Assembly: GCA_964536865.1 (NCBI GenBank)
Contig: CAZHYN010000003.1
Coordinates: 9,822-73,821 of the forward strand
DNA length: 64,000 bases
Direction: 5' to 3'
Source: an uncultured Planctomycetia bacterium
GTDB lineage: Bacteria; Omnitrophota; Gorgyraeia; Duberdicusellales; 4484-171
In this document: positions 1-64,000 of the stretch, one piece after another
Position numbering within the stretch: the stretch's first letter is position 1
Layout: every line of letters starts with the position of its first letter
Notes under the pieces: generated by a model
What the model was told of the DNA's origin: nothing
Seen by the model: only the letters and a program-made list of their open reading frames with translations
Databases searched by the model: none
Made by a program: the position numbers and the translations under genes

Positions 1-851
1 AATCTTGTAAATATCTTAGCAGCAATCCCTGGCCTATCAGGAACATTACAGATAGTAATTTTTGCCTCATTTTCTGTCAATACTATTCCTCTTACCACAG
101 GTTCTTCGATAAAAGACGTTCTTCTCATAATTACTGTTCCCTCCTTTTTGGTAAAACTTGACCTCACATGAATAGGAAGATTAAACTTCTTTGCTACTTC
201 AACTGCTCTGGTCTGCATCACTTGTGCTCCTTGGGAAGCAAGTTCTAACATCTCATCAAAAGTAATATAATCAATCTTTCTAGCTTTCTTCACTATTCTA
301 GGATCGGCAGTATAAATCCCTTCCACATCAGTGTATATCTCGCACACGTCTGCCCCTAAAGCACAGGCTAAAGCTACCGCACTTAAATCAGAACCCCCTC
401 TTCCTAAAGTAGTTATCTCCTGAGCAGTACTTATCCCCTGAAATCCTGCTACAATAACAACCTTACCCTTCTTCAGTTCTTCTTTAATTCTCTTCGTCTC
501 TATCTTTAGAATCTTTGCCTTAGTATGATAAGTATCGGTGATAATTCCTACCTGAGAGCCAGTAAAGGAAATAGCATCACAACTCTTCTTATGTAAAGCC
601 ATAGCTAAGAGAGCAGAAGAAATTTGCTCTCCAGTAGAGATAAGCATATCTAGTTCTCTCTCTGAAGGATAAAGATTAATCTTCTTTGCTAAAGAAATTA
701 ATTCATCAGTAGTATCACCCATAGCTGATACTACCACTACTACTTTATTATTATCTTTCACATAACTAACCACTCTTTTCGCTACATTATCAATCCTCTC
801 TACATTGGCCACAGAACTTCCTCCGTATTTCTGTACGAGTAGTTTACTCAT
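1..851 (-). CDS. lysC: aspartate kinase, N-terminal part (gene runs off window start)
   Basis: Reverse complement from ATG at 851..849 reads MSKLLVQKYGGSSVANVERIDNVAKRVVSYVKDNNKVVVVVSAMGDTTDELISLAKK..., the classic aspartokinase N-terminus (KYGGSS, VVSAMG). The ATG overlaps the cstA stop (ATGA). Confidence 0.8.
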   Translation of the reverse strand, partial: MSKLLVQKYGGSSVANVERIDNVAKRVVSYVKDNNKVVVVVSAMGDTTDELISLAKKINLYPSERELDMLISTGEQISSALLAMALHKKSCDAISFTGSQVGIITDTYHTKAKILKIETKRIKEELKKGKVVIVAGFQGISTAQEITTLGRGGSDLSAVALACALGADVCEIYTDVEGIYTADPRIVKKARKIDYITFDEMLELASQGAQVMQTRAVEVAKKFNLPIHVRSSFTKKEGTVIMRRTSFIEEPVVRGIVLTENEAKITICNVPDRPGIAAKIFTR

Positions 852-2419
852 CGAATATGAGAAATCTTTAATTTTAGTCTTATAAATTCATCAACAACTA
901 ATCCTGCCATAAGAAGAAGAACGAGAGAGATACCAAATAAGAGCCAGTTACCTTGGGCGAAAAACTTTACCATACTTAAGACTAAGGCTATAGTAGTAAT
1001 AAGCAACATTATTATCGCAGGGATAACAGCAACCTTGAAGTTTTTCTTCTTAGAAATTAACCAAGCACTGATAACAATTAAAGCTAAAGCTGCTACTAAC
1101 TGGTTAGAAGCTCCAAATATAGGCCACAGAATTTGCCATTGCCCAGTCACCCCTAAATAACCTCCTACTAAAATAACTATCGTTGTAGCGACAAACTTAT
1201 TTTTAATGCCTACTAACTCCTGAGTAATGAAACGAGTAATCCTAGTAGCGCTATCTAAGGTAGTCAGAATGAAAGTGTTAAGAATTACCAGAGCAACTAC
1301 CTTACCGTAATCTCCTAAGAAGTAAACTATCTTAGAAAATCCTAAAGAAAATAATTCCATTGGTGAAACATGAGATGGATTCTTTAAAACAAAGGCTACG
1401 GAAAACAAAGCAATTGTTGCCAATACCCCTTCCAATACCATAGCTCCCAAACCTATTCTCTTAGCATGGAGTTCAGAAGAGATCTGCTTGGAAGTAGTTC
1501 CACTGGAGACTAAAGAATGAAACCCTGAGATAGCTCCACAGGCCACGGTAATAAACATTACAGGAAATATAGGTCCTAACGAAGATGAATACTTAAATAA
1601 CACTGCTCCCCTAATAGAAAAAGGTCTTGTAAATAATCCTATCAAAGAAACACCAATCCCAAAAAACAAGAGAAAACTAGAGATATAGTCTCTGGGTTGA
1701 AGCAAGATATTTACAGGAAGTATAGAAGCAAAAAAAGCATATAGAAAAAGAATAATCATCCAGAAAAGATAAGGGTTAGCTGAATTTAATCTTATTTTAA
1801 AAAACTCTCCTCCTACCACAAGAAGGAAAAGAAGTATTAACCCCACTAAGGTAGAGAAAACTGTATTGACTCTTAAATTGTATATTAGGACTCCCACAAA
1901 GATAGCTACGGGAATTAAACCCAAAGAAGGTAAGACTACTCCAGGCTGAGAAATAAAGCTCTTAGCACATAGAGAAGCAAAAACTGCAATGACGATAACT
2001 AAAGCGAACCACAAAAACCCCAAAAACACTTTACTTGCTCTATAGGAAATATACTCTTTAGAAATATTACCTATAGTTTGACCACCTTCTCTTATAGAAA
2101 TAACCAATGACAAAAAGTCGTGTACCCCTCCCATAAAGATAGTACCCAAAACAATCCATAAAAGTGCTCCTAACCATCCCCAACTTATGTATGCAAGCAC
2201 CGGTCCTACAATAGGACCTGCTCCAGCAATAGAAGCAAAATGATGACCGAATAGAATTAACCAATTCTTTGCAGGAACAAAATCACTCCCATCGTACTTT
2301 ACCACAGCAGGAGTAGGATTATTCTTATTAATATCCAAGAGCTTAGATAAATAACCTCCATACACTATGTACCCCAAGATAAAGGTTACTAATACACCAA
2401 CGAATAGAACCGTACTCAT
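848..2419 (-). CDS. cstA: carbon starvation protein A family peptide transporter
   Basis: 523-aa polytopic membrane protein carrying the CstA signature GHHFASIAGAGPIVGPVLA near the N-terminus. Confidence 0.75.
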   Translation of the reverse strand: MSTVLFVGVLVTFILGYIVYGGYLSKLLDINKNNPTPAVVKYDGSDFVPAKNWLILFGHHFASIAGAGPIVGPVLAYISWGWLGALLWIVLGTIFMGGVHDFLSLVISIREGGQTIGNISKEYISYRASKVFLGFLWFALVIVIAVFASLCAKSFISQPGVVLPSLGLIPVAIFVGVLIYNLRVNTVFSTLVGLILLFLLVVGGEFFKIRLNSANPYLFWMIILFLYAFFASILPVNILLQPRDYISSFLLFFGIGVSLIGLFTRPFSIRGAVLFKYSSSLGPIFPVMFITVACGAISGFHSLVSSGTTSKQISSELHAKRIGLGAMVLEGVLATIALFSVAFVLKNPSHVSPMELFSLGFSKIVYFLGDYGKVVALVILNTFILTTLDSATRITRFITQELVGIKNKFVATTIVILVGGYLGVTGQWQILWPIFGASNQLVAALALIVISAWLISKKKNFKVAVIPAIIMLLITTIALVLSMVKFFAQGNWLLFGISLVLLLMAGLVVDEFIRLKLKISHIR

Positions 2420-3615
2420 TCTTTAAGGAAGTATTGAAGGAGTCCTACTCCCCTATCAAAGTATAAACTACTGTTCTGTGCTTCTAATTCAGAAAAACAG
2501 CTAAATCCCCCCTTCTCTACTCCCTCCCCAGCAATCAAAAAAGGAACGGGCTCATCGGTATGAGTCCTTTTAGATATAGGGGTGGGGTGATCAGGAACAA
2601 CTAAAATACGGAATTTCTCCTTTTTTGAATTCAGATTTTCTACAATAGTCCCTATAACGAATTTATCTATCCTTTCCAGACAGATTATCTTCATACGTAA
2701 ATCTTGATTGTGAGAAGCCTCATCAGTAGCCTCTATATGTACAAAAACAAAATCAACTTCTTCTAAAGCACGCAGAGCAGACTCTGCTTTTCCTTGATAG
2801 TTAGTATCGTAGTATCCCGTTGCTCCTTCAACCTCGATCACTTTTAGATTAACTAACTTACCTATCCCTTTTATTAAATCTACTGCAGAAATTACCGCTC
2901 CCCTTAAACCAAATTTCTTTTGGAAACTCTCCATAGATGGTTTTGGTCCACAACCCCATAACCAAATCATATTAGCAGGGCTTTCTCCTAAATCTATCCT
3001 TACTTTGTTGATTTCATGTTCTCTGAGTACTTCCTTAGACTTGTTCATAAGGTCTATAATAATATTAGCATTATTACCTTTGGGAAAGTGAGGAATTATA
3101 CTCTTACCTATGATATCATGAGGAGGCCAATATTTTAACTTATCTAACCCTAGAGGCAATCCTCCTCTATACACCATAAGATTACGATAACTTTTACCAA
3201 GGTAGAATCTAATCTCTCTACTACCTAAACTCTTATTGAGAGCATCTATGAGAAAGGAAGCTTCTTTATCGGTTATGTGTCCGGCACTATAGTCTAAGAG
3301 AATATCATCATTCTCTGTAATAAGATTACACCGGAAAGCTAAATCTTTTTCTCCCAAAGCTATCCCTAAGTTAGCTGCCTCCAGAGGTCCTCTACCGGTA
3401 TAATATTTTTCCGGCTCATAACCCAGAAGAGAAAGATTAGCTACGTCACTAGAAGGGCTAAATCCTAAAGGTACAGTTTTCACTCTTCCTAAGATACCTT
3501 GGGAAGCTAACTTATCCATGAAAGGAGTATCAGCTACCTCTAAAGGAGTCTTCCCATTGAGGACTTCTAAAGGATAATCGCCCGCTCCATCAGGGACTAC
3601 TACTATGTATTTCAT
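2416..3615 (-). CDS. apgM: 2,3-bisphosphoglycerate-independent phosphoglycerate mutase, archaeal type (ApgM family)
   Basis: 399 aa; N-terminal VVPDGAGD motif; overall ApgM/PPM-like metalloenzyme pattern. Confidence 0.7.
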   Translation of the reverse strand: MKYIVVVPDGAGDYPLEVLNGKTPLEVADTPFMDKLASQGILGRVKTVPLGFSPSSDVANLSLLGYEPEKYYTGRGPLEAANLGIALGEKDLAFRCNLITENDDILLDYSAGHITDKEASFLIDALNKSLGSREIRFYLGKSYRNLMVYRGGLPLGLDKLKYWPPHDIIGKSIIPHFPKGNNANIIIDLMNKSKEVLREHEINKVRIDLGESPANMIWLWGCGPKPSMESFQKKFGLRGAVISAVDLIKGIGKLVNLKVIEVEGATGYYDTNYQGKAESALRALEEVDFVFVHIEATDEASHNQDLRMKIICLERIDKFVIGTIVENLNSKKEKFRILVVPDHPTPISKRTHTDEPVPFLIAGEGVEKGGFSCFSELEAQNSSLYFDRGVGLLQYFLKE

Positions 3616-3685
3616 AGATATAAAGTTTAATATAAAAAAGAAGAAAGTGCAAGCTCTTTATACGGACAGGTAAATCGTAGGTAAA

Positions 3686-4192
3686 TTACTTTCTCTCTAC
3701 AGAAATCTCTCCCAGCTCTACTTTTTCTGAGGATACCCTCTCTTTAGAGATAGTTCCTTTTGCTTTCTCAATCTGCGTCCGTAAACTCTCCAAATCATCA
3801 AAAATACCTGCTAAGGTATCTGCATACATGTTACGCAAATCATCTATGCTGTCAGTAATCGCTAAGAGTTTAGAAACGAGTTTCTTTCTCTCCATGTCTC
3901 CTGTATCTAACCTACTTTCAATTAAAGATAAATCCTTAGAGTAAGTATCTATCTGAGAAGATAAACTACCTAAAGAATTTCTTATCTTCTTTAGATTCCC
4001 AGTAAACTTATCAATTTTGCTCTCCAGGAGTGCTAACTTCTTATCGATAAGGTTGGAATGATTAGAAACTTGAGAAATTTTTTTACTCTGCTGGTTATAA
4101 AAATAGTAACCTGCTCCTGTAATTGCTCCTACTAATAAAAACAGAACTATAATTGCTATAGTTATACCTACACTTTTTTTCTCTTTCTCCAT
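3686..4192 (-). CDS. hypothetical membrane-anchored coiled-coil protein
   Basis: 168 aa with an N-terminal TM helix (ITIAIIVLFLLVGAITGAG) followed by heptad-rich, charged sequence. No family recognized. Confidence 0.45.
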   Translation of the reverse strand: MEKEKKSVGITIAIIVLFLLVGAITGAGYYFYNQQSKKISQVSNHSNLIDKKLALLESKIDKFTGNLKKIRNSLGSLSSQIDTYSKDLSLIESRLDTGDMERKKLVSKLLAITDSIDDLRNMYADTLAGIFDDLESLRTQIEKAKGTISKERVSSEKVELGEISVERK

Positions 4193-4261
4193 CTCTCACC
4201 TCCTTTTGCTTTGTTATTTTACTCTTTTTCTAAAATAAATCAAGCCATTTATCCTTGGGTT

Positions 4262-5528
4262 CTGTCAACAAAAGTATGTAAATTCATAAAGGCTATAACC
4301 ACCTATTCCCATATTAAACCTTTCAACTAAAAAATAAATACCCTATTGACACTTTTTTCTCTCTAAATCCTGCCCTCTATCCTGGTTAGTTGTTCTAATC
4401 TTTTAAGAATCTCTCTATTAAATTGGTGCTTTTTATTAAGGAATGAAATTTAGCAGGGTATTTATAAAAAGTTAAAGTTTTGTCTATGTTTTTAAGTAAA
4501 ATATTAAAAAATTTAGGCTCTTTATCCTGGTATTCTTTTTTGAAGGTATTTAATTTACTCAGGAATTCGTTCTTTGTTTTTACTTTATAGAGATTATAGG
4601 CCTTCTCTCTTATAGAAGGAAGTAACTTCTTATTTTTTATGTATCTTAGGGCTTCCCTTACATAGTGGACACAATATATTTGAGTATCTTTATCAGGATA
4701 AACAAACAAAAAGGCATTTTCTATTGTCTTTTTGCCATCAGAGATAAGCATTTTTAAGTTTTTTCCCTCTAGACCTTTTTCCTTTAATTCAAAGAAAAAG
4801 TTTGTATAGTTTATCTCATTTTCACTTGATACTATTTTAAAATAAAGGATTTCATAGCTTAAATCCTCTTTTATCTCTATGCAGAATAAACAAGGCCTCT
4901 TTCTTTTACCCTCTGGCTTTATCTTTATATATTTGGCATCTACTATTAAGAAGAAATAATCATCGGTTAATTTTTTCTTTAAGAATTGATTAACTAAGCT
5001 ATCTAATCTTTTTAAAATATTAGATACTGTTTGATGGCTTATGCTTGATTCTGAGAAGAAATTATAGAAAAACTTAGCTGTTTTTCTTGTAGATTGCCCA
5101 TTTAGAAAACAATTAAGTATGGCATAGTCAAATTCATCTAATCTTCTTTGATAGGCCTTTATGAGTTTAAATTTAACTTTTCTTCTTGCCCGAGGTACTA
5201 AAAAATTATCAATTCTGCCTCCAATATGGGTGATAAGGCTTCTTGGATGGTAGCCGTTCCTGTAGCCTTCTCTTAATTCACAGCGCTGGTATCTTTCTGC
5301 TTTCAATATGGCTTCTAATTCCTTATTTAGGCTATATTCTAAAACTTGCTTTATCATTTGCTTTACCTTGCCTCTTAAATCAAGCCAGAATATCTCTTTT
5401 GGCAAAATATCCTTGAGGTCAGTCCACCTTAGGAGTAAATTTTTACCAGAATCAAAGCTTATTTGTTTGCCGGCTTATCACCTCCTTTCCTTTTTAGGAG
5501 GGTATAGCCTTTTTTATTTAGCCTGTCA
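4262..5528 (-). mobile_element. IS256-family insertion sequence (about 1.25 kb) with imperfect terminal inverted repeats
   Basis: IR-like AAAGGCTATAACCACCTATTC at 4288-4308 matches the reverse complement of GGAGGGTATAGCCTTT at 5497-5512 (14/16). A CTGTCAA motif is present on both flanks (4262-4268 and 5522-5528). The element encloses the transposase ORF. Confidence 0.5.
4395..5405 (-). CDS. IS256-family (Mutator-type) transposase, C-terminally truncated or degenerate
   Basis: RYQRCELREGYRNGYHPRSLITHIGGRIDNFLVPRARR and the DDE region (...LISDGKKTIENAFLFVYPDKDTQIYCVHYVREALRYI...) match IS256 transposases. The ORF stops after STNLIERFLKD, about 50 aa short of full length. Confidence 0.7.
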   Translation of the reverse strand: MPKEIFWLDLRGKVKQMIKQVLEYSLNKELEAILKAERYQRCELREGYRNGYHPRSLITHIGGRIDNFLVPRARRKVKFKLIKAYQRRLDEFDYAILNCFLNGQSTRKTAKFFYNFFSESSISHQTVSNILKRLDSLVNQFLKKKLTDDYFFLIVDAKYIKIKPEGKRKRPCLFCIEIKEDLSYEILYFKIVSSENEINYTNFFFELKEKGLEGKNLKMLISDGKKTIENAFLFVYPDKDTQIYCVHYVREALRYIKNKKLLPSIREKAYNLYKVKTKNEFLSKLNTFKKEYQDKEPKFFNILLKNIDKTLTFYKYPAKFHSLIKSTNLIERFLKD

Positions 5529-5556
5529 AGAATTTACACAGAATATTTTACAGTGC

Positions 5557-6459
5557 CTATCCTTTTTCCAAGTAACAAGCTAAGAAATGATTATTTTCAA
5601 TCTCTATGAGAGTTGGTTCTTTAAGACATACCTCCTTCTTATAAGGACACCGTGGAAAAAATCTACATCCTTTCTCAGGTAAAGTTGGTTCAGGAATATC
5701 TTTTAATTTAAGAGCAGTGGCTTCCAGGAGAAGCTTTGTATAAGGATGAAGAGGATTTTTATAAATTAAATCTTTTGGAGCAAATTCTACTATCTTACCA
5801 TAGTACATTACAAACACCCACCAGGCTAAGTGTTTTACTAACTTAAGATTATGAGATATAAAAAGAAAACCTACTTTCTTTTCTTGTTGAATCTTAAGAA
5901 GGAGATCGATAATCTTACTAGTGGTAGAGATATCTAAAGCAGAAGTAGGCTCATCCAAAATAAGAAGGGAAGGATTATTTATAAGACTCCGGGCAATACA
6001 AACTCTTTGCAGTTGACCCCCACTTAATTGGTGGGGATAACGCCAAAGAACATTTTCTGGCAACTCTACACTTTTCAACAATTCCTTAAAAAACGTGACT
6101 GCCTCTCTCTTATTCATCTTGGTAAATATAGAAAGTGCTTCATAGAAAGAAAAAAATACTCTACAACGTGGATCTAAACTAAGGTAAGGATTCTGAAATA
6201 CCATCTGTGCATTCCTTCTTAAAAATGCTCTGTTTTTCTTAGAGGTTATCTCCTCGCCTCTAAGGTAAATTTTCCCTGCTTCAGGAGGATAAAGCCCTAC
6301 AATCACCTTAGCGAGAGTAGTCTTCCCACAACCGGATTCCCCTACCAAAGCAGAGGTTTGCCCCTCTTCTACAAAAAGGTTCACCCCATCCAGAGCTTTA
6401 ACTACCTTTCTCCTATGAATAAAGTATTTTCTCACTTCCTCTATCTGTAAGAGTTTCAT
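5557..6459 (-). CDS. oppF: oligopeptide/dipeptide ABC transporter ATP-binding protein
   Basis: Walker A GESGCGKTT, LSGGQLQRVCIARSL signature, and a C-terminal oligopeptide-type extension. Confidence 0.85.
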   Translation of the reverse strand: MKLLQIEEVRKYFIHRRKVVKALDGVNLFVEEGQTSALVGESGCGKTTLAKVIVGLYPPEAGKIYLRGEEITSKKNRAFLRRNAQMVFQNPYLSLDPRCRVFFSFYEALSIFTKMNKREAVTFFKELLKSVELPENVLWRYPHQLSGGQLQRVCIARSLINNPSLLILDEPTSALDISTTSKIIDLLLKIQQEKKVGFLFISHNLKLVKHLAWWVFVMYYGKIVEFAPKDLIYKNPLHPYTKLLLEATALKLKDIPEPTLPEKGCRFFPRCPYKKEVCLKEPTLIEIENNHFLACYLEKG

Positions 6460-7248
6460 CTACTCTAGTCTCTTAAATGCCTCTATTAGTTCTTTAGTAT
6501 AAGGATCCTTGGGCTCTCTAAACAAAGCCTCTTTCTCCCTTATCTCTTTCATCTCTCCTTCATAGAGAACACAAATTCTATCACAGATAACCCTCGCTAA
6601 GTCCAAATTGTGAGTGATAAAAATAACTGAAAGATTAAGCTCCTCTTTTAACCTTAAAAAAAGATGAATGATTTGACTCTCCACAGTGATATCTAGATTA
6701 CTGGTAGGCTCATCAGCGATAAGGATTAAAGGAGAAAGAGCTATAGAGAAAGCGATAGCTATTCTCTGCAGTTGTCCTCCACTCAAAGTATGAGGATAAC
6801 TCCTTAAAATCCGCTCTTCTTCTACCAATTTTACCCTTTTAAATGAGTCATGTATTATTTGAGAAACCAGATTCTTCTCTTTTAAATTTAGCTTCTCTCG
6901 TAAAATCTCTCTAAATTGATAACCAATAGTTAACACAGGATTGAAAGAAGCGGCTGGCTCTTGAAATATTAATCCTATCTTCCTCCCTCTTATACATAGT
7001 AAATCTTGTTCTGACAAAGAAAAAATATCTCTACCTTCAAATATAATTTTGCCACTAGTGTAAGCTTTCTCATCCAGAAGAGAAAGAATCGAAAGCCCCA
7101 ATGTAGTTTTGCCACTTCCTGACTCCCCCACCACTCCCAGAATTTCTCCCTCTTTAAGGGAAAAACTTACTTCCTTTAAAGCATAAATCTTTCTTTCCTC
7201 TACCTTATAAATCACACTTAAATTTTTTACCGTAAGAATCTCTCTCAT
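6460..7248 (-). CDS. oppD: oligopeptide/dipeptide ABC transporter ATP-binding protein
   Basis: GESGSGKTT, LSGGQLQRIAIA. Start moved to the internal Met (MREILTVKNL...), which overlaps the oppC stop (ATGA). The track ORF 6460..7311 is an upstream extension. Confidence 0.85.
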   Translation of the reverse strand: MREILTVKNLSVIYKVEERKIYALKEVSFSLKEGEILGVVGESGSGKTTLGLSILSLLDEKAYTSGKIIFEGRDIFSLSEQDLLCIRGRKIGLIFQEPAASFNPVLTIGYQFREILREKLNLKEKNLVSQIIHDSFKRVKLVEEERILRSYPHTLSGGQLQRIAIAFSIALSPLILIADEPTSNLDITVESQIIHLFLRLKEELNLSVIFITHNLDLARVICDRICVLYEGEMKEIREKEALFREPKDPYTKELIEAFKRLE

Positions 7249-8306
7249 ATAGAGATTTTCTTTTTGGGGTCCAATATATCTCTTAAACTTTCTCCCAAGA
7301 TATAGAAACACATTGAGCTAACTACGATGAATATACCAGGAGTAAGTATCCAAGGAAAAATTTTTATATTCACTATACCTAAGGCAGAACTAAGTAGGTT
7401 TCCCCAACTTGCCTGGGGCTCCTGAATTCCTAACCCTAAAAGACTCAAAGCTGCTTCTCCTAATATATACCCAGGAATACTCAACACAATTGCTACTAAT
7501 GCATAAGAGAAAGTATGAGGAATAATGTGGCGCAAAATTATTTTGAAATCACTTACTCCTAATATCTTGGCAGCATAGATGTAATCTCTTTCTCTTAAAG
7601 ATAAGGCCATTCCTCTTATTACTCTTGCTATTGATGCCCATCCAATGAAAGAAAGAATTACTATAATAAGAAGATAAACCTGGGTGGAGCTAAGGTTTGG
7701 AGGGAAGGAAGCTCTTAAAGCGAGCATAAGGTAAAAAGCAGGGACCATCATCATCATCTCTACTAATCTCATAATCACGTTATCTATCTTACCTCCAAAA
7801 TAACCAGAAATTGCTCCCACCAAGATTCCAATGAAAAAGGAAATACCAGCACCAATTAACCCTATAGAGAGAGATACTCTTGAACCGTAGAGAATCCGGG
7901 AAAACAAATCTCTCCCTTTGGAATCTGCTCCTAAAAGAAATAGTTTTACCCCCGAAACACCGAAAAGATGAATATCTGTCTCCACTATCCCTAAGAGTTT
8001 GTATTTAAATCCGTGGACAAAAAACTTTACAGGGTAAACTTTACTTCTATCCTCATAATAAATGCGACGGTAATATTGATCTATATAAAACTTATACTTA
8101 TAAACAAAGGGCTTAAAGAAGACTCTCTTATGGAAATCGAAAAAATGGACCTTTGTAGGAGGACACCAAAGATAATCAATATCATCTTCATGGTAAGAAT
8201 AGGGAGAAAGAAAATCAGCAAAAATAGCTCCTAAGTAAAACAGAGAGAGAAAAACCAAAGAACCCATTGCTAACTTACTCTTAATTAATTCTTTAAAAAT
8301 CCTCAT
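7245..8306 (-). CDS. oppC: oligopeptide ABC transporter permease
   Basis: 353-aa polytopic protein of the OppC/DppC type with a binding-protein-dependent transport inner-membrane motif. Confidence 0.8.
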   Translation of the reverse strand: MRIFKELIKSKLAMGSLVFLSLFYLGAIFADFLSPYSYHEDDIDYLWCPPTKVHFFDFHKRVFFKPFVYKYKFYIDQYYRRIYYEDRSKVYPVKFFVHGFKYKLLGIVETDIHLFGVSGVKLFLLGADSKGRDLFSRILYGSRVSLSIGLIGAGISFFIGILVGAISGYFGGKIDNVIMRLVEMMMMVPAFYLMLALRASFPPNLSSTQVYLLIIVILSFIGWASIARVIRGMALSLRERDYIYAAKILGVSDFKIILRHIIPHTFSYALVAIVLSIPGYILGEAALSLLGLGIQEPQASWGNLLSSALGIVNIKIFPWILTPGIFIVVSSMCFYILGESLRDILDPKKKISI

Positions 8307-9281
8307 CTACCTATTGGTTTGATATCTTATCCTTGGGTCAAATAAAGCTAAAAGAATATCGGCACCTAAATTTCCTAAAATAAGGAGCGCTGCAGCAATT
8401 AAAACTGTACCCATAACTAAGTACAAATCCTGAGAAACTACTGCTTCTAAGGTAACCTGACCCAGACCAGGCCAACCACAGATAATTTCGGTAAGGGCAG
8501 CACCACTTAAAAGAGAAGAAAACTGATAACCAAAGATAGTAATCATAGGGTTTAATGCATTCTTCAGGGCATGGATGTAGATAATCCTTGCCCGTGATAG
8601 TCCCCTTGCCTTAGCGGCTAAAATATAGGAAGAGCCTAAAACTTCGAGGAGATTAGCTCTTAATATCCTATGGAGGGAAGCTACCGTTCCAAAAGAAAGC
8701 ACCAAAGTAGGAATAATAAGGTGTCTTAAAATATCTAAAACCTTTCTCCAAAAAGTAAATTCGTCAAACCTTAACGACCGCATCCCCCCCAAAGGGAGGA
8801 GGTTACTGAAACTGGCTAAGTAAAGAAGAAGGAAAGCTAAAAAGAATGTGGGAGTAGAAATCCCTAAGTAGGAAAAAAAAGATAAAAATCTGTCCATGAA
8901 CCTGTTACGATAAGCAACTGCTAATACTGCTAAGGGTATAACCAGAATCCAGCTAATCACAATTACGGATATAGAGAGAACAAGAGTATTTAATGCACGA
9001 GAAGAAATCACTTTGATCACTGGAGCATTATAAGAAAAAGAATATCCCCAATCAAATTTTATGATATTTTTAAGCCAAAAGAAGTACTGGACAACTATCG
9101 GCTTATCTAAATTAAATTTCTCTCGATATAGTTCTATAGTCTCTTTAGAAACTTGTGGGTTTAATTTTAACTTATCAAAAAAATCTCCTGGAGCAATTTG
9201 GATAAACAGAAAAGTAATAAAGGTTATTCCCAAAATAAGAGGAATAGCTACCAGAAATCTCTTCCCAATAAACCTTATCAT
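8307..9281 (-). CDS. oppB: oligopeptide ABC transporter permease
   Basis: 324-aa OppB/DppB-type permease. Gene order matches oppABCDF. Confidence 0.8.
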   Translation of the reverse strand: MIRFIGKRFLVAIPLILGITFITFLFIQIAPGDFFDKLKLNPQVSKETIELYREKFNLDKPIVVQYFFWLKNIIKFDWGYSFSYNAPVIKVISSRALNTLVLSISVIVISWILVIPLAVLAVAYRNRFMDRFLSFFSYLGISTPTFFLAFLLLYLASFSNLLPLGGMRSLRFDEFTFWRKVLDILRHLIIPTLVLSFGTVASLHRILRANLLEVLGSSYILAAKARGLSRARIIYIHALKNALNPMITIFGYQFSSLLSGAALTEIICGWPGLGQVTLEAVVSQDLYLVMGTVLIAAALLILGNLGADILLALFDPRIRYQTNR

Positions 9282-11023
9282 TCTTGAAGGTATATATACT
9301 CTACCTCTGAGAATGCTCCCCCATAAGCTGTAGGATAAAGATTCCCGAACTTTTCTCTTACTGCATAGATAGAATATGTATTCACCGTATAAATCAACGG
9401 GAGCTTATTGGATGCTATCTTTTGCCATCTATAAAACAGCTTTTTCCTCTCCTCTTCGTCCAGCGTCTTAGCTGAAAGATTAAAAATATCTTCAATCTCC
9501 TTCTCCCACTCATAGAGGGCAACTTTAGTAGGATTCCACATATGAAGTGCTCCTTTATAAGACCAAACATTTTTACCAAAGTAAGGCTCAATACCTCCAG
9601 TTAAACCAATCAGAATCATCTCCCAGTCAAAAGTAGAGACTAACTTATTTACGAGATTATTAAAATTCAAAGGAAGAAAGTTTATTTTCACTCCTATATC
9701 TTCTAAATCCTTCTTTATAAGTGTGGCTATCTTTACTCTTTGAGTATTATCACCATTGGTAAAAAAATTTATCTCTAACTTATGTCCTTGGCTGTCCTCC
9801 AAAATACCATCGCCATCGCGGTCAAAGAAACCTAACTTTTGTAGAATCTTTTTAGCTTTGGTAGGGTCATAAGGATATTTGGTTACATCAGGAGTGTAAT
9901 AAATCTTATTAGCAGGACTTAAAGGTGAATACTGAAGGATTCCTAATCCATTTAAAACCACCTGAATGATTTTTTCTCTATTGATAGCGTAGGAGATCGC
10001 CTTACGGAATTCTTCGCTTTGGAACCAACGAAGTTTATAAGGAACAACAAAAGGTTTTTTAGTGTAAGGGTTTAACTGAGGATTCTGATTTAAAACGAGG
10101 AAGTTAGAACCAAAACTGGGACCAGCATTGTAAATAGAGAAGTTATCTTCTTCCTGTTTTGGTCCTAAAATTGCTAAGTCTTGAGGCCGTAACGAATAAT
10201 AATCAATTTCTCCCTCTAAGAATTTTAGAAGTGCGGTATCTTGATTGGGAAGGATTACAAAGATAATTTCATTTATGTAAGGTAAGTGATTACCACAACT
10301 ATCTTTTTTCCAGTAATAAGGATTTCTTTCTAGAACTACCCTCTCTCCGGGTAGATACTTTTTTAAACGAAAGGGACCTGTACCTACTATCTGGTGAGGT
10401 TTAGCATCCAATCCCATGCTAAAGTTAAACTTACTCTCCTTAACTAAGTGATAGTAACAGTGCTTGGGAAGGATTTCTTGAGAAAGCGCTCGCAAGAAAG
10501 GAGCAAAGACCGAAGGAAGAGTAAACTTTACTCGATAGGTATCAATCTTTTCTACTTTAATCTTTTTCCCCTCAATAGTAAATATATCTCTACTAGAATT
10601 GGGAATCTCTGGGTTATATATTAGATTATTAAAAGTGAAGACAACATCATCAGCAGTAAAATTTTCTCCATCGCTCCATCTTACATCATCTCTTAGATAG
10701 AATATCCAAGTTTTCCCATCTTGGGTTTGCCATTTCTTAGCTAAGTTAGGGAGGACTTCTAAACTTTTAGGATCAACTTTAGTCAATCCCTCAAAAAGTA
10801 AAGAAGTAATCTGAGTAGTAGAGGTTTCCTTAGCTAAAATAGGATTAAAAGACTTAGGATCACTAGTTGCTGGGAGAATTAGCTTTCCTCCACATTTTCC
10901 GCATTCAAACTCGTACTCCTTAAGGGGCTCCTTAAACACAGATTCTGCAACAATAGAGAATATATTTAAGGAGGAAATAAAAAAAAAGGGAGCAAGAAGA
11001 AAGAGTATATTTACTCTTCTCAT
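9278..11023 (-). CDS. oppA: oligopeptide ABC transporter substrate-binding protein (family 5 SBP)
   Basis: 581 aa, N-terminal signal peptide, SBP_bac_5-like sequence. It heads the opp permease/ATPase genes. Confidence 0.8.
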   Translation of the reverse strand: MRRVNILFLLAPFFFISSLNIFSIVAESVFKEPLKEYEFECGKCGGKLILPATSDPKSFNPILAKETSTTQITSLLFEGLTKVDPKSLEVLPNLAKKWQTQDGKTWIFYLRDDVRWSDGENFTADDVVFTFNNLIYNPEIPNSSRDIFTIEGKKIKVEKIDTYRVKFTLPSVFAPFLRALSQEILPKHCYYHLVKESKFNFSMGLDAKPHQIVGTGPFRLKKYLPGERVVLERNPYYWKKDSCGNHLPYINEIIFVILPNQDTALLKFLEGEIDYYSLRPQDLAILGPKQEEDNFSIYNAGPSFGSNFLVLNQNPQLNPYTKKPFVVPYKLRWFQSEEFRKAISYAINREKIIQVVLNGLGILQYSPLSPANKIYYTPDVTKYPYDPTKAKKILQKLGFFDRDGDGILEDSQGHKLEINFFTNGDNTQRVKIATLIKKDLEDIGVKINFLPLNFNNLVNKLVSTFDWEMILIGLTGGIEPYFGKNVWSYKGALHMWNPTKVALYEWEKEIEDIFNLSAKTLDEEERKKLFYRWQKIASNKLPLIYTVNTYSIYAVREKFGNLYPTAYGGAFSEVEYIYLQE

Positions 11024-11340
11024 TCGCCTGAGGGCGGTAAAGAACTTTTACTTTTCTGAGATTCACTCTTTGCAGGAATTTGATGACTTTTCCTCGGTGT
11101 TTCTAAAAGAGATTTACTCTTTTGTTTGGAAAGGTAAGCTAAAGAAATAGAGGTGAGGAAAAAGATTACTACTAGAGTAACTGTTAATTTAACAAAGAAA
11201 GAACTGGTCTTCGTCCCAAAAATTGACTCTACTCCCCCTAAAGCTTCAATTAATCCTCCACTCCTTCCTCGTTGGACGAGAATTATCCCTATTAAAGCTA
11301 AAGAGACTATTATGTGCAGAATTAAAATAAGATCGTACAT
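11020..11340 (-). CDS. secG: preprotein translocase subunit SecG
   Basis: MYDLILILHIIVSLALIGIILVQRGRSGGL... is a typical SecG N-terminus. The position downstream of tpiA is conserved. Confidence 0.8.
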   Translation of the reverse strand: MYDLILILHIIVSLALIGIILVQRGRSGGLIEALGGVESIFGTKTSSFFVKLTVTLVVIFFLTSISLAYLSKQKSKSLLETPRKSHQIPAKSESQKSKSSLPPSGE

Positions 11341-11349
11341 AACTTACCC

Positions 11350-12111
11350 CTAAAGAGCGCCCTTTACGATAGCGATAAAAGAGGAAGCATCTAAAGAGGC
11401 GCCTCCTACTAATGCTCCGTCGATATCCTCCTCTCTCATCAAATCTTTTATATTATTAGGTTTTACACTTCCACCATAAAGAATCCTTAACGAAGAGGCA
11501 CAACCAGTTGAGTATCTCTTCTCTATCCACTCCCTTATAAACTTTTGCACTTCTTCTGCCTGCTGAGGAGTAGCGGTCTTCCCTGTTCCTATTGCCCAAA
11601 CAGGTTCATAAGCAATAGTAAGTTTTAGAATCTTGGCCTCCTCTATACCAAATAGTCCTTTCTCTAACTGGGTAGTTACTACCTCTATAGTTTGATTAGC
11701 CTCTCTTTCCTCTAAGGTCTCACCTACACACAAGATAGGATTTAAACCCTCTTCTAAACTGAGCTTAATTTTCTTGTTAATTACTTCATCGCTTTCCTGA
11801 AAATACTTTCTCCTCTCCGAATGCCCCACTATTACGTAATCGCATCCGCAGTCCTTAAGTTGAGGAGGGGAAACCTCTCCTGTAAATGCTCCTTCTCTGA
11901 TGTAGAAAACATCTTGTGCTCCTAATTTTATATTCGTACCTAAGATCAACTTTCCTACACTCTCTAAAGCAGTAAAGGAAGGACAAACAACAATATCTAC
12001 TTCACTCAAATTAGAAAGGTCTCTTTTTAAATGAGAAACTAACTCTCTAGCTTCTTCGATAGTCTTGTGCATCTTCCAGTTACCAGCAATTAATGGTTTA
12101 CGTCTACTCAT
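11350..12111 (-). CDS. tpiA: triosephosphate isomerase
   Basis: 253 aa with GNWKMH, AYEPVWAIGTGKTAT and GGASL motifs. Confidence 0.95.
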   Translation of the reverse strand: MSRRKPLIAGNWKMHKTIEEARELVSHLKRDLSNLSEVDIVVCPSFTALESVGKLILGTNIKLGAQDVFYIREGAFTGEVSPPQLKDCGCDYVIVGHSERRKYFQESDEVINKKIKLSLEEGLNPILCVGETLEEREANQTIEVVTTQLEKGLFGIEEAKILKLTIAYEPVWAIGTGKTATPQQAEEVQKFIREWIEKRYSTGCASSLRILYGGSVKPNNIKDLMREEDIDGALVGGASLDASSFIAIVKGAL

Positions 12112-12118
12112 CTTTCTT

Positions 12119-13294
12119 TTACTTTTCAGGAATTACTGCTATTGCCGGCAATTCTTTACCTTCCAAGAATTCTAAAGATGCTCCTCCTCCCGTAGAAACA
12201 TGAGCCAACTTATCCTTCACTCCGAATTCAGAAACACAGGAAGCAGTATCTCCTCCTCCTACAATTACAGTAGTATCTAAGAGGTTAGCTAAACTAGTGG
12301 CAATCTCCTTAGAACCGTTAGCATAGTGTGGATTTTCAAAAATTCCTAAGGGACCATTCCAAAGAACCGTCTTTACTCCTTCTAACTCTCTAAGGAATAA
12401 ACTGGCAGTTTGGGGCCCAATATCTACCCCTATAAACCCTCCAAGGATTTCCTCTACAATCTTTTTGGTGTGAGGCAAGTTAATATCTTCTACAACCACA
12501 TGATCTAAAGGTAAAACTATTTTAACACTCTTTGCTTCAGCCTTATCTAAAATCTCTTTAGCTAACCCAATTTTTTCCTCTTCTACTTTAGAATTACCTA
12601 CAGAAACTCCTTTACTCTTAAGAAAGGTGTAAGCCATTGCTCCCCCGATTAAAAACTTATCCACCTTATCTATCAGATTGTTAACCACGCCTATTTTATC
12701 GGAGACTTTTGCTCCTCCCAGAATTACTACATAAGGCCTTTCGGGATTAAGTGCTTTACTTAAATACTCTATCTCCTTCTCCATTAGAAATCCTATACAT
12801 GAAGGAAGAAACTTAGCAATCTTTGTGGTAGAGGCATGGGCACGGTGAGCGGTAGCAAAAGCATCGTTAACATAAATATCGGCTAACTCAGCTAATTTTT
12901 TTGCAAACTCCTCATCTCCTTTTTCCTCTTCAGGATGAAACCTTACATTCTCAAGAAGCACAACAATGCCTCCAAATGAATCTATTTCTCTTTTCACCTT
13001 CTCTCCCACACAATCATCTAATTTCAAAACCTTCTCTCCTAAAAGCTCCTCAAGTCTTTTTGCTACAGGCTCCATCCGCAAACTTTCCACAACCTTCCCT
13101 TTTGGCCGTCCTAAATGGCTTATAAGAATAAGTTTGTAAGGATTCTGTTTTAATATATAGTTTATTGTAGGCAAACTGGTGCGAATTCGTGTATCATCAG
13201 TTATTTTCCCTTCTTTTAAAGGAACATTAAAATCCACACGCACGAGAACTTTTTTATTTTCTAACTCTAAATCTTTAACGCTAATCTTGGCCAT
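12119..13294 (-). CDS. pgk: phosphoglycerate kinase
   Basis: 391 aa with RVDFNVP, GGGASLE and GGGDT motifs. Confidence 0.95.
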   Translation of the reverse strand: MAKISVKDLELENKKVLVRVDFNVPLKEGKITDDTRIRTSLPTINYILKQNPYKLILISHLGRPKGKVVESLRMEPVAKRLEELLGEKVLKLDDCVGEKVKREIDSFGGIVVLLENVRFHPEEEKGDEEFAKKLAELADIYVNDAFATAHRAHASTTKIAKFLPSCIGFLMEKEIEYLSKALNPERPYVVILGGAKVSDKIGVVNNLIDKVDKFLIGGAMAYTFLKSKGVSVGNSKVEEEKIGLAKEILDKAEAKSVKIVLPLDHVVVEDINLPHTKKIVEEILGGFIGVDIGPQTASLFLRELEGVKTVLWNGPLGIFENPHYANGSKEIATSLANLLDTTVIVGGGDTASCVSEFGVKDKLAHVSTGGGASLEFLEGKELPAIAVIPEK

Positions 13295-13305
13295 ATCAAC
13301 TCCTT

Positions 13306-15355
<2,050 letters not shown>

Positions 15356-15368
15356 AACTTTTTACACT

Positions 15369-16376
15369 CTACACTTCCACTTCTCTTAAGAACTTTGCTG
15401 CCTCTTCTGGCAAAGTAGGACATATATAGAAACCTGTTCCCCACTCAAATCCTGCTACTTGAACTAGCCGGGGAGTAATCTCTATATGCCAGTGATAATC
15501 TTCGTCTATCGTTGACCAGTATCCTGGATAAGGTCGCCTAAAGGGAGCGGTATGAATGATATAATTGTAAGGAGGATCAGCTAACAGTATTTTTATTTTT
15601 AGAAGAACCTTCTTAAGTAGACTGGCCAAAGAAAAAAGGTTTTCCCAAGAAGTTTTGTAGAAATCAGGGGAGTGTTCTTTGGGAAGAATCCACACCTCAA
15701 AGGGAAAACGGGGAGCAAAAGGAACTAAAGCTACAAAACCATTCTCCTCTAAAACCACCCTTTCCTGTTCCTTTAACTCTTGCCTTATCAAATCGCAGAA
15801 TACACATCTTTCATGATAATCATAATAAAATTTAGCTCCTTCCAACTCTTCTTTTACACGTTTTAAGTTAACAGGGGTAGCAATAATTTGTGAGCGAGAG
15901 TGTCTCACTCTTCCTCCTCCTGCATCCCATCCGTAGTTTTTAAATACCAAAACATACTTTATCCGCATATCTTCCTGTAAAGCTCTTATTCTCTCACAGT
16001 AGGCCCAAAATACATCTCTTATATTTTCTATTTCTAAGTCTGCCATATTAGCAATATGTTCAGGAGTATCTATAACAACTTCATGACTACCCACTCCTTC
16101 CATCAAATCATACGGTCCTTTTCCCTTCTTCCACGACTCTTTATCAGGCTCCAAAAAAGGTTTAATACTAGGAACGACTCTTACTCGCCAGTTTCCTTGA
16201 TCATCTTTTATGGAATACAACTCTCCAGGTGTTAACGCTTCTTTACCTCGACAGAAAGGACACTCTTTCTCAGGGGGAGAAGTATCTATATGAGGAAAAT
16301 CCTTTGGTCTTTTAGCACGTTCAGTAGAAATTATCACCCATCTTCCCAGAATAGGATCTTTTCTTAACTGAGGCAT
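15369..16376 (-). CDS. GalT-like HIT-superfamily paralog (copy 2) in which the nucleophile His of HxHxQ is replaced by Arg (RHSRSQ)
   Basis: Paralogous to copy 1 (CPFC, shared blocks KNYGWDAGG.../FEWGTGFY). Start placed at MPQLRKDP. The HxHxQ motif reads H-S-R-S-Q. Confidence 0.65.
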   Translation of the reverse strand: MPQLRKDPILGRWVIISTERAKRPKDFPHIDTSPPEKECPFCRGKEALTPGELYSIKDDQGNWRVRVVPSIKPFLEPDKESWKKGKGPYDLMEGVGSHEVVIDTPEHIANMADLEIENIRDVFWAYCERIRALQEDMRIKYVLVFKNYGWDAGGGRVRHSRSQIIATPVNLKRVKEELEGAKFYYDYHERCVFCDLIRQELKEQERVVLEENGFVALVPFAPRFPFEVWILPKEHSPDFYKTSWENLFSLASLLKKVLLKIKILLADPPYNYIIHTAPFRRPYPGYWSTIDEDYHWHIEITPRLVQVAGFEWGTGFYICPTLPEEAAKFLREVEV

Positions 16377-16449
16377 AATTTTACCTCTCTTAATTAGCAA
16401 TTATTATAGCAATCCCATTTTTAATTGCAAGAGTTTATTTTAAAGAAGG

Positions 16450-16785
16450 TTAGGGGTGAGCTTTTTTTAACCACTCTTGGTAGGCGTAATCTAGAATCTC
16501 TCCCTTAACTGCAGGCGGAAAGAGTCTTAGCTCTACTCCTACTTCCCATTTTTCTTCTTTGTGTGTTCTCCAAACTATCTTTCCCTCTCCAGGAATAAAT
16601 ATATCTTTGTGAGGCCTCTGGATCTCTAACTTCACTAACTCTTGAGGTTGAAAACCAAACTCATCAAAAACTGCTCTAAATCCCTGGCGAGAGAAATCTA
16701 AAATTATCCCGATAAATAAAAGATCGTCCTTCTTTATCTTTACTTTAAGAGGAGTAGAAAATCGCCATGCTCTTCTTTTATCCAT
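16450..16785 (-). CDS. PilZ domain protein (putative c-di-GMP receptor)
   Basis: KRRAWRFST (RxxxR) and DFSRQG (DxSxxG) motifs in a 111-aa protein. Confidence 0.6.
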   Translation of the reverse strand: MDKRRAWRFSTPLKVKIKKDDLLFIGIILDFSRQGFRAVFDEFGFQPQELVKLEIQRPHKDIFIPGEGKIVWRTHKEEKWEVGVELRLFPPAVKGEILDYAYQEWLKKAHP

Positions 16786-17031
16786 ACAAATTTAATATAT
16801 CATAAAAATTTCATCTAGCAAATATTTTGTTTCTATTCCTTCTAATCTATCAACTGAAGCTTTTGAAACTATTTTAAAAGTAAAACTACAACTCCACCAA
16901 TTCTAGCAATTAACCACGCAAGCAAAGAAACAAATTATAAAATCTATCTAAAATTTATATAGAAAAAGATACTTAAAAGAAGATAAACAAGCTTTAACTC
17001 CTTGGTGGTTAAAATATTCTCGAATATCTTC

Positions 17032-17193
17032 TTATGTAATTAACTCGAACTCACTTTTTTCCGCCCCACATACAGGACAAACCCAGGACTCAGGAATATC
17101 TTCGAAGAGAGTACCAGGAAGGACCCTAGAATCGGGGTCTCCTAAGGTGGGATCATAGATATAACCGCACACTTTACATTTATACCTATTCAT
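17032..17193 (-). CDS. rub: rubredoxin (53 aa); not present in the supplied ORF track
   Basis: Reverse complement reads [53 protein letters not shown] with two CxxCG knuckles. This is the canonical rubredoxin fold signature. Confidence 0.85.
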
Positions 17194-17333
17194 ATCTCTT
17201 TTGTAACTAGAAAGAGTGAAGTAATTTTATCATAGGAATAAAAAGTTGTAAACCATTCTTCTTTTCATTTAGTTATCTTAACCACCTTCTTGCTATATAT
17301 TTTTTCCGAAGAAGTAAAATTTATGATGCTAAC

Positions 17334-17888
17334 CTAATCCTTAAATCTATGAGTACCTTCCAAATAGCGAGCTATAAAATATAGAAGAGTGGATAGTCCA
17401 TTTAAATAAGGAAGGATATACTTATTTTCTAACATTTTTCTTCTCTTTAGAGTTACTGTCCTTCTCTCTAATCTTCTGGTTACTGCCCTAGCAACATCTA
17501 CGATACAAGAAGAGAGGTTTCCTCCAGGAATAATAAATCCTTTTTTAGATAAGCTAATTTTATTTTTGAATTCTTCTATATTAATTTGAATATACTCTAA
17601 AGAATTCTTCTTTATTCTCTCTCTTAACCTCTTAAACCATTTTTTCTTGATAGCTACTTCACTCCCAATTTTAAAAAGATCCCTCTGAATATTCTCAAGG
17701 ATATTTTTTAGTTTCTTTTTCTTGATCAAACTCTTTGCTAACCCTACAAAAGAACATAGTTCATCTATCGTACCACACACTTCACATCTAATATCATCTT
17801 TCATAACTTGTTCTTGGAAACAAAGAGTTGTAATCTCAGGTTTCTTCATATCTATTAAAAGTATAATCTTATAACTACACATGGTCAA
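17334..17888 (-). CDS. PduO-type ATP:cob(I)alamin adenosyltransferase-like protein
   Basis: KDDIRCEVCGTIDELCSFVGLA and GFIIPGG...DVARAVTRRLERR match the PduO/MMAB family. The N-terminus is atypical and the true start is uncertain. Confidence 0.55.
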   Translation of the reverse strand: MTMCSYKIILLIDMKKPEITTLCFQEQVMKDDIRCEVCGTIDELCSFVGLAKSLIKKKKLKNILENIQRDLFKIGSEVAIKKKWFKRLRERIKKNSLEYIQINIEEFKNKISLSKKGFIIPGGNLSSCIVDVARAVTRRLERRTVTLKRRKMLENKYILPYLNGLSTLLYFIARYLEGTHRFKD

Positions 17889-17992
17889 CAGAAATTAAAA
17901 CACCATCCCCCAAATGAAACAAAACAAATCTGACTTACTTTGTCTCATTTGGAAGGGTTGACGCCAAGGTATTATTTTCTAAAATATATTTT

Positions 17993-18850
17993 ATGAGTGT
18001 AATTACTCTATTTGATCCTTGGCGTAGCGAAATATGCACCTGTCCTAAGAAATTCACACTCTCTCCCTATACAGGGTGTGGTCATGGCTGTCTTTACTGT
18101 TATGCCTCTTCCTATATAAAAAATTTTTATTTTCCTAGAGAGAAAAAAAACTTTCTAAAAAGACTAGATAAGGAAATTAAGAAAATCCCAAAAAAATCCC
18201 TGATAACCATGGCTAACTCTTCTGATCCTTATCTTCCCTTAGAAAAAGAATTAATGTTAACCTCCTCTACTCTAAAATTGCTAAAGAAATATGACTTTAG
18301 AATACTTATCGTTACTAAATCTTCCCTTATATTAAGAGATATTGAAATCTTAAAGGAGCTCAAAGTTGTAGTAAGCATATCGTTGACTACTCTGAATGAA
18401 AAATTGGCTAAGCGGTTAGAACCATCTGCTCCCCCTCCTTCAGCGAGATTAAAAACAATTGAAGTTCTCTCTAAGTATTTAAATGTAGTAGTAAGATTTG
18501 ACCCTATAATTTATCCCTTAAATACTAAAGAAACTAAAAATATAATCAGAGAAGTAAAAAAAAGAGGAACAAAACAAATAATTACTTCTACTTATAAAGT
18601 AAAGTCTGATAACTTTAAGCGAATGATAAATGCATTCGGAGAATACAAAAAACTCTGGTATAAACTTTACTTACAAGAAGGAGAACGAAAAGGACGATAT
18701 ATCTATCTGGCTACTCATCTTCGTAGAAAGATAGTGGAAGAAGTAAGGAATTGGAGTTTAAAAGAAGGAATGGCTTTCTCAAGCTGCCGAGAAGGATTTA
18801 AAGAGTGGAATACAAGAACTTGTGATGGCTCATCTTTCTTCTCAACATAG
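17993..18850 (+). CDS. radical SAM protein, SPL/DNA-photolyase-like family (COG1533-like)
   Basis: FDPW...GCGHGCLYCYA (Cx3Cx2C) near the N-terminus. One of the few plus-strand genes in the window. Confidence 0.6.
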   Translation: MSVITLFDPWRSEICTCPKKFTLSPYTGCGHGCLYCYASSYIKNFYFPREKKNFLKRLDKEIKKIPKKSLITMANSSDPYLPLEKELMLTSSTLKLLKKYDFRILIVTKSSLILRDIEILKELKVVVSISLTTLNEKLAKRLEPSAPPPSARLKTIEVLSKYLNVVVRFDPIIYPLNTKETKNIIREVKKRGTKQIITSTYKVKSDNFKRMINAFGEYKKLWYKLYLQEGERKGRYIYLATHLRRKIVEEVRNWSLKEGMAFSSCREGFKEWNTRTCDGSSFFST

Positions 18851-18978
18851 TTTATTGATACAATTATGCCTCTACTCCAAAGATGTTTCTAATTAAAAGC
18901 TTATGAAAATTAACAATTACTTGGGTAACTTTTCTAAAATGTTTTATTATTTCTAACAAAGTTTTAAGATTAAAATCT

Positions 18979-19389
18979 TTATTTATCTTGATCTTCATCT
19001 AGAAGGATTGTGATCTCTTCCGTATTCATTATGGTATTGTGCACAGGACAATTACGGACAAACCTAAGAAAAGATTTTTTTCTCTCACCAAGATAAGCAT
19101 CAGTGAAGATGCTTACCTTTATATTAGTAATTTGAAAAGGTAACCTTTCCCACTCTCCAGACACCCTTACCAGAAGCTTCTGGAAACTTATACCTATATC
19201 TAGAAGGTATTTTTTAGCATAATATAGAATGCATCCTCCTAAAGAAGCTAAAAATAACTCTGAAGAATTAGGAGCTTGAGGTGTATAATTTTCTCTTCGA
19301 GAATCAATATAGGTTTTAGCTCCACTTTTTAAAGATATTACTTCAAACTTATCTTGTTCTAGAAACTTTACCTCGACTTTTAAGGCCAT
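18979..19389 (-). CDS. OsmC/Ohr family peroxiredoxin-like protein
   Basis: 136 aa with LGGC and CPVHNT motifs. Confidence 0.7.
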   Translation of the reverse strand: MALKVEVKFLEQDKFEVISLKSGAKTYIDSRRENYTPQAPNSSELFLASLGGCILYYAKKYLLDIGISFQKLLVRVSGEWERLPFQITNIKVSIFTDAYLGERKKSFLRFVRNCPVHNTIMNTEEITILLDEDQDK

Positions 19390-19862
19390 AACTCACCTTT
19401 ATTTAAAACATTTAATATCTTTATCAAATCGGGGATAGACTTATCTCCTACTCTCATTCTAAACTCTTCTACTGAAATCTTCCTCATCTCTTCATTCACT
19501 TATCTAGGAACTATTGGATCTACAAACACCTAGGAGTCTCGAAAGTACTTAAGCAATCTTAATTTGGTACAACCAAAATCATCATATTAATCTAAATCGA
19601 TAAGGTGAACTATTATCTCTGCCTCTCCTAACCTAAAATTATTTATTCTGTATTTCTCATACCCGAAAGTTAAATTAGTCACATCATCGGGAGAAATCTT
19701 TACAAAATCACAAGAATAAATTGCTCTTATTCTCCACAGAATCATATTCCCCAATTAAAGATTAGATAGTCATCAGAAAAACTAACTAATTTTACCTTTC
19801 TTAGATTATCTTTGTGTAATATCTCAATTAATCCCAAAAGCTTACCTCTTCTCTAAAACCTT

Positions 19863-20078
19863 TTAAACAGCAATAACTTCTCTATTCCTGACAACTTCTT
19901 CTTTTAATCTTTGTTCAATTCCAATCTTTAAGGTATAGATACTCATTGAACATGTCTTGCAAGCACCAGTAAGTTTAACCTTAACTACTCCATCTTGAAT
20001 CACATCCACTAACTCTACATTACCTCCTTCTATCTGAAGGAAAGGTCTGATTTTCTCCAATATTTTTTTCCACGTCAT
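19863..20078 (-). CDS. NifU-like (Nfu C-terminal domain) Fe-S cluster protein
   Basis: ...IRPFLQIEGGNVELVDV...VKLTGACKTCSMSIYTLKIGIE... in a 71-aa protein. Confidence 0.75.
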   Translation of the reverse strand: MTWKKILEKIRPFLQIEGGNVELVDVIQDGVVKVKLTGACKTCSMSIYTLKIGIEQRLKEEVVRNREVIAV

Positions 20079-20629
20079 CTCTTATCATAATTATCCTTTT
20101 TTGAAACTCTTTAAACTCACTCTGTGAAACCCCACAGACAGGGCAATATTCCGGTAACTTCTCTTCTGTCGTATATCCACAAACAGAACAAATATATATT
20201 TTATCCAAATCTAGATCTCTCCCCGAGGAAACAACTTCTTTTGCTTTCTTATACAACTGGGCATGAATTTTTCTCTGCCTCTAAAGCATAGCGAATAGAT
20301 TTCTCAGCTTCCTTTTCATTTTGCAATCTTGCAACTTCATTATAAGCAGAGCGCATCTCTTCCACTTCGAACTTCTCTCCCCCAATAGCAGTCTCTAAGT
20401 TATTCTGTGTATTATCAACTCCTTTCAAAACTTCCAAATGATTTTTAGGGTGAACTAGCTCTGCATAAGCAATTGCTCTAAATAATCTAGCAATATTAGG
20501 CCTTTCTTCTTTTTGAGCAACTTCTGAAAAAATTAAATACTTCATATGTGCTTGAGACTCACCTGCAAATGCAAACTGCAAATTTTGGTGAGTAATTCTA
20601 TGTATTCCACCTCCTTCCTTAACTTCCAC
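20020..20629 (-). pseudogene. rbr: rubrerythrin split by a single-base frameshift in an A5/T5 homopolymer
   Basis: The N-terminal ferritin-like diiron domain (LQFAFAGESQA...YALEAEKNS) is in one frame. The C-terminal rubredoxin-like CxxC...CxxC domain (IYICSVCGY...CPVCG) is in another. Removing one T from the plus-strand T5 run at 20268-20272 (one A of the coding-strand AAAAA) gives a continuous ...YALEAEKIHAQLYKKAKEV... protein. Confidence 0.7.
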
Positions 20630-20639
20630 AAATTAATAA

Positions 20640-21124
20640 CCTAAAAACTCCTCACTTTTTATTTGTGCTTTTATTATACCTAACTGAGTAAGAGCATCAA
20701 CTATACTCCTTATTCAGAGCCTTATCTACGATATATTCCAAAATAGAAACTACCGGAGTAATTCCTATTCCTCCAATTTTATGAAAGAGAGCTTTTTATA
20801 AGTTTCTCTAAATACACAACTTCCTAAGGGCATTCGTATTAAAACTTTATCCCCTGCCTTTAACCATTCCAACTTTTGGGAAAATTCACTACTAGAAATT
20901 CTTTTGGTAAACTCTATATAATCCTTAGTTGGCGAAGAAGAAAAGGAGAGAAAATGTCTTGACCTATCTTTGTTCTTATCAAAGATAACTTCCATAAACT
21001 GACCAGGAATAAAATCTACCTTCTTTGAAATAGTAAACCGGAAGCTCTCTACAGAGGGAATCCTTCTTATTCTCTCTACTAACCTAACTTTTACCTCCAT
21101 CGCTTTCCCTTTTATTCCTATCAT
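20640..21124 (-). pseudogene. FNR-like FAD/NAD(P)-binding oxidoreductase (PyrK/sulfide-dehydrogenase-like), frameshifted and short
   Basis: An FAD-domain motif (PGQFMEV...RHFLSFSSSP) is followed in a different frame by the NAD-domain motif GGIGITPVVSILEY. An A5 run at the junction would restore ...YKKALFHKIGGIGITP if it were A6. A second shift follows and the reading ends just before rbr. Total length is about 180 aa against 230-280 expected. Confidence 0.5.
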
Positions 21125-21267
21125 TTAAATCTATTTTTCGTATCTTATTAATTATTTAAGCATAATACCTTTTAAAATATCAAGAATTATTTTTTCTCTC
21201 TGCTTTTTTAATTATCCACTTATCAACGTAATAAATTTTAAAAATAAAGCTTTTATAATAAATATTT

Positions 21268-21639
21268 TCATAGTTTATCCTCATTAAGAAGAATGTAGAT
21301 TAAATGAGGCAAAACAATTATAGAAGAAATAAAAATCAAAAGAAATCTAAATTTAGATACTCCTAAGACTTTCGCTAAACAGCTAAACCCTAATGATAAA
21401 ACTACTGCTGATAAATCTAATATAGTAGGTTCTGGTTTACCCGGATAAATTCTCAACAAACGTAAAACTAAACCTACACCAAAGGCTATGGCAATTAAAA
21501 GATAAATTTGAGGTAATTTACTATTAAATATAATCATAATGAACTCTCCTCCTAAGACCGCGGTAAACCAAAAATAGAAGTATCTTAACTGGACTTTAGA
21601 AAGATTAGCTTTTCTAAAAAGAAAAAGATTTATTAACAT
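21268..21639 (-). CDS. hypothetical small membrane protein
   Basis: 123-aa hydrophobic ORF that fills the gap with correct orientation. No family recognized. Confidence 0.35.
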   Translation of the reverse strand: MLINLFLFRKANLSKVQLRYFYFWFTAVLGGEFIMIIFNSKLPQIYLLIAIAFGVGLVLRLLRIYPGKPEPTILDLSAVVLSLGFSCLAKVLGVSKFRFLLIFISSIIVLPHLIYILLNEDKL

Positions 21640-21644
21640 CTTAA

Positions 21645-22244
21645 CTACTTACCTCTCACCATAGGTACGAATCGCACAGGAGCGATGTTTTTTATTTGCA
21701 ATCCTTCTTTATCTTTTATTATTAATTTTAGATATTGAAAATGTTTCCCCATAGGAATAACCATTCTACCTCCTACCTTCAGCTGTTGAACGAGTTTAGA
21801 AGGAATAGAGGAAGGAGCACAGGTCACTATAATAGCATCAAAAGGGGCAAACTCATCCCATCCTAAGAATCCATCTCCACACTTTACTTTAATATTCTGA
21901 TATCCTAATTCTCTTAATCTCTTCTCGGCATTGAGAGCTAAAGGTTCTAAAATTTCGATAGTATAAATTTCCTTAGCTAACTCTGCTAAAACAGCGGTCT
22001 GGTAACCGCTACCTGTACCAATCTCCAACACTCTCTCATCTCCTTCCAACTGAAGAAGTTCGGTCATCAAGGCAACAATATAGGGTTGAGAAATAGTTTG
22101 ATTATAACCAATAGGTAAAGGACTATCAAAGTATGCTAAATTTTTAACTCCTGAAGGAACGAATCTATGACGAGGGACTTTAAGCATCGCTTCTATAACT
22201 CTCTTATCTTTTACTCCCCGAGCAATTATCTGCTCTTCTACCAT
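21645..22244 (-). CDS. pcm: protein-L-isoaspartate O-methyltransferase (copy 1)
   Basis: ...QTISQPYIVALMTELL...VLEIGTGSGYQTAVLA... Start placed at MVEEQ. The upstream extension in the ORF track runs into the structured repeat. Confidence 0.8.
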   Translation of the reverse strand: MVEEQIIARGVKDKRVIEAMLKVPRHRFVPSGVKNLAYFDSPLPIGYNQTISQPYIVALMTELLQLEGDERVLEIGTGSGYQTAVLAELAKEIYTIEILEPLALNAEKRLRELGYQNIKVKCGDGFLGWDEFAPFDAIIVTCAPSSIPSKLVQQLKVGGRMVIPMGKHFQYLKLIIKDKEGLQIKNIAPVRFVPMVRGK

Positions 22245-22310
22245 CCTCTTTCTCAGAGGGAAAAAACTATCTTGAGTATAACCAATGAGGGGAAAAGATA
22301 AAAGACTTAA

Positions 22311-22435
22311 GATTAGTAAACCCCGAACCACGCCTTTCCAGGCGTGGCTTTGGAGTATACCCTTCGGGTCTTTTGATATGCATTCATCCACGGCTTTACC
22401 TCGCCCTTTCAAGGAAAGGGCGAGGTGGCTTTCTG
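22311..22435 (-). repeat. GC-rich structured repeat element, copy A (candidate ncRNA/cis-RNA; in the 5' leader of pcm)
   Basis: About 125 nt, bounded by CCCCGAACCAC...GTGGTTCGGGG. Three internal hairpins, including a perfect 12-bp stem CCTCGCCCTTTC/GAAAGGGCGAGG. A second copy sits at 27998-28121 with compensatory changes. Confidence 0.6.
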
Positions 22436-22866
22436 TGGTTCGGGGTAAACTCTTCCTCACTGTCTTAAAACCTCGCTATTGAAATAACAAATACTTACTA
22501 GCCTAACTAATGTGATTTATTATATCATAAATTGTATACTTTTAATCTAAACTTACTGATACATAACAAAAAGTTAAATCTCTACTATAGTTATGGAAAG
22601 AATAAACTCAACAATAGTCTTTTTATGATATTTATTACATTCTTACTTAGAAATATAAAGAAAAGACTATCGATTAACTAGAAAGCACCTCGGAAGGTAA
22701 AACTGGTTACTAAAGCTCAAAACTTTCTATTTGTCTATTGAAAACATTCCTCTCTGTTATACGTAATAGAACAACTCACCATTTAGATTTAGAAAGAGTT
22801 TAGAGGATTAAATTCATAAAAATGACTATCCTTATATCTCTTCTATTATTGTAGGGGATATCTTAG

Positions 22867-23289
22867 CTATTTACCTAGAGCTTGCCTTAAATCCATGGCG
22901 TGTTCCTGCTCCATACCTAGTATATTTCGTAATTGTTGAGCAAGAATAAACTCTCCCAGTGCTTCCGCTTGCTCTATTCTTAGTTTGTATCTTCTTATCG
23001 CATCTTCCTCTCCTTCTAAATCCTGATTAAGCATTTCTATATTATCGTCTGAAGTGTATATTTTACCGATATCAACGGTAGGAACTCCTCCTAGAAAATC
23101 TATCTGTTCAGCTAAGACTACCGCATGTCGAATCTCCTCAGTAGCATGAATTTTTAATTCCTTAATAATATCACCATACTGGGCTCCCGACATAACCGCA
23201 GCATGTTGGATATACTGGATCGCTGCAGAATATTCTAACGATAAATCTGTGTTTAGTAACTCAATTAATTCTTTCTTAGTTATACCCAT
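22867..23289 (-). CDS. bacterioferritin-family (ferritin-like diiron) protein
   Basis: 140 aa. The LNTDLSLEYSAAIQYIQHA...EEIRHA...MLNQDLEGEEDAIRRY...EQEHAMDL pattern matches the Bfr diiron ligand spacing. Confidence 0.65.
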   Translation of the reverse strand: MGITKKELIELLNTDLSLEYSAAIQYIQHAAVMSGAQYGDIIKELKIHATEEIRHAVVLAEQIDFLGGVPTVDIGKIYTSDDNIEMLNQDLEGEEDAIRRYKLRIEQAEALGEFILAQQLRNILGMEQEHAMDLRQALGK

Positions 23290-23521
23290 TTTACCTCCTA
23301 GATAACTTAAGAATACTTACGAAATTTAAATATTGTATTCATAAATCTTTAAATCACTATCTAACATAACAAACCCCTTTGTCTCAAAAACCCCTTCTTA
23401 AAAAACTTTTGATACCAGAATATTTTAGAGAGGTCTATTATTGAGAGAAATATCTAGAAGATCCCCACCCATCCCACCAACATTGACAGATTCTTCTTTT
23501 TTTCTTTCTAAAGAAAAATTT

Positions 23522-23563
23522 TTTATTCATTATCTTTTATATTTTTATTCATTATCTTTTATA
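23522..23563. repeat. tandem duplication (2 x 20 bp, TTTATTCATTATCTTTTATA) copying the last codons and stop of trmO
   Basis: Units at 23522-23541 and 23544-23563. Unit 2 contains the KDNE* end of trmO; unit 1 repeats it downstream. Confidence 0.7.
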
Positions 23564-24072
23564 AATCTCCCATCGTCTTTTGTGTCCTTAAGTCTATGTA
23601 CTCTTCTCTCTAACCATCCTATCTTGTCTACTTTTCTTATATCAAATTCAGGCACATAAGGCTTTATATCTAAGAGGGGTGTGCCATCAACAATATCTAC
23701 ATCTCTAATATATAAAATATTTCTTCTAATCCTCAAGAGTCTTACCACAGAAATACCTATGGGATTCGGTCTTTTTGGAGCACGTGTAGCAAACACTCCA
23801 TGAAAGTTATTATCCATATAAGGTTTAACGAGCGAGGAGTATCCTCGAACTAAATGAAAATGAAAAACTAAAATTATGTGAGAAAAACCTTCAAGATCTT
23901 TTAATCCTTCTATATACTCTTTATTTACAACAATTCTCCCTTTAGTTTCTTCTGCAGACTTTGGTTGAATGGGAGTACCTTTAGAAGACTTAAAAGGCGT
24001 ATAGATTACACCAATTGGTTTATAAGATATACTTTTTAAATACATCCTTTTTAACTTCTCTTCTTTCTGCAC
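23545..24072 (-). CDS. trmO: tRNA (adenine37-N6)-methyltransferase TrmO/TsaA (YaeB) family
   Basis: GVIYTPF...PIQP...LEGFSHIILVFHFH...GVFATRAPKRPNPIGISVV...DGTPLLDIKPY. Confidence 0.75.
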   Translation of the reverse strand: MQKEEKLKRMYLKSISYKPIGVIYTPFKSSKGTPIQPKSAEETKGRIVVNKEYIEGLKDLEGFSHIILVFHFHLVRGYSSLVKPYMDNNFHGVFATRAPKRPNPIGISVVRLLRIRRNILYIRDVDIVDGTPLLDIKPYVPEFDIRKVDKIGWLERRVHRLKDTKDDGRFIKDNE

Positions 24073-24530
24073 CCTTTTACTCTACACTTCTTGTTGTGCT
24101 CACCTAATTAAATGTTAATAAATTATAAACCAACGTCAAGAATTTTCTATAGCTATATAATTATTTATAAAAGTCTCCTCAAGTAGATTTTTTCTTCAGT
24201 TTATATTCTTACTTAATTTAAACAAAACCTTAATCTTTTACTGGTATTTAAGAAAAAAAATTAGAAATTAGGGACGGGGTCTTGAGGTTTTGTTCTCTAA
24301 GGGATAAGCGCCGGATGAGGTACCTGAAACTTATAAATCCAATGTAACTTCGTTGTTTTTCTCATTTATCTCTTTAATTTGATTGTTGGGGTCTACTTTT
24401 ATCTTTAATTTGTATTTACCGGAACTTTGAGGCACCCATTTGAAACTCAATTTCCTCTTTTCAAACCCTTTTATATTCCATAAGGAAATACTCTTATACT
24501 CATGGTTATTAATAAAAATCTTAACTTGGG

Positions 24531-24562
24531 TTCGTCTAATTAAGTTAGACGAATTATTTTTT
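24531..24562 (+). terminator. rho-independent terminator on the plus strand inside an 800-bp ORF-free gap
   Basis: Perfect 9-bp stem TTCGTCTAA/TTAGACGAA with a TTAAG loop, followed by TTATTTTTT. Confidence 0.55.
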
Positions 24563-24888
24563 ATAATAAATGAGATAAATTTTATTATAAATCACTCAGG
24601 AAGATCGTTTAGAATATTGCCTTCTTCGTTTTTTCTTTTATCTTATTATCTAGATTAGGAAATCTTGAAAATTATTATAGATTTTCTTAAAGGATCTTCT
24701 AAAGCTTACCCCGAATTAAACTCTACTTTACTTTGGAGTTAATGGATCAAAGATTCTTTTTTCTATTGGAACTTATAACTTGGGAACAAAAAATCTTTAC
24801 TTTTTCATTATTGATATTTAAAAGGAGATGGCCTCACATTCATCATAGTTTAAAAGAACTCTTCGTATGTGCTTGATTTATAAAAAGT

Positions 24889-26463
24889 TCAGGAAGTCAA
24901 TAATTGCTTTGCTTTCTGTAACTTCTCAAAGAAAAATTCCTTATATAGCTGTACAGTCCAAGATCTTACAATTCTTTGGCCAATGATACGAAAGACATAA
25001 TTACGAGATCTTCGACACCATTTCTTCCATCCTACTCTGATCCTGTTAAAATAGAAAGGTAAACTAATAATAGAAATCAAATTCAACAAAAATATGAATA
25101 AGTATCTTATATGATAAAAATGTCCCATAATTTTTCGTATGGCAGACTGCATCCCTTCAGGAGTAAGAGGATAATCTGGTTTAAAGAGAGGAAAAGTGCC
25201 ATCATAGTATTCCCAGCCCAATACAGAGCGAGGATATACTCGGCTGTTAGAGAGGAGTCTTGCTCTTAACTCCGTACCAGGTAGGGGGATAGGCAAGAGT
25301 ACCTGGATGGTATCAATCTTTGCTTTTTTTATAAAATTCCTGAAATATTTTATTCTTTCTTCAACCCTCATTCTAAAATTAAGTTTCTCTTTTGTGGGAT
25401 AACCAAAAATAAACATACCATGTATGAAGAATCCAAATCTGTGAAAAACCCTAGTCAATTCTAACATATCTCTGGATCTTAAAGACTTATTCATAGCTTT
25501 AAGCTCTTCATCTATTGGGGACTCAAAACCAATACTTACAACCTTGATATTAGCTTGCCTCATTGCCGTGAGTAACTCTTCATCCTTAGCTTTATCTAAG
25601 CGGATTTGAACTGTAAATCTCAAAGCCACACCCCTTGATGTTTGATATTCTGCTAACATTTTACATAGTTTTAAAGTTTCGTCGCGGTCCTGACCAAATA
25701 GGTCATCGATAATAAAGAATTCTCTTGCACCCATTGTCTTTACAAGCTTATCAACCTGCCTAATTAGTTTTTGGCTGGATGCATAGCGAGGCTTACCTTT
25801 AACTGTACAAAACTCACAATTCATTTTACATCCTCGAACTCTTCCCACGGGAAACAGTTTTATCCTAGCGTATTTAAGAAGAGAGAAATCAGGAAGAGGA
25901 AGGTCATCAAGATTTTGGATAGGAATCCGTTGAGTGGTATAAATTATTTTGTCCTCCTTCCTAAAAGCAATGCCAGGTATCGAAGACAAATCACCTCCTT
26001 CAGAAAAAGCACAAAGGAGTTCTCTTATACTCATCTCTCCCTCTCCTCGGACGATACAATCTATACCTGAAAATAAAGCCTCGGGTATTGTTTCATCCAC
26101 AAAGTGTTGACCACCAGCAATAGTTATTACTCCTCTCTGTTTATAAAATTTAGTCAATTCATAGATTCGAGGTAAAGAACAGGTTAATCCTCCATAGAAC
26201 CCTACCACGTCCGCTGGTTTCTGCTTCTGAAGTAATTCATGGTTTATGTTACCTGAAAAATTTCTTAGATGGGGATTACGAAAATTATTTTCATCGATAA
26301 CCTCTACATCCCATCCTTTGACTTCCTGTGCAGAAACAGCAATGTAGAGAGGTCCCAAAGTAGTTGTTTTGTTAGTAACAAAAGAATATACATTAAATCT
26401 AGAATAAGCCGGGATGATTATACGTAACAAATATTTTTTCTTGGACTCTAATGTATATTTCAT
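24889..26463 (-). CDS. B12-binding domain radical SAM protein
   Basis: 524 aa. An N-terminal cobalamin-binding-like domain is followed by a CKMNCEFC (Cx3Cx2C) radical SAM core. Confidence 0.7.
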   Translation of the reverse strand: MKYTLESKKKYLLRIIIPAYSRFNVYSFVTNKTTTLGPLYIAVSAQEVKGWDVEVIDENNFRNPHLRNFSGNINHELLQKQKPADVVGFYGGLTCSLPRIYELTKFYKQRGVITIAGGQHFVDETIPEALFSGIDCIVRGEGEMSIRELLCAFSEGGDLSSIPGIAFRKEDKIIYTTQRIPIQNLDDLPLPDFSLLKYARIKLFPVGRVRGCKMNCEFCTVKGKPRYASSQKLIRQVDKLVKTMGAREFFIIDDLFGQDRDETLKLCKMLAEYQTSRGVALRFTVQIRLDKAKDEELLTAMRQANIKVVSIGFESPIDEELKAMNKSLRSRDMLELTRVFHRFGFFIHGMFIFGYPTKEKLNFRMRVEERIKYFRNFIKKAKIDTIQVLLPIPLPGTELRARLLSNSRVYPRSVLGWEYYDGTFPLFKPDYPLTPEGMQSAIRKIMGHFYHIRYLFIFLLNLISIISLPFYFNRIRVGWKKWCRRSRNYVFRIIGQRIVRSWTVQLYKEFFFEKLQKAKQLLTS

Positions 26464-27004
26464 GTTATCTTAACACTTAAACAGTAGCTTAATCCTAAAA
26501 TCTCTAAAGCAATCATTGTGATTATCCAGACTATTTTTAAATAAAATAAATTTGTTACTATTAAGCTGGAATTTGATTTAGAGCTCCCTCTACTTAGAAG
26601 GTTAGTTACTCCTATCCAAGAACATAGATTCACAAGGTTTGACTTAATTGATTTCTTCGTTATAAATCTCCTATAATGACTAAGGTTACCATAAACCTCA
26701 TTACAAATAGGGAATACCTAAAGATTAGGTATTATATATAGAAGCAATTTTAAAGATGGATGGACTAACTACTTCAAATATAAAGAGTTGTAGTTGATAT
26801 CCCTATTTATCGCCACCCTAAAATGAACTTCTTATATTAACTTTAAGGCTAAATTATTCCTACACTATACACCCTAATACTTTTCAGTACTATTGTCAAG
26901 ATAAAAATGTTTGGAGTATGTGTCAAGTATTTGGGGGTAGCTTTTTTAATGTTAGTTTGTCAAAAGGTTTAATGTAGACCTAACCCAGCCTGTCTATCAT
27001 TCAT

Positions 27005-27154
27005 CGTCTTTTAACGTTTTCACGTTCATACGTTTATACGTTCCCACGTTCATACGTTTACACATTTTTACGTTCTCACGTTTACACGTTCCCATGTTTA
27101 TACGTTCTCACGTTTACACGTTTATACGTTTTAACGTTTATACGTTTTAACGCC
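27005..27154. repeat. tandem array of about 19 x 8-bp units (ACGTTYWY core)
   Basis: ...TAACGTTT TCACGTTC ATACGTTT ATACGTTC CCACGTTC ATACGTTT ACACATTT TTACGTTC TCACGTTT ACACGTTC CCATGTTT ATACGTTC TCACGTTT ACACGTTT ATACGTTT TAACGTTT ATACGTTT TAACG... Strict 8-bp periodicity; no reading frame. Confidence 0.85.
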
Positions 27155-27997
27155 TTTGACATATTATTTTAAAAACATTTTCCCAAGTTAAAGGGCATCC
27201 AGAAAAAATATAACAAAATTTATTGCGATAGCAATTAAAATTGTTAACATTTGATTCCTAAGCTAAAGGTTTATTTATTAAAGGTTTGTTCCTTCTCTCC
27301 GGCTAAAATCCTTAATCTTATGCAACATTTCAGTTTCAAACAAAAATGTTGCACATCATTTTTATTTCCAGTGAATCCCTTTTACAAATTTCCCATTATT
27401 CACAAAAAAGAAAAACTACTACTATTCTTCCCTTCCTACTACCTCACTAAATTTTACACTAACCAACAAAATTTCTGAAGATGCAGTTCGTTAGGTAAAT
27501 TTTATGATATTCCAAATTCTTCAGCTCAACCTCGCAGGTTAATTTGGTTGTTTCCACTCCTGGGGTGGAAATTGCAAATTTTTATCTCTGCCATAAAAGC
27601 TTCAGATAATTTGTAAAACAGAATTATAGTTAAATACATTTATCTTTTTGCTATTGCAATGTAAAGACGATAGAGACCTCCGTTGTTAAAGAAGATACCT
27701 TCATTTCTTCAGGTATAGGTGGAAAAGGTTGGGCTCTTTTTATTGTAGAGATTGCTTCTTTATTTAAGATATTAAAACTTGATGACTTTATAATTTTGAT
27801 ATCTCTGGCAAAACCTGTAGATAAATATGAATACCTACTGCTAAAATATGTGCTACAGGACTTCTTGATTCTTTACATAACTTTTCTGCTTCCTCTAATT
27901 TGCTTTCCAGCAATAATTTCTTTACCTGAGCAGTTAGATTACCTACATTGGTCTTTATCCTGTAAAAGTGCCACAGTTTTCCTAAAACAATAACAAA

Positions 27998-28121
27998 CCC
28001 CGAACCACAGGTTTATACCCGTGGCTTTGGGATGCCTCCTTCAGGTCTTTGATATACATTCATCCCCGACTTTACCCCGCCCTTTCAAGGAAAGGGCGGG
28101 GTGGCTTTCTGCGGTTCGGGG
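27998..28121 (-). repeat. GC-rich structured repeat element, copy B
   Basis: Co-linear with copy A over about 124 nt. Base-pair covariation is seen in three hairpins. Remaining mismatches become G-U wobbles only when the element is read on the minus strand. Confidence 0.6.
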
Positions 28122-28361
28122 TAAAAGCTATTACTGAACATAACAAAATCGGCTAAATTAAAAGGCCACCTTTTAAGAAGAATTTGAGCATAAAAACCTT
28201 TTTTCTCCGGTTATCTATTTAACAACGGCTGGAGGGTTATTTTTTATAAATGATTGCCTCTTTACCTAAAACTTCATTGATGCCTCACCAAAAAAGTATT
28301 AAGGTATTATCTCCATTTTCTTTGATACTCTTCTTAAAAAATGAGGCAAATTAAACTTCTT

Positions 28362-29378
28362 CTAAAATGTCCACATCCCTCCACATTTAATCACAAAATC
28401 CTCCTTCCAACCTTTCTTAGCCTTATAGTCCCAATCAATTCCTACAAATACTTTTTTATGATGTCCAGCCTCTCCTCTTAATGGAGAATATACAAATTTT
28501 AAAGCCAAAGCATGCCTATAACGTTCAATATGTGATTTATATTGAGGGTTACCCGGAGCTGTTACTCTTATCTTTTCTTCAAATTCATTAGGTTTAATTT
28601 GTATCCATCCTATAGGACCACCTACTAAGGTAAATTTTTTATCAGGAAAAGGGGAATATTCTACAAAGAACTTATAGCCAATTATATCTCCAACTTCCTC
28701 ATCAGATTTACCCCAACCACTCACATCTCTTCTTTCTCCTATCAAATCATAAAAAATATGGTTACAAAGTTCAACTTTATCAGTAAGCTCTTCGGTAGAT
28801 AATAAAGCTATTCTTAACACATTAGCTCCTCTGCTCTCATTTCCTAACTCATTTTTTAATCCTTCTTTTTCAGTAACATCAAATTTATAACCTAACCCAA
28901 TTGCTGCATCTATATTTTTGAAAATTCCTATAGTCTGTTTATCTATAAATTTATATTTTCCTGAAATCCAAATTTCGGTTAAACCATTATCTTTTTTAGT
29001 GCACCATTTACCTGAACCCGGCCTTTTACCTCCTTTGCAATTTAGCTGGTGAGTCTCATACTTTCTATCTATCCATTCATAAGTAAAGAGAAGCCCTACA
29101 TCAAACTTATCAGTTAAACCATATCCTAAACGAAGGTCTATCTTATCTCTTTTAGAATTCCAGCCCGAAGGCAAATCTTCTATTTTTCCTGTAGCAGGAG
29201 ACCAGTACTTTTTATGTTCAATATGCCTGTAAAGCACTTTTGGCCAGAATTCTCCTTTCTTTAATCCATGGGGGCAACCGGTTACTCTTTCTGCAATTGC
29301 GTTCTCTGAAAACAAAAAGGAAATTACAATTGTTACCACCCCAAACAAAAATACCGAGTTTCTAAACAGATATCTCAT
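28362..29378 (-). CDS. putative outer-membrane beta-barrel protein
   Basis: Signal peptide (MRYLFRNSVFLFGVVTIVISFLFSENAIA), an alternating amphipathic pattern, and a C-terminal ...GGMWTF ending in Phe. Confidence 0.5.
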   Translation of the reverse strand: MRYLFRNSVFLFGVVTIVISFLFSENAIAERVTGCPHGLKKGEFWPKVLYRHIEHKKYWSPATGKIEDLPSGWNSKRDKIDLRLGYGLTDKFDVGLLFTYEWIDRKYETHQLNCKGGKRPGSGKWCTKKDNGLTEIWISGKYKFIDKQTIGIFKNIDAAIGLGYKFDVTEKEGLKNELGNESRGANVLRIALLSTEELTDKVELCNHIFYDLIGERRDVSGWGKSDEEVGDIIGYKFFVEYSPFPDKKFTLVGGPIGWIQIKPNEFEEKIRVTAPGNPQYKSHIERYRHALALKFVYSPLRGEAGHHKKVFVGIDWDYKAKKGWKEDFVIKCGGMWTF

Positions 29379-29491
29379 CCTGAACCTCCTTTCAATAAAA
29401 ATTCTAATTTAGGGAACAAAGTGAATGTATTTACCTTCATCTACACTCCATAAATTGGGAGGTCCCCGACCATAGATAACTCTACAATTAT

Positions 29492-29677
29492 TCATTTCTC
29501 TATCTGCCTTGCTTTTTTCCGTAACCTCTTCAGGCTCAAAATAACCTTTTTAAGGGAATTTGAACAGTCATACTCTTGAGGAAAACAAAGCCTGCTTTTA
29601 TCTTTTAAACCCTCTACTATTAAATTTAATTTCCTGACTTCTCCTTCCAACAATCGGGCAAAGGTAACTCTACTCAT
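29492..29677 (-). CDS. hypothetical small protein (61 aa), translationally coupled to the upstream small ORF
   Basis: Its start overlaps the stop of ORF 29670..29870 (ATGAGTAG). Basic C-terminus. Confidence 0.3.
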   Translation of the reverse strand: MSRVTFARLLEGEVRKLNLIVEGLKDKSRLCFPQEYDCSNSLKKVILSLKRLRKKARQIEK

Positions 29678-29870
29678 CTTTATAAAAATCTTCTTTAATT
29701 AAATCTTTTAAATTTATATCCATAAGTTTTGAACTTGCCTCTTTAATCATCAAACTAAATTCTTCAAAAGCTTCTTCTGTAAAGTGTAAAGTTATGCCTT
29801 TAACACGAACGTGAATTATTCCATGGGGACACTTAAAAATACTTCCCATCCTGTTTTTAGCAAGTTCCAT
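29670..29870 (-). CDS. hypothetical small protein (66 aa) with an iron box in its promoter
   Basis: The ORF lies 91 bp downstream of a DtxR/IdeR-type box at 29961-29979. No family recognized. Confidence 0.35.
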   Translation of the reverse strand: MELAKNRMGSIFKCPHGIIHVRVKGITLHFTEEAFEEFSLMIKEASSKLMDINLKDLIKEDFYKDE

Positions 29871-29960
29871 ATATTCTCCTCCTTTTAAGGTATCTCAAAG
29901 GTTAAAGTGGCTGTGTAACTTAATTTATTACATTTATCTTTTAAATTATCTAAATTATCT

Positions 29961-29979
29961 TTTTGTTAGGCTCACCTAA
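29961..29979. promoter_or_regulatory. DtxR/IdeR-type iron box (16/19 to TTAGGTTAGGCTAACCTAA)
   Basis: TTTTGTTAGGCTCACCTAA, with palindromic core GTTAGG-CTCA-CCTAAC. Located between the feoB stop and the small ORF pair. Confidence 0.55.
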
Positions 29980-29996
29980 CATTTTCTTTAAAAAAA

Positions 29997-31994
29997 TTAT
30001 CCTGTAAAAATCCTACCTATCTGATAGAGAAAAACACTTAAAACCCATCCTAAAATTAAACTGTAGGAAACTGCTAAAGCAGTCCATTTCCAGTTGGTTT
30101 CTTTTTTTATAGTAGCAATTGAAGCAATACAGGGAATATAAATTAAAGTCATTATTAAGAAAGCGTAGGCTGATAAAGGGGTAAACTGTTGCAATAAGAC
30201 TTCTTTTAAACCTTCCTCAGATGCTCCATATAAAGCCCCCAGAGTCCCCACAACAACTTCTTTTGCTAAAATTCCAAACAAAAGGGCAACAGATGCCTGC
30301 CAGAAACCGAATCCTGCAGGTTTAAATAAAGGAGCTAAAATTTTCCCTAACTTGCCAATTAAAGAGTTTTCTCCTGCATATTCAACCCCAAAAGGAAGAC
30401 TTGATAAAAGCCAGATAAATACAACCGCCAAAAATATAACTGTTCCTGCCTTTTTCACAAATAAAGAAGATCTCGTCCACATAGATAAAAAGACACCTCT
30501 TGGTGTTGGCACTCTGTAAGGTGGAAGTTCCATAACCAAAGGGGCAACTTCTTCTCTAAAAAATATATGTTTAAAAATTTTGGCTACAAAAATTGCTAAA
30601 ACTATCCCTAAAAGATATAAAGAGAATACAACTAATCCCTGATTCTTAGGGAAAAAAGCTGAGGCAAAAAGGATATAGACAGGAAGACGTGCTGAGCAAC
30701 TCATCAAAGGGTTAACCAGAATCGTTAAAATCCTATCCTTTCTTGATTCAAGAGTCCTTGTTGCCATAATTCCAGGAATATTGCATCCAAATCCTAAAAG
30801 CATAGGAATAAATGATTTTCCATGCAATCCCAAAGCATGCATAAATCTATCCATAACAAAAGCAGCTCTTGCTAAATATCCAGAATCTTCTAAAATTGAT
30901 ATCCCCAAAAATAGAAGCATAATATTGGGTAAAAAAACTAAAACTGAACCCACTCCACTAATTATCCCATCAGATACTAAAGAACAGAGCCATAAAGGAA
31001 GATTTTGATTTTCAAAAAATAGTTTTGCGTTTTGGGCTAATTTGCCAAAAAATCCATCAATTAAATCAGCAAGAGGTGTTCCCAGACTAAATACCAACTG
31101 AAACAATAAATACATAAAAAATAAAAATAAAGGGATTCCCAAGATACGATTGGTTAAAACTTTATCTAATTTATCAGAAAAAGTAAGGCGAGTCTCTAAA
31201 GAGATTTCTTTTTTAACACATTCTTTAACCATGCCTTTCAAGAAAGCATATCTTTTCTCAATTATAAATGTCTCTAAATCCTCTCCACTGATATGAGTAA
31301 TTTCTGTCTCTGCTTTATCTTTTATCTTTTCTATCTGGGGAATAACCTCTTTTACTTCATTTAACAGGTCAAAATCTCCCTCTAAAATCCTTAAACTCAA
31401 GCCTCTCTCAGGGACATCAAAAATCTTTTTATCTTTAAAAAGCTGACTAATTTCTTCTATTATTTTTTCTAAATCGTGATAATCTATTTTAAAGATTCTC
31501 TTTTCTTTTTTTCTTAAATTCTCTATAATCTTTTCTCTTAACTCTTTAATACCTTCTCCTTTTGAGGCAACAGTTTCTACAATATCTATTCCCAAAATTT
31601 TGGAAAGTTTTTGAGTATCAATCTTAATATTAGCTTTTTTTACTCTATCCATCATATTTAAATCTAAAAGAACAGGCTGTCCTATCTCTAAAAGCTGAAT
31701 TACAAGATAAAGGTTTCTTTCTAAATTTAAGGCATCAATTACACAGACAACTAAATCTGGTTTTTCTTTAATTAAGAAATCACGGGCTATTCTTTCATCA
31801 ACAGAATATACACTTAAACTATAAGTTCCTGGCAAATCCACAACCTCTATTTTCTCATCCTGATAAGTAAAATACCCTTGTTTTTTCTCAACTGTAGTTC
31901 CTGGCCAGTTCCCTATTTTTTCTCTTGCTCCACAAAGATAATTAAATACTGTAGTTTTCCCTGAGTTAGGATTTCCTGCTAAAGCAATCTTATA
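29997..31994 (-). CDS. feoB: ferrous iron transporter B
   Basis: N-terminal G-domain ([21 protein letters not shown]) plus a polytopic C-terminal permease. Start placed at MYKIALAG. Confidence 0.9.
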
Positions 31995-32211
31995 CATACT
32001 CAACAAAGATTTTAAAAGAGGCTCCTCTTCCCAAAGCTATCCTTGAATTACCTAGAGAAATCAAAATAGGCCCTCTTGTATTATTTAACACCTTTATAAT
32101 TTCTCCTTCATTTATTCCCATATTCATAAGTTTTAATACAAGGCCTCTTCCTCCAGCTATTCTTATAATTCTTACCAATTTATTCTCTTCTACCATGGAT
32201 AAAGGTATCAT
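31990..32211 (-). CDS. feoA: FeoA family protein
   Basis: 73-aa SH3-like FeoA ([38 protein letters not shown]). Confidence 0.75.
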
Positions 32212-32435
32212 AAAATTTCAACAATTACTTTTTCTGCTTCTTCCTTTCTTAAACTTATATGAGTATTTTTTACCAAGACATCAAAAGGTGAGCCTAAAGG
32301 AGCAATTTTTTTTATCTCTACTGTTTCACCTTTTATAAATCCTAAACTTAAAAGTTTGCTTTTTAAAATGCCGGTATCAGTTATCTTCAATATTTTTGCT
32401 TTAGTGCCAACTTTTAAATCACTTAATTTAACCAT
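32208..32435 (-). CDS. feoA: FeoA family protein (second copy)
   Basis: 75 aa; LSDLKVGTKAKILKITDTG...LGFIKGETVEI. Confidence 0.75.
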   Translation of the reverse strand: MVKLSDLKVGTKAKILKITDTGILKSKLLSLGFIKGETVEIKKIAPLGSPFDVLVKNTHISLRKEEAEKVIVEIL

Positions 32436-32931
32436 ATTTAGAGATTTTGGTCTTTAAAGCTCTGATTTTACATCCAGGAGGTCTTTTTCTATGCTCAACA
32501 AAATAATAAAAGCTATCTAACCAATCGGGTTTGCCGTGCGGACAGGTCTCAATAAAATTTATAAACTTAACGATTCTCTCAAGTGTCTCTCTACTTAAAT
32601 AATGCTCAATTCTACAGGCATCTTCTTCTGAAGTTTTCTCGTTTATCCCTAAAATTTGATGGAAGAATTTCTTTAATGTAATATGTCTTTCGTAAAGTTT
32701 TTTAGCTAAATTAACACCTTCTTGGGTTAACTCAATATAGCCGTAATGTTGATGAATAACTAATCTTTTTTCTTTTAATTTCTCTAAAGCCTCGACAGCA
32801 GAAGAAGCTTTTACTTTTAGGTGTTTCGCTAAATCTTTAACCCTTGCCACACCTTTTTCTCCTCTAAGGATAAAAATCCCCTCTATATAGTCTTCTAAAG
32901 AAGGGGAAATACCTAAAACTTGAGCCTTCAT
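32428..32931 (-). CDS. DtxR/IdeR/MntR-family metal-dependent transcriptional repressor
   Basis: 167 aa with a winged-HTH N-terminus (SPSLEDYIEGIF...VARVKDLAKHLKVKASSAVEALEKL) and a dimerisation/metal-binding region. Heads the feoA-feoA-feoB operon. Confidence 0.75.
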   Translation of the reverse strand: MKAQVLGISPSLEDYIEGIFILRGEKGVARVKDLAKHLKVKASSAVEALEKLKEKRLVIHQHYGYIELTQEGVNLAKKLYERHITLKKFFHQILGINEKTSEEDACRIEHYLSRETLERIVKFINFIETCPHGKPDWLDSFYYFVEHRKRPPGCKIRALKTKISKYG

Positions 32932-32946
32932 CCTTCACCTCCTATA

Positions 32947-32979
32947 TTAGGATGTCCTAATTATATTAGGCTAACCTAA
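32947..32979. promoter_or_regulatory. tandem iron boxes in the dtxR-feo promoter
   Basis: TTAGGATGTCCTAA (32947-32960) and TTATATTAGGCTAACCTAA (32961-32979; 17/19 to the IdeR consensus). They lie 30-45 bp upstream of the regulator start codon. Confidence 0.65.
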
Positions 32980-33055
32980 CTTTGTCAAGAAAAAATTTGA
33001 ATACTTTCCCATTCTTTGTGCAACTTTTTTAAGATAAGAGAAGCTCTTTGAAAAG

Positions 33056-34024
33056 GTGGAGGTCTTAAGGGCAAAATGCCTGAATCCCTCATGCCCTATA
33101 AGGTCTTTTATCATACTTCCCGAAGGCATAGAGAAATTTGCCCGGGCCACAGAGAGACTAAAGAAGGAAGCGTTGTGTGGAATCATAAATGATAATTCCA
33201 CTACCCCCAGGATTTCCCGGCGCTTTGAAAGGGTGTTTAACACCACCGGCTCCAAGTCTTCCATTGACCGTTGGAAGCATGAGGCGGCGGATAAGCTGAG
33301 TGCCAAGGAGATCATCGCAAGATTGAACTTCTCCGGTATCCTCTGTATTGATGAATATAAACCCAAGCGGTATAAGGGCTATGACTTAATAGACTCTGAT
33401 GCTAAAACCTCAAGAATACTCTATCTTGAAAAGGCCTATGGTTTAGGCAGGGGCGTTGTCAAAGAGCATTTTCAGACAATAAAATCGCTGGGTATTGAAC
33501 CTTGGGCAATAATCTTTGATATGCGGGCCTGCTTCCCTAAAGCAGCCAAAACTGTCTTCGGCAAAGATATTATCATCCAGCATGACTACTTCCATGTAAT
33601 GAAGATAATCCACTACCACCTAAATAGGGCGATGGCTGAATATAGAAGAATCTTAAAAGAGCAAGGCATAGATACTTTAGATATCTGGCTTGCCCGCTGG
33701 GTTATCCTAAAGAATATGGAACGCTGGAGTTTTAAAGAGTGCAGAATCATCGAAAATCTTCTTGCCAAATATCAGGGAACAACCATTGAAGATATCCTTA
33801 TCTTAAAACAAAAGATTAGAGATATATTCATTGCGTCTAAAAGCCAACAGGAAGCCTATTTAAAACGGGATGCTCTTACCAAAGAAAACTGGTATTTTAA
33901 GAATAAACACTTTGCCAATATCATTAAATTCTTAAATACACCATACTTCAGATACATAACCACATTCTTAGATCATCCAGAGATACCCAAGAGTGGCAAT
34001 TCAGAGAATGTAATCCGTACCTGA
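33056..34024 (+). CDS. ISL3-family transposase, copy 1 (lacks the N-terminal zinc finger; stop before the conserved C-terminal peptide)
   Basis: ILCIDEYKPKRYKGYDLIDSD, the ISL3 DDE block. Ends ...GNSENVIRT-TGA, and the conserved C-terminal piece MEKVRYGF...KLYQIYRYLGGK continues in frame at 34031-34129. Confidence 0.6.
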   Translation: MEVLRAKCLNPSCPIRSFIILPEGIEKFARATERLKKEALCGIINDNSTTPRISRRFERVFNTTGSKSSIDRWKHEAADKLSAKEIIARLNFSGILCIDEYKPKRYKGYDLIDSDAKTSRILYLEKAYGLGRGVVKEHFQTIKSLGIEPWAIIFDMRACFPKAAKTVFGKDIIIQHDYFHVMKIIHYHLNRAMAEYRRILKEQGIDTLDIWLARWVILKNMERWSFKECRIIENLLAKYQGTTIEDILILKQKIRDIFIASKSQQEAYLKRDALTKENWYFKNKHFANIIKFLNTPYFRYITTFLDHPEIPKSGNSENVIRT

Positions 34025-34287
34025 AGGCAGATGGAGAAAGTAAGATATGGATTTAAGACAGAGAGAGGAAGGCAGAACCACTTGAAACTGTATCAGATTT
34101 ACCGCTATCTGGGAGGTAAGTTAGACTAGGGACAATTTTTCTTATCTAACTCGTTAATCATCAAGTAGTTATCGTGAAAAATTGCACAAAATTTAGAAGC
34201 TTTCCCAAATCTATCGCAAATATTTTATATAAGGCCCTTGCTTCTGTCATAAGTTAAGATAGCCTTCTTTTAAAAAGGAGGCTATTT

Positions 34288-35262
34288 ATGGGGAAAGAAG
34301 CAAGAGTAAAAGTTATTAAGAGTCGTGTTCCTAAATGGGTTATCTGCCCATTTTGTGGAGTAAAACAACCTTTTAAGAAAGAAAGAGGAAATTGGCGTAT
34401 GGTAAAAGATATTAACCTTGATAAATCTCTCCTTCTTAAGGTCCAAACTATTTATGCTAAATGCTTAAATCCTCATTGTCAAAGAAATAGCTTTGCTTTA
34501 CCAAATGGTTTTGAAAAATATCAAAGAGCAACAGATAGATTTAAACAAGAAGCTTTGAGTGGTTTAATCTGTGATAACTCTACCTTACCCAGAGTAGCTA
34601 AAAGATTTAATCGCATATTTAATACTACTGGCTCTAAATCTACCCTTGATAGATGGAAGCGCAAAGAGGCAGATAAATATGATTTTAAACAGATTATCTC
34701 TAAATTAGGTTTCGGTGGCATTCTCTGTATTGATGAGTATAAGCCTAAACGCTCTAAAACCTATGACTTAATAGCTTCTGATAGATTAACTGAGAGGATA
34801 CTCTATTTGGAGAATCTGCCTAAAATATATTCTCCTAAAGCAAAAGGTGGTATTGTTGCTAAAGGCTTAGTGGAAGATTTTGCTTATAAATTAAAGGATT
34901 TTGGCTTAAATCCTTTTGGGTGTATAGTGGATTTAGCCAGTGTCTACCCTAAACAGCTCAAAAAAGTTGAGCCTGGTGTAATTATCCAGTTTGATTACTT
35001 CCATATAGTTAAGATAGTATACTGGTATCTTAAGAATGCTATTAAGAGCTTCAGGGTATCCTTAAGAGAAACTGATGAAGTAGCTTATTCTGATATTTGG
35101 AAGCATAAATGGCGAATATTAAAAAACTTTGATAAACTATCCCTTAAAGAACATCTAATCTTAGAATACCTTATGAAGCGTTATAAGGCAACTTTAATAG
35201 AAAAAGTATTAATTTTCAAAGAGCAGGTAAGGGATATATTTAATTTATCTCAAACCCCTTAA
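34288..35262 (+). CDS. ISL3-family transposase, copy 2 (zinc finger present; frameshift and in-frame TAG before the C-terminal peptide)
   Basis: N-terminal CPFCG...C..HC knuckle and an ILCIDEYKPKRSKTYDLIASD block. After ...LSQTP the reading continues in the +1 frame, hits an in-frame TAG near 35441, then the MEKVRYG...KLYQIYHYLGGKV peptide runs to about 35536. Confidence 0.6.
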   Translation: MGKEARVKVIKSRVPKWVICPFCGVKQPFKKERGNWRMVKDINLDKSLLLKVQTIYAKCLNPHCQRNSFALPNGFEKYQRATDRFKQEALSGLICDNSTLPRVAKRFNRIFNTTGSKSTLDRWKRKEADKYDFKQIISKLGFGGILCIDEYKPKRSKTYDLIASDRLTERILYLENLPKIYSPKAKGGIVAKGLVEDFAYKLKDFGLNPFGCIVDLASVYPKQLKKVEPGVIIQFDYFHIVKIVYWYLKNAIKSFRVSLRETDEVAYSDIWKHKWRILKNFDKLSLKEHLILEYLMKRYKATLIEKVLIFKEQVRDIFNLSQTP

Positions 35263-35646
35263 AGAGGCTTATCAGAGAAGAGAGGAACTTATAAAAGAGC
35301 ATTACTGGAGAGATTCTTATCATTTATCTAAGATCGTTAAGTTTTTATCTACTTACAAATTTGAGTATATGATTAGCTACCTTAAATATCCTAATATACC
35401 CCGTTCAGGTAATTCTGAAAGCTATATAAGAGTATGGCGATAGATGGAGAAAGTAAGATATGGGCTTACCCCTAAAGGTAGACAAAATCATCTTAAATTA
35501 TACCAGATTTACCATTATTTGGGTGGAAAAGTTTAACAGACAAAAATTTTAAGCATAACTTACTGGTTATCAAAGAGTAAAAGATATTTTTTGCGATAAA
35601 ATTGGGAAAGCTTCGAAGGTCCACTATAGCTTTCTACATAACCTTT

Positions 35647-35761
35647 TATTCACCGCACCCTTTAACTCTACCTACTGTCATTTTAAAAACTTTAGTCTTA
35701 AACAACTCTTCTTTGACTGCTTCTAATCTATCTGGCTGAATAATAGCTTCTATTTTTTCAT
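35647..35761 (-). pseudogene. glnK: P-II nitrogen regulatory protein (GlnK/GlnB) remnant: frameshift in an A-run and truncation after about 38 codons
   Basis: ATG at 35761 with a GGAGGTG RBS. With one extra A in the A6 run it reads MKKIEAIIQPDRLEAVKEELFKTKVFKMTVGRVKGCGE*, a P-II N-terminus. The sequence ends 31 bp from the ISL3 IRR. Confidence 0.6.
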
Positions 35762-35780
35762 CTTTATTCACCTCCTTCGA

Positions 35781-37029
35781 TTAGAGTGCTTCTTCAGGAT
35801 ATGCTTCGATTCTGTGGATACTTAAATCTGCTTCCATTATCTCTTCTTGTTCAGAAAGTCTTATTCCTACAGTAGATTTCAATAGATAGTAAATAGTAAA
35901 TCCACTTGCAAGAGCAAAAACAATTGCTATTAAATTTCCTATAAGTTGAGCAGTTAAGTTTACTCCGTCTACTCCCCCCAAGTGCTTTTATTCCAAAAAT
36001 TCCACAGGCAATCCCTCCCCAAGAACCAGCTACACCATATAGAGGCCATACCCCTAAAACGTCATCAATTTTAAGAATTTCAGTTTCAATATGAAAATAT
36101 GAAAAAGTTTTACGAAGATTAAACCAGCTATTCCTTTAATAATTAAAGCACCGAGAGGATGTACCACATCAAATCCAGAACATATAGCAATAAGTTCAGC
36201 CAAAGCACCGTTATGGATAAAGGCAGCATCATTTTTAGAAATAATTAGTGTTACAACTATCCCACCTACTATTACTATAAGAGAATTTACTGCTACTAAA
36301 CTAGAGATGTTAGTCAATTTTCCTGTGCTCATCACATTAAAAACAAACCACCCTACACATAAAAGCCAACTTCCTAGAGCAAGAAAAGGTATGTTACTTA
36401 CCCTTGTAGGATGCTTCTTCTACCAATGTATCTCTTGATATGAGGATTTAAAAGGAAAATAGCAGGAAGAGCGAGCCAACTTCCCATAGAGTACACTACT
36501 ACTAAACCAGCATAATCATGAAAGGGAACGCCTGTTAGATTCGCTAACCATGAATCAGGTTGTCCTAGAAAAGTATTTTTTCCCTACACAAAGGATTCAA
36601 AAAGGGGATAAATAAATCCTACCAGTACTCCTCCTGCTAATGATTGAGCCCAGAATTTTGCTTGTTCCACGATTCCTCCTGAAATTATTGCTAGAATACA
36701 GGCAGCAAAAGTCAGTAGAAAGAAGAAATGGATAAGGTTAAATCCTTAACTTCCATTCAATAATTGCTGAGCAGTTTTAAAGAAAGAGATACCATAAGCA
36801 ATAGGGAAACTGATGAAAAAGTAAGCAACTGTAGAGATGCCCCAATTAATGATAATTTTTACTAAAGCATTAACTTGATTTTTCTTCCTTACCGAACCAA
36901 CTTATAGGAAAACAAAACCAGTATGTATAGAAAAAATTAGAGTTGCTCTCATTAATAGAAAAAAGATATTTCCACTATGGAGAAGGTTTCCTAAAGCCTT
37001 GGATAATGCACCTACATCCGTTTTTTCAT
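35781..37029 (-). pseudogene. amtB: ammonium transporter (Amt family) disrupted by frameshifts and in-frame stops
   Basis: Amt-like TM segments appear across at least 3 frames (WFVFNVMSTGKLTNISSLVAVNSLIVIVGG..., C-terminal GIRLSEQEEIMEADLSIHRIEAY). In-frame TAA/TAG stops are present, e.g. FL*VGSVRKKN where Amt has FYGGLVRKKN. The start needs A7 but has A6. Confidence 0.7.
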
Positions 37030-37385
37030 CTCTCTTTTACCATAAAATTGTAAGTATTTTTGCTTGTGTATTTAGAAAGTATAATTAATCTTTGGGTTAC
37101 CAATAATCCCTTTTCCATTATTTATTTCTTTTATCTCTTTTTATGTTTATTACATACATTTTTATCAGAATATTGAACCGGTTTAAAAGGATTATTTATT
37201 TGACTAAAATTCATATCTATTCTATATAAAAAATAAAAGCATTTTCTAAGCTATTTTTGCTTAAAAAAGGATGTCTCTGCCTAGCAAAAAAAGCCCACAC
37301 TTTCTCACTCGGCCCCCTTTGCCTTATTAACCTCTTTGTTACCTACCTTATAACATTTAAAGAACATTTTGCCAAAAGGAATCTT

Positions 37386-38087
37386 TTATTTTTTTCTTAC
37401 TTCATAGGCAACAATGATTGCTTCTGCGATATTCTTCATAGGCAGGCGTCTGTCCATACTAGATTTCCTAATTAAATTGTAAGCTTCCTCCTCTGTTAGA
37501 TTTTCCTCTTTCATAAGGATCCCTTTTGCTTTTTCAATCTTTTTTCGTGCCTCCAGTTCTTCTTGGATGATTTTAGTTTTAACCATAAGCTCTGTATTCT
37601 CAATTGCTATTGCTGCTTGATTTGCTACTGTACTCAAAAGAGCGATATCACTTTTTGTAAACTTGTAAGGAGTAGTTGTGTAGCAATTTACTACACCTAT
37701 TACTTTGTTCTTCACCATCATAGGAACACTTAACATAGAGATTAATCCTTCTTTTTTTGCTAAAGCCTTTTCCTTATATTTGGGTTCTTTCGACACATCT
37801 AAAATTACTATGGGTTTTCTTTCCTTTGCTACCAGTCCCACTATACCTTCTCCAACTTTTAGACTCCTTTCTTTCAGATAATCCTTACTCATTGCCTGTG
37901 TAGCTCTTATCTTTAACTCTTTGGTTTCATCATCTAAGAGCCAAAGAGAACAAATTTTTGTCTTCATCACATTGGCAGTCACAGTGACAATAAGTTTGAG
38001 AACATCTTCAAGGTAGAGATCGCTGGTTATTGCTTTACTTATTTTATTTAAGGTTTCTAAGTAGTTTTTATAAGAGACCTTTCTCAT
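37386..38087 (-). CDS. GAF-ANTAR RNA-binding antitermination regulator
   Basis: N-terminal GAF domain. The C-terminal EELEARKKIEKAKGILMKEENLTEEEAYNLIRKSSMDRRLPMKNIAEAII is a textbook ANTAR domain. It sits directly upstream of the amt leader. Confidence 0.75.
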   Translation of the reverse strand: MRKVSYKNYLETLNKISKAITSDLYLEDVLKLIVTVTANVMKTKICSLWLLDDETKELKIRATQAMSKDYLKERSLKVGEGIVGLVAKERKPIVILDVSKEPKYKEKALAKKEGLISMLSVPMMVKNKVIGVVNCYTTTPYKFTKSDIALLSTVANQAAIAIENTELMVKTKIIQEELEARKKIEKAKGILMKEENLTEEEAYNLIRKSSMDRRLPMKNIAEAIIVAYEVRKK

Positions 38088-38097
38088 TTTTCTCTTT

Positions 38098-38574
38098 TTA
38101 ATTAAAGAGGAACCACAACCTTATTACTCCTTGGGTAGCTAATTCTACTATGATTCCTGCCGTCATCACTCCTAGTAAGATGCTTAGTATGGTTTTTAAT
38201 ATATTGAATCTTAATAAGTTAGCTATAAAAGTCCCTGTCCAAGCTCCTGTAGTGGGAAAAGGAATACCTACAAAAAGTATTACTCCTATTACTCCATAAG
38301 TAGAGATGAGTTTTGACTTTTTCTCTGCAATAGTAAACCATTGTTTTAGAAAATTTCCTAAAAAGGGAACGTCTTTTAATTTGTGGAAGAGATAACTAAA
38401 AAATAGATACAGGGGAATAACTGGCAACATATTGCCGATAATAGAGAGAAGATAACTTTTTAAAGGAGAAAGTCCTTTAGCTATAGCAAAAGGGATAGCT
38501 CCTCTTAATTCTACTATAGGAGAAGCAGCTAAAGCGATTGTAATAATTTCACTTTCTTTCAACATATTTTCCAA
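38098..38574 (-). CDS. small membrane protein, possibly the small multidrug export (PF06695-like) family
   Basis: 158 aa, 4 TM helices, VELRGAIPFAI motif. The family assignment is tentative. Confidence 0.4.
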   Translation of the reverse strand: MENMLKESEIITIALAASPIVELRGAIPFAIAKGLSPLKSYLLSIIGNMLPVIPLYLFFSYLFHKLKDVPFLGNFLKQWFTIAEKKSKLISTYGVIGVILFVGIPFPTTGAWTGTFIANLLRFNILKTILSILLGVMTAGIIVELATQGVIRLWFLFN

Positions 38575-39199
38575 TTAAAGGAACAAAAATGCAACTTCCT
38601 GCACTTCTTCTCTTAACTTCTCTATCAGTGATTTTATCTGCTATAATAAGCTCTTGTTGAAAAGCGCCACCTATAGGCATTACTAATCTTCCCCCAATTC
38701 TTAATTGTTGTATTAAAGGAGAGGGGATATCTTTAGCAGCAGCAGTGACAATTATTTTGTCAAAGGGTGATTCTTCTTCCCATCCCAAAGTACCATCGCC
38801 TATCCTTATTTTTACTTTAAACCCTAAAGATTTTAAAATTTGCTGAGCTTTCTCAGCCAGTTGAGGAATTCGTTCCACAGTAAATACTTTACATCCTAAA
38901 TAGGCTAATATAGCTGACTGATAACCACTGCCTGTACCTATTTCTAATATTTTTTCATCTTTTTCAGGATCAAGGAGTTGGGTCATTAAAGCTACTATAA
39001 ACGGTTGAGATATTGTTTGTCCCCATCCTATAGAGAGAGGATAATCTCCATAAGCGTAGCTTCGTTTCTCTTCAGGTATAAAAAGATGACGCGGAATATT
39101 TTTAAAAGCTTCTAGAATTTTTTTGCTATTTATAGCTCGGGGTATCAATTGCTCTTCAATCATCCTTTTTCTAGAAAGCATATAGTTATTTTCTTTCAT
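38549..39199 (-). CDS. pcm: protein-L-isoaspartate O-methyltransferase (copy 2)
   Basis: ...QTISQPFIVALMTQLL...ILEIGTGSGYQSAILA... 216 aa. Confidence 0.8.
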   Translation of the reverse strand: MKENNYMLSRKRMIEEQLIPRAINSKKILEAFKNIPRHLFIPEEKRSYAYGDYPLSIGWGQTISQPFIVALMTQLLDPEKDEKILEIGTGSGYQSAILAYLGCKVFTVERIPQLAEKAQQILKSLGFKVKIRIGDGTLGWEEESPFDKIIVTAAAKDIPSPLIQQLRIGGRLVMPIGGAFQQELIIADKITDREVKRRSAGSCIFVPLIGKYVERK

Positions 39200-39854
39200 T
39201 GAGAAAAAATATGAACTTTAAGAATCTTACGGTATCCATTATAGGGTTTATTTTACTTTTGGCATTTTTAAAATAGATACTTTTTATGGGTATAGATTTT
39301 ATGTTTACTCCTTTTTTAGCAGCTTTTATAAGAATTTCTGACTCTATTTGATATTTATCGGTTTCTATATTTATCTTTTCTAACACATCTCTTTTAATCA
39401 AACGGAAACCACATTGTGTGTCAGGTATCCTTTGTCTTACCATTTTAGATATAAGCCACGACATCAACTTGTTGGTAAAAATCCGGATCTTAGGCATTCC
39501 TCTAGGATCATTCATACGATTACCTATAACAAAAGTTTCTCCTTTTTCGGCTTCCTTTAAAAATTTCTCTAAGTCTCGTGGAGAGTGTTGGTTGTCTGCA
39601 TCCATAGTAATCAAATAATCAAAATTTTCCTTATCTAAAAGGTATCTTATTCCTCTTTTTACAGATAATCCTTTACCAAAATTTCTTCTGTTTCTAATTA
39701 CCAATACACCCTTATCTTCTGCTATCCGAGAAGTATTATCCCAAGATCCATCATCTACTACTAATACAGATAGATATTTCTTCTTCAATTCATCTAGTAT
39801 TTGTCCCAAAGTATCCTCTTCGTTATATGCAGGAATTAATACCCAAACTTTCAT
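39186..39854 (-). CDS. family 2 glycosyltransferase (polyprenol-phosphate sugar transferase-like)
   Basis: VLIPAYNEEDTL...VVDDGSWDNT...DAD. Confidence 0.65.
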   Translation of the reverse strand: MKVWVLIPAYNEEDTLGQILDELKKKYLSVLVVDDGSWDNTSRIAEDKGVLVIRNRRNFGKGLSVKRGIRYLLDKENFDYLITMDADNQHSPRDLEKFLKEAEKGETFVIGNRMNDPRGMPKIRIFTNKLMSWLISKMVRQRIPDTQCGFRLIKRDVLEKINIETDKYQIESEILIKAAKKGVNIKSIPIKSIYFKNAKSKINPIMDTVRFLKFIFFLNERK

Positions 39855-40696
39855 TACTCTATCCAGTATTTCTCAAACATATACCACTGCTCAGGATATC
39901 TAGCTATATACTTCTCTAATATTTTAGCACATTCTTGTATAATTTCCTCTTCAGATTTTTTCTTATTTCCTTGGTAAGGAGATATAGGAGTATCAAAAAT
40001 TAAACTATAAGTATATTTGTTTTCTCTTATTAAAAAAGAAGGAATAATGTAGGCGTCTGTTTTTAAAGAGAAGTTCGCTGCTCCTCTTGGAAGGATGCAT
40101 GTTTTGCCAAACATTTTTACTTTTTTCCCCTTTCTTGAAAAATCTCTATCTCCCAAGAGAGCAAGGATTTTTTTCCTGTTTAATGCTTGGAAACACTTCT
40201 TTATTCCTATACCTGTAGAAGTTACTTCTACCCCACATACTTCTCTTTGGTGATTAAAGAAGCTATTTGTTCGTTGGTCTTTATGAGGTAAAGCAACTGC
40301 ATACACCTTATATCCCAGTATAGAGGTAAGAGCCCCTCCTAATTCATAGTTTCCTAGATGAGCAGTAAGAGCTATTATTTTTTTATTCTCTTTAATTAAG
40401 TTTTGTAAGAGTTCGATTCCAATTAATTTTACATATTTCTCTATAAATCTAAAATCAATTTTAGAAAATCGAAAGAAATCTACTAAGTAATAAGCAAAAT
40501 TTTCCACAATTTTTTTAGCACACCGGTAGGCTGTTTTTTTGTTTTTCAGGATAGGTAGAAGATTATATATCAGATTTTTTTTATCCTTTCTACTAAAAAG
40601 AAATTTTATTTTTGCTATAATCGAAGCTAATAGATATGATATCTTTCTTGGCAGAAGTATAGCTAACCATCTTCCCAATAAGAAGAGATAATACAT
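39854..40696 (-). CDS. LpxL/HtrB-family lipid A (or related glycolipid) acyltransferase
   Basis: LTAHLGNYELGG (HX4E acyltransferase motif); N-terminal membrane anchor. Confidence 0.55.
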   Translation of the reverse strand: MYYLFLLGRWLAILLPRKISYLLASIIAKIKFLFSRKDKKNLIYNLLPILKNKKTAYRCAKKIVENFAYYLVDFFRFSKIDFRFIEKYVKLIGIELLQNLIKENKKIIALTAHLGNYELGGALTSILGYKVYAVALPHKDQRTNSFFNHQREVCGVEVTSTGIGIKKCFQALNRKKILALLGDRDFSRKGKKVKMFGKTCILPRGAANFSLKTDAYIIPSFLIRENKYTYSLIFDTPISPYQGNKKKSEEEIIQECAKILEKYIARYPEQWYMFEKYWIE

Positions 40697-40702
40697 TTGC
40701 CG

Positions 40703-41818
40703 TCAATTTAAATAGTTTAAAATTAGATTAACTATTCTTAATGATGAATCTACTATGGCATTTTGTAGAGCATTTTTCTTCAGAGAAAATAATACATTTT
40801 TATTTTTTAAAAGTGCGTTAATCAGATTCCCAATTTCTTTTACAGAATTTACTCTCAATATAGTTTCTTTTTTCTCTAGATATCTTACATTTCTTTCTTC
40901 TTGACCTGGTATAGGATTTACTACAATCGTTGCCATTCCTTTAGCTAGAGCTTCAGAGATTGTAAGCCCCCCTGCTTTAGTTATAATAATATCTGAAAAA
41001 TCCATCAATTTATTTACGAAATCAATATATCCAAAATAAAATAATCGTTTTTTAAAATATTTTGCTCTTTTCTTAAACCAGCTAAAGAGTTTTTTGTTTT
41101 TCCCGCAGATCACTATTAGTTGAAGTTCTTCCTCTACTTCATCTAATGTCTTAGCTATTCTTTTTATAGGACCTATACCTAGACCTCCTCCCATAAGTAA
41201 GATAGTATTTGTATTCAAAGCAAAACTAAATTCCTTTGCTAATTCCTTTTTATCATACACTCTTAGGAAATTTACAGAAATAGGAATACCTAGAACTCTT
41301 ACTTTTTTAGGATTTACTCCTTCTGCAATAAATATTTCCTTTGCTTCTTGGCATGCTACTACATAGAGATCTACTCCTTGATGGATCCATAGCCGATGAG
41401 GGTAATAGTCAGTCACTACTCCTATTAAGGGTACATCTATTCTCTGATTTTTTTTAAGTTCAGCAATAATTCCACAGGGAAAAGCTTGGGTAGCTACAAT
41501 CACCCCAGGATCTATTTTTCTTATTAAAGATAAAAACTTAGGTACAGCTATAAGATTTATCAGTTTACTAAGCGGAGTTATAGTTTTTATAAGTTTCTTT
41601 TTATCATAGATTTTTCCCCATAATAAAGGAAAGTACTTTATGGTAAGAGTGTAGATAAAACTAATAAATTTTTCTATATGAGGGCTTAAATAAGCAAAAC
41701 CATTTAAGTTAATTACCTCTAAGTTAGGTTCTTTAAAAATTAGGGCCTCTTTTATATTTTCACTAGCTTTTTTATGTCCTCCGAATTGAGAGATATGGAG
41801 AATAAGAACCTTTTTCAT
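40703..41818 (-). CDS. GT28-family glycosyltransferase (MGDG synthase / UgtP / MurG-like)
   Basis: A hydrolase-like N-terminus is followed by LLMGGGLGIGP and ITKAGGLTISEALA motifs. Confidence 0.55.
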   Translation of the reverse strand: MKKVLILHISQFGGHKKASENIKEALIFKEPNLEVINLNGFAYLSPHIEKFISFIYTLTIKYFPLLWGKIYDKKKLIKTITPLSKLINLIAVPKFLSLIRKIDPGVIVATQAFPCGIIAELKKNQRIDVPLIGVVTDYYPHRLWIHQGVDLYVVACQEAKEIFIAEGVNPKKVRVLGIPISVNFLRVYDKKELAKEFSFALNTNTILLMGGGLGIGPIKRIAKTLDEVEEELQLIVICGKNKKLFSWFKKRAKYFKKRLFYFGYIDFVNKLMDFSDIIITKAGGLTISEALAKGMATIVVNPIPGQEERNVRYLEKKETILRVNSVKEIGNLINALLKNKNVLFSLKKNALQNAIVDSSLRIVNLILNYLN

Positions 41819-41826
41819 CTTTTCGA

Positions 41827-42993
41827 TTATACTTCTCCATTATTGAAAGCATTAAGGAAAGCCTTAACTACTAAGGGGTGGAATTGAGTGCCACTATTTC
41901 TAACTATCTCTTCTTTTGCCTCAATTCTTGTTAAAGCTTTACGATAGGGTCTTTCCGTAGTCATAGCATCATAAGCATCAGCAACAGAGATTATCGCTGC
42001 CATTAAAGGTATTTTTCTTCCTTCTAATTCCGAGGGATATCCTTTTCCGTCATACCTTTCATGATGATGTTTCACAGCTAGAATTATTTCTTTTAAGTCT
42101 TTTATAGGAGAAAGTATCTCCTCCCCCACTAAAGGATGGGTTCTTATCAGTGCCCAGTCCCTGGGAGTTAGTGGACGTTTCTTGTTAAGAACTTTTTCTG
42201 GGACTCCTATCTTACCAATGTCATGTAAAAGAGCAGCTATCTTTAAATCGTTCTTAAAATTTTCCCAATTTTTTATCCTTCTTATTTTCTTAAGCTCTTG
42301 AGCAATCTTTAGAGAAAAGGTTACCACTCTTTCTGTGTGTCCTTTTGTATACTTGTCCTTAGCTTCTATAGCTTGAGCTAAGGCAGTAATAGTTTGAATA
42401 AAGAGAGCTTGATTTTTTTCTAGCTGGATTTTTAAGTCTTCGAATAAGGAAGCATTGCGGATAGCCATGGCTACATCTGAAGAAAGAATAGATAGAAAAG
42501 TTAACTCTTCAGCAGGAAACACTCTCCCATTTAGTTTTCTTCCCAGAATAAAGATTCCTAAAAGTTCCTCACGAAAAAATATAGGGAGAGCAACCTCTAC
42601 CTTATATATAAAGAGCTGATATAGTAACTTCTGGAAAAACTCTTTAAGTTTTTCGTCTGTCTTTTTTCTTTTTAGGAATCTCTTTACTCTCTTAAGAAGA
42701 AGAAAATCATCATTCCATTGATTATAGTGCTTATTGTAAGAAAAATACTTTACTAAGGGCGAGTCTTTAGAGATTTTTACTAATCCTGAAGGGATTTTTA
42801 TACCTTGTTTTCCTCTAGATATAGTCAAAATATAACTGTCTTTATTCTTATCAAAAAGAAAAATTCCTGCATGAGAGACTCGTAAATTTTTTATTATTGT
42901 TCTTATAATAAGCTTAATAAGAGTTTCGGTACGATGAATAAGAATCATTTGGCGAGCTGCTCTTTCTAATTCTTTTCTGTAAGAGATACGCAT
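41827..42993 (-). CDS. GAF domain-containing HD-GYP phosphodiesterase (c-di-GMP)
   Basis: N-terminal GAF-like domain; HD-GYP core motifs (LLHDIGKIGVP... and HHERYDGKGYP). Confidence 0.7.
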   Translation of the reverse strand: MRISYRKELERAARQMILIHRTETLIKLIIRTIIKNLRVSHAGIFLFDKNKDSYILTISRGKQGIKIPSGLVKISKDSPLVKYFSYNKHYNQWNDDFLLLKRVKRFLKRKKTDEKLKEFFQKLLYQLFIYKVEVALPIFFREELLGIFILGRKLNGRVFPAEELTFLSILSSDVAMAIRNASLFEDLKIQLEKNQALFIQTITALAQAIEAKDKYTKGHTERVVTFSLKIAQELKKIRRIKNWENFKNDLKIAALLHDIGKIGVPEKVLNKKRPLTPRDWALIRTHPLVGEEILSPIKDLKEIILAVKHHHERYDGKGYPSELEGRKIPLMAAIISVADAYDAMTTERPYRKALTRIEAKEEIVRNSGTQFHPLVVKAFLNAFNNGEV

Positions 42994-43358
42994 TATTTTT
43001 TAGGTTTTATATACTTGGAGATAACGGTATCTAGATTTTCTAATTCTATAGGTTTTACAAGATAGTCTTCTGCGCCCATTCTTTTCGCTTTCATGATAGA
43101 TGGTTTATCATCTCTTGCAGTAATCATTATTACTCTAACATCTTTAGAAGTTTCTTTTACCCTCTTTAATACGAAGAAACCATCTTCTCCAGGCATTTTC
43201 ACATCTAGGAGTATAAGGTTTGGTTTTTTCTGGACAAAAATTTCTAAGGCATCCTTGGCATTATTGGCTATAAAAGGTTTCAATCCTTTTCTTTTTAAGA
43301 AACTACTTAAGAATTCTGCAACTTCTACTTCATCATCTACCACAAGTACTTTTTCCAT
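42993..43358 (-). CDS. single-domain response regulator (CheY-like receiver)
   Basis: VLVVDDE...LILLDVKMPGEDGF...VIMITA...K. Start placed at MEKVLVV. Confidence 0.75.
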   Translation of the reverse strand: MEKVLVVDDEVEVAEFLSSFLKRKGLKPFIANNAKDALEIFVQKKPNLILLDVKMPGEDGFFVLKRVKETSKDVRVIMITARDDKPSIMKAKRMGAEDYLVKPIELENLDTVISKYIKPKK

Positions 43359-43440
43359 CTTTCTCATCCTCTATGCTTTAAATTTTTAATATTATACCAT
43401 AGAAATTATAATCTTTTCAATTTAATTAGAAGCTCTAATT

Positions 43441-44682
43441 TCAATCTTTTAGGAAGGAGGAGATAATCTCTGAAAGAGTGGGATGGATAAAGATGCAATC
43501 CTTTATTTTATCTATAGTGAGATGGTTTCTTATAGCTAGGGAGAAGATGCTTATAAGTTCGCAAGCGTATTTGGAAATTATAGTAGCTCCTAGTATCTTT
43601 CCTTTGGAATCAGTAAGAAGTTTAACAAATCCATCTTCATCTTGATAAACATAAGATGAGGAAAATCTTCTAAAGTTTGTTTTTATAATTTGATAAGTAA
43701 GATTCACTCTTTTTGCTTCGTCTTCATCTACTCCTACTTTTGCTATTTGAGGTATAGAGAATACACATTCACTAATACCTTCATAATTAATAGATTCTCT
43801 TTGACCTAAGATATTCTTTAAAATTATATGTGCCTGATACTCTGCTACATAAGCATACATTTTGTGAGAAGCAACATCTCCGCAGGCAAAAATGTTGCTT
43901 ATGTTAGTTTGCATATACTCATTAGTCTCTATTCTTCCACTTCTATCTGTTCTTACTCCTATTTTTTCCAGATTTAAATTTCCTGTATTAGGAATTCTTC
44001 CTCCTGCTAAAAATACCACATCAAATTCTTCCAGATTGAATTCTTCTAAAGTTGTAGAAGTTTTTATCGTTGTACCATTTTTTTCTAATATCATTCTTAA
44101 GCGTTGGCTAATCTTTCTTTCGAAATTAGGTAAAATCTGTTCCTCTTTTTCTATAACTACTACTTTCTTAGATAAATTATTAAGAAAAGAAGCGAGTTCT
44201 AATCCTATACTACCTCCTCCTACAATAAGAATATTAGTAGGAAGATTTGAAAAGTTAAATATATCTTCAGCAAAAAATATCTTTCTCTCATCAGGTTCTA
44301 TAATTCTTTTAGGAATGCTGCCTGTAGCAATAATTATGTTCTCTGCTACCACTTTCTTTTTATCTATCTCTATTGTGTGCGTATCAGATATTTGAGCTTT
44401 TCCCCATACGATTTCTATTCCTTTGTTATCTAAATAAGAGAGTGCTTCTTTTCTTATAGACTTTACTATCTGATTCTTCTTCAAAAAAATATTTTCTAGA
44501 TTATGATTGTGTTTTGTCAACTGAAGATATAATTTGGTAGGAATGCAACCTTTATTTAAGCAAATACCTCCGAAGTTTAAAGGAGACTCTTCTATAAGAA
44601 TAGTTTTCAGATTATTCTTGATAGCTTCCTTGGCTGCCTGTAGTCCTCCTGCACCAGCACCTATTATTGCGAGTTCATACAT
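43441..44682 (-). CDS. class I pyridine nucleotide-disulfide oxidoreductase (dihydrolipoamide dehydrogenase-like)
   Basis: IIGAGAGG, the redox-active GGICLNKGCIPTK (CxxxxC) and a C-terminal HPTLSE interface motif. It is 413 aa, shorter than canonical Lpd. Confidence 0.65.
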   Translation of the reverse strand: MYELAIIGAGAGGLQAAKEAIKNNLKTILIEESPLNFGGICLNKGCIPTKLYLQLTKHNHNLENIFLKKNQIVKSIRKEALSYLDNKGIEIVWGKAQISDTHTIEIDKKKVVAENIIIATGSIPKRIIEPDERKIFFAEDIFNFSNLPTNILIVGGGSIGLELASFLNNLSKKVVVIEKEEQILPNFERKISQRLRMILEKNGTTIKTSTTLEEFNLEEFDVVFLAGGRIPNTGNLNLEKIGVRTDRSGRIETNEYMQTNISNIFACGDVASHKMYAYVAEYQAHIILKNILGQRESINYEGISECVFSIPQIAKVGVDEDEAKRVNLTYQIIKTNFRRFSSSYVYQDEDGFVKLLTDSKGKILGATIISKYACELISIFSLAIRNHLTIDKIKDCIFIHPTLSEIISSFLKD

Positions 44683-45593
44683 TCTCTAAAGTAATTCAAT
44701 GATTCTGAAAGTTTCCTCTTTTCCTCTTTACTTAATTCCATTTCAATTATTTTCACTATACCCTTCCTGCCAATAATGCAAGGTACACCTATACATACAT
44801 TTTTCAGTCCATATTCTCCTTTAAGATAAGTTGATACACATATAATTTCTTTTTTGTCTTTTACAATAGCCTCGATTAGTTGATAACCAGCAAGAGAAGG
44901 AGCAAAGTGAGCACTTCTATTCTTTAGAAGTTCAACAATCTCTTTGCCTCTCAATTTCGTTCTCTCTGAAATTAATTTTATTTTTTCCTGAGAGATAAAT
45001 TTATCTATGTTTATACCTTTAACTTTACATCTCCTAGTTAGAGGAAGCATATCTTTACTGTGGATACCTAATACCATTGTTTCTATAGAGGAAGGGCTGA
45101 TTTTTATCATTTGGTAAATAAGATTAAGTAGACGGGCGGAATCTAAAGAAGACCCCATCCCTATAACTCGCTCTCTTTCAAAGTCAGTCTCTTTTTTAAT
45201 CACATAAGTAATAAAATCTACAGGATTAGTTATTACTATCACTAAAGATGTAGGTGATAGCTTTTTAATTCTTTTAGCAATATTTTTAGCAATTTCTTTG
45301 TTGATGTTAACAAGATCGTATCTTGTCATTCCTGCACCTCTTGCCTTTCCTGCAGCAACAACGACGATATCAGAATTTCTAATGTGGTTTATATTGGAGG
45401 TTCCTAGTATCTTTGTAGAAAATTTTAAAAATGCCCTAGTATCTTCTAAATCTAAAGCAACTCCTTTCGCTAAAGAACCAGCAATATCTATAAGATTTAA
45501 TTCTTCTATATCCAGATTCTTTAGGATATTAAAAGCTAATGTACTTCCTACTGAGCCTACTCCAATAATAGAGATCTTTCTGACCCTTTCCAT
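44664..45593 (-). CDS. mdh: LDH-like malate dehydrogenase
   Basis: IIGVGSVGS, ITNPVD, and AAGKARGAGMTRYDL carrying the Arg that marks Mdh rather than Ldh. Confidence 0.65.
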   Translation of the reverse strand: MERVRKISIIGVGSVGSTLAFNILKNLDIEELNLIDIAGSLAKGVALDLEDTRAFLKFSTKILGTSNINHIRNSDIVVVAAGKARGAGMTRYDLVNINKEIAKNIAKRIKKLSPTSLVIVITNPVDFITYVIKKETDFERERVIGMGSSLDSARLLNLIYQMIKISPSSIETMVLGIHSKDMLPLTRRCKVKGINIDKFISQEKIKLISERTKLRGKEIVELLKNRSAHFAPSLAGYQLIEAIVKDKKEIICVSTYLKGEYGLKNVCIGVPCIIGRKGIVKIIEMELSKEEKRKLSESLNYFRECMNSQ

Positions 45594-46684
45594 TATTTTT
45601 TCATTTTGTTGATTTTTTCTATAATTGCCTGAGCCATTTCTTTTGTTCCTACTGCAGTAGGATCCTCTCTTTGCTGTTTCAAATCGTAGGTTACGAATTT
45701 ACCTTCCTTTATTACTTGGTAAGTGGCTTCTTCTAGAAGTTTAGCTTTTTCTATTTCCCCTAGATATTTTAACATCATTACTCCGGAAAGAATTGTAGCT
45801 GTAGGATTAACTTTATTTTTTCCTGCGTATTTAGGAGCAGCTCCATGAACTGGTTCAAATACAGCAAATTCTTTGCCAATATTAGCTCCTGGAGCTACCC
45901 CCAATCCTCCAATTAAACCTGCACATATCTCCGAAATAATATCTCCATAGAGATTGGGTAAAACTAATACATCAAAGATTTCTGGTTTTAAAATTAGTTG
46001 CATACATAAATTATCTACAATAACATCCTCAGCTATTATGTTAGGATATCTAGATGCTATTCCTTTAAAACAACTTAAAAATAATCCGTCAGTAGCTTTC
46101 ATTATATTTGCTTTGTGTACACAAGTTATTTTCTTTCTCTCTTCTCTTTGTGCCCATTCAAAGGCGAATTCAATAACTCTTTCTGAGGCTGATTGCGAAA
46201 TAGGTTTTATAGATATTGCTGAGTCTTTTAGAATATTTTTTCCACTCAATCGACTTAGTTCCTCTATTAAATTTTCTGTGGAGGATTCTCCTTTAAAAAA
46301 TTCTATTCCCGCATATAAATCTTCACTATTTTCTCTTATCACCACGATATTTACGTTTTTATGTTTAGAGGGTATTCCTGCAATAGATTTAGCAGGTCTT
46401 ACGCAAGCAAAGAGGTTTAAAGTTTGACGCAAAGCTACATTTACAGAACGGAAACCACTTCCTATAGGGGTGATTATAGGGCCTTTTAAAGCTACTTTAT
46501 TCTTTCTGATAGAATTTAAAGTTTCCTTAGGAAGCAAGGAGTTTTTTTCTCTGAGTGCAGGTTCTCCAGCTAAAGCAATTTCCCATTCTATTTCTATTCC
46601 CAAAGCATCTATGCATTGCCGTGCTGCTTGAGTAACCTCTGGTCCTATTCCATCACCAGGTATAAGAGTAATTTTATAGCCCAT
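45593..46684 (-). CDS. isocitrate/3-isopropylmalate dehydrogenase family protein
   Basis: [13 protein letters not shown] in a 363-aa beta-decarboxylating dehydrogenase fold. It is adjacent to LeuCD-like and Mdh genes. Confidence 0.7.
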
Positions 46685-47190
46685 TACTGTTTAATTTGAA
46701 AATCTTTATATTTTTTTAGGTAATTAATAATTCCCTTTTCTTTTATAAGGTTTTTGCGAAATTCATCCAAAGGGTGAAAAGATATTTCTCCTCCTCTAGT
46801 TATATTTTTTATCGTTCCTTTATCGATATCTACACGGATAATGTCCCCTTCTTGTAAGGAATCGGTATCTGCCTCCACTAATGGTAGTCCTATATTGAAT
46901 GCATTTCTATAAAATATCCGCGCAAAGCTTTTAGCTACTACACATACAATCTTAGCTTCTTTTATTACCCAAGGTGCTTGTTCTCGAGAAGAGCCTAATC
47001 CAAAATTTAGACCCGCCACCACTATGGATTTGTTGGGAATGATTTCTTCAAAAAAATTAGGCCTTATATCTTCAAAAATATGTTGAGCTAGTTTTTTCAT
47101 ATCAGTAATAGAAAATTTATATCTACCAGATATTATCCAATCAGTATTTATATTGTCACCAAACCTAAAAACTTTACCTTCAAAAATCAT
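46684..47190 (-). CDS. leuD: 3-isopropylmalate/homoaconitate dehydratase small subunit (archaeal-type LeuD)
   Basis: 168 aa; FRFGDNINTDWIISGRYKF. Confidence 0.75.
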   Translation of the reverse strand: MIFEGKVFRFGDNINTDWIISGRYKFSITDMKKLAQHIFEDIRPNFFEEIIPNKSIVVAGLNFGLGSSREQAPWVIKEAKIVCVVAKSFARIFYRNAFNIGLPLVEADTDSLQEGDIIRVDIDKGTIKNITRGGEISFHPLDEFRKNLIKEKGIINYLKKYKDFQIKQ

Positions 47191-48236
47191 AAATTTTCAA
47201 ACTCCATTATATTTTTAACTTTACTTATAGCTACATCTCTAGTAATTATTCCTTTCTTATACAATTCCTTTAGGCACTTATCCATCGTATGCATTCCGTA
47301 TTGAGCTCCCATTTGAATTAAAGAAGGAATTTGCGCTATTTCCCCTTCCCTTATTAGGTTTCTTATTCCTGGGGTAGCAATCATAACCTCAGTAGCTAAT
47401 ACTCTTCCTAAACCGTCTGCTCTTGGTAAGAGAAGTTGGGAGATTACTCCTTGAAGACAATCAGCGAGTTGAACTCTTATCTGCTTTTGCTGATGGGGAG
47501 GGAAAACATCAATAATTCTTTGAACGGTTTGAGGGGCATCAGGTGTATGTAAGGTAGCTAAAACCAGATGTCCCGTTTCCGCAGCTGTTAAAGTAGTAGC
47601 GATAGTTTCTAAATCTCGCATCTCCCCTACTACAATTACATTAGGATCTTGTCTTAAAGCTCTTCTTAAGGCTTCGGGAAAAGAGTGAGTATCTGCGTAA
47701 ACTTCTCTTTGTTTTATTATACTTTTCTTGTTATTATGGTAGAATTCTATAGGGTCCTCTATACAAATAATTATTTCTTTTCTTTCTTTGTTTATTACAT
47801 CAATCATTGCTGCTAAAGTAGTACTTTTACCTGTTCCTGTAGGACCAGTTACTAATACTAAGCCATTAGGTTTTCTTATTAAATCGTAAGCTACTAAAGG
47901 AACTCCTAACTCATCTAGAGGGGGAATTTCTCTAGGGATACGCCTTAAAGCTGCTTCTACATTCCCTTTTTGATAGTGGACATTTACACGAAATCTATCC
48001 ATATTAGGAATAGAAAAAGAAAAATCCAACTCTTTGTCTTTTTCAAATATAGCCTTTTGATCATCAGTTAAGATACTATATATGAGAGCCTTTGTTTGTT
48101 CTGAATTTAAAGGAGGTAGATCTGTAAGGTGAAGTTTTCCATCGATCCTTAACACAGGAGGAGAGTTTACAGTAATATGTAAGTCACTAGCTTCTTTCTC
48201 CATAGCAAGTTTTAAAAGACTAGTCATGTCCATCAT
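47187..48236 (-). CDS. pilT: type IV pilus retraction ATPase PilT homolog (orphan)
   Basis: LVLVTGPTGTGKSTT Walker A, Asp and His boxes; 349 aa. It sits between leuC and leuD with overlapping/abutting boundaries. Confidence 0.8.
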   Translation of the reverse strand: MMDMTSLLKLAMEKEASDLHITVNSPPVLRIDGKLHLTDLPPLNSEQTKALIYSILTDDQKAIFEKDKELDFSFSIPNMDRFRVNVHYQKGNVEAALRRIPREIPPLDELGVPLVAYDLIRKPNGLVLVTGPTGTGKSTTLAAMIDVINKERKEIIICIEDPIEFYHNNKKSIIKQREVYADTHSFPEALRRALRQDPNVIVVGEMRDLETIATTLTAAETGHLVLATLHTPDAPQTVQRIIDVFPPHQQKQIRVQLADCLQGVISQLLLPRADGLGRVLATEVMIATPGIRNLIREGEIAQIPSLIQMGAQYGMHTMDKCLKELYKKGIITRDVAISKVKNIMEFENL

Positions 48237-48251
48237 TGTTCTACCTCCTTC

Positions 48252-49505
48252 TTAATAAAGATATCTTCGAGGATCAGTTATTTTACCTTTTATAACAGAG
48301 CTAGCTACCGTGGCAGGGGAAGCAAGGTAAATAAAACTATTAGGATTTCCCATTCTCCCTTTAAAATTTCTGTTAGCGGTAGAGAGAACTACTTCCTTAT
48401 CTGCTGGTACTCCTTGGTTTGTTCCTACACAAGGTCCACATCCAGGAGGGAGAACAATTGCTCCTGCTTGAATAAGGATTTTTATGATACCCCTCGCTAA
48501 AGCTAATTTAAATACTTTTTTAGATGCAGGAGCAACAAAAAGCTTTACTTCAGGATGTACCCTCCTTCCCTTTAGTATCCGTGCAGTTATTTCTAAATCT
48601 TCTAATCTTCCATTAGTACATGTTCCAATATAACCTTGGTTTATAGAAAGTCCTTCGATTTCTTCAACAGGCACACCATTATCTACGCTATGAGGTTTAG
48701 CGATGTAGGGAGAAAGTTTAGAGACATCAAATTCTACAATTTTTTCATATTTCGCATCTTTATCAGGATAAAAAGTTTTATATTTTCTAACTCCTATTCT
48801 CTCTAAATAATTAAACACTTTTTTGTCAGGAGCTATAATGCCACATTTCGCTCCAAATTCAATACTCATATTTGTTATGGTTAGTCGTGCATCCAGGGAT
48901 AGTGCTTTAATTACTTCTCCATCAAATTCCACACACCGATAAGTAGCCCCCCAACAAGTAAATTGTTTGATTATATAAAGAATAATGTCTTTACTAAAAA
49001 CCCCTTTAGGTATTTTACCTTTCACAATTATTTTGTAAGTAGAAGGTATCTTAAACCAGTTTTTTCCTGTAACTAAACTCACTGCCAGATCTGTAGAACC
49101 TACGCCTAAACCAATTGCTCCTAAAGCTCCACATGTTGATGTATGAGAATCTGCTCCTAAAATGAGCGCTCCCGGATAAGCAAAACCTTCTTCAATTACT
49201 AGTTGATGAGATATACCTTCCCCAACATCAAAAAGTAAACTTTTCATTTTACTAGTAGCTTCTCTCATTCGAATATGAACTTCCGCTACTCCTATGTTGG
49301 GAGCAGGTATACTGTGGTCGATAAATTGAGCATATCTTTTAGGATATTTTATATTTTGAGAGAACTTCTCTAAAGCATCTAGTACTAAAGAGGTAGTTCC
49401 ATCTTGAGAAAAACAAAAGTCTACTTTACATACAGCTACGTCACCACTTTTTAAAGATTTTTTAGCGTGATGAGAAAATATTTTCTCAGCGATAGTTTTA
49501 CCCAT
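48252..49505 (-). CDS. leuC: 3-isopropylmalate/homoaconitate dehydratase large subunit (archaeal-type LeuC)
   Basis: 417-aa aconitase-family catalytic subunit with Cys ligand regions (GTCTNG..., PGCGPCVG). Confidence 0.8.
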   Translation of the reverse strand: MGKTIAEKIFSHHAKKSLKSGDVAVCKVDFCFSQDGTTSLVLDALEKFSQNIKYPKRYAQFIDHSIPAPNIGVAEVHIRMREATSKMKSLLFDVGEGISHQLVIEEGFAYPGALILGADSHTSTCGALGAIGLGVGSTDLAVSLVTGKNWFKIPSTYKIIVKGKIPKGVFSKDIILYIIKQFTCWGATYRCVEFDGEVIKALSLDARLTITNMSIEFGAKCGIIAPDKKVFNYLERIGVRKYKTFYPDKDAKYEKIVEFDVSKLSPYIAKPHSVDNGVPVEEIEGLSINQGYIGTCTNGRLEDLEITARILKGRRVHPEVKLFVAPASKKVFKLALARGIIKILIQAGAIVLPPGCGPCVGTNQGVPADKEVVLSTANRNFKGRMGNPNSFIYLASPATVASSVIKGKITDPRRYLY

Positions 49506-50678
49506 TCAAATCCTAGTTAAAAATTCTTTAATGCGCTGTGCTCCTTTTAGTATATTTTCTTCATTAGTAGAAAAACTCACTCTTATATACCCCTCTCTTC
49601 CAAAGCCTATAGAAGGTATAACTGCTACGAGATATTTATTTAAGAGTTCAGAAGAGAAATCCAAACTACTAAGATTAGTATCTTTTATGCTACAAAATAG
49701 ATAAAAAGTACCTTGAGGTTTTATCAGCTTCAATTTAGGACACTCTAAGAATTTCTCATAGATTAAATCTCTTCTTTTTTGAAAAGTATCCTTTACAAAG
49801 TTATACCAATCTCTATTATTTTCTAACGCCTTAATAGCAGCTATTTGAGCTAAACTATTAGGACAAGAAGTAGTATGGTCTACTATTTTAGAAGCTTCTT
49901 CCACAATTTTTTTGGGAGCGACCATAAAACCTATTCGCCATCCAGTCATAGAAAAGCTCTTAGAAAATCCATTTATGGTTATTGTTTTATCTCTTAACCC
50001 ATCTAGAGAAGCAAAACTAGTGTGGATGAGATTATCAAAAAGTATCTTTTCGTATATTTCATCACTTAATACAAAAAGAGGCGAATTTCCTATTACTTGT
50101 GCTATTTCTTCTAATTCCTCTTTAGTATAAGTTATCCCTGTAGGATTGTTAGGATAATTTAAAATTAAAATTTTAGTCTTGGAAGTAATAAGTGCTTTTA
50201 ATTTCTTAGGATTTATCTTGAAATTTTCTTCTTCTTGCGTAGATAATATCTTTACCTTTCCTCCAGCAAGTTTAACCATTTCAGGATAGCTTACCCAATA
50301 GGGAGAAGGAATAATTACTTCTTCTTGAGGATTTAGAAGAGTAAGAAGAGAAATAAATATAGCGAATTTTGCTCCTGCAGTTACAATTATGTTCTCTTCG
50401 TTACAGGGAAATCCGTTTTCTTCGTTTATTTTCTTGGCGATAGCCTTTTTCAGTGAGAGTAGTCCTGTAGAGGGAGTATACTTAGTCGCTCCCTCCTCTA
50501 AGGCTTTTTTTGCTGCTTCTTTTATAAATTCTGGTGTGTCAAGATCTGGTTCTCCTCCAGCAAAGTTTACTACGTCTTTACCTTCTTTTTTTAGTTTTTT
50601 AGCCAATGACGTGAGAGTTAAAGTGGGAGATTTATTTACTAATGGGAGATAACGGTTTATTACCTTTCCCCAATCCAT
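49506..50678 (-). CDS. class I/II pyridoxal-phosphate aminotransferase (AspC-like)
   Basis: NFAGGEPD...; SKSFSMTGWRIGF (PLP lysine region). Confidence 0.8.
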   Translation of the reverse strand: MDWGKVINRYLPLVNKSPTLTLTSLAKKLKKEGKDVVNFAGGEPDLDTPEFIKEAAKKALEEGATKYTPSTGLLSLKKAIAKKINEENGFPCNEENIIVTAGAKFAIFISLLTLLNPQEEVIIPSPYWVSYPEMVKLAGGKVKILSTQEEENFKINPKKLKALITSKTKILILNYPNNPTGITYTKEELEEIAQVIGNSPLFVLSDEIYEKILFDNLIHTSFASLDGLRDKTITINGFSKSFSMTGWRIGFMVAPKKIVEEASKIVDHTTSCPNSLAQIAAIKALENNRDWYNFVKDTFQKRRDLIYEKFLECPKLKLIKPQGTFYLFCSIKDTNLSSLDFSSELLNKYLVAVIPSIGFGREGYIRVSFSTNEENILKGAQRIKEFLTRI

Positions 50679-50691
50679 TATAAAACCAAAC

Positions 50692-51207
50692 TTACAGAGA
50701 ATCTCTTTCTTTCTTAAAAATTGATCTTACTCCTTTGATAAAACTTCTTCTAGGTTTTTCTTCTTTTTTAGGAGGGTGTAATTCCGATTTCTCTGGTTTT
50801 TCTGTAGGAGTTTTTTCTCTCTTTTCTCTCTTTTTTTTCTTCATCTTTTTCTCTCTATGAGTCAATTCTATTAGAGATAGTTTTGCGCCATCACCTTTTC
50901 GAGAAGTTATATCTATTATTCGACTATATCCACCATTTATATCTTTAAAGCGAGGGGCAATCTCTGTAAAAAGTCTCTTTACTAATTTATGGTCTTCTAA
51001 TATCCTGTAAGCTAAACGACGATTATGGAGAGTGTCAACCTTACCCCACTCAATTAATTTATCTATCCAGCCTCTTATTACTTTTGCCTTTGATTTGGTA
51101 GTTCTTATTGCTTCCCAAATAATCAAAGATCTAACTAGATTCTTTATTAAAGCCTTTCTTTGAGCTCGGGAACGAGACAATTTTTTAGTTTTTTTTCTGT
51201 GTCTCAT
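50692..51207 (-). CDS. rplQ: 50S ribosomal protein L17 with a long lysine-rich C-terminal extension
   Basis: N-terminus MRHRKKTKKLSRSRAQRKALIKNLVRSL; 171 aa against the usual 120-130. Confidence 0.85.
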   Translation of the reverse strand: MRHRKKTKKLSRSRAQRKALIKNLVRSLIIWEAIRTTKSKAKVIRGWIDKLIEWGKVDTLHNRRLAYRILEDHKLVKRLFTEIAPRFKDINGGYSRIIDITSRKGDGAKLSLIELTHREKKMKKKKREKREKTPTEKPEKSELHPPKKEEKPRRSFIKGVRSIFKKERDSL

Positions 51208-52190
51208 ATCATTTGGAGTTTTTTTCTGTCGATTTTCATCCCTAAGGAGAGCCCCATACTCTTCAGAAGATTCACTATCTCATTTAGTGATTTTTTTCCA
51301 AAATTCCTATAAGAAAGCATTTCTGCTTCTGTTTTTTCCACAAGATCTGCCAGAATCCTTATATTCGCTTCCCTTAAACAATTAGCGCTTCGTACTGAAA
51401 GTTCAAGTTCAGAGACAGGAATTTTGAGTTTTTCATATAAAGAAATTTCTTCGGGAGTGAGTTCCTCTACTTCTTCTTCGGGGATTTCTCCCAAAGTAAA
51501 GAATAACTCCAGATGTTTACTTAGAACTTTAGAGGCATAAATTAAAGCTTCTTTTGGTTCTATGCTTCCATTTGTCCATATTTCTAATATCAGTTTATCA
51601 TAATCAGTCCTCTTCCCCACTCTGGCATTTTCTACTTTAAAATTTACTTTTTTTATCGGAGTGAATATAGAGTCAATGGGGATAGTCCCTATAGGCATAT
51701 CCTCACGCTTATTCATCTCTGCAGGAACAAATCCCCTACCTCTACCAACTTCCATCTCTATTTGAAGATTAGCATCTTTAGAAGTTAAAGTAGCAATATG
51801 GGAATCAGGATTAATCACTTCTATACTCTCATCAGTTATAATATCACCAGCTTTTACCTCTTTTTCTCCCGAAGCTTTTATATATATTTTTCTAGATCCT
51901 TTAGAATAAGATCTTAGCACAACATTTTTTACGTTGAGCACAATTTGAGGTACATCCTCTTTTACGCCTTTTATAGTAGAGAATTCATGAGGTACTCCTT
52001 CTACTTTTATCGCTGTGATAGCTGCTCCTTCAATAGAAGAAAGGAGAGCTCTTCTTAGGGAGTTTCCTAAAGTTACCCCATAACCTCTCTCTAGAGGTTC
52101 AGCAATAAATTTTCCATAGTAAGGAGTATAGGATCCTTCTTCAATAATTATCCTTTTAGGAAATTGGAAGTCTCTCCAGCTTATACCCAT
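51204..52190 (-). CDS. rpoA: DNA-directed RNA polymerase alpha subunit
   Basis: 328 aa with the canonical NTD/CTD organisation; position after rpsD. Confidence 0.9.
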   Translation of the reverse strand: MGISWRDFQFPKRIIIEEGSYTPYYGKFIAEPLERGYGVTLGNSLRRALLSSIEGAAITAIKVEGVPHEFSTIKGVKEDVPQIVLNVKNVVLRSYSKGSRKIYIKASGEKEVKAGDIITDESIEVINPDSHIATLTSKDANLQIEMEVGRGRGFVPAEMNKREDMPIGTIPIDSIFTPIKKVNFKVENARVGKRTDYDKLILEIWTNGSIEPKEALIYASKVLSKHLELFFTLGEIPEEEVEELTPEEISLYEKLKIPVSELELSVRSANCLREANIRILADLVEKTEAEMLSYRNFGKKSLNEIVNLLKSMGLSLGMKIDRKKLQMI

Positions 52191-52212
52191 TTTTTTGACC
52201 TCCTATCTTTTA

Positions 52213-52842
52213 TTACTTCGAATATAATTCAACAATTAACTGTTCACTTATAGGAATAGTCAAGTCCTCTTTTTCAGGTAGTCTTTTTATTTTTAATTTC
52301 AAGTTCTCCTTATCTACATCTATCCAAGTGGGTATACTTCTTTCTTTAGAGTTTATCTCTATATTTTCTTTTATTCTTTTTATCACACTTTCTTTAGCTT
52401 TTATTTTAATTTCTTCTCCCTCTTTAGTAATATAAGAAGGGATATTTACTCTTTTCTCTCCGACAAAAACAAAACCATGTTTTACTATCTGACGAGCTTC
52501 GTTTCTAGAAAGAGCAAATAATGCTCGATAAATGAGGTTATCTAACCTCCGTTCCAAAAGTTGAATGAGCTTTCTACCAGTAACTTCTTTAGATTTAACA
52601 GCTAACCTAAAAAAGCGTTTAAATTGCTTTTCTAGTATTCCATATATTCTTTTTACTTTTTGTTTTTCCCTCAACTGAAGACCATAATAAGATTGTTTTG
52701 TTTGTTTCTTTCCATGGATACCTGGAGGATAAGTTCTTCGAGAAAGGGGACATTTTTCTGTGGTACATTTGGATCCTTTTAAAAAAAGCTTTGTTCGTTC
52801 TCTTCTACACAGTTTACATTTAGGCCCTAAGTATCTTCCCAT
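52213..52842 (-). CDS. rpsD: 30S ribosomal protein S4
   Basis: MGRYLGPKCKLCRRE... Confidence 0.9.
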   Translation of the reverse strand: MGRYLGPKCKLCRRERTKLFLKGSKCTTEKCPLSRRTYPPGIHGKKQTKQSYYGLQLREKQKVKRIYGILEKQFKRFFRLAVKSKEVTGRKLIQLLERRLDNLIYRALFALSRNEARQIVKHGFVFVGEKRVNIPSYITKEGEEIKIKAKESVIKRIKENIEINSKERSIPTWIDVDKENLKLKIKRLPEKEDLTIPISEQLIVELYSK

Positions 52843-52856
52843 ATTTTACTCCTTAT

Positions 52857-53249
52857 TTACACTCTTCTCTTCTTTCTTGGTCGACACCCGTTATGAGGAG
52901 TCGGAGTTACATCTTTAACCCTCTTTACATTAAGACCTGCACTCTGTAAGGATCTAATAGCTGCTTCTCTCCCTGGACCTGGACCTTTTACGAAGACCTC
53001 AACATCACTTAATCCCATTTCTTTAACTCGTTTAGCTACATCTAAAGCAGCTAATTGAGCAGCATAGGGAGTGGATTTTTTTGTTCCCTTAAACCCGATA
53101 GTTCCTCCTGATGACCATCCAATAACGTTGCCATTTGTATCTGTGACAGTAATGATAGTGTTATTAAATGTAGCTTTTATATGCACCATCCCTATAGGAG
53201 AAGTTAGATGTATTTTCTTCTTTTTTTCTCTTCTTCTTTTTTTAACCAA
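52857..53249 (-). CDS. rpsK: 30S ribosomal protein S11
   Basis: Conserved S11 core (...[16 protein letters not shown]...). Confidence 0.9.
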
Positions 53250-53269
53250 ATTACCCCCTTTCTTTTTAT

Positions 53270-53644
53270 CTAACTTTTCTTCTTTATACCTCCTACACGA
53301 GGCCTGGGGCCTTTTCTCGTTCGGGCATTACAACGAGTACGTTGTCCTCTTACAGGAAGATGTTTTTTATGTCTTATTCCTCGATAGCAACCTATATCCG
53401 CCAATCTTCTAATATTCTGGGTTGTTTCTCTTCGTAATTCCCCTTCTACTTTATAATTTGCTTGGATAAATGAAGCAATTTTAGATATTTCTTCGTCACT
53501 AAGTTGTGAAGCCTTTTTCTCTGGATCCACTCCTGTATTCTTTAATACTTCTAAAGCATTACTAGGACCTATTCCATAAATGTAACGAAGAGCTATCTTT
53601 AATTTTTTCTCCTTAGGGATATCTACACCTAAAATTCTTGGCAT
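53270..53644 (-). CDS. rpsM: 30S ribosomal protein S13
   Basis: [14 protein letters not shown]... Confidence 0.9.
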
Positions 53645-53662
53645 TTTTTCTCCTTTTGCTTA

Positions 53663-53776
53663 TCAACCCTGTCTCTGTTTGTGTTTGGGATTCCTACAAA
53701 TAACTCTTATTACACCTTTCCTCTTTATTATTCTACATTTGTCACAAATCTTTTTTACAGAAGATTTAACTTTCAT
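53663..53776 (-). CDS. rpmJ: 50S ribosomal protein L36 (not in the ORF track)
   Basis: Reverse complement reads [37 protein letters not shown]. Confidence 0.85.
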
Positions 53777-53778
53777 GA

Positions 53779-53997
53779 TTACTTGTATCGATAAGTTATT
53801 CTTCCTCGAGTTAAATCATAAGGAGAGAGTTCCACTTTAACTCTATCCCCAGGAAGAATTTTTATAAAATGCATTCGCATCTTTCCACTCACATGAGCTA
53901 GAACCAGATGTCCATTGTCTAATTTCACCCTAAACATAGCATTAGGGAGAGTCTCTACGATTTCTCCTTCAACCTCGATTAATTCCTCTTTACCCAT
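53779..53997 (-). CDS. infA: translation initiation factor IF-1
   Basis: 72-aa S1-like OB fold; ...[25 protein letters not shown]... Confidence 0.9.
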
Positions 53998-54001
53998 CTT
54001 A

Positions 54002-54748
54002 CTACGTAAGAATCCAAGGACCTCTTTTAGTTACTGCTACTGTATGTTCAAAATGTGAACTTAAAGAGTTATCTTTAGTTTTAGCTGTCCACCCATCTTT
54101 TAAAAATTCTATATAGTAATTTCCCGCGGCTATCATTGGTTCAATAGCTAAAACCATTCCTTCAATAAGGGTTTCTCCCGTATTTTCTTCCCCAAAATTA
54201 GGCACTTCTGGAGGAAGATGAAGTTCCCTTCCTATTCCATGACCTACAAAACTTCTTATTACCGAAAATCCCTCTCTTTCTACGTATCTCTGAATAGCAT
54301 AACTTATGTCCCCTACTTTTCTTCCTATCTTAATTCTTTTTATTCCTTCCATTAATGCATTTTTGCATACTTTTACCAATTTCTTCGCTAAAGATGAAGT
54401 TTTACCTACCAGGTAAGTGAAAGCAGTATCTACAAATAAACCATTATACTTTATCCCTAGATCCACACTTACTAAATCGCCCTCTTTTATTGTCTTTTCT
54501 TTCGAAGGTATTCCATGAATTATTTCTTCGTTCACTGAGACACATAAAGAAGCAGGATACCCTTTATAATTTTTAAATGCTGACTCCATTCCAGGATGCT
54601 TACTAATTTCTTTCTCGAAAAAAATTTCTATATCTTTAGTAGTAATCCCAGGTTTTATAATCCATTTCATCTTCTTAATGATTTCGCCTGCTACTTTTCC
54701 TGCGTAAGAAGCAACTTTTAATTCCTGATAAGAAAGAATATTATCCAT
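54002..54748 (-). CDS. map: methionine aminopeptidase type I
   Basis: 248-aa pita-bread fold with metal ligands. Confidence 0.9.
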
Positions 54749-55376
54749 GATTTATTTTTTTTAATATTTCTTGAAATACTTCTTCTGCATTTCGATTAGC
54801 ATCTACTATGATCAGTCTATTTTTCTCTTTATAGAAGTTCATTAAAGGAGTACTCTCTCTCTGAAATACAGACCATCGATTTTTAATTACCTCAGGCTCA
54901 TCATCTTTCCTTTGGACCAACATTCCTCCGCAGATATCACAGATTCCTTCCTTTTTAGGAGGCATGTTTTCTATATGATAATTAGCTCCACAATCTTTAC
55001 ATATTCTTCTTCCTGAAAGTCTTTTTATAGCAGTTTCCTGACTGACCTCCAAATAAATAGCTTTATCCAAAGAAAGATTCTTTTTACTCAAGATATTATC
55101 TAAGTCCTTAGCTTGATTGGTGTTTCGAGGATATCCATCGATCACAAAATCTTCTCTATCAATATTCTCTTCAACTACCATAGAAACAATTTCATCAGGA
55201 ACTAGTAATCCTTTATACATATACTCTTTTACTTTCTCTCCCAAATAAGTACTCTTTTTAACTTCTTCTCGGAGGATATCTCCTAAGGAAATTCTTTTAA
55301 TATTAAGCTTCTCACTAATAGTTTTTGCTTGGGTTCCTTTTCCTGAGCCCGGTGCTCCTAACAAAATTAGCCTCAT
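54741..55376 (-). CDS. adk: adenylate kinase (zinc-lid type)
   Basis: GAPGSGKGTQ plus a CxxC...CxxC lid. Confidence 0.9.
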   Translation of the reverse strand: MRLILLGAPGSGKGTQAKTISEKLNIKRISLGDILREEVKKSTYLGEKVKEYMYKGLLVPDEIVSMVVEENIDREDFVIDGYPRNTNQAKDLDNILSKKNLSLDKAIYLEVSQETAIKRLSGRRICKDCGANYHIENMPPKKEGICDICGGMLVQRKDDEPEVIKNRWSVFQRESTPLMNFYKEKNRLIIVDANRNAEEVFQEILKKINHG

Positions 55377-56728
55377 CTCCTTCCCCTCAACTCTTTCCCT
55401 TTTATAAATCCTTCATAGTATCGGATAAGAAGTTGTCCTTCTATCTGGCGCATAGTATCTAAGATTACTCCTACCATAATCAATATAGTTGTTCCTCCAA
55501 AGAAGGAAGCTATAGCATAAGAGGGAATATTAAATAACTTCATAATAATACCAGGAAGAATCGCTATTATCGCTACATAAATCGCTCCTACAAAGACAAT
55601 CCTTGTAGCTACATAATCTAGATATTCCGCAGTTTGCCTTCCTGGTCTTATTCCAGGGATAAATCCTCCGTATTTCTTTAAATTATTAGCTATCTCCTGG
55701 GGATTAAATACTATCGCAGTATAAAAATACATAAAGAATAAGATGAGTGCTACATAAATCAAGTTATACCAAAGTCCTCCTTGTCTGAAGATGGTTTGGA
55801 AGAATGTGGCTAACTTCGTGCTTTTAGGAAAAAAAGTAGCCACAGTTCCTGGGAAAAGGATTACGCTTTGAGCAAAAATAATAGCAATTACTCCTGCCAT
55901 ATCTACCCTTATAGGGAGATAAGTACTTTGGCCACCATATACTCTTCTTCCAATGATTCTTTTCCCATACTGGATAGGAATTCTTCTTTGAGCTTGGGTA
56001 AAAAGTACTACTGCTAGTACTACTAAAAACCATAGGACTATAAGGCTAGCAACAGTAACTGTGCTAATTTGTCGCTTGCTAGGATCCAAAGGAGAGTAAA
56101 GCATCCATAGTTGATAGAGTGCAGAGGGGATCCGAGAGATAATACTTGTAGTAATAATTAGAGAAATTCCGTTGCCTATCCCTCTTTCTTGAATCTGTTC
56201 TCCTAACCACATAATAAATACTGTTCCGCAAGTAAGGGTAAATACTGTAACGAATCTAAACAAAGCTCCAGGGTTAGGAACAATCACTACCCCTCTAAAG
56301 TTTTGAGGATTTTCTAACCACAGCGCCAACATAAACCCTTGGATTAGACAGATAAATAAGGTTAAGTATCTAGTATACTGATTTATCTTTTCATACCCTG
56401 CTCTCCCCTCCCTTGCTATATTTTCCAAGGCAGGAATAATCCCTGTTAGGAGTTGCATAATAATAGATGCAGAGATATAGGGCATTATTCCTAAGGCAAA
56501 AATACTCAAACGCCTTAAGGCTCCTCCTGTGAAAAGGTTAATTATTCCTAGGATTGTTTGCCCTTGGATTTTAGAGAGTTGCTCAAAAAAATTAGATAGA
56601 GCTTGACTATCTATCCCAGGAGTAGGAATGAAACATCCTATTCGATAGACAATTAAAAGAGAAAGAGTAACAATTACTTTCTTCCTTAGTTCTTCTACTC
56701 TGAATATATTACTCAGTTTAGTAAACAT
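55373..56728 (-). CDS. secY: preprotein translocase subunit SecY
   Basis: 451 aa, 10 TM helices, SecY signature. Confidence 0.9.
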   Translation of the reverse strand: MFTKLSNIFRVEELRKKVIVTLSLLIVYRIGCFIPTPGIDSQALSNFFEQLSKIQGQTILGIINLFTGGALRRLSIFALGIMPYISASIIMQLLTGIIPALENIAREGRAGYEKINQYTRYLTLFICLIQGFMLALWLENPQNFRGVVIVPNPGALFRFVTVFTLTCGTVFIMWLGEQIQERGIGNGISLIITTSIISRIPSALYQLWMLYSPLDPSKRQISTVTVASLIVLWFLVVLAVVLFTQAQRRIPIQYGKRIIGRRVYGGQSTYLPIRVDMAGVIAIIFAQSVILFPGTVATFFPKSTKLATFFQTIFRQGGLWYNLIYVALILFFMYFYTAIVFNPQEIANNLKKYGGFIPGIRPGRQTAEYLDYVATRIVFVGAIYVAIIAILPGIIMKLFNIPSYAIASFFGGTTILIMVGVILDTMRQIEGQLLIRYYEGFIKGKELRGRR

Positions 56729-56731
56729 AGT

Positions 56732-57184
56732 TTATTCGGGTAGATACTCTATCCTGCCTCCTCCCTTTTCTATGATTTCTTTAGCTTTTTTAGAAAATTT
56801 CTGAGCTTTGAATACACTATCTAGTGAAAATTTTTCTTCAACCTTGGCTAAAATTTTTACAGGCTTTTTCTCCTCTTTTATGAGATTTACTTCCTTCAAT
56901 TCTTTTGGAGTTATCTCTTTTTTATCCTTTATTCTTTTCACTATATCTTTTAAGTTAACAATTTGATACTCCTTAGGTCTTTTAGAGTTAAAGCCCCGTT
57001 TAGGTATTTTCCGCAAGTAAGGAACGTTGCCTCCTCCAAATCCAATATAGTACATTCTTCCCTTACGTTGACCTGTGCCTTTATGCCCTCGGGTACTGGT
57101 CTTTCCATGACCAGAACCAGGACCCCTTCCTACTCTTTTAGGTTTCTTATGCTTCTTGTTGGGTCGAAGTTGAGATATATCCAT
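56732..57184 (-). CDS. rplO: 50S ribosomal protein L15
   Basis: ...[18 protein letters not shown]... Confidence 0.85.
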
Positions 57185-57653
57185 CTTCTCCCTTCTTAAG
57201 GTTACTTAAAGCAGAGAATGTAGCCTTTACTACATTTATGGGGTTAGTAGATTTCTTTAAAATCTTAGTTAAGATATCTTTTATCCCTGCACATTCACAA
57301 ATAGCTCTAATAACTCCTCCAGCAATTACCCCTGTCCCTCTCCCTGCCGGTTTAAGAAAAACCTCTACTGCACCAAATTCTCCTTTCACTTGATGAGGGA
57401 TAGTTGTATCCTTTTTAGGTATTTCTATGAGATTCTTTTTTGCCTTCTTTATTCCTTTTCTTATAGCATCAGCTACTTCATTTGCCTTACCTAAAGCATA
57501 GCCTACTTTATTTTTCCCATCCCCTACCACCACTAGAGCAGAGAAGCCTAAATTCTTCCCGCCTTTAGTAACTTTAGTTACTCGATTTATAAAGATGACC
57601 CTTTCGATAAATACCTCTTCTTGATCTTTTATAGTTATCTCTTCTTGTTCCAT
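57147..57653 (-). CDS. rpsE: 30S ribosomal protein S5
   Basis: ...[22 protein letters not shown]... Its 3' end overlaps rplO by 38 nt, and no L30 gene lies between them. Confidence 0.85.
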
Positions 57654-57654
57654 C

Positions 57655-58008
57655 TTAGAATTCTATTCCCTCTTCTCTTAATCCTTCGGCCAAAGCTTTT
57701 ACTTTTCCATGGTATTTAAACCCTGCTCTATCAAAAGAAATCTTATTTATCCCTAGATTAGCAAGCTTTTTTGCAAGTATCTTACCTACTTCTTTTGCTG
57801 CTTCTTTTGTGCCAGATTTTATTTTATTTTCTTTAAACTCTTTACTTAAAGTAGAACATCCTGTAATTACTTTCTGTTCTTCATCGTTAACCAACTGAGC
57901 ATAAATATGTTTGTTACTCCTAAATACTACTACTCTTGGTCTCTCGTGTGTACCTTTTATCTTTTTTCTAATTCTTCGATGTCTTCTTTCTCTTCCAACT
58001 AGTTTCAT
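57655..58008 (-). CDS. rplR: 50S ribosomal protein L18
   Basis: Conserved spc-operon position; basic N-terminus. Confidence 0.85.
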
Positions 58009-58544
58009 TTTGCCATTGCTTTACCTAATTTTTTTCTCACTACTTCCTGAGCGTATCTGATTCCTTTTCCTTTATAAGGTTCGGGAGGATAAATAGCTCT
58101 CAGTTGAGCAGCGAATTGACCTACTCTTTGTTTATCTATCCCTTCAATAGTGATCTTATTTGCTCCTCCTAAAGTAACTTTTAAATCTTCAGGAATTGGT
58201 ATTTCTACAGAGTGAGAGAAACCTAATTGAAGAATTAAATTAGTCCCTTTTAACTGTACTTTGTAACCCATACCCACAATCTCTAATTCTTTTTTAAATC
58301 CCTCAGTAACCCCTATTACCATATTATTAATTAAAGCTCTGAATGTGCCATGAAGACTTTTGGTCTTTTTATCTTCCCCTGCCCTCTTTACAATGATTTC
58401 CTTTTCTCTGATTTCTACGCTTATAGGAGAAGGTAATTTTAAAGAAAGGTTACCTTTTGGACCACTTACAGATACACTTCTATCTTTAAGTTCTACATTT
58501 ACTTTCTCTGGAATAAGTATAGGTTTTCTTCCTATCCTAGACAT
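58005..58544 (-). CDS. rplF: 50S ribosomal protein L6
   Basis: MSRIGRKPILIP... Confidence 0.9.
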   Translation of the reverse strand: MSRIGRKPILIPEKVNVELKDRSVSVSGPKGNLSLKLPSPISVEIREKEIIVKRAGEDKKTKSLHGTFRALINNMVIGVTEGFKKELEIVGMGYKVQLKGTNLILQLGFSHSVEIPIPEDLKVTLGGANKITIEGIDKQRVGQFAAQLRAIYPPEPYKGKGIRYAQEVVRKKLGKAMAK

Positions 58545-58547
58545 AAT

Positions 58548-58943
58548 TCACCATACATACCCAATAACTTCCCCCCCTATCCCTTCTTTTCTTGCTTCTT
58601 TATCGGTAAGAACCCCTTTGGAAGTAGAAATTATCGCTATACCATAACCTTGAAGAATGTGGGGGATATTTTTTCTCTTAGTATAGATTCTTCTTCCTGG
58701 TTTAGAGATACGTTGGATATCGTTTATAGCACTTTTTTTTCCATCATACTTAAGATAAACCTTTATCATTTTTCGGGGGGGTACATCCATTTCTTTGAAG
58801 TTTTCTATATATCTTTCGTTTTTTAAAATTTCTATTATTTTTAATAAAGTTTTAGAGTAAGGAATTATTACCTCTTCTTTTTTTGCTCTTATACCATTCC
58901 TTATTATTGTAAAGGCATCAGCTAAAAGGTCAGTTCTACTCAT
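58548..58943 (-). CDS. rpsH: 30S ribosomal protein S8
   Basis: Ends ...GGEVIGYVW. Confidence 0.9.
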   Translation of the reverse strand: MSRTDLLADAFTIIRNGIRAKKEEVIIPYSKTLLKIIEILKNERYIENFKEMDVPPRKMIKVYLKYDGKKSAINDIQRISKPGRRIYTKRKNIPHILQGYGIAIISTSKGVLTDKEARKEGIGGEVIGYVW

Positions 58944-58944
58944 C

Positions 58945-59139
58945 TTACCAACTCGCTTTTTTTACTCCAGGAATTAATCCTTGCCAAGCAAGTTGACGAA
59001 AACATATTCTGCAGAGCTCAAAGTCTCTTATATATCCTCGAGGTCTTCCACAGAGCCTGCAGCGATTTCTCCTGCGTGTAGAGTACTTAGCTTTTATTTT
59101 TTCTCTTTTCCACTTTTCAATTTTCGCTTTAGTTGCCAT
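58945..59139 (-). CDS. rpsZ: 30S ribosomal protein S14 type Z (zinc-binding)
   Basis: 64 aa with CRLCGR...CRIC. Confidence 0.85.
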
Positions 59140-59142
59140 CCT

Positions 59143-59721
59143 TCACCTCTTAAAAGGAAATCCTAATAATTTTAATAGAGTATACGCTTCCTCGTCATCC
59201 CTACTGGAAGTACATATAGTGATATTCATACCTTGAGTGCGCTCTACTTTATCTATATTTACTTCGGGGAATACTGTCTGTTCAGATAGACCAAAATTAT
59301 AGTTACCTTTACCATCAAAAGAGTGAGGAGAGAACCCTCTAAAGTCTTTTATTCGAGGAATAGCAGTAGTAATTAATCTGTCTAAGAATTCATACATCCT
59401 AGCTTTTCGTAAAGTAACACAACACCCTATAGCCATGCCCTTTTTTAATTTAAAATTAGAGATTGGCTTTCTTGCTCGAGTGATTTTTGGTCTTTGTCCA
59501 GTAATAAAAGCTAATTCTTCAGCAGCTTTTTCTACTAATTTAGGATCACCAGTAGCCTCTCCTATCCCCATATTTACTACAATTTTTAATAAACGAGGAA
59601 CTTGCATTCTATTTTTGTATTTAAACTCCTCCATCATTTTAGGAATAATCTCCTCTCGATAGATTTTTAAAAGCCGAGGAATATATTTTTCTTCTAAATC
59701 TCTTTCTGACACTTCTTGCAT
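59143..59721 (-). CDS. rplE: 50S ribosomal protein L5
   Basis: 192 aa; spc-operon order. Confidence 0.9.
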   Translation of the reverse strand: MQEVSERDLEEKYIPRLLKIYREEIIPKMMEEFKYKNRMQVPRLLKIVVNMGIGEATGDPKLVEKAAEELAFITGQRPKITRARKPISNFKLKKGMAIGCCVTLRKARMYEFLDRLITTAIPRIKDFRGFSPHSFDGKGNYNFGLSEQTVFPEVNIDKVERTQGMNITICTSSRDDEEAYTLLKLLGFPFKR

Positions 59722-60008
59722 ATTCTTACTTTAGTTTTATCTTCTAATATCTTAATTTCAAAACGAACTCCTCTGTTACAATAAGAACAAAAAAGAGCTA
59801 AGTTAGAAATATCTATAGGAGCGGGTATGTCTTTTATCCCATAAGGTTCATCTTCTCGACGGCGTCGCATATGTTTTTTTACTAAGTTTATTCCTTCAAC
59901 GATTGCTCTATGCTTGGAAGGAAATACTTTTAAGACTTTCCCGATCTTGCCTTTGTCTTTACCTGCTAAAACTACTACTTTATCTCCTCTCTTAATTCTT
60001 AGACTCAT
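59694..60008 (-). CDS. rplX: 50S ribosomal protein L24
   Basis: MSLRIKRGDKVVVLAGKDKGK... (KOW domain). Confidence 0.85.
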   Translation of the reverse strand: MSLRIKRGDKVVVLAGKDKGKIGKVLKVFPSKHRAIVEGINLVKKHMRRRREDEPYGIKDIPAPIDISNLALFCSYCNRGVRFEIKILEDKTKVRICKKCQKEI

Positions 60009-60009
60009 T

Positions 60010-60375
60010 TTATATTACCTCGGGAGCTAAAGATAAAATTTTAGAAAAATGTTCTCTTAATTCTCTAGCGATAGGACCGAAAACTCTTGTCCCTTTAGGA
60101 TTTCCCTGTTTATCAATAATAACACAAGCATTGTTATCAAATCTAATACATATTCCATCTTTTCTCTTTATAGGCGATTTGGTTCGTACTACCACAGCTC
60201 TTACTACCTCTCCTTTCTTGACTTGTGTGTCGGCACTAGCTTCTTTTACGCTAGCACTAATTACATCCCCCACCTCTGCGTATTTTTTATTTTTCTTACC
60301 TATAACGTTGATACAGGCTACTATTTTAGCTCCAGTGTTATCTGTAACAGTTAATCGGCTTCGTAAATAAATCAT
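60010..60375 (-). CDS. rplN: 50S ribosomal protein L14
   Basis: [17 protein letters not shown]... Confidence 0.9.
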
Positions 60376-60623
60376 TTTATTACCTCAAGAAGAAAAAATC
60401 TTTTTTCCTTAGAATAGGGACGTGATTCAATTATTTTTACTTTATCTCCTTCCTTAGCTTCCTGTTTTGGATCGTGTGCTTTAATTTTCTTAATTTTTTT
60501 AATTGGTTTTTTATAAATGGGATGAGGAAATAACTTCTCTACTCTTACTACAATGGTCTTTTGCATTTTAGAAGAAACTACTATACCTTCTAATATTTTC
60601 TTTCTTGTTTTTATATTTTTCAT
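60372..60623 (-). CDS. rpsQ: 30S ribosomal protein S17
   Basis: 83 aa; order L29-S17-L14. Confidence 0.85.
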
Positions 60624-60808
60624 TTCTGTTTTTCTCTAATTACAGTTAAAATTCTAGCTATATCTTTCTTTATCTGTTTAAATTGATGAGGTTTTTCTAC
60701 ATGAGCAGTCTTTTTCTTAAAATTTAATTCCATAAGTTTTCTTCTCAACTCTTCTAGTTTATCCTTCAATTCTTCCAAAGATAAATTCCTAATTTCTCGA
60801 GCTTTCAT
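60620..60808 (-). CDS. rpmC: 50S ribosomal protein L29
   Basis: 62-aa helical protein; position. Confidence 0.8.
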
Positions 60809-61215
60809 TTTCTTCTAACTACAAATCTAGTTCTAAAAGGGAGCTTATAAGCAACTAATCTAAACGACTCTCGAGCGTACTCCTCAGGTATACCTCCTAA
60901 TTCAAATAGAATGGTTCCTCTCCGGACTACCGTTACCCATCCTTCTACTTCTCCTTTTCCCTTTCCCATACGTGATTCTGCTGGCTTCTTAGTTATAGGC
61001 TTATCAGGAAAAATTCTTATCCATAATTTTCCTCCTCGGCGTAATCGTCTAGTTAAGATTACTCTTGCTGCTTCAATTTGTGTGTTTTTAAGCCATCCAC
61101 ATTCTAAAGCCTTAAGCCCGTATTCACCGAAAGCTACACTATTCTCACTTTGTGCAATCCCTTTTCTTCTTCCTCTCTGACTCTTTCTGTATTTTACTCT
61201 CTTGGGTAGAAGCAT
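60805..61215 (-). CDS. rplP: 50S ribosomal protein L16
   Basis: [21 protein letters not shown]... Confidence 0.9.
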
Positions 61216-61217
61216 TT

Positions 61218-61904
61218 TTAACCTTCTTCTTTCTCCTCTTTCTCTTGTTCTTCTTTTACAAGATAATATCCTAAGTTCTTTTCTCCTTTATATATCCATA
61301 CTTTAACTCCAATTGTACCATAAGTAGTCTTTGCTAAACCAAAACCATAATCAATGTCCGCTCTAAATGTCTGTAGGGGGACTTTACCATATTTGTAAGC
61401 TTCACTTCGGGCAATCTCCGCTCCTTCTAACCGTCCAGAACAGCGAATCTTTATACCTTGGCAACCTAGATTTACAGCTTGTTGAATCGCTCTCTTCATC
61501 GCTCTACGAAAATTCACTCTTTTGACAATTTGAAAGGCGATTATCTCCGCTACCAGCTGTGCCTCTAGAGCTGGTTCTAAGACTTCCTCTACATCAATTA
61601 TCGCTTCTTTTTTTGTTAATTCAGTTATTTCACCTTTAGTTCTCTCTATATCTTGACCACGTCTTCCAATAATTATTCCTGGTCGAGAAGTTCTTATCTT
61701 TATCTTAATTACATTGGTAGAGACTCGTTCTATAATTATTTTTGCAATAGAGCCTAAAGGATAATTTTTCTTTATCAGTTCTCTTATTCGCAAATCTTCT
61801 TCTAAAAAGTCCGCATATTCCCTTTTTCTTACTGTGAACCACTTTGATATCCAATCTTTACCAAAGCCTATCCTCAAAATATAGGGGTGAACCTTTTGCC
61901 CCAT
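61218..61904 (-). CDS. rpsC: 30S ribosomal protein S3
   Basis: Start placed at [14 protein letters not shown] (the track ORF carries a 36-codon upstream extension). KH and S3-C domains. Confidence 0.85.
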
Positions 61905-62260
61905 TACCTGCCTACCTTTTCTAATATTTTCTCCGAACTGTCTAACTCGATTAAAATATGTGAAGTTTTTCTCCTTATCATTGTAGCTCTGCCAAAACTT
62001 GCCGCACGCCAACGTTTAAGTACCGGTCCAGCATTGGTAGTAATTCTAGAAATAAATAACTTTTCTTCTTTAAAACCTTTATTCTTAGCGTTGGATATGG
62101 CGGAATTTAAAGCTTTATAGAGAAGCTTCGCTCCTTTTTTGCTCATATTTTGCAAAATGCTTTGTGCTTTTAAAATATCCTTACCTTTGATAAGTTCTGC
62201 TACTTGAGTTATTTTCCTAGGAGATATTCTTAAATATTTTATATATGCTCTTGCTACCAT
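61904..62260 (-). CDS. rplV: 50S ribosomal protein L22
   Basis: 118 aa; position between S19 and S3. Confidence 0.85.
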
Positions 62261-62264
62261 AACT

Positions 62265-62552
62265 TTACTTTTTCTGAAGTGCTTTCTTTGCTTTTATGCC
62301 TCCATGTTGTCGAAAAGTTCGTGTAGGAGCAAATTCTCCCAATCTATGGCCTACCATCGCTTCAGTTACAAATACAGGTATATGTTTTTTTCCATCATGG
62401 ACAGCAAAAGTGAGTCCCACAAAGTCAGGGGTAATCATACTTGCTCTTGACCAGGTTTTAATAGGTTTTCTATCACCTGTCTCTTTTGCCTTTTTAATCT
62501 TCTTTAGTAACTTCTCATCTACAAAGGGTCCTTTCTTTAATGATCTTCCCAT
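62265..62552 (-). CDS. rpsS: 30S ribosomal protein S19
   Basis: [19 protein letters not shown]... Confidence 0.9.
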
Positions 62553-62561
62553 AAATTACCT

Positions 62562-63407
62562 CTACTTTTTCTTTTTACTTCTTCTTTTAATGATATATTT
62601 GTTACTCATCTTATTAGGTTTTCTAGTCTTACTTCCTTTAGTAGGTTTCCCCCAAGGAGTAACAGGATGGGGGTTTCCCTGTCCAGCTTTACCTTCTCCT
62701 CCTCCATGAGGATGGTCTACTGGATTCATTGCTACACCTCTTACCTTAGGACGTCTTCCTAGCCAACGGACCTTTCCTGCTTTACCATGCATAAAAGAGC
62801 TGTGTTCAATATTACCCACCTGACCAACCGTAGCTCGACATTCCAAATTTATCAGTCTTATTTCTCCTGAAGACATTCGTATATGGGCAAATCCTTTCTC
62901 TTTAGCCATTACCTGTGCCCAACTTCCAGCACTCCTTATTAATTTTGCTCCTTTGCTCGGTTCCAGTTCTATATTATGGATAATGGTTCCTAAAGGAATA
63001 TATTTTAGTTTCATTGCATTTCCTGGTTTGATATCTATTTGGGAATCATAACTACTTAAAATTTTGTCTCCTACCTTTAATTCATTTGGCCATATTATGT
63101 ATCGTTTTTCTTTATCAGGATATTCAATAAGAGCTATACGAGCAGTTCTATTGGGATCGTATTCGATAGCAATTACTTCACCTTCTACATCAAACTTATC
63201 CCTTTTGAAGTCAATAATTCTATATCTTCGTTTGTGTCCTCCTCCCCTTCTCCTTATAGTAATTCTTCCGTAATTATTTCTTCCACCGGTTTTCTTCAAA
63301 GCTATTGTTAAGGCCTTTTCTGGTTTCTTTTTAGTAATTTCTGAGAAATTAGAAATTACTCTAAACCGCAGACTAGGAGTAACTGGTTTAAATTTTTTTA
63401 TTCCCAT
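62562..63407 (-). CDS. rplB: 50S ribosomal protein L2
   Basis: 281 aa; ...HPHGGGEGK... Confidence 0.9.
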
Positions 63408-63421
63408 ATTTACTTTTTCTA

Positions 63422-63703
63422 CTAAGTGATCTTAATCTCATAACCACTTTTTAATGTAACGATTGCTTTTTTCCAAGTAGGCGTTTTTCCTTCTTGATTC
63501 CATCTTATTCTTTTTGTTTTTCCCTTCACGTTCACAGTATTTATTTTTTCTATTTTAACATTATAAATTTTTTCTATAGCATTTTTGATTTCTATTTTAT
63601 TAGCTTTTCTATCTACCCAGAAAGAATACTTATTATATTTTCCTAGTTTGGTAACTTTCTCCGTAAGCAATGGCGATTTAACTACAGTATAAATACTTTT
63701 CAT
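63422..63703 (-). CDS. rplW: 50S ribosomal protein L23
   Basis: 93 aa; S10-operon position. Confidence 0.85.
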
Positions 63704-64000
63704 GAGAGAAACTTCTTTATCCTTTCTTGAATATTTTCTAAAGCTTGTTTAGTAAAGATTATTTTTTTGCAATCTAAAGCTGTATAAGCATTTAGATTAT
63801 TGGAAGTTTCTGTATTAATCATCTTTAGGTTCCTAGAAGCTAGTTTTAAATTTTTTTCTATTATAGGAACTACTAGTTTTACTCTTTGAGAATTAACTTT
63901 CAGTTTCCTTAGAATAGAAAGAAGTGATTTTGTTTTGTAGTTTTCTAAATTGATGCTATCTACAACTATTATTTCTTTATCTTTTAGCTTAGCATTGAGT
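63700..64000 (-). CDS. rplD: 50S ribosomal protein L4, C-terminal part (gene runs off the window end)
   Basis: Reading frame ends ...[14 protein letters not shown] with its TGA overlapping the rplW ATG. Confidence 0.7.
   Translation of the reverse strand, partial: LNAKLKDKEIIVVDSINLENYKTKSLLSILRKLKVNSQRVKLVVPIIEKNLKLASRNLKMINTETSNNLNAYTALDCKKIIFTKQALENIQERIKKFLS

Follow-up and report, generated by a model that had tools for sequence, protein, structure and literature searches.

What is a strictly periodic run of 8-bp units doing in the gap between two genes of an uncultured Omnitrophota bacterium, and does anything read it? The run lies at 27005-27154 on the plus strand of the 64-kb stretch of DNA analysed here (the window, to which all positions refer) and is a head-to-tail repeat of 17 in-register units with the pattern ACGTT-Y-H-H, with one degenerate unit at either edge (Table 1), so that the count of about 19 units in the first-pass annotation of this DNA was fair. 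Its consensus, ACGTTYWY, is likewise a good description of the composition by position over 18 units (A18, C17, G17, T17, T17, T12/C6, A9/T7/C2, C8/T8/A2). Tandem Repeats Finder places the array at 27010-27147 with period 8, 17.4 copies and 0% indels, and scores a slightly better match at periods 16 and 24 than at 8, which indicates a higher-order block structure. The ACGTT core is perfect in 15 of the 17 units, the remaining two reading ACATT and ATGTT, both of them CpG transitions, whilst the spacer is T/C at position 6, A/T/C at position 7 and C/T/A at position 8, with G absent throughout. Eight distinct spacers occur among the 17 units and no adjacent pair is identical. The palindrome AACGTT, described in the annotation as frequent, is present in just two units.

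A chance origin of the array is excluded: the pattern ACGTTNNNACGTT gave 12 matches against 0.00 expected (100 shuffles), and a three-unit pattern with up to three mismatches gave 28 matches in the 64 kb against 0.47 expected, 27 of them inside the array, in line with the remark that nothing similar exists elsewhere in the window. The identical array, free of indels, is found in L001, a Logan assembly made independently from run SRR7517633. CpG is depleted about two-fold across the window (865 observed vs. 1817 expected), the array retains 15 of its 17 core CpGs, and ACAT and ATGT, the core variants, are both products of CpG decay. All three plus-strand frames are open through the array, none contains an ORF bounded by a start codon, and stop codons abound on the minus strand; the array is thus non-coding, as had been claimed, and a coding repeat was rejected. 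Nor is it a CRISPR, again as claimed, since its units are 8 bp long and contiguous, against repeats of 24-48 bp with unique spacers. The surrounding gap (26464-28361) was called ORF-free, which holds in that no ORF exceeds 75 aa, yet it contains a GC-rich structured repeat and a TonB C-terminal domain remnant, the latter showing that part of the gap is coding sequence in decay.

The window has almost all of its genes on the minus strand, its GC content is ~34% and its GC skew is negative throughout. Pfam assignments in the wider neighbourhood include a DtxR-like repressor, FeoA, FeoB, ferritin, rubrerythrin, OsmC, TrmO, PCMT and ISL3 transposase fragments, whilst no ParA, RHH or other small DNA-binding gene and no Rep or phage gene was found among the ~20 ORFs annotated with Pfam between 17.3 and 38.6 kb. 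TTGACA hexamers are concentrated around the array, with 4 of the window's 18 falling in 26890-27165, and the array precedes both the promoter-like sites and, by ~550 nt, the next start codon. Among named homologues, those nearest to the radical-SAM protein belong to MAGs of Omnitrophota and the PVC group. Its orthologous loci in L252-L254 (71-75% nucleotide identity) have different upstream genes and no ACGT array, so the array is not an attribute of the radical-SAM gene, and it carries no specific message about that gene or the neighbouring iron genes. No second array was found in the window or in the ~10 kb before its start (~74 kb in all).

Table 1. Features around the array in the window, and array copies in the related MAG GCA_021163425.1.
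Feature	Position or extent	Strand	Remarks
B12-binding radical SAM enzyme gene	24889..26463	-	Gene-sense downstream neighbour of array
Promoter-like site TTGACA-17-TATCTT	26898..26926	-	Faces radical-SAM gene ~430 nt off; consensus match only
52-nt block (A element)	26919..26970	-	98% identical to L198 428-478; two TTGACA hexamers and an A-rich tract
Degenerate edge unit GTCTTTTA	27006..27013	+	Minus strand TAAAAGAC; boundary AAAGACGA also follows the L258 6194-6265 array
Core array, 17 units	27014..27149	+	Minus strand (gene sense) reads D-D-R-AACGT
Degenerate edge unit ACGCCTTT	27150..27157	+	Junction ACGTTTTAACGC common to L008
Module M2, AACTTGGGAAAATGTTTTTAAAATAATATG, 30 nt	27160..27189	-	Directly gene-sense upstream of array
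TonB C-terminal domain remnant, stop-to-stop fragment	27654..27872	-	PF03544, 33.9 bits, E 4.5e-8, above Pfam cut-off
GC-rich nested hairpin, 126 nt	27997-28122		Second copy ~22321-22446 with compensatory changes
338-aa protein gene, no Pfam family	28362..29378	-	Gene-sense upstream neighbour of array
L008 array (GCA_021163425.1)	13 units		Upstream of SRPBCC gene
L258 arrays (GCA_021163425.1)	17, 9 and 5 units in 10.5 kb		All in intergenic gaps flanked by co-directional genes
L255 (GCA_021163425.1)	3-unit remnant		Upstream of glnA; close relative L124 has 10 units

The sequences that flank the array recur beside similar arrays elsewhere. Module M2 adjoins arrays in L258 (at two sites), L008 and L232, where the array starts with TTAAAACGT, and a palindromic variant of it, AACTTGACA-N19-TGTCAAGTT, was found in L008, L198, L258 and L131. 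To read M2 as a sigma-70 promoter that drives transcription into the array (TTGACA-17-TATGTT) is in our view unsupported, as conservation within the module is lowest in the -35-like hexamer and highest in the putative spacer, and the putative -10 is an arm of the palindrome; M2 as a REP-like dispersed element of this genome was also rejected, the window holding a single copy. The A element occupies the same place in L198 as in the window, just gene-sense downstream of an ACGTT array. A second tandem array, of 7-bp units GTAACCR or GTGACCG, stands beside the ACGT array in L198, L008 and L232 and begins where the upstream gene has its stop codon, L258 having just two such units.

How widespread such arrays are was gauged in two scans. 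One looked for four ACGTT units spaced at 8 bp in a single genome of each species and returned at least 120 loci; the other looked for the pyrimidine-spacer form in metagenomes and returned at least 119 stretches, many of them perfect simple repeats that were set aside. Two classes stand out among the matches listed. One has an AACGTT palindromic core with two variable bases, AACGTTNN, in arrays of 4-15 units, with several per genome in Chloroflexota (Anaerolineae, Roseiflexaceae, Caldilineales), Sulfomarinibacteraceae and others; these are mostly intergenic, often right after stop codons or between convergent genes, and some are fully palindromic. The other, again among the matches listed, comprises directional ACGTT-Y-H-H arrays of the window type on the low-GC contigs L008, L232, L198, L124 and L131. 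L235 and L219 carry similar low-GC directional arrays, the latter with 53 units and with G in some spacers. Protein look-ups map three of the family loci, or orthologues with at least 90% identity, to the MAG GCA_021163425.1 (Candidatus Omnitrophota bacterium AUK132), which has four arrays and one remnant on three contigs. The neighbours of these sister arrays are unrelated housekeeping genes, and a GlgC-like gene remnant adjoins the array region in L258. The window array belongs to an intergenic array family that is dispersed in Omnitrophota. We found no description of ACGTT or AACGTT tandem or octamer repeats of bacteria in the literature searched, and this dispersed, fast-changing family appears to have gone unnoticed previously.

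The family turns over quickly. Close relatives differ in copy number (17 vs. 8, 10 vs. 3 and 13 vs. 14 units), and at the nitroreductase locus of L198 and L258 the flanks are almost identical whilst the intergenic insert is rebuilt, with 16 heptamers, 8 octamers, the palindromic M2 and the 52-nt block in L198, and two heptamers, M2 and 17 octamers in L258. L259 and L258 both have 17 units, of which two differ, and in the orthologous arrays of L008 and L232 the order of units differs as well as their number. The first-pass annotation had proposed to look for the array in related genomes, and had taken absence or high variability between close relatives, if joined to a lack of phenotype and of protein binding, as a sign of a neutral repeat. 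The orthologous radical-SAM loci have no such array and the sister arrays vary strongly, which argues in part against a fixed functional site, whilst the family as such is dispersed through related Omnitrophota genomes.

Orientation is fixed in the low-GC family. At all nine independent loci the two flanking genes are co-directional and ACGTT is antisense to them (the window, L008/L232, L124/L255, L198/L258-1, L258-2, L258-3, L131, L219 and L235; two-sided probability ~0.004 under random orientation), and the strand is the same whether the array is placed to the left or to the right of the near-palindromic M2. In L008, L232, L124, L198, L219 and L258 the distance from an array to the start codon that follows is 20-140 nt. 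Other lineages differ: in L229, which has seven arrays in 8 kb, and in L096, ACGTT reads in gene sense. The L058 array is also oriented opposite to the low-GC family. In L003 and L096, half-arrays of opposite orientation pair as inversions, and the L003 pair flanks a terminator-like hairpin.

The contrast between core and spacer is strong across the family. Among 107 units from nine family arrays (L219 and L235 not included), a set partly gathered by searching for intact cores and hence subject to ascertainment bias, each of positions 1-5 has 1.7-2.0 bits of information, compared with 1.09, 0.60 and 0.57 bits at positions 6-8. G occurs at none of the 321 spacer positions of these units, against ~45 expected, the ACGTT strand having 14% G overall. 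The 48 units that did not come from a pattern search (the window and the three L258 arrays) have a changed core in just four cases and show 10 spacer types. Of the 18 possible Y-H-H spacers 14 are present and identical units are adjacent only zero to two times per array, which suggests that spacer variation is old or saturated whilst the core has stayed intact; simple slippage gives runs of identical units, here almost absent, and the pattern is therefore unlike it. Neutral turnover with uniform mutation is not enough to account for the core/spacer contrast and the retention of CpG. As the core is kept, the spacers are diverse and CpG is retained, something appears to read or depend on ACGTT at an 8-nt register, and the likeness to a reiterated recognition site that the annotation had remarked on fits this contrast in the sequence.

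Several described systems have a comparable anatomy. The parH centromere or OF operator of plasmid TP228 consists of 20 degenerate ACTC boxes with 4-bp AT-rich spacers, binds one dimer of the ribbon-helix-helix (RHH) protein ParG per box and is elastic in vivo, tolerating changes of box number and orientation (PMC3130281). The window array resembles parH in its size (~100-150 bp), its tetramer boxes with variable 4-bp spacers, their mostly direct arrangement and their elastic number, and has 17 ACGT boxes at a strict 8-bp period. Unlike parH it has ACGT in place of ACTC and pyrimidine-only spacers on one strand in place of AT-rich ones, and it stands in a chromosomal setting with several dispersed copies in a related genome; adjacent parF and parG are missing, with neither a ParA-type ATPase nor a small RHH gene among the ~20 ORFs of 17.3-38.6 kb.

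Metbox arrays comprise 2-5 boxes, and MetJ is a gammaproteobacterial protein. The metbox, AGACGTCT, and the unit of the window array share an 8-bp register and a central ACGT, with one dimer expected per box, but the metbox is fully palindromic whereas the window unit, of which there are 17, is palindromic in ACGT only. MetJ forms a wheel of dimers on tandem 8-bp metboxes (PMC2775130). A metbox match fails, as in the unit ACGTTYHH the positions that flank ACGT neither match nor are symmetric, and no methionine gene is found among the neighbours of the array in this Omnitrophota bacterium. The omega repressor of plasmid pSM19035 binds cooperatively to contiguous 7-bp operator units whose number varies by promoter. 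Omega heptads and the window array both consist of many contiguous short units, but the omega system has a period of 7, another motif and a plasmid setting; the GTAACCR arrays of L198, L008 and L232 are nearer to it in period than the ACGTT arrays are.

Cyanobacterial STRR sequences are another described kind of short tandem repeat. TAACTGA heptamers occur in intergenic DNA of Beggiatoaceae, Cyanobacteria and Bacteroidetes, and the LSSR survey of Mrazek (2007), as cited with them, concerns units of 5-11 nt (PMC4679880). The ACGTT arrays, whose intergenic 8-nt tandem unit falls in that size range, have in common with all three kinds an orientation relative to genes, a patchy phylogeny, a variable copy number and no known binder; the many sites per genome of those repeats find a parallel in GCA_021163425.1, whereas one array is present in the ~74 kb covered of the window's own genome. 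TAACTGA repeats are near-identical heptamers, usually in 2-6 copies immediately before start codons, whereas the ACGTT arrays are octamers with a fixed core and a free spacer, reach 17-53 units and do not abut starts. We class the array among dispersed short tandem intergenic repeats, set apart by its fixed palindromic core and free spacers. The RemA regions of Bacillus subtilis have a 10-bp period (7 protected plus 3) on one helix face (PMC8481266). They resemble the window array as poorly conserved AT-rich direct repeats upstream of promoters, where a RemA oligomer wraps the DNA, and RemA-like wrapping was rejected on its period of 10 bp vs. 8 bp here.

The reading that we favour, tentatively and by analogy, is that the array is a reiterated recognition-site lattice for a putative sequence-specific nucleic-acid-binding protein, because the ACGTT core is retained at an exact 8-nt register and the geometry is that of parH and MetJ sites. 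It builds on the observed array anatomy, the dispersal of the family, the fixed orientation relative to genes, the turnover in copy number and the core/spacer contrast. The protein would read the boxes as duplex DNA, and most simply it would be a small dimeric DNA binder of palindromic ACGT, with each 8-bp unit taken up by one dimer. Neighbouring dimers, 8 bp apart, would be turned by ~274 degrees and in contact, coating the DNA helically, much as ParG coats the parH/OF boxes and MetJ tandem metboxes. The M2 module and the array would together form a dispersed intergenic cassette in Omnitrophota, in which recombination out of register would lengthen and shorten arrays by multiples of 8, 16 or 32 bp and make box number elastic, and selection would preserve the ACGTT core, the exact phasing and the G-free spacer. 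Locally the bound protein could act on the promoter-like cluster at 26898-26970 or insulate the two co-directional transcription units from each other.

This lattice is supported by the perfect phasing of the window array (0% indels), by the occurrence of the same unit type at unrelated loci of GCA_021163425.1, and by ACGTT- or AACGTT-core arrays with variable spacers in many phyla among the matches listed. Against it, the ~20 annotated neighbouring ORFs include no candidate binder gene, copy number is loose (3-17 units at orthologous sites, 53 in L219), the intergenic cassette is rearranged between strains with almost identical flanks, arrays stand beside decaying genes, and the ~74 kb examined of the organism's own genome hold one array, with none at the orthologous radical-SAM loci. 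A palindrome-reading duplex binder also leaves the strand asymmetry (G-free spacers and nine of nine loci antisense) unexplained, and this strict asymmetry points to a process on one strand, be it transcription, replication or an RNA product.

A selfish or neutral minisatellite without cell function, in non-coding or decaying DNA, is a serious if doubtful candidate; it might have started from the CGTAAC flank of the M2 palindrome and then grown and shrunk through unequal recombination or slippage aided by hairpins, the self-complementary ACGT core being kept, unread, as the driver of misalignment. Copy number and even presence vary among close relatives, pseudogene remnants adjoin arrays (TonB_C in the window, the GlgC-like one in L258), orthologous loci lack the array and higher-order repeats of 16 and 32 bp are typical of block duplication, all as a minisatellite would have it, and dispersed short tandem repeats of unassigned function are known from the TAACTGA heptamers and LSSRs (PMC4679880). 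Pairing of ACGT also gives ladder-like folds on either strand (z ~ -3), but such hairpins are predicted to be weak (1-3% of the ensemble), and a structured RNA or DNA element was itself rejected, such ladders of 4-bp helices following trivially from the ACGT palindrome. The runs of identical neighbours expected of slippage are almost wholly missing, and a unit with one core change is still identical at 7 of 8 positions, so misalignment alone would not purge it, yet 14 spacer variants persist beside the kept core. CpGs are moreover kept in a CpG-depleted genome, and the fixed orientation with G-free spacers would require an extra assumption. The strand asymmetry is what a strand-specific RNA or ssDNA element would account for, a (D-D-R-AACGU)n that would be transcribed together with the flanking genes and is purine-rich, C-poor and unstructured and serves as a leader or spacer; it might be a platform for a putative RNA-binding protein, or orientation might be enforced because the reverse strand, C-rich, G-poor and unstructured, would be a Rho loading site and give polarity. 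Besides the antisense placement, the lack of G and the constancy of strand on either side of M2, the nearness of six arrays to start codons speaks for such an element, and TAACTGA heptamers have been proposed as post-transcriptional actors (PMC4679880). We nevertheless regard it as quite unlikely, because no Rfam family matched above chance, a stable or covarying structure was looked for and none found, the window array is far from the next start codon, orientation is reversed in other lineages (L229, L096, L058) and M2 is not promoter-like.

A slippage-driven contingency locus had been raised in the first-pass annotation; as a phase-variation device it would switch or tune the downstream radical-SAM gene through the number of units. 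Sister loci do differ in copy number between relatives and the promoter-like cluster does lie downstream of the array, but imperfect units with no adjacent identical pair lead one to expect a low slippage rate, the array stands outside any ORF and does not separate a -35 from a -10 element, and at this locus the two assemblies, from the same run, are identical; orthologous genes manage without an array and sister arrays stand beside unrelated housekeeping genes, which makes this reading improbable. A partition centromere or iteron origin of a plasmid, phage or integrated element is very improbable indeed, despite an anatomy close to that of the parH centromere. GC skew keeps its negative sign throughout the window, so the array is not a replication origin, par, rep and phage genes are absent among the neighbours, a phage collection gave no match, the context is one of chromosomal housekeeping and iron genes, and the related MAG has several arrays per chromosome; a phage or plasmid origin was rejected on these grounds.

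Further candidates were tried and set aside. A search of the whole window with Rfam gave nothing at the gathering score, and no tRNA or tmRNA is present; matches to the Clostridiales-1 and Prevotella-2 families in a permissive scan are due to chance, driven by ACGU self-pairing alone. An ACGT-specific restriction-modification system was rejected, as ACGT is not avoided outside the array (45 observed vs. 55 expected). Integron attC sites, ECF-sigma AAC/CGT promoters and LacI-type AACGTT-centred operators fit poorly.

If a protein reads them, the arrays point to a dispersed system, regulatory or architectural, in an uncultivated phylum of which little is known, and an (ACGTTYAY)n duplex, for example (ACGTTTATACGTTCAC)n, is a ready bait with which to find it. 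The AACGTTNN arrays, many per genome in Chloroflexota and present in other phyla, would then join the same unexplored class. If the arrays are instead selfish minisatellites they would be useful as hypervariable strain markers, and a 4-bp palindromic core kept in a CpG-depleted genome would need a mechanistic explanation. A broader and rather unlikely reading takes in both the ACGTTYHH arrays of Omnitrophota and the AACGTTNN arrays of Chloroflexota, Acidobacteriota, Planctomycetota, Bacteroidota and some viral contigs, and regards ACGT-box octamer arrays as the docking lattice of a widespread, unrecognised putative protein with one subunit pair per 8 nt. Such a protein might coat intergenic DNA or its transcript as a chromosomal counterpart of plasmid ParG or omega, acting as an insulator or global regulator.

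A control in viral contigs lends modest support to ACGT-core degenerate arrays as a real class. Totals of period-8 arrays are similar for ACGTT and for two control cores of the same composition, ACTGT and AGCTT (61, 61 and 50), as a minisatellite origin would have it, but arrays with at least three distinct spacers number 32 for ACGTT vs. 14 for ACTGT and 16 for AGCTT, the control-core arrays being mostly copies of a few elements and the ACGTT ones more diverse.

The gap holding the 8-bp-period ACGTT array, which the first-pass annotation had described as ORF-free, contains a decayed TonB-like gene, as a stop-to-stop fragment within it matches TonB_C; this remnant adjoins the iron cluster of the window (feoAB, a DtxR-like gene and ferritin). 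The window also carries a GC-rich nested-hairpin element in two copies sharing 84-88% identity, with compensatory changes between them (ACCCCGCCC/GGGCGGGGT vs. ACCTCGCCC/GGGCGAGGT). The element folds with a minimum free energy of -66 kcal/mol (z = -5.9), has no match in Rfam, and is where the break in the Logan assembly falls; candidate identities are a structured RNA of a kind not yet described and a REP-like repeat. Two neighbouring ORFs, each matching parts of an ISL3 DDE transposase and lying on the strand opposite to nearly all other window genes, probably belong to an IS element that has been disrupted. Of the 18 TTGACA hexamers in the whole window, 4 are clustered around the ACGTT array; three of these lie on the minus strand at intervals of 29-32 nt, within or beside the 52-nt block common to the window and the nitroreductase locus L198. 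Across the window CpG is depleted about two-fold (865 observed vs. 1817 expected), and GATC, CTAG and GTAC likewise fall well under Markov expectation.

Features of the window and of the compared loci (L-numbers)
Feature	Location	Strand	Evidence or detail
TonB_C-matching stop-to-stop fragment	window 27654-27872	minus	PF03544, 33.9 bits
Nested-hairpin element	window 27997-28122; second copy ~22321-22446		126 nt
ISL3-matching ORF pair	window 33056-35262
TTGACA cluster	window 26890-27165
Putative GlgC-like (glucose-1-phosphate adenylyltransferase) pseudogene remnant	L258 4680-4980		translation, by eye
7-bp-unit tandem array	L198 107-222; L008 ~5176-5212; L232 ~680-735; L258 4486-4499		GTAACCR / GTGACCG
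Inverted pairs of half-arrays	L003 ~5930-6060; L096 364-451 and 2510-2573
Seven ACGTT arrays	L229 729-8003

A second tandem array adjoins the ACGTT arrays in two pairs of orthologous loci (L198 and L258; L008 and L232), starting exactly where the upstream gene ends, at that gene's stop codon. The 7-bp units of this array are palindromic (GGTNACC) and number 16 in L198 but only two in L258, where the putative GlgC-like remnant lies between the 17-unit ACGTT array and the nitroreductase gene. In L131, an array of AAACCAAT type adjoins the ACGTT array.

Among loci from the one-genome-per-species scan (L003-L122, e.g. L010, L018, L025, L056 and L101), AACGTTNN arrays of 4-15 units combine a palindromic core with a variable dinucleotide. 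Among the matches listed, they occur several per genome in MAGs of Chloroflexota, Sulfomarinibacteraceae, Planctomycetota and Bacteroidota, often follow a stop codon immediately or occupy the gap between two convergent genes, and in some cases are perfect palindromes over their full length; no description of them was found in the literature searched. In L003 and L096, …GAACGT units are followed by ACGTT… units, giving oppositely oriented half-arrays. Those of L003 flank a terminator-like hairpin and would therefore extend its stem.

Arrays can also be dense: nearly every intergenic gap in 8 kb of L229 holds one, in the same orientation as the genes, and the 42.9 kb 'viral' contig IMGVR_UViG_3300037264_008483 (L265, L276, L280, L299 and L301) carries at least ten ACGTTTYG arrays.

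Follow-up and report, generated by a model that had tools for sequence, protein, structure and literature searches.

Bacterial MITEs such as Correia, Nezha and BOX are 50-180 nt long, carry terminal inverted repeats and insert at a specific, AT-rich target; they are multicopy, differ in presence or absence between strains, occasionally disrupt genes and occur as modular variants. Transposase-less derivatives of the IS200/IS605 group are called PATEs. The small dispersed repeats (SDR) of Nostoc, said to have been described by Elhai et al. in 2008 (reference 43 of PMC3116915), are reportedly very small, nested hairpin repeats with no known transposase. The left end of IS608 is cleaved at TTAC, 19 nt from the hairpin on its 5' side, with the guide sequence AAAG just 5' of the hairpin foot; cleavage at the right end takes place 10 nt beyond the right hairpin, on its 3' side (PMC3201880, PMC5934647). 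For REPINs, a model has been proposed in which the unit folds either into one long hairpin or into several smaller ones (a 'clover'), and REPINs also insert into each other (PMC3116915). REP sequences carry a GTAG or CGTC tag next to the palindrome, and some Y1 transposases are reported to occur with long terminal inverted repeats (PMC3733652).

The element studied here, copy B, lies on the minus strand of a 64,000-nt stretch of contig CAZHYN010000003.1 (positions 9,822 to 73,821), which is referred to as the window. Our interpretation, with a probability of about 0.8, is that copy B is a non-autonomous, hairpin-forming mobile repeat of the MITE/REPIN kind that is now decaying at this site; the mobile-repeat reading as such is put at 0.8-0.9. 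The family to which it belongs is an undescribed one of Omnitrophota-lineage bacteria, of a known kind (MITE/REPIN-like): a literature search for its end sequences returned unrelated papers only, and a recent Omnitrophota genome preprint did not mention such repeats.

The repeat has the dispersed copies, the presence/absence polymorphism and the terminal inverted repeats by which MITEs are generically recognized. It resembles the classical MITEs in size, terminal inverted repeats, AT-rich target, strain differences, gene disruption and modular variants, and differs from them in that its empty sites appear to allow no duplication of at least 3 bp and no parent insertion sequence was found for it; its self-nesting in its own hairpin loops is also unusual. 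With REPINs and the REP-BIMEs mobilized by RAYT proteins (PMC3116915, PMC3733652; see also PMC3333891), it shares a short, GC-rich, palindromic and mostly extragenic sequence, high copy number, the long hairpin or clover, clustering, mosaics and mutual insertion, and a non-autonomous nature. However, its tag is TTTA/TTTAC (GTAAA on the other strand) rather than GTAG or CGTC, no RAYT gene was found beside any copy, and its parts are a terminal inverted repeat and two internal hairpins in direct orientation, not two inverted REPs; unlike REPINs, it is also common, almost unchanged, to genomes of very different GC content.

The likeness to the IS200/IS605 group, and to IS608 in particular, lies in the two similar, directly oriented sub-terminal hairpins of full-length copies (H1 and H2), in an AAAG at the hairpin foot that equals the IS608 left guide, in flanking pentamers that contain the IS608 target TTAC, in spacings of 16-17 nt and 10-12 nt (19 and 10 in IS608), in strict target specificity without a classical duplication, and in a Y1_Tnp gene with hairpins of similar geometry in the metagenome-assembled genome (MAG) richest in copies. 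Against this, the native pentamer of the repeat lies 3' of the element and not 5', reading the opposite strand does not bring spacings and guide sequences into agreement, the repeat has terminal inverted repeats, and none of the copies contains a tnpA or tnpB gene. Since the repeat lacks REP tags and breaks the IS608 insertion rule, it was filed under neither family. The Nostoc SDRs, likened here as a lead, are reportedly also small nested hairpins with no known transposase, in another phylum and with other sequences.

Results

Architecture and fold of copy B

The GC-rich, strongly folding core of copy B is 124 nt long (Table 1); read on the minus strand from 28121 to 27998 it starts CCCCGAACCGCAG and ends CTGTGGTTCGGGG, its full sequence being CCCCGAACCGCAGAAAGCCACCCCGCCCTTTCCTTGAAAGGGCGGGGTAAAGTCGGGGATGAATGTATATCAAAGACCTGAAGGAGGCATCCCAAAGCCACGGGTATAAACCTGTGGTTCGGGG. 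A structured element with a relative (copy A) elsewhere in the window had been proposed here by a first-pass annotation, the coordinates of which were exact. As RNA, the minus strand has a predicted folding energy of -66.3 kcal/mol compared with a shuffle mean of -42.0 (z = -5.9), a value equalled by 0 of 200 shuffles. Both strands fold, as RNA and as DNA, with z-scores for DNA of -5.9 (minus strand) and -4.6 (plus strand). Two competing folds are predicted for the unit, a 'long hairpin' held by a closing stem and a 'clover' of H1 and H2, and the long closing stem and H2 are mutually exclusive because the 3' terminal inverted repeat overlaps the 3' arm of H2.

In copy B, a nested hairpin termed module d takes the place of most of H1, the first sub-terminal hairpin of the family. 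The 12-bp GC stem noted earlier is present, but as a hairpin of 13 bp. Between copies A and B, the stem of module d differs by one compensatory change, C-G to U-A, and the two copies show two compensatory changes in total. Copy A has the same module composition as copy B, so that both window copies represent the full-length form with module d in H1, and it is bounded by canonical flanks, TTTA...TTTAC. It is intergenic, 417 nt downstream of a ferritin gene and 71 nt upstream of the start codon of pcm (PCMT), the gene for protein-L-isoaspartate methyltransferase. No third copy was found in the window, which has a GC content of 34%, by mismatch searches and a repeat scan.

Table 1. Features of the copy B locus and its surroundings, in window coordinates.
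Feature	Position	Strand	Evidence or remark
Copy A	22316-22449	-	85% identity to copy B over 134 nt, E 1.8e-33
8-bp array	27010-27147		
Two TTGC-N4-GCAA palindromes	27223-27234 and 27648-27659		
tonB C-terminal remnant, 58 codons, ends ...VFTLQ and stop	27651..27827	-	Pfam TonB_C E 3.3e-8
exbB pseudogene, ~codons 23-80, other reading frame	27825..27997	-	71% protein identity to intact L060 ExbB
Copy B, whole insertion unit with junctions	27993..28125	-	TTTA + CCCC...GGGG core + target pentamer
Native target pentamer of copy B, TTTGT	27993-27997	-	TTTGC in strain L078 and empty sites
Copy B core, CCCC...GGGG	27998-28121	-	sequence
3' terminal inverted repeat, GTGGTTCGGGG	27998..28008	-	overlaps H2 3' arm
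AAAG, then second sub-terminal hairpin H2, CCACGGG-TATAAA-CCTGTGG	28005..28028	-	7-bp stem, 6-nt loop
Central segment, GGGGATGAATGTATATCAAAGACCTGAAGGAGGCATCCC	28029..28067	-	ATGAATG and CCYGAAGG motifs family-conserved
Nested hairpin, module d, ACCCCGCCCTTTC-CTT-GAAAGGGCGGGGT	28074..28102	-	13-bp stem
5' terminal inverted repeat, CCCCGAACCGC, then AGAAAG	28111..28121	-	family consensus CCCCGAACCAC
Left TTTA, element-borne	28122-28125	-	junction comparison
exbB/tolQ pseudogene, codons 1-23, MLKFFLKGGLLI(stop)PILLCSVIAF	28126..28191	-	
exbB premature stop, codon 13, TGG to TAG	28153-28155	-	

Copy B lies within a dead exbB-exbD-tonB operon

Copy B begins 236 nt beyond the stop of a 338-aa ORF (28362-29378, minus strand), close to the ~230 nt estimated earlier, and no intact gene follows it, as had also been stated. 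The accompanying view that it heads a stretch of ORF-free, non-coding DNA holds in so far as no minus-strand ORF of at least 50 aa occurs within 26634-28361. However, minus-strand positions 28191-27651 were found to be the remnant of an exbB-exbD-tonB operon with copy B inserted within it; some 540 nt at the start of the region thought to be ORF-free are thereby explained. Positions 26464-27650, the other 1.18 kb with the 8-bp array, fall outside this remnant; the array and the two palindromes are present as first described, and the tonB remnant ends at the palindrome at 27648-27659.

Four lesions were recognized in the window exbB: the stop at codon 13, the insertion at codons 22-24, a loss of homology after ~codon 80 and the deletion that joins it to tonB. 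The reading frame beyond copy B differs because the insertion amounts to 128 nt. The deletion, of 1.3 kb, removed the equivalent of positions 10728-12038 of a related locus, L079, that is, the 3' part of exbB, exbD and the 5' part of tonB.

When the window was compared by BLAST with the loci fetched from related genomes and metagenomes, one locus, L060, joined window position 28123 directly to 27997. Its empty site reads ...TTCAGTAATGGCT-TTTGC-TATTG... and lies in an intact exbB that encodes a 218-aa MotA/TolQ/ExbB protein (Pfam E 9e-31) followed by ExbD (E 7.6e-15); the filled site of the window reads ...TTCAGTAATAGCT-TTTA(CCCC...GGGG)TTTGT-TATTG.... Locus L079 provides a second empty site, ...AGCC-TTTGC-TATTG, again in an intact exbB, and its gene order is dtxR - feoA - feoA - feoB - TonB-dependent receptor - DUF4198 - exbB - exbD - tonB. 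The L079 FeoB is 94% identical to that of the window, and the window FeoB shows 82-87% identity to proteins that carry the name Candidatus Omnitrophica. In a strain 94% identical to the window (L078), copy B is at the same place with TTTGC as its right flank. The site is an orthologous presence/absence polymorphism with exact boundaries, empty in L060 and L079 and filled in the window and L078.

Between the window and L078, divergence is 9.0% in copy B, 6-14% in the pseudogene and spacer segments around it and 3.2% in the 338-aa ORF, and no purifying selection on copy B was detected from these values. The H2 stem is disrupted in L078, and in orthologous copies from three further loci (L041, L048 and L061) the module d hairpin is decaying. 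As judged from these alignments, copy B is decaying at the neutral rate of the surrounding pseudogene.

Copy B belongs to a dispersed repeat family

The query CCCCGAACCNCAGAAAGCCAC was used to scan one genome per species. This returned 36 copies, 33 of them in a single Candidatus Omnitrophota MAG of ~45% GC (JBBIPY01) and the remaining three in two MAGs of 35% GC labelled Planctomycetia; a metagenome scan added 32 further loci of 27-46% GC, and a scan of viral contigs gave 0 matches. The flanks of the copies are unrelated to one another apart from a 5' TTTA (37/37) and a 3' TTTAC (26/28), with nothing conserved farther out. Together with the two exact empty sites, these matches bear out the suggestion, made as one of two in the first-pass annotation, that the element moves independently.

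Full-length units are ~113 nt long and have the order TTTA, CCCCGAACCAC, AGAAAG, H1, ATGAATG...CCCGAAGGG...CCAAAG, H2, TTCGGGG, TTTAC. In the family, H1 is CCACGGC TGTAAA GCCGTGG and H2 is CCACGGG TGTAAA CCCGTGG, so the two are near-identical, directly oriented hairpins with 7-bp stems and TGTAAA loops; an AAAG stands before each of them. The ends, (A)CCCCGAACCAC and GTGGTTCGGGG(T), form a terminal inverted repeat of 11-12 bp that is invariant in the alignment; if the flanking A and T are counted, they are a perfect 12-bp inverted repeat, ACCCCGAACCAC / GTGGTTCGGGGT. In an alignment of 12 full-length copies, covariation was seen at three base pairs of H2 and one of H1, and 87.8% of cells were paired compared with 84.0% in shuffles. 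It could be that the covariation in H1 and H2 reflects a structural role after insertion.

Size variants were also found. Forms of 53 nt contain a single hairpin that often combines one H1-type arm with one H2-type arm, suggesting that H1 and H2 collapsed into it. Longer forms carry extra palindromes (modules a, b, d and e) inside the TGTAAA loops; these loops read TTTACA on the other strand and therefore recreate the target of the family itself. Module b is itself flanked by TTTA...TTTAC. In L016, a tandem pair of elements abut with a single TTTA in common; between L037 and L044 the flanks correspond (97% and 88% identity) and the interiors differ. One nested palindrome, in L008, is bordered by a 6-8 nt duplication that looks like the product of a staggered-cut event. 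A second family of like architecture and different stems is represented at L005 5484-5592 and L017 292-437. The copies are mostly intergenic, a gene end often being 7-40 nt away, and 26 of 38 overlap no ORF of at least 90 aa.

Junctions and target

Comparison of the native site, TTT-GC in both empty sites and in the right flank of L078, with the filled site, TTT-A-CCCC...GGGG-TTT-GC, shows that the insertion gained A-CCCC...GGGG-TTT, or a circular permutation of it through TTT. The integration site is a TTT/RY pentamer (the slash marks the point of insertion or nicking here and below) with the consensus TTTAC, the native RY of which stays 3' of the element. The pattern of copy B is repeated in L013, where the left flank is TTTA and the right flank TTTGC.

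Two schemes were discarded on these junctions. A target duplication of 4-5 bp does not agree with a left TTTA and a native TTTG, either at copy B or in L013. The rule of IS608, under which an element inserts 3' of TTAC and ends in TTAC, looked attractive because of the AAAG/TTAC pair; on the strand with the AAAG hairpins, however, TTTGC, the native pentamer, flanks the element on its right, and the TTTA on its left was brought by the element. It is the two empty sites and L078 that refute both schemes. Note that a duplication of TT (2 bp) or TTT (3 bp) looks identical to element-borne sequence at these junctions, which fit nicking at TTT/AC in the target as well as at both ends, insertion on the 3' side of RYAAA when the opposite strand is read, or inverted repeats of 12 bp combined with duplication of TT. 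By these junctions, cleavage falls at TTT/AC or on the opposite strand, and there the IS608 pairing of guide and cleavage sequence does not apply, although AAAG stands before both hairpins and TTAC in both flanking pentamers. No preference of the family for targets in hairpin loops was detected, with 4 of 42 reconstructed chromosomal targets in such loops compared with 54 of 600 control TTTAC sites.

Tests of an RNA role

Rfam 15 covariance models gave 0 matches at the gathering score over the whole window. With E values of up to 10 allowed over the locus, only chance-level hits were obtained, the best scoring 16.6 bits against a gathering score of 50, and no riboswitch family was among them. 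No tRNA or tmRNA genes were found, promoter-like sites upstream of copy B did not exceed the shuffle expectation, and no intrinsic terminator was matched at copy B. The same promoter and terminator scan at copy A returned the module d hairpin, on the plus strand, as its sole match.

In the copy-rich MAG, no orientation bias relative to neighbouring genes was detected (12 same/same versus 11 opposite/opposite), a comparison of low power (n = 23). Gene orientation also served as a proxy for replication direction, the MAG contigs being fragmentary. Stem mismatches comprised 10 G-T and 19 A-C, that is, no G-T excess, so neither strand is favoured. Two further candidates were set aside. An iron-responsive sRNA pair had come to mind from the Feo, DtxR and ferritin context, but the family has dozens of copies in unrelated contexts; a retron, riboswitch or ribozyme had been prompted by the shape of the fold, and neither an Rfam match nor an orientation bias was found.

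Search for a mobilizing enzyme

Transposases were sought with phmmer, using approximate IS200 TnpA and E. coli RAYT sequences as queries, and with an HMM built from 118 IS200-type proteins; contigs of TnpA homologues were also examined. A Y1_Tnp gene (Pfam E 1.3e-30, phmmer E 1e-17) occurs in the copy-rich MAG at L025 5739-6170, and 550 bp separate it from a copy of the repeat. This gene and its homologues have sub-terminal hairpins, CCCCRCC-TGTAAG-GGYGGGG with a 7-bp stem, in which the geometry is the same as in the repeat and the loop nearly so; the homologues belong to an IS200 clade, and their stems, guide sequences and ends are unlike those of the repeat. Neither phmmer nor the IS200-type HMM found a RAYT or a further Y1 protein in the element-bearing loci, which cover part of each genome, and the window holds no Y1 transposase. 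The only transposase ORF in the window is of ISL3 type, with ends unrelated to the repeat. Neither the window nor the related loci, 534 kb in all, yielded an autonomous parent, taken as a transposase gene bounded by repeat ends, and pairing lone left ends with distant right ends in the fetched loci revealed no autonomous element.

Discussion

The unit integrates at TTT/RY, adding A-CCCC...GGGG-TTT and keeping the native RY on its 3' side. In this manner copy B entered exbB at codons 22-24; the gene has since become a pseudogene, and the copy within it decays neutrally. Shorter forms result from collapse of H1 and H2 to a single hairpin, and longer forms have further small palindromes within the TGTAAA loops. 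The outcome at copy B is an ordinary decaying transposon copy in a pseudogene, explicable without any RNA role, and the copy is most likely without function at this locus. The hairpin structure appears to matter for the spread of the element and not for a role at the copy B locus.

The enzyme that moves the repeat may be a trans-acting, single-strand HUH protein (Y1, of the IS200/IS605-RAYT type), which would recognize the hairpins and nick TTT/AC at both ends and in the target; given that the repeat is mobile, we infer such an enzyme tentatively, with odds somewhat short of even. The supposed nick would fall 10 nt 3' of H2. Circovirus and geminivirus origins are nicked at ATT/AC in a hairpin loop, and the proposed TTT/AC nick recalls them by resemblance only. 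A bolder proposal is that the family is a new class of self-nesting single-strand transposon, whose HUH enzyme nicks TTT/AC at the ends and in the target and whose elements insert into one another, building mosaics, because TTTACA is displayed in their own hairpin loops; this we consider unlikely. It is also a possibility that the conserved 113-nt form is transcribed into a structured RNA used by the mobilizing enzyme.

The same non-autonomous element could instead be moved by a DDE transposase, as a MITE of the terminal-inverted-repeat type with ends ACCCCGAACCAC / GTGGTTCGGGGT and a 2-bp TT duplication within T-TT-AC. With the flanking A and T counted, the ends are a perfect 12-bp inverted repeat, and terminal inverted repeats are commoner in MITEs of the DDE type; the duplication fits exactly (GCTT(TT)GC becoming GCTTTT-element-TTGC), the nested palindrome of L008 is bordered by a 6-8 nt duplication, and no orientation bias relative to genes was detected. 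On the other hand, neither the 534 kb of related loci nor the window yielded a DDE gene with these ends, the sole transposase ORF of the window having the unrelated ends of its ISL3 type; the conserved internal hairpins and AAAG motifs would be left without a role; and to our knowledge a strict 5-nt target combined with a 2-bp TT duplication matches no insertion sequence family that could be named. Within the mobile-repeat reading we regard a DDE enzyme as doubtful, with the remainder of the probability assigned to other mechanisms.

The structure itself could be what keeps the element. A REP-like sequence retained by the host for termination, mRNA stabilization or gyrase/IHF-type binding, acting as DNA or RNA in either orientation and mobile only secondarily, would suit the mostly intergenic copies, often close to a gene end, the very stable hairpins on both strands, the H1/H2 pairing kept by compensatory changes and the persistence of the family across genomes of 27-46% GC; roles of this kind have been proposed for REPs (PMC3733652). 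Copy B, however, sits in a pseudogene and diverges at the neutral rate, with its H2 stem broken in L078 and a decaying hairpin in the orthologous L041, L048 and L061, it matches no intrinsic terminator and the stem mismatches have no strand asymmetry, so that retention by the host is judged improbable. Far less probable still is a structured ncRNA gene, or the 5' domain of a long minus-strand ncRNA across 28125-26464, the other suggestion of the first-pass annotation. The strong predicted fold, the two compensatory differences that separate copies A and B, the GC-rich sequence in a genome of 34% GC and the want of a long minus-strand ORF downstream speak for it; but the DNA downstream is exbB/tonB pseudogene that runs continuously through the empty site in relatives, and ~70 other copies have unrelated flanks and lie in both orientations. 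With no Rfam match, no above-chance promoter upstream, no detected bias in gene orientation, neutral divergence and no excess of G-U over A-C, that suggestion is not upheld. A cis-regulatory leader or riboswitch was prompted by copy A, 71 nt upstream of pcm, and the mutually exclusive helices (closing stem and H2) would suit it. Copy B nevertheless precedes no intact gene, orientation in the copy-rich MAG is unbiased with unrelated genes downstream, and no riboswitch family matched even at E values of up to 10, which makes this the least probable of the readings weighed here.

The window thus loses a candidate long ncRNA and gains a history: relatives have an iron-uptake cluster, feoAB - TonB-dependent receptor - exbB-exbD-tonB, which deletions, a nonsense mutation and the insertion of a mobile element have broken up here. 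The repeat family is newly defined in the Omnitrophota, a phylum known almost only from MAGs. Its exact ends, target rule and empty sites make it a test case for target choice and nesting in REPIN/MITE-like hairpin elements. The family can inactivate genes and breaks short-read assemblies, and it may be of use as a marker in strain typing and in judging the quality of MAGs. As is expected of a repeat, contigs in the Logan assembly made from this genome (SRR7517633; L034 and L035) end at copy A and at copy B.

Variation within and among copies of the hairpin element

The loop of the module-d hairpin nested in copy B (28087-28089) was found to be reverse-complemented between the window and L078, a strain 94% identical to it. 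The loop reads CCTTG in copies A and B of the window, and CAAGG in L078 and in loci L014/L051. This difference is a loop flip, the expected outcome of strand switching inside a palindrome.

Two further loci, L037 (1218-1330) and L044 (2416-2501), have common flanks, with 97% and 88% identity, around one full-length element of 113 nt and, in the other case, a short form with a nested palindrome. The comparison suggests that the element was restructured in place, that gene conversion acted between copies, or that a single site was used repeatedly. At L008 (206-350), a full-length element carries a 26-nt palindrome, CCCGTTAGAGAAATTTCTCTAACGGG, inserted into its ATGAAT motif. A 6-8 nt duplication flanks this palindrome, a junction type unlike the TTTA/TTTAC type.

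A sister repeat family, with the ends CCCCGTTAGAAAG...CTTTCTAACGGGG, shares the architecture of the hairpin element family, namely AGAAAG, a hairpin and ATGAAAG, followed further on by AGAAAG and a hairpin. The 'module b' palindrome, nested in most copies of the copy-rich Candidatus Omnitrophota MAG (JBBIPY), is the collapsed form of this sister family, 39 nt in length.

Repeats, palindromes and transposase genes in the window and related loci
Feature	Position	Strand	Details
Tandem array	27010-27147		17 units of 8 bp, TTTAYACG-like
Palindrome TTGCGATAGCAA	27223-27234		within 26464-27650
IS200-type element	L025 5660-6200; L068-L077		143-aa TnpA
Sister repeat family	L005 5484-5592	-	
Sister repeat family	L017 292-437	+	
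Sister repeat family	L022 5927-5996	+	
322-aa ORF	33056-34021	+	Pfam DDE_Tnp_ISL3, E 8e-14
Direct repeat, 124 nt	33309-33432 and 34691-34814		70% identity
Direct repeat, 74 nt	14508-14581 and 15544-15617		72% identity

The iron-uptake cluster around copy B

The gene order in relatives is feoB, TonB-dependent receptor, DUF4198, exbB, exbD and tonB (window 27642-32989 compared with L079, which has an empty site for copy B). The receptor and DUF4198 genes (L079 7840-10406) have been lost from the window, as has a further 1.3 kb within exbB-tonB, and 1.67 kb has been gained (28207-29875). The gained segment carries two small ORFs and a 338-aa ORF that had no match in Pfam, and at the position of the latter L060, the other empty-site locus, has a short copy of the hairpin element.

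Subtraction of the exbB and tonB remnants leaves 1.18 kb (26464-27650), and a homologue of this segment was absent from L060, L078 and L079. It holds additional small inverted repeats beside the tandem array, in which TTTAC recurs because the units are TTTAYACG-like. Short-read contigs of the same genome (Logan SRR7517633; L034, L035) stop at 28073, inside copy B, at 22490, just before copy A, and at 27386; the hairpin repeat accounts for the first two of these breaks only.

Other mobile elements and repeats

The IS200-type element is common across metagenomes, mostly on contigs of <1.5 kb. Its sub-terminal hairpins read CCCCRCC-TGTAAG-GGYGGGG, and its right end, TTCTTYAT, lies 8 nt beyond the hairpin. 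In the window, the 322-aa ORF overlaps small minus-strand ORFs. An insertion sequence of the ISL3 type, or what is left of one, probably occupies this region, and its ends are unrelated to the hairpin element. The 74-nt direct repeat contains TATGAAT-N-ATATAATTGTAAGGA and may represent a promoter or leader sequence, present in duplicate ahead of paralogous genes.

Follow-up and report, generated by a model that had tools for sequence, protein, structure and literature searches.

How ANTAR proteins act on dual-hexaloop RNA, and that this mechanism is linked to nitrogen genes, has been described (PMC3369931). In the same study (Ramesh, 2012), a covariance-model search placed ANTAR motifs 5' of genes for P-II, for ammonium transporters and for the synthases of glutamine and glutamate; in the available text, the cognate regulators of these predicted nitrogen regulons are not identified as GAF-ANTAR proteins. 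The motif was defined for EutV/EutW of Enterococcus faecalis, which has, like the locus described here, P1 and P2 hairpins with A1/G4 hexaloops and, like relatives of this locus, a P2 that overlaps the terminator (PMC3369931), but EutV, a response regulator of the two-component type, serves the use of ethanolamine. NasR from Klebsiella oxytoca, acting at the nasF leader, shares with the protein studied here a one-component design with an N-terminal sensor, a long helix and a C-terminal ANTAR domain, and its target likewise consists of two A1/G4 hexaloop hairpins in the leader of a nitrogen gene, which compete with an intrinsic terminator (PMC3369931 and PMC7496416), a competition also predicted for relatives of the present locus. 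The sensor of NasR is, however, a NIT domain for nitrate/nitrite and its task is nitrate assimilation, whereas our protein carries a GAF domain, presumed to report internal nitrogen status, and the regulon of its family, as read from sequence, is ammonium assimilation (amtB-glnK, glnA, gltB, gdh, carB). In Geobacter sulfurreducens, GnfR was described in 2010 to act by antitermination at terminator-bearing leaders of nitrogen-fixation genes; deletion of gnfK/gnfR demonstrated this for nifH, whereas for glnK and amtB it was inferred from terminator-like leader sequences (PMC2995071). ANTAR antitermination at nitrogen leaders including these two is what both systems would have in common; GnfR differs by its REC domain, its phosphorylation by the kinase GnfK and its place under the sigma-54 regulator GnfM, whereas our protein carries a GAF domain, and no kinase gene adjoins its own gene. 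In Clostridium acetobutylicum and C. saccharobutylicum, the gene of the antiterminator NitR is located just after glnA and has been implicated in the control of ammonia assimilation (mentioned in PMC4676874), which resembles the arrangement in some of the loci analysed here. That genes for P-II and ammonium transporters are under ANTAR control has already been proposed, and only the GAF type of sensor is unstudied. The literature consulted on ANTAR proteins (PMC3369931, PMC7496416) yielded no characterised GAF-ANTAR member.

We analysed a stretch of 64,000 nucleotides (the window), for which an initial annotation had proposed a GAF-ANTAR regulator gating ammonium transport as a plausible but uncharacterised circuit. 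The motif, the intact relatives and the type of the GAF domain support this interpretation; 'uncharacterised' holds only in part, GnfR and the motifs of 2012 having preceded it (PMC2995071; PMC3369931). The locus (Table 1) is, with a probability of roughly three in four, what remains of a circuit in which an ANTAR protein controlled ammonium uptake by transcription attenuation.

Table 1. Features of the regulator-amtB-glnK locus and their positions in the window.
Feature	Position	Strand	Basis
GAF-ANTAR one-component regulator gene, intact, 233 aa	37386..38087	(-)	Pfam, homologues, AF2 model
P1 hairpin, UAAC-AAAGAG-GUUA, 4 bp, hexaloop with A1/G4	37328..37341	(-)	relaxed scan, covariance models R1 and R2
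P2 hairpin, GGC-AAAGGG-G(G)CC, 3 bp	37311..37323	(-)	relaxed scan, alignment, model R2
Terminator-like element 1, GCAAAGGGGGCC paired with GGCUUUUUUUGC	37284..37322	(-)	folding energy, L069 alignment
Second attenuator, degenerate	37228..37283	(-)	alignment with L069 leader
A/T-rich spacer between attenuators and amtB	37030..37227	(-)	no coding remnant detected
amtB pseudogene, three frames	35781..37029	(-)	PF00909 on fragments, tblastn, reconstruction
glnK (P-II) pseudogene, of whose 113 codons about 1-49 remain	35618..35761	(-)	Pfam P-II (4.5e-07), tblastn
ISL3-family element copy 2	34193..35617	(+)	DDE_Tnp_ISL3 (PF01610), terminal inverted repeats
ISL3-family element copy 1	32997..34192	(+)	Pfam, repeat pairs I13/I22, direct repeats D1/D3

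The GAF-ANTAR regulator

The regulator had been described as looking intact, which could be confirmed: Pfam assigns a GAF domain to residues 26-162 (6e-23) and an ANTAR domain to residues 175-225 (5.9e-20), the latter with 71.2 bits (PF03861, curated threshold 27.3), and the protein is full length, having the same length as orthologues that are 76-99% identical (best of 6492 homologues). Nearly all of the best homologues, at 76-86% identity, come from Omnitrophota-type assemblies. The gene starts 10 nt past the stop codon of the upstream gene and, because of this short distance, is probably co-transcribed with it. A partner kinase gene is absent beside it.

In the AF2 model (pLDDT 85), a GAF fold is followed by a predicted helix of 51 residues (145-195), which would link the sensor to the ANTAR part as a coiled-coil linker, and by two more helices (199-213 and 217-232), with pLDDT values of 83-96 in this part. 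Sequence matches of the ANTAR part in the PDB were 6wsh, Rv1626 (1s8n), NasR (4akk) and AmiR (1qo0). For the GAF domain, the best PDB matches were the PtsP GAF domains 3ci6 and 3trc (E 1e-17), NCBIfam gave PtsP (4.4e-24) and NifA (1.8e-19), and Foldseek led to target-normalised TM-scores (TMt) of 0.82-0.83. The closest relatives of the sensor, by sequence and by model, are the GAF domains of PtsP (EI-Ntr) and NifA, both nitrogen-status sensors, which answers the question of the initial annotation whether the domain groups with ligand-binding GAFs. The identity to these domains is only 26-28%, a similarity that does not fix the ligand, and the outputs differ, being a PEP-phosphotransferase in PtsP and a sigma-54 AAA+ activator in NifA in contrast to an RNA-binding ANTAR domain here. 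The GAF domain of NifA binds 2-oxoglutarate. That of EI-Ntr binds glutamine (PMC4848567).

GAF domains bind many ligands, and one of the leading structural matches is the cAMP-bound GAF domain of Lcd1 (5w10), so that the protein might instead couple a non-nitrogen signal, e.g. a cyclic nucleotide or redox state, to the assimilation genes. We regard such a signal as unlikely, since the best matches in both sequence and structure are PtsP/EI-Ntr and NifA GAF domains, the regulon as a whole is ammonium assimilation and the regulator gene typically adjoins glnA.

ANTAR target hairpins in the leader

The initial annotation had placed the regulator, a leader, amtB and glnK in this order on the minus strand, which stands, and had suggested that the leader be searched for two short hairpins with A1/G4 hexaloops overlapping a terminator. 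Such a pair could be detected between regulator and amtB, in a genome that itself encodes an ANTAR protein. The site lies 44 nt 3' of the regulator stop codon, and P1 and P2 are adjacent with a linker of 4 nt. The P2 loop AAAGGG is closed by C-G and has A1 and G4, plus one extra G that is either bulged or part of a heptaloop AAAGGGG. Both loop bases are invariant in 18/18 aligned instances, and five relatives (L001, L010, L011, L013 and L015) have AGC/GGC-AAAGAA-GCU/GCC at the P2 position after the regulator gene.

The site scored 31.9 bits with covariance model R1. With the leave-one-out model R2, from the building of which the window was excluded, it reached 27.9 bits (E 0.0019; next best 15.3 bits) and was the sole strong match in 64 kb. 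A second model match in the window at 23372-23400 (13-16 bits), located 5' of a ferritin-like gene, is not followed by a U-tract and was judged to be noise. A strict hairpin scan (stems of at least 4 bp, exact hexaloops) cannot recover the window site because P2 has a 3-bp stem and the extra G, and filtering loosely for terminators gave too much noise (140 matches vs 54 in shuffled sequence), so that covariance models were used instead. With E values up to 10 admitted, Rfam 15 contained no relevant family for the leader, only chance snoRNA-like matches; at the gathering score no family was detected in the window, L001 or L003, and only rRNA and tRNA in L005. A curated Rfam model for the ANTAR motif may simply be absent. 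The 'GGAYRATGGCGTYC' box of L003, at first considered as a separate motif, was rejected as such and represents the P2-plus-terminator part of the ANTAR motif (GAC-AAWGGC-GUC).

The leader of the window can be aligned to that of L069 over two tandem attenuators. The helix of element 1 has 12 bp, four of them G-U, and a 15-nt loop (-14.7 kcal/mol); it takes in the U7 tract and cannot form together with P2. Compared to L069, which has the terminator GAGCCCUGC-A7-GCAGGGUU, its apical stem is broken, and the hairpin directly upstream of the U7 tract amounts to only -2.6 kcal/mol, compared to -6 to -21 kcal/mol in relatives. In the second attenuator, the P2-like UAGGC-AGAGAC-AUCCU, which corresponds to AAGGC-AGAGGC-GCCUU in L069, is no longer able to pair. 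An A/U-rich hairpin (UUUUUUAAGC-AAAAAUA-GCUUAGAAAA) comes next, then a U-rich tail. A generic terminator scan of the region gave no terminator in the leader. The hairpin pair expected by the initial annotation is present, with P2 and a downstream helix excluding each other, and the overlap with a terminator is clear in relatives, but the terminator stems of the window are degraded compared to L069 and the local circuit appears vestigial. Given the weak hairpin before U7 and the additional G of P2, it is possible that the switch at this locus was at no time efficient in the lineage, or that it has by now become inactive.

Neither remnants of the L013 sigma-like and porin-like genes nor promoter-like sites at a frequency above chance were detected in the spacer of about 260 nt before amtB, which could hold a separate promoter.

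The motif in related loci

Intact orthologous loci, which the initial annotation had recommended to look for, were found in several relatives. L069 has the regulator, a 207-nt leader, amtB and glnK; L071 and L072, with intact amtB-glnK, have the motif 89 nt 5' of amtB (33.9 bits); in L013 and L011 the intact order is regulator, motif, sigma-like gene, porin-like gene, amtB and glnK. The order of amtB followed by glnK is also seen in L069, L070, L071 and L013. When model R1 was applied to 724 kb of related loci, all matches with E < 0.5 (26/26) were on the strand of the regulator, lying 5' of gltB, glnA, gdh, amtB, carB, the regulator gene, the porin gene or the sigma-like gene. Both helices covary: among 33 distinct sequences, 95.6% of the cells are paired and 59 cells are compensatory, a level reached in 0/500 shuffles, and slid controls gave at most 44% paired cells. 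In relatives, the P2 3' arm or loop contributes to a terminator stem (-6 to -21 kcal/mol) with a U-tract behind it. The neighbours of the regulator gene are more frequently glnA or gltB than amtB-glnK, which is one target among many. In the Clostridia MAG loci L043 and L048, glnA lies immediately 5' of the GAF-ANTAR homologue, and in L054 and L055 about 3 kb 5' of it. We suspect that NitR is homologous to the window protein and regard this as a lead.

A near-identical strain (L065, regulator 99% identical) has the same attenuator followed by a CRISPR array instead of amtB. It diverges from the window at about 37231, within the spacer region, and a search of the window gave no CRISPR repeats like those of L065. 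In L001 and L010, the motif precedes genes for DUF2490 and DUF1846, respectively. Because of these other downstream features, the motif seems to travel with the 3' end of the regulator gene whatever gene comes next.

The hairpins and U-tract might accordingly be the regulator's own 3' terminator or an mRNA-stabilising structure, with amtB-glnK transcribed from its own promoter and adjacent by chance. The constant position of the motif 30-45 nt past the regulator stop, before a CRISPR array, a DUF2490 or a DUF1846 gene alike, would fit such a structure, as would the 260-nt spacer before amtB in the window. However, the covarying two-hairpin motif with A1/G4 also occurs far from regulator genes, directly 5' of amtB (L071, 5883-5912; L040, 16238) and likewise 5' of glnA (L011, 4940), gltB and gdh; an ordinary terminator requires neither P1 nor conserved loop bases, and L069 retains the intact order of regulator, leader, amtB and glnK. 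Taken together, this makes a mere terminator of the regulator gene very unlikely. That the regulator occludes a ribosome-binding site, in analogy to mycobacterial ANTAR RNAs and to actinobacterial ANTAR proteins that can repress translation (bioRxiv 10.1101/660928; PMC8164766), is highly improbable given that the motif is located 50-290 nt 5' of start codons in the window and in relatives and overlaps, in relatives, GC-rich hairpins followed by U-tracts, a signature of transcription attenuation.

Proposed mechanism

For the ancestral state of the attenuation circuit, as deduced from the intact relatives, transcription leaving the regulator gene would meet one intrinsic terminator or two. P1 and P2 of the nascent RNA would be bound by the GAF-ANTAR protein, which probably acts as a dimer, and as the loop and 3' arm of P2 double as the 5' arm of the terminator, binding would block the terminator, whereupon RNA polymerase would continue into amtB-glnK. 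What the GAF domain senses is most likely the nitrogen status of the cell (glutamine and/or 2-oxoglutarate), with read-through presumably occurring under nitrogen limitation; RNA binding, GAF ligand and direction of the response are what we infer here. Via identical motifs, the same protein family would control a wider ammonium-assimilation regulon comprising glnA, gltB, gdh, carB, porin-amtB-glnK operons and sometimes its own gene, and the relatives suggest that the GAF-ANTAR type of sensor governs ammonium assimilation broadly. GAF-ANTAR is a common domain architecture, and a protein of this type would here be given a concrete regulon together with its RNA target. The proposal also suggests how the uncultivated phylum Omnitrophota may sense nitrogen and respond to it without classical DNA-binding regulators. 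The intact leaders of L069 and L071 make the proposal directly testable.

More tentatively, and at somewhat less than even odds, the highly conserved GAF-ANTAR protein may be the principal nitrogen-status regulator of Omnitrophota as well as of some Desulfobacterales and Clostridia, sensing glutamine/2-oxoglutarate via its PtsP-like GAF domain and controlling the whole regulon by RNA antitermination alone. If so, it would be an RNA-level counterpart of NtrC, GlnR or NtcA, and the window would show a regulon being pruned, in which the regulator is retained while amtB-glnK and its attenuator decay.

Decay of amtB-glnK

Both amtB and glnK are dead in this genome, and an ISL3 insertion truncates glnK. 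The regulator is presumably kept for targets elsewhere in the genome, outside the window. The locus is a natural case of a regulator outliving one of its targets, with operon, attenuator and IS copies at different stages of decay. Fragments matching PF00909 and PF00543 show amtB followed by glnK on one strand, with a gap of about 19 nt rather than the 17 nt given initially, and neither gene has an intact frame. The dispersal of amtB over at least three frames with TAA and TAG stops, as originally noticed, could be traced to three nonsense codons caused by substitution (Glu to TAA, Trp to TAG and another TAA) and at least four frameshifts (A7 shortened to A6 behind the ATG at 37029; near 36410; A4 vs A5 near 36075; G6 vs G5 near 35990). 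The reconstructed AmtB aligns end to end (residues 2-410) with intact 410-aa AmtB proteins of Omnitrophota, with an identity of 65-74% for the whole reconstruction and 63-73% for the individual tblastn segments. An apparently extreme decay of amtB, suggested by about 30% identity in tblastn with AmtB from L011, L013 and L015, proved to be misleading; the true orthologues, P0121 and L069, give 65-74%.

Residues 2-38 of glnK are 81% identical to L069 GlnK. The lesions are a frameshift behind the ATG (A6 for A7), a Gln codon changed to TAA at 35646-35648, a contraction of an A-run and the cut by the IS, up to which glnK codons go on in another frame. That glnK is broken by a stop codon beside an ISL3 end was thus correctly recognised by the initial annotation, the distance being about 28 nt instead of 31 bp.

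Five of the frame changes are single-base homopolymer differences (A6/A7 after both start codons, A4/A5 twice and G6/G5), as expected if amtB-glnK were functional and the decay a sequencing or assembly artefact. Such miscalls are nevertheless a highly improbable cause: four stops are of the substitution type and stand in place of Glu, Trp or Gln of the orthologues, the 3' half of glnK has physically given way to an IS bounded by 28-nt inverted repeats, about 60 other genes of the window have uninterrupted frames, and in the sister strain L065 the operon is missing altogether at this site.

The inverted repeats of ISL3 copy 2, located at 34193-34220 and 35590-35617, are 28 nt long and 89% complementary, the right one adjoining the glnK remnant, and its transposase is interrupted (324 aa and a 30-aa tail ORF). 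Copy 1 is diverged from copy 2 and also has a split transposase (322 aa and 32 aa); its right end abuts copy 2, by which it was apparently truncated. The left flank of copy 2 is another IS copy.

A probable, vestigial ANTAR attenuation circuit upstream of amtB-glnK

The window (G+C ~33%) has its best protein matches in Candidatus Omnitrophota assemblies. The ANTAR attenuation circuit at this locus is most likely genuine, though vestigial. Its 233-aa regulator combines GAF (aa 26-162, E 6e-23) with ANTAR (aa 175-225, E 5.9e-20) and is full length against thousands of homologues; the top ones are 76-99% identical, an unusual degree of conservation for a regulator. As the gene starts only 10 nt after the preceding one, encoding a Sm_multidrug_ex family protein, both are probably co-transcribed. 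A strict hairpin scan of the leader between the regulator stop codon and amtB did not pick up an ANTAR motif, and a relaxed scan led to two hairpins, P1 and P2, the first 44 nt past that stop codon. Both loops contain A1 and G4, the ANTAR-binding determinants defined for EutV, NasR and AmiR (PMC3369931). P2 cannot form together with a 12-bp helix (GCAAAGGGGGCC / GGCUUUUUUUGC; -14.7 kcal/mol) that includes a U7 tract; the P1-plus-P2 fold alone reaches about -4 kcal/mol, a gap as expected for a structure that needs protein stabilisation. The site was also the only strong match in the window (27.9 bits, E ~0.002; runner-up 15.3 bits) of R2, a leave-one-out covariance model of the dual-hairpin motif built without the window sequence. 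An alternative hairpin with a 7-nt A1/G4 loop, UGUUAU-AAGGUAG-GUAACA (37341-37355, minus strand), shares bases with the 5' arm of P1, so that the two could not form together; the upstream part of this alternative, AAAUGUUAU, is kept in the related locus L069.

Translation of all three amtB frames and alignment to true orthologues (the intact AmtB P0121 and that of L069) gave 63-73% identity per tblastn segment and 65-74% for the frame-corrected reconstruction, with three substitution-type stop codons, two of them at positions with Glu and Trp in the orthologues, and at least four frameshifts. In glnK, the ATG is directly followed by an A6-for-A7 frameshift, a Gln codon has become TAA and an A-run has contracted; the remnant stops at the right inverted repeat (28 nt) of an ISL3-family element. 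Thus both local targets are pseudogenes, and the decayed amtB-glnK downstream of an intact GAF-ANTAR gene, as described in the initial annotation, is borne out with slightly corrected coordinates. ATG plus A6 opens both glnK (35759-35761, minus strand) and amtB (37027-37029, minus strand), and A7 would restore the frame in each; with two A4-for-A5 contractions and one G6-for-G5 change elsewhere in amtB-glnK, these homopolymer frameshifts point either to decay prone to slippage or to miscalled homopolymers. The two ISL3 copies are arranged head to tail, copy 1 being cut at its right end by the left inverted repeat of copy 2, and in both the transposase frame is broken into one long ORF and a short one for the C-terminus, which starts MEKVRYG. 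Beyond the pair there is no 3' half of glnK; the next genes there encode a DtxR-family iron-dependent repressor and FeoB.

Features of the circuit and of related loci (L-numbers, compared loci encoding regulator homologues)
Feature	Position	Strand	Remark
GAF-ANTAR regulator, 233 aa	37386-38087	-	GAF and ANTAR domain matches
P1 and P2	37341-37311	-	UAAC-AAAGAG-GUUA, linker AUAA, GGC-AAAGGG(G)-GCC
amtB pseudogene	37029-35781	-	residues 2-410 of 410-aa protein
glnK remnant	ends 35618	-	residues 2-38 81% identical to L069 GlnK
ISL3-family element, copy 2	right end 35617		28-nt inverted repeats 35590-35617 and 34193-34220
ISL3-family element, copy 1	~32997-34192		immediately left of copy 2, diverged from it
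Sigma-70 region 4 gene	L011:1051-1572; L013:1958-2494; L014:3203-3736; L015:8943-9467; L040:10650-11189; L071:5243-5833
DUF1846 gene	L010:7046-7963; L001:9520-11037; L003:10507-12018; L067:6455-7972

Intact counterparts and the family-wide motif

The proposed control of amtB-glnK by ANTAR antitermination is supported by the leader hairpins, the R2 match and intact loci among relatives (L069, L071, L013 and L011). In L069 the regulator (79% identical) is followed by a leader of 207 nt, by an amtB with 73% identity to the reconstructed pseudogene and by glnK, all of them intact. L071 has the order regulator, sigma-like gene, motif, amtB, glnK, two glnA and gltB; L013 and L011 have regulator, motif with terminator, sigma-like gene, porin-like gene, amtB, glnK and a second motif. 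The alignment of the window and L069 leaders extends over two tandem attenuators. Relative to L069, terminator 1 of the window has broken apical pairs, the second P2-like hairpin has degenerated from AAGGC-AGAGGC-GCCUU to UAGGC-AGAGAC-AUCCU, and terminator 2 has lost its basal GC pairs, so the attenuator appears to be decaying together with amtB-glnK. L065, whose regulator is 99% identical, shares the eroded leader up to ~37231, and right after the shared attenuator a CRISPR array (L065:925-1089) replaces amtB, so that amtB-glnK is being lost from the lineage by more than one route. The array consists of 28-nt repeats (GTTCACTGCCGCACAGGCAGCTTAGAAA), which we take to be type I-F-like, and 32-nt spacers; the window has no copy of this repeat, and 'AGCTTAGAAA' in the shared leader is identical to its 3' end.

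Across 58 homologue-encoding loci from species-representative genomes and several metagenomic contigs, the regulator consistently neighbours ammonium assimilation genes: glnA just upstream (co-directional or divergent), gltB directly after it in many Desulfobacterales and in some Omnitrophota, and, also close by, gdh, carB, amtB-glnK and a gene for a NadE-type NAD synthase. R1, a covariance model built from 18 instances collected by hand, gave 26 matches at E < 0.5 over 724 kb, all 26 on the regulator's strand, upstream of gltB, glnA, gdh, amtB, carB, a porin-amtB-glnK operon, the regulator itself and a gene for a small protein with sigma-70 region 4. There is covariation in both helices: 95.6% of cells are paired, against at most 44% in slid controls, and 59 cells are compensatory. 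The counts are biased towards the structure, because the alignment had been fitted to the model. R2 detected new sites in L071 and L072, 89 nt upstream of intact amtB (33.9 bits, E 1e-4). In relatives, a GC-rich terminator (-6 to -21 kcal/mol) with a U-tract immediately behind it has the P2 loop or 3' arm as its 5' arm, which is the textbook ANTAR arrangement. Motif and terminator also precede the regulator gene itself (L008:2256-2330, L015:4933-5010), which implies positive autoregulation in some relatives. L008 has three successive A1/G4 hexaloop hairpins, and in L015 there are two GAF-ANTAR paralogues, with 60% and 74% identity to the window protein.

Sensor domain, mechanism and precedents

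The closest matches to the GAF domain are the GAF domains of PtsP/EI-Ntr (PDB 3ci6, 3trc; NCBIfam PRK11061, 4.4e-24) and NifA (1.8e-19), the latter having 2-oxoglutarate as ligand. In an AF2 model (pLDDT 85), a helix of 51 residues connects the GAF fold to the ANTAR helices, and PtsP GAF domains were the nearest structures to this model too (target-normalised TM-scores 0.82-0.83). As the EI-Ntr domain binds glutamine (PMC4848567), our best guess from these nearest GAFs, at 26-28% identity, is a nitrogen-status ligand. The regulator would bind P1 and P2 as a dimer, glutamine or 2-oxoglutarate would control RNA binding via the GAF domain, and nitrogen limitation would lead to more read-through; the gene may be kept since other loci outside the window are still under its control.

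RNA motif and output domain are canonical ANTAR. The circuit had been called uncharacterised, which does not hold for ANTAR control of nitrogen genes: antitermination by Geobacter GnfR was demonstrated by experiment at nifH, and for glnK and amtB leaders with terminators it was inferred (PMC2995071), and in 2012 ANTAR motifs were described upstream of P-II, ammonium-transporter, glutamine and glutamate synthase genes (PMC3369931). It does hold for the GAF-ANTAR one-component type, the part without prior characterisation, as NasR (NIT) and PAL (PAS-LOV) are the only one-component ANTAR proteins that have been studied (PMC7496416). The value lies less in the decayed locus than in the family-wide picture: in Omnitrophota and other anaerobes, a GAF-ANTAR regulator is highly conserved and an ammonium-assimilation regulon can be defined for it. 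There may be a link between this family and Clostridium NitR, whose gene lies downstream of glnA.

Additional observations

Many relatives encode a conserved ~175-196-aa protein with only a sigma-70 region 4 match, between the regulator attenuator and the porin/amtB-glnK genes, which could be a second regulatory layer, e.g. a small sigma-/anti-sigma-like factor under ANTAR control. DUF1846 genes recur in nitrogen-assimilation neighbourhoods, the L010 copy directly after an ANTAR motif, which suggests a role in nitrogen metabolism. In L015 (9789-11666), a 625-aa amino-acid-permease family protein fused to a C-terminal P-II domain is encoded downstream of the regulator, beside free-standing glnK and amtB.

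Within the window, 26463-28362 (1.9 kb without an ORF of at least 100 aa) is another decayed or rearranged patch, with an imperfect tandem array of ~17 copies of TTTACACG (27010-27147) and a protein-isoaspartate methyltransferase (PCMT) fragment (28124-27985, minus strand) that covers aa 5-51 with 85% identity to the intact copy at 21645-22460. This copy and a second PCMT paralogue in the same 64 kb (38549-39199) are 49% identical.
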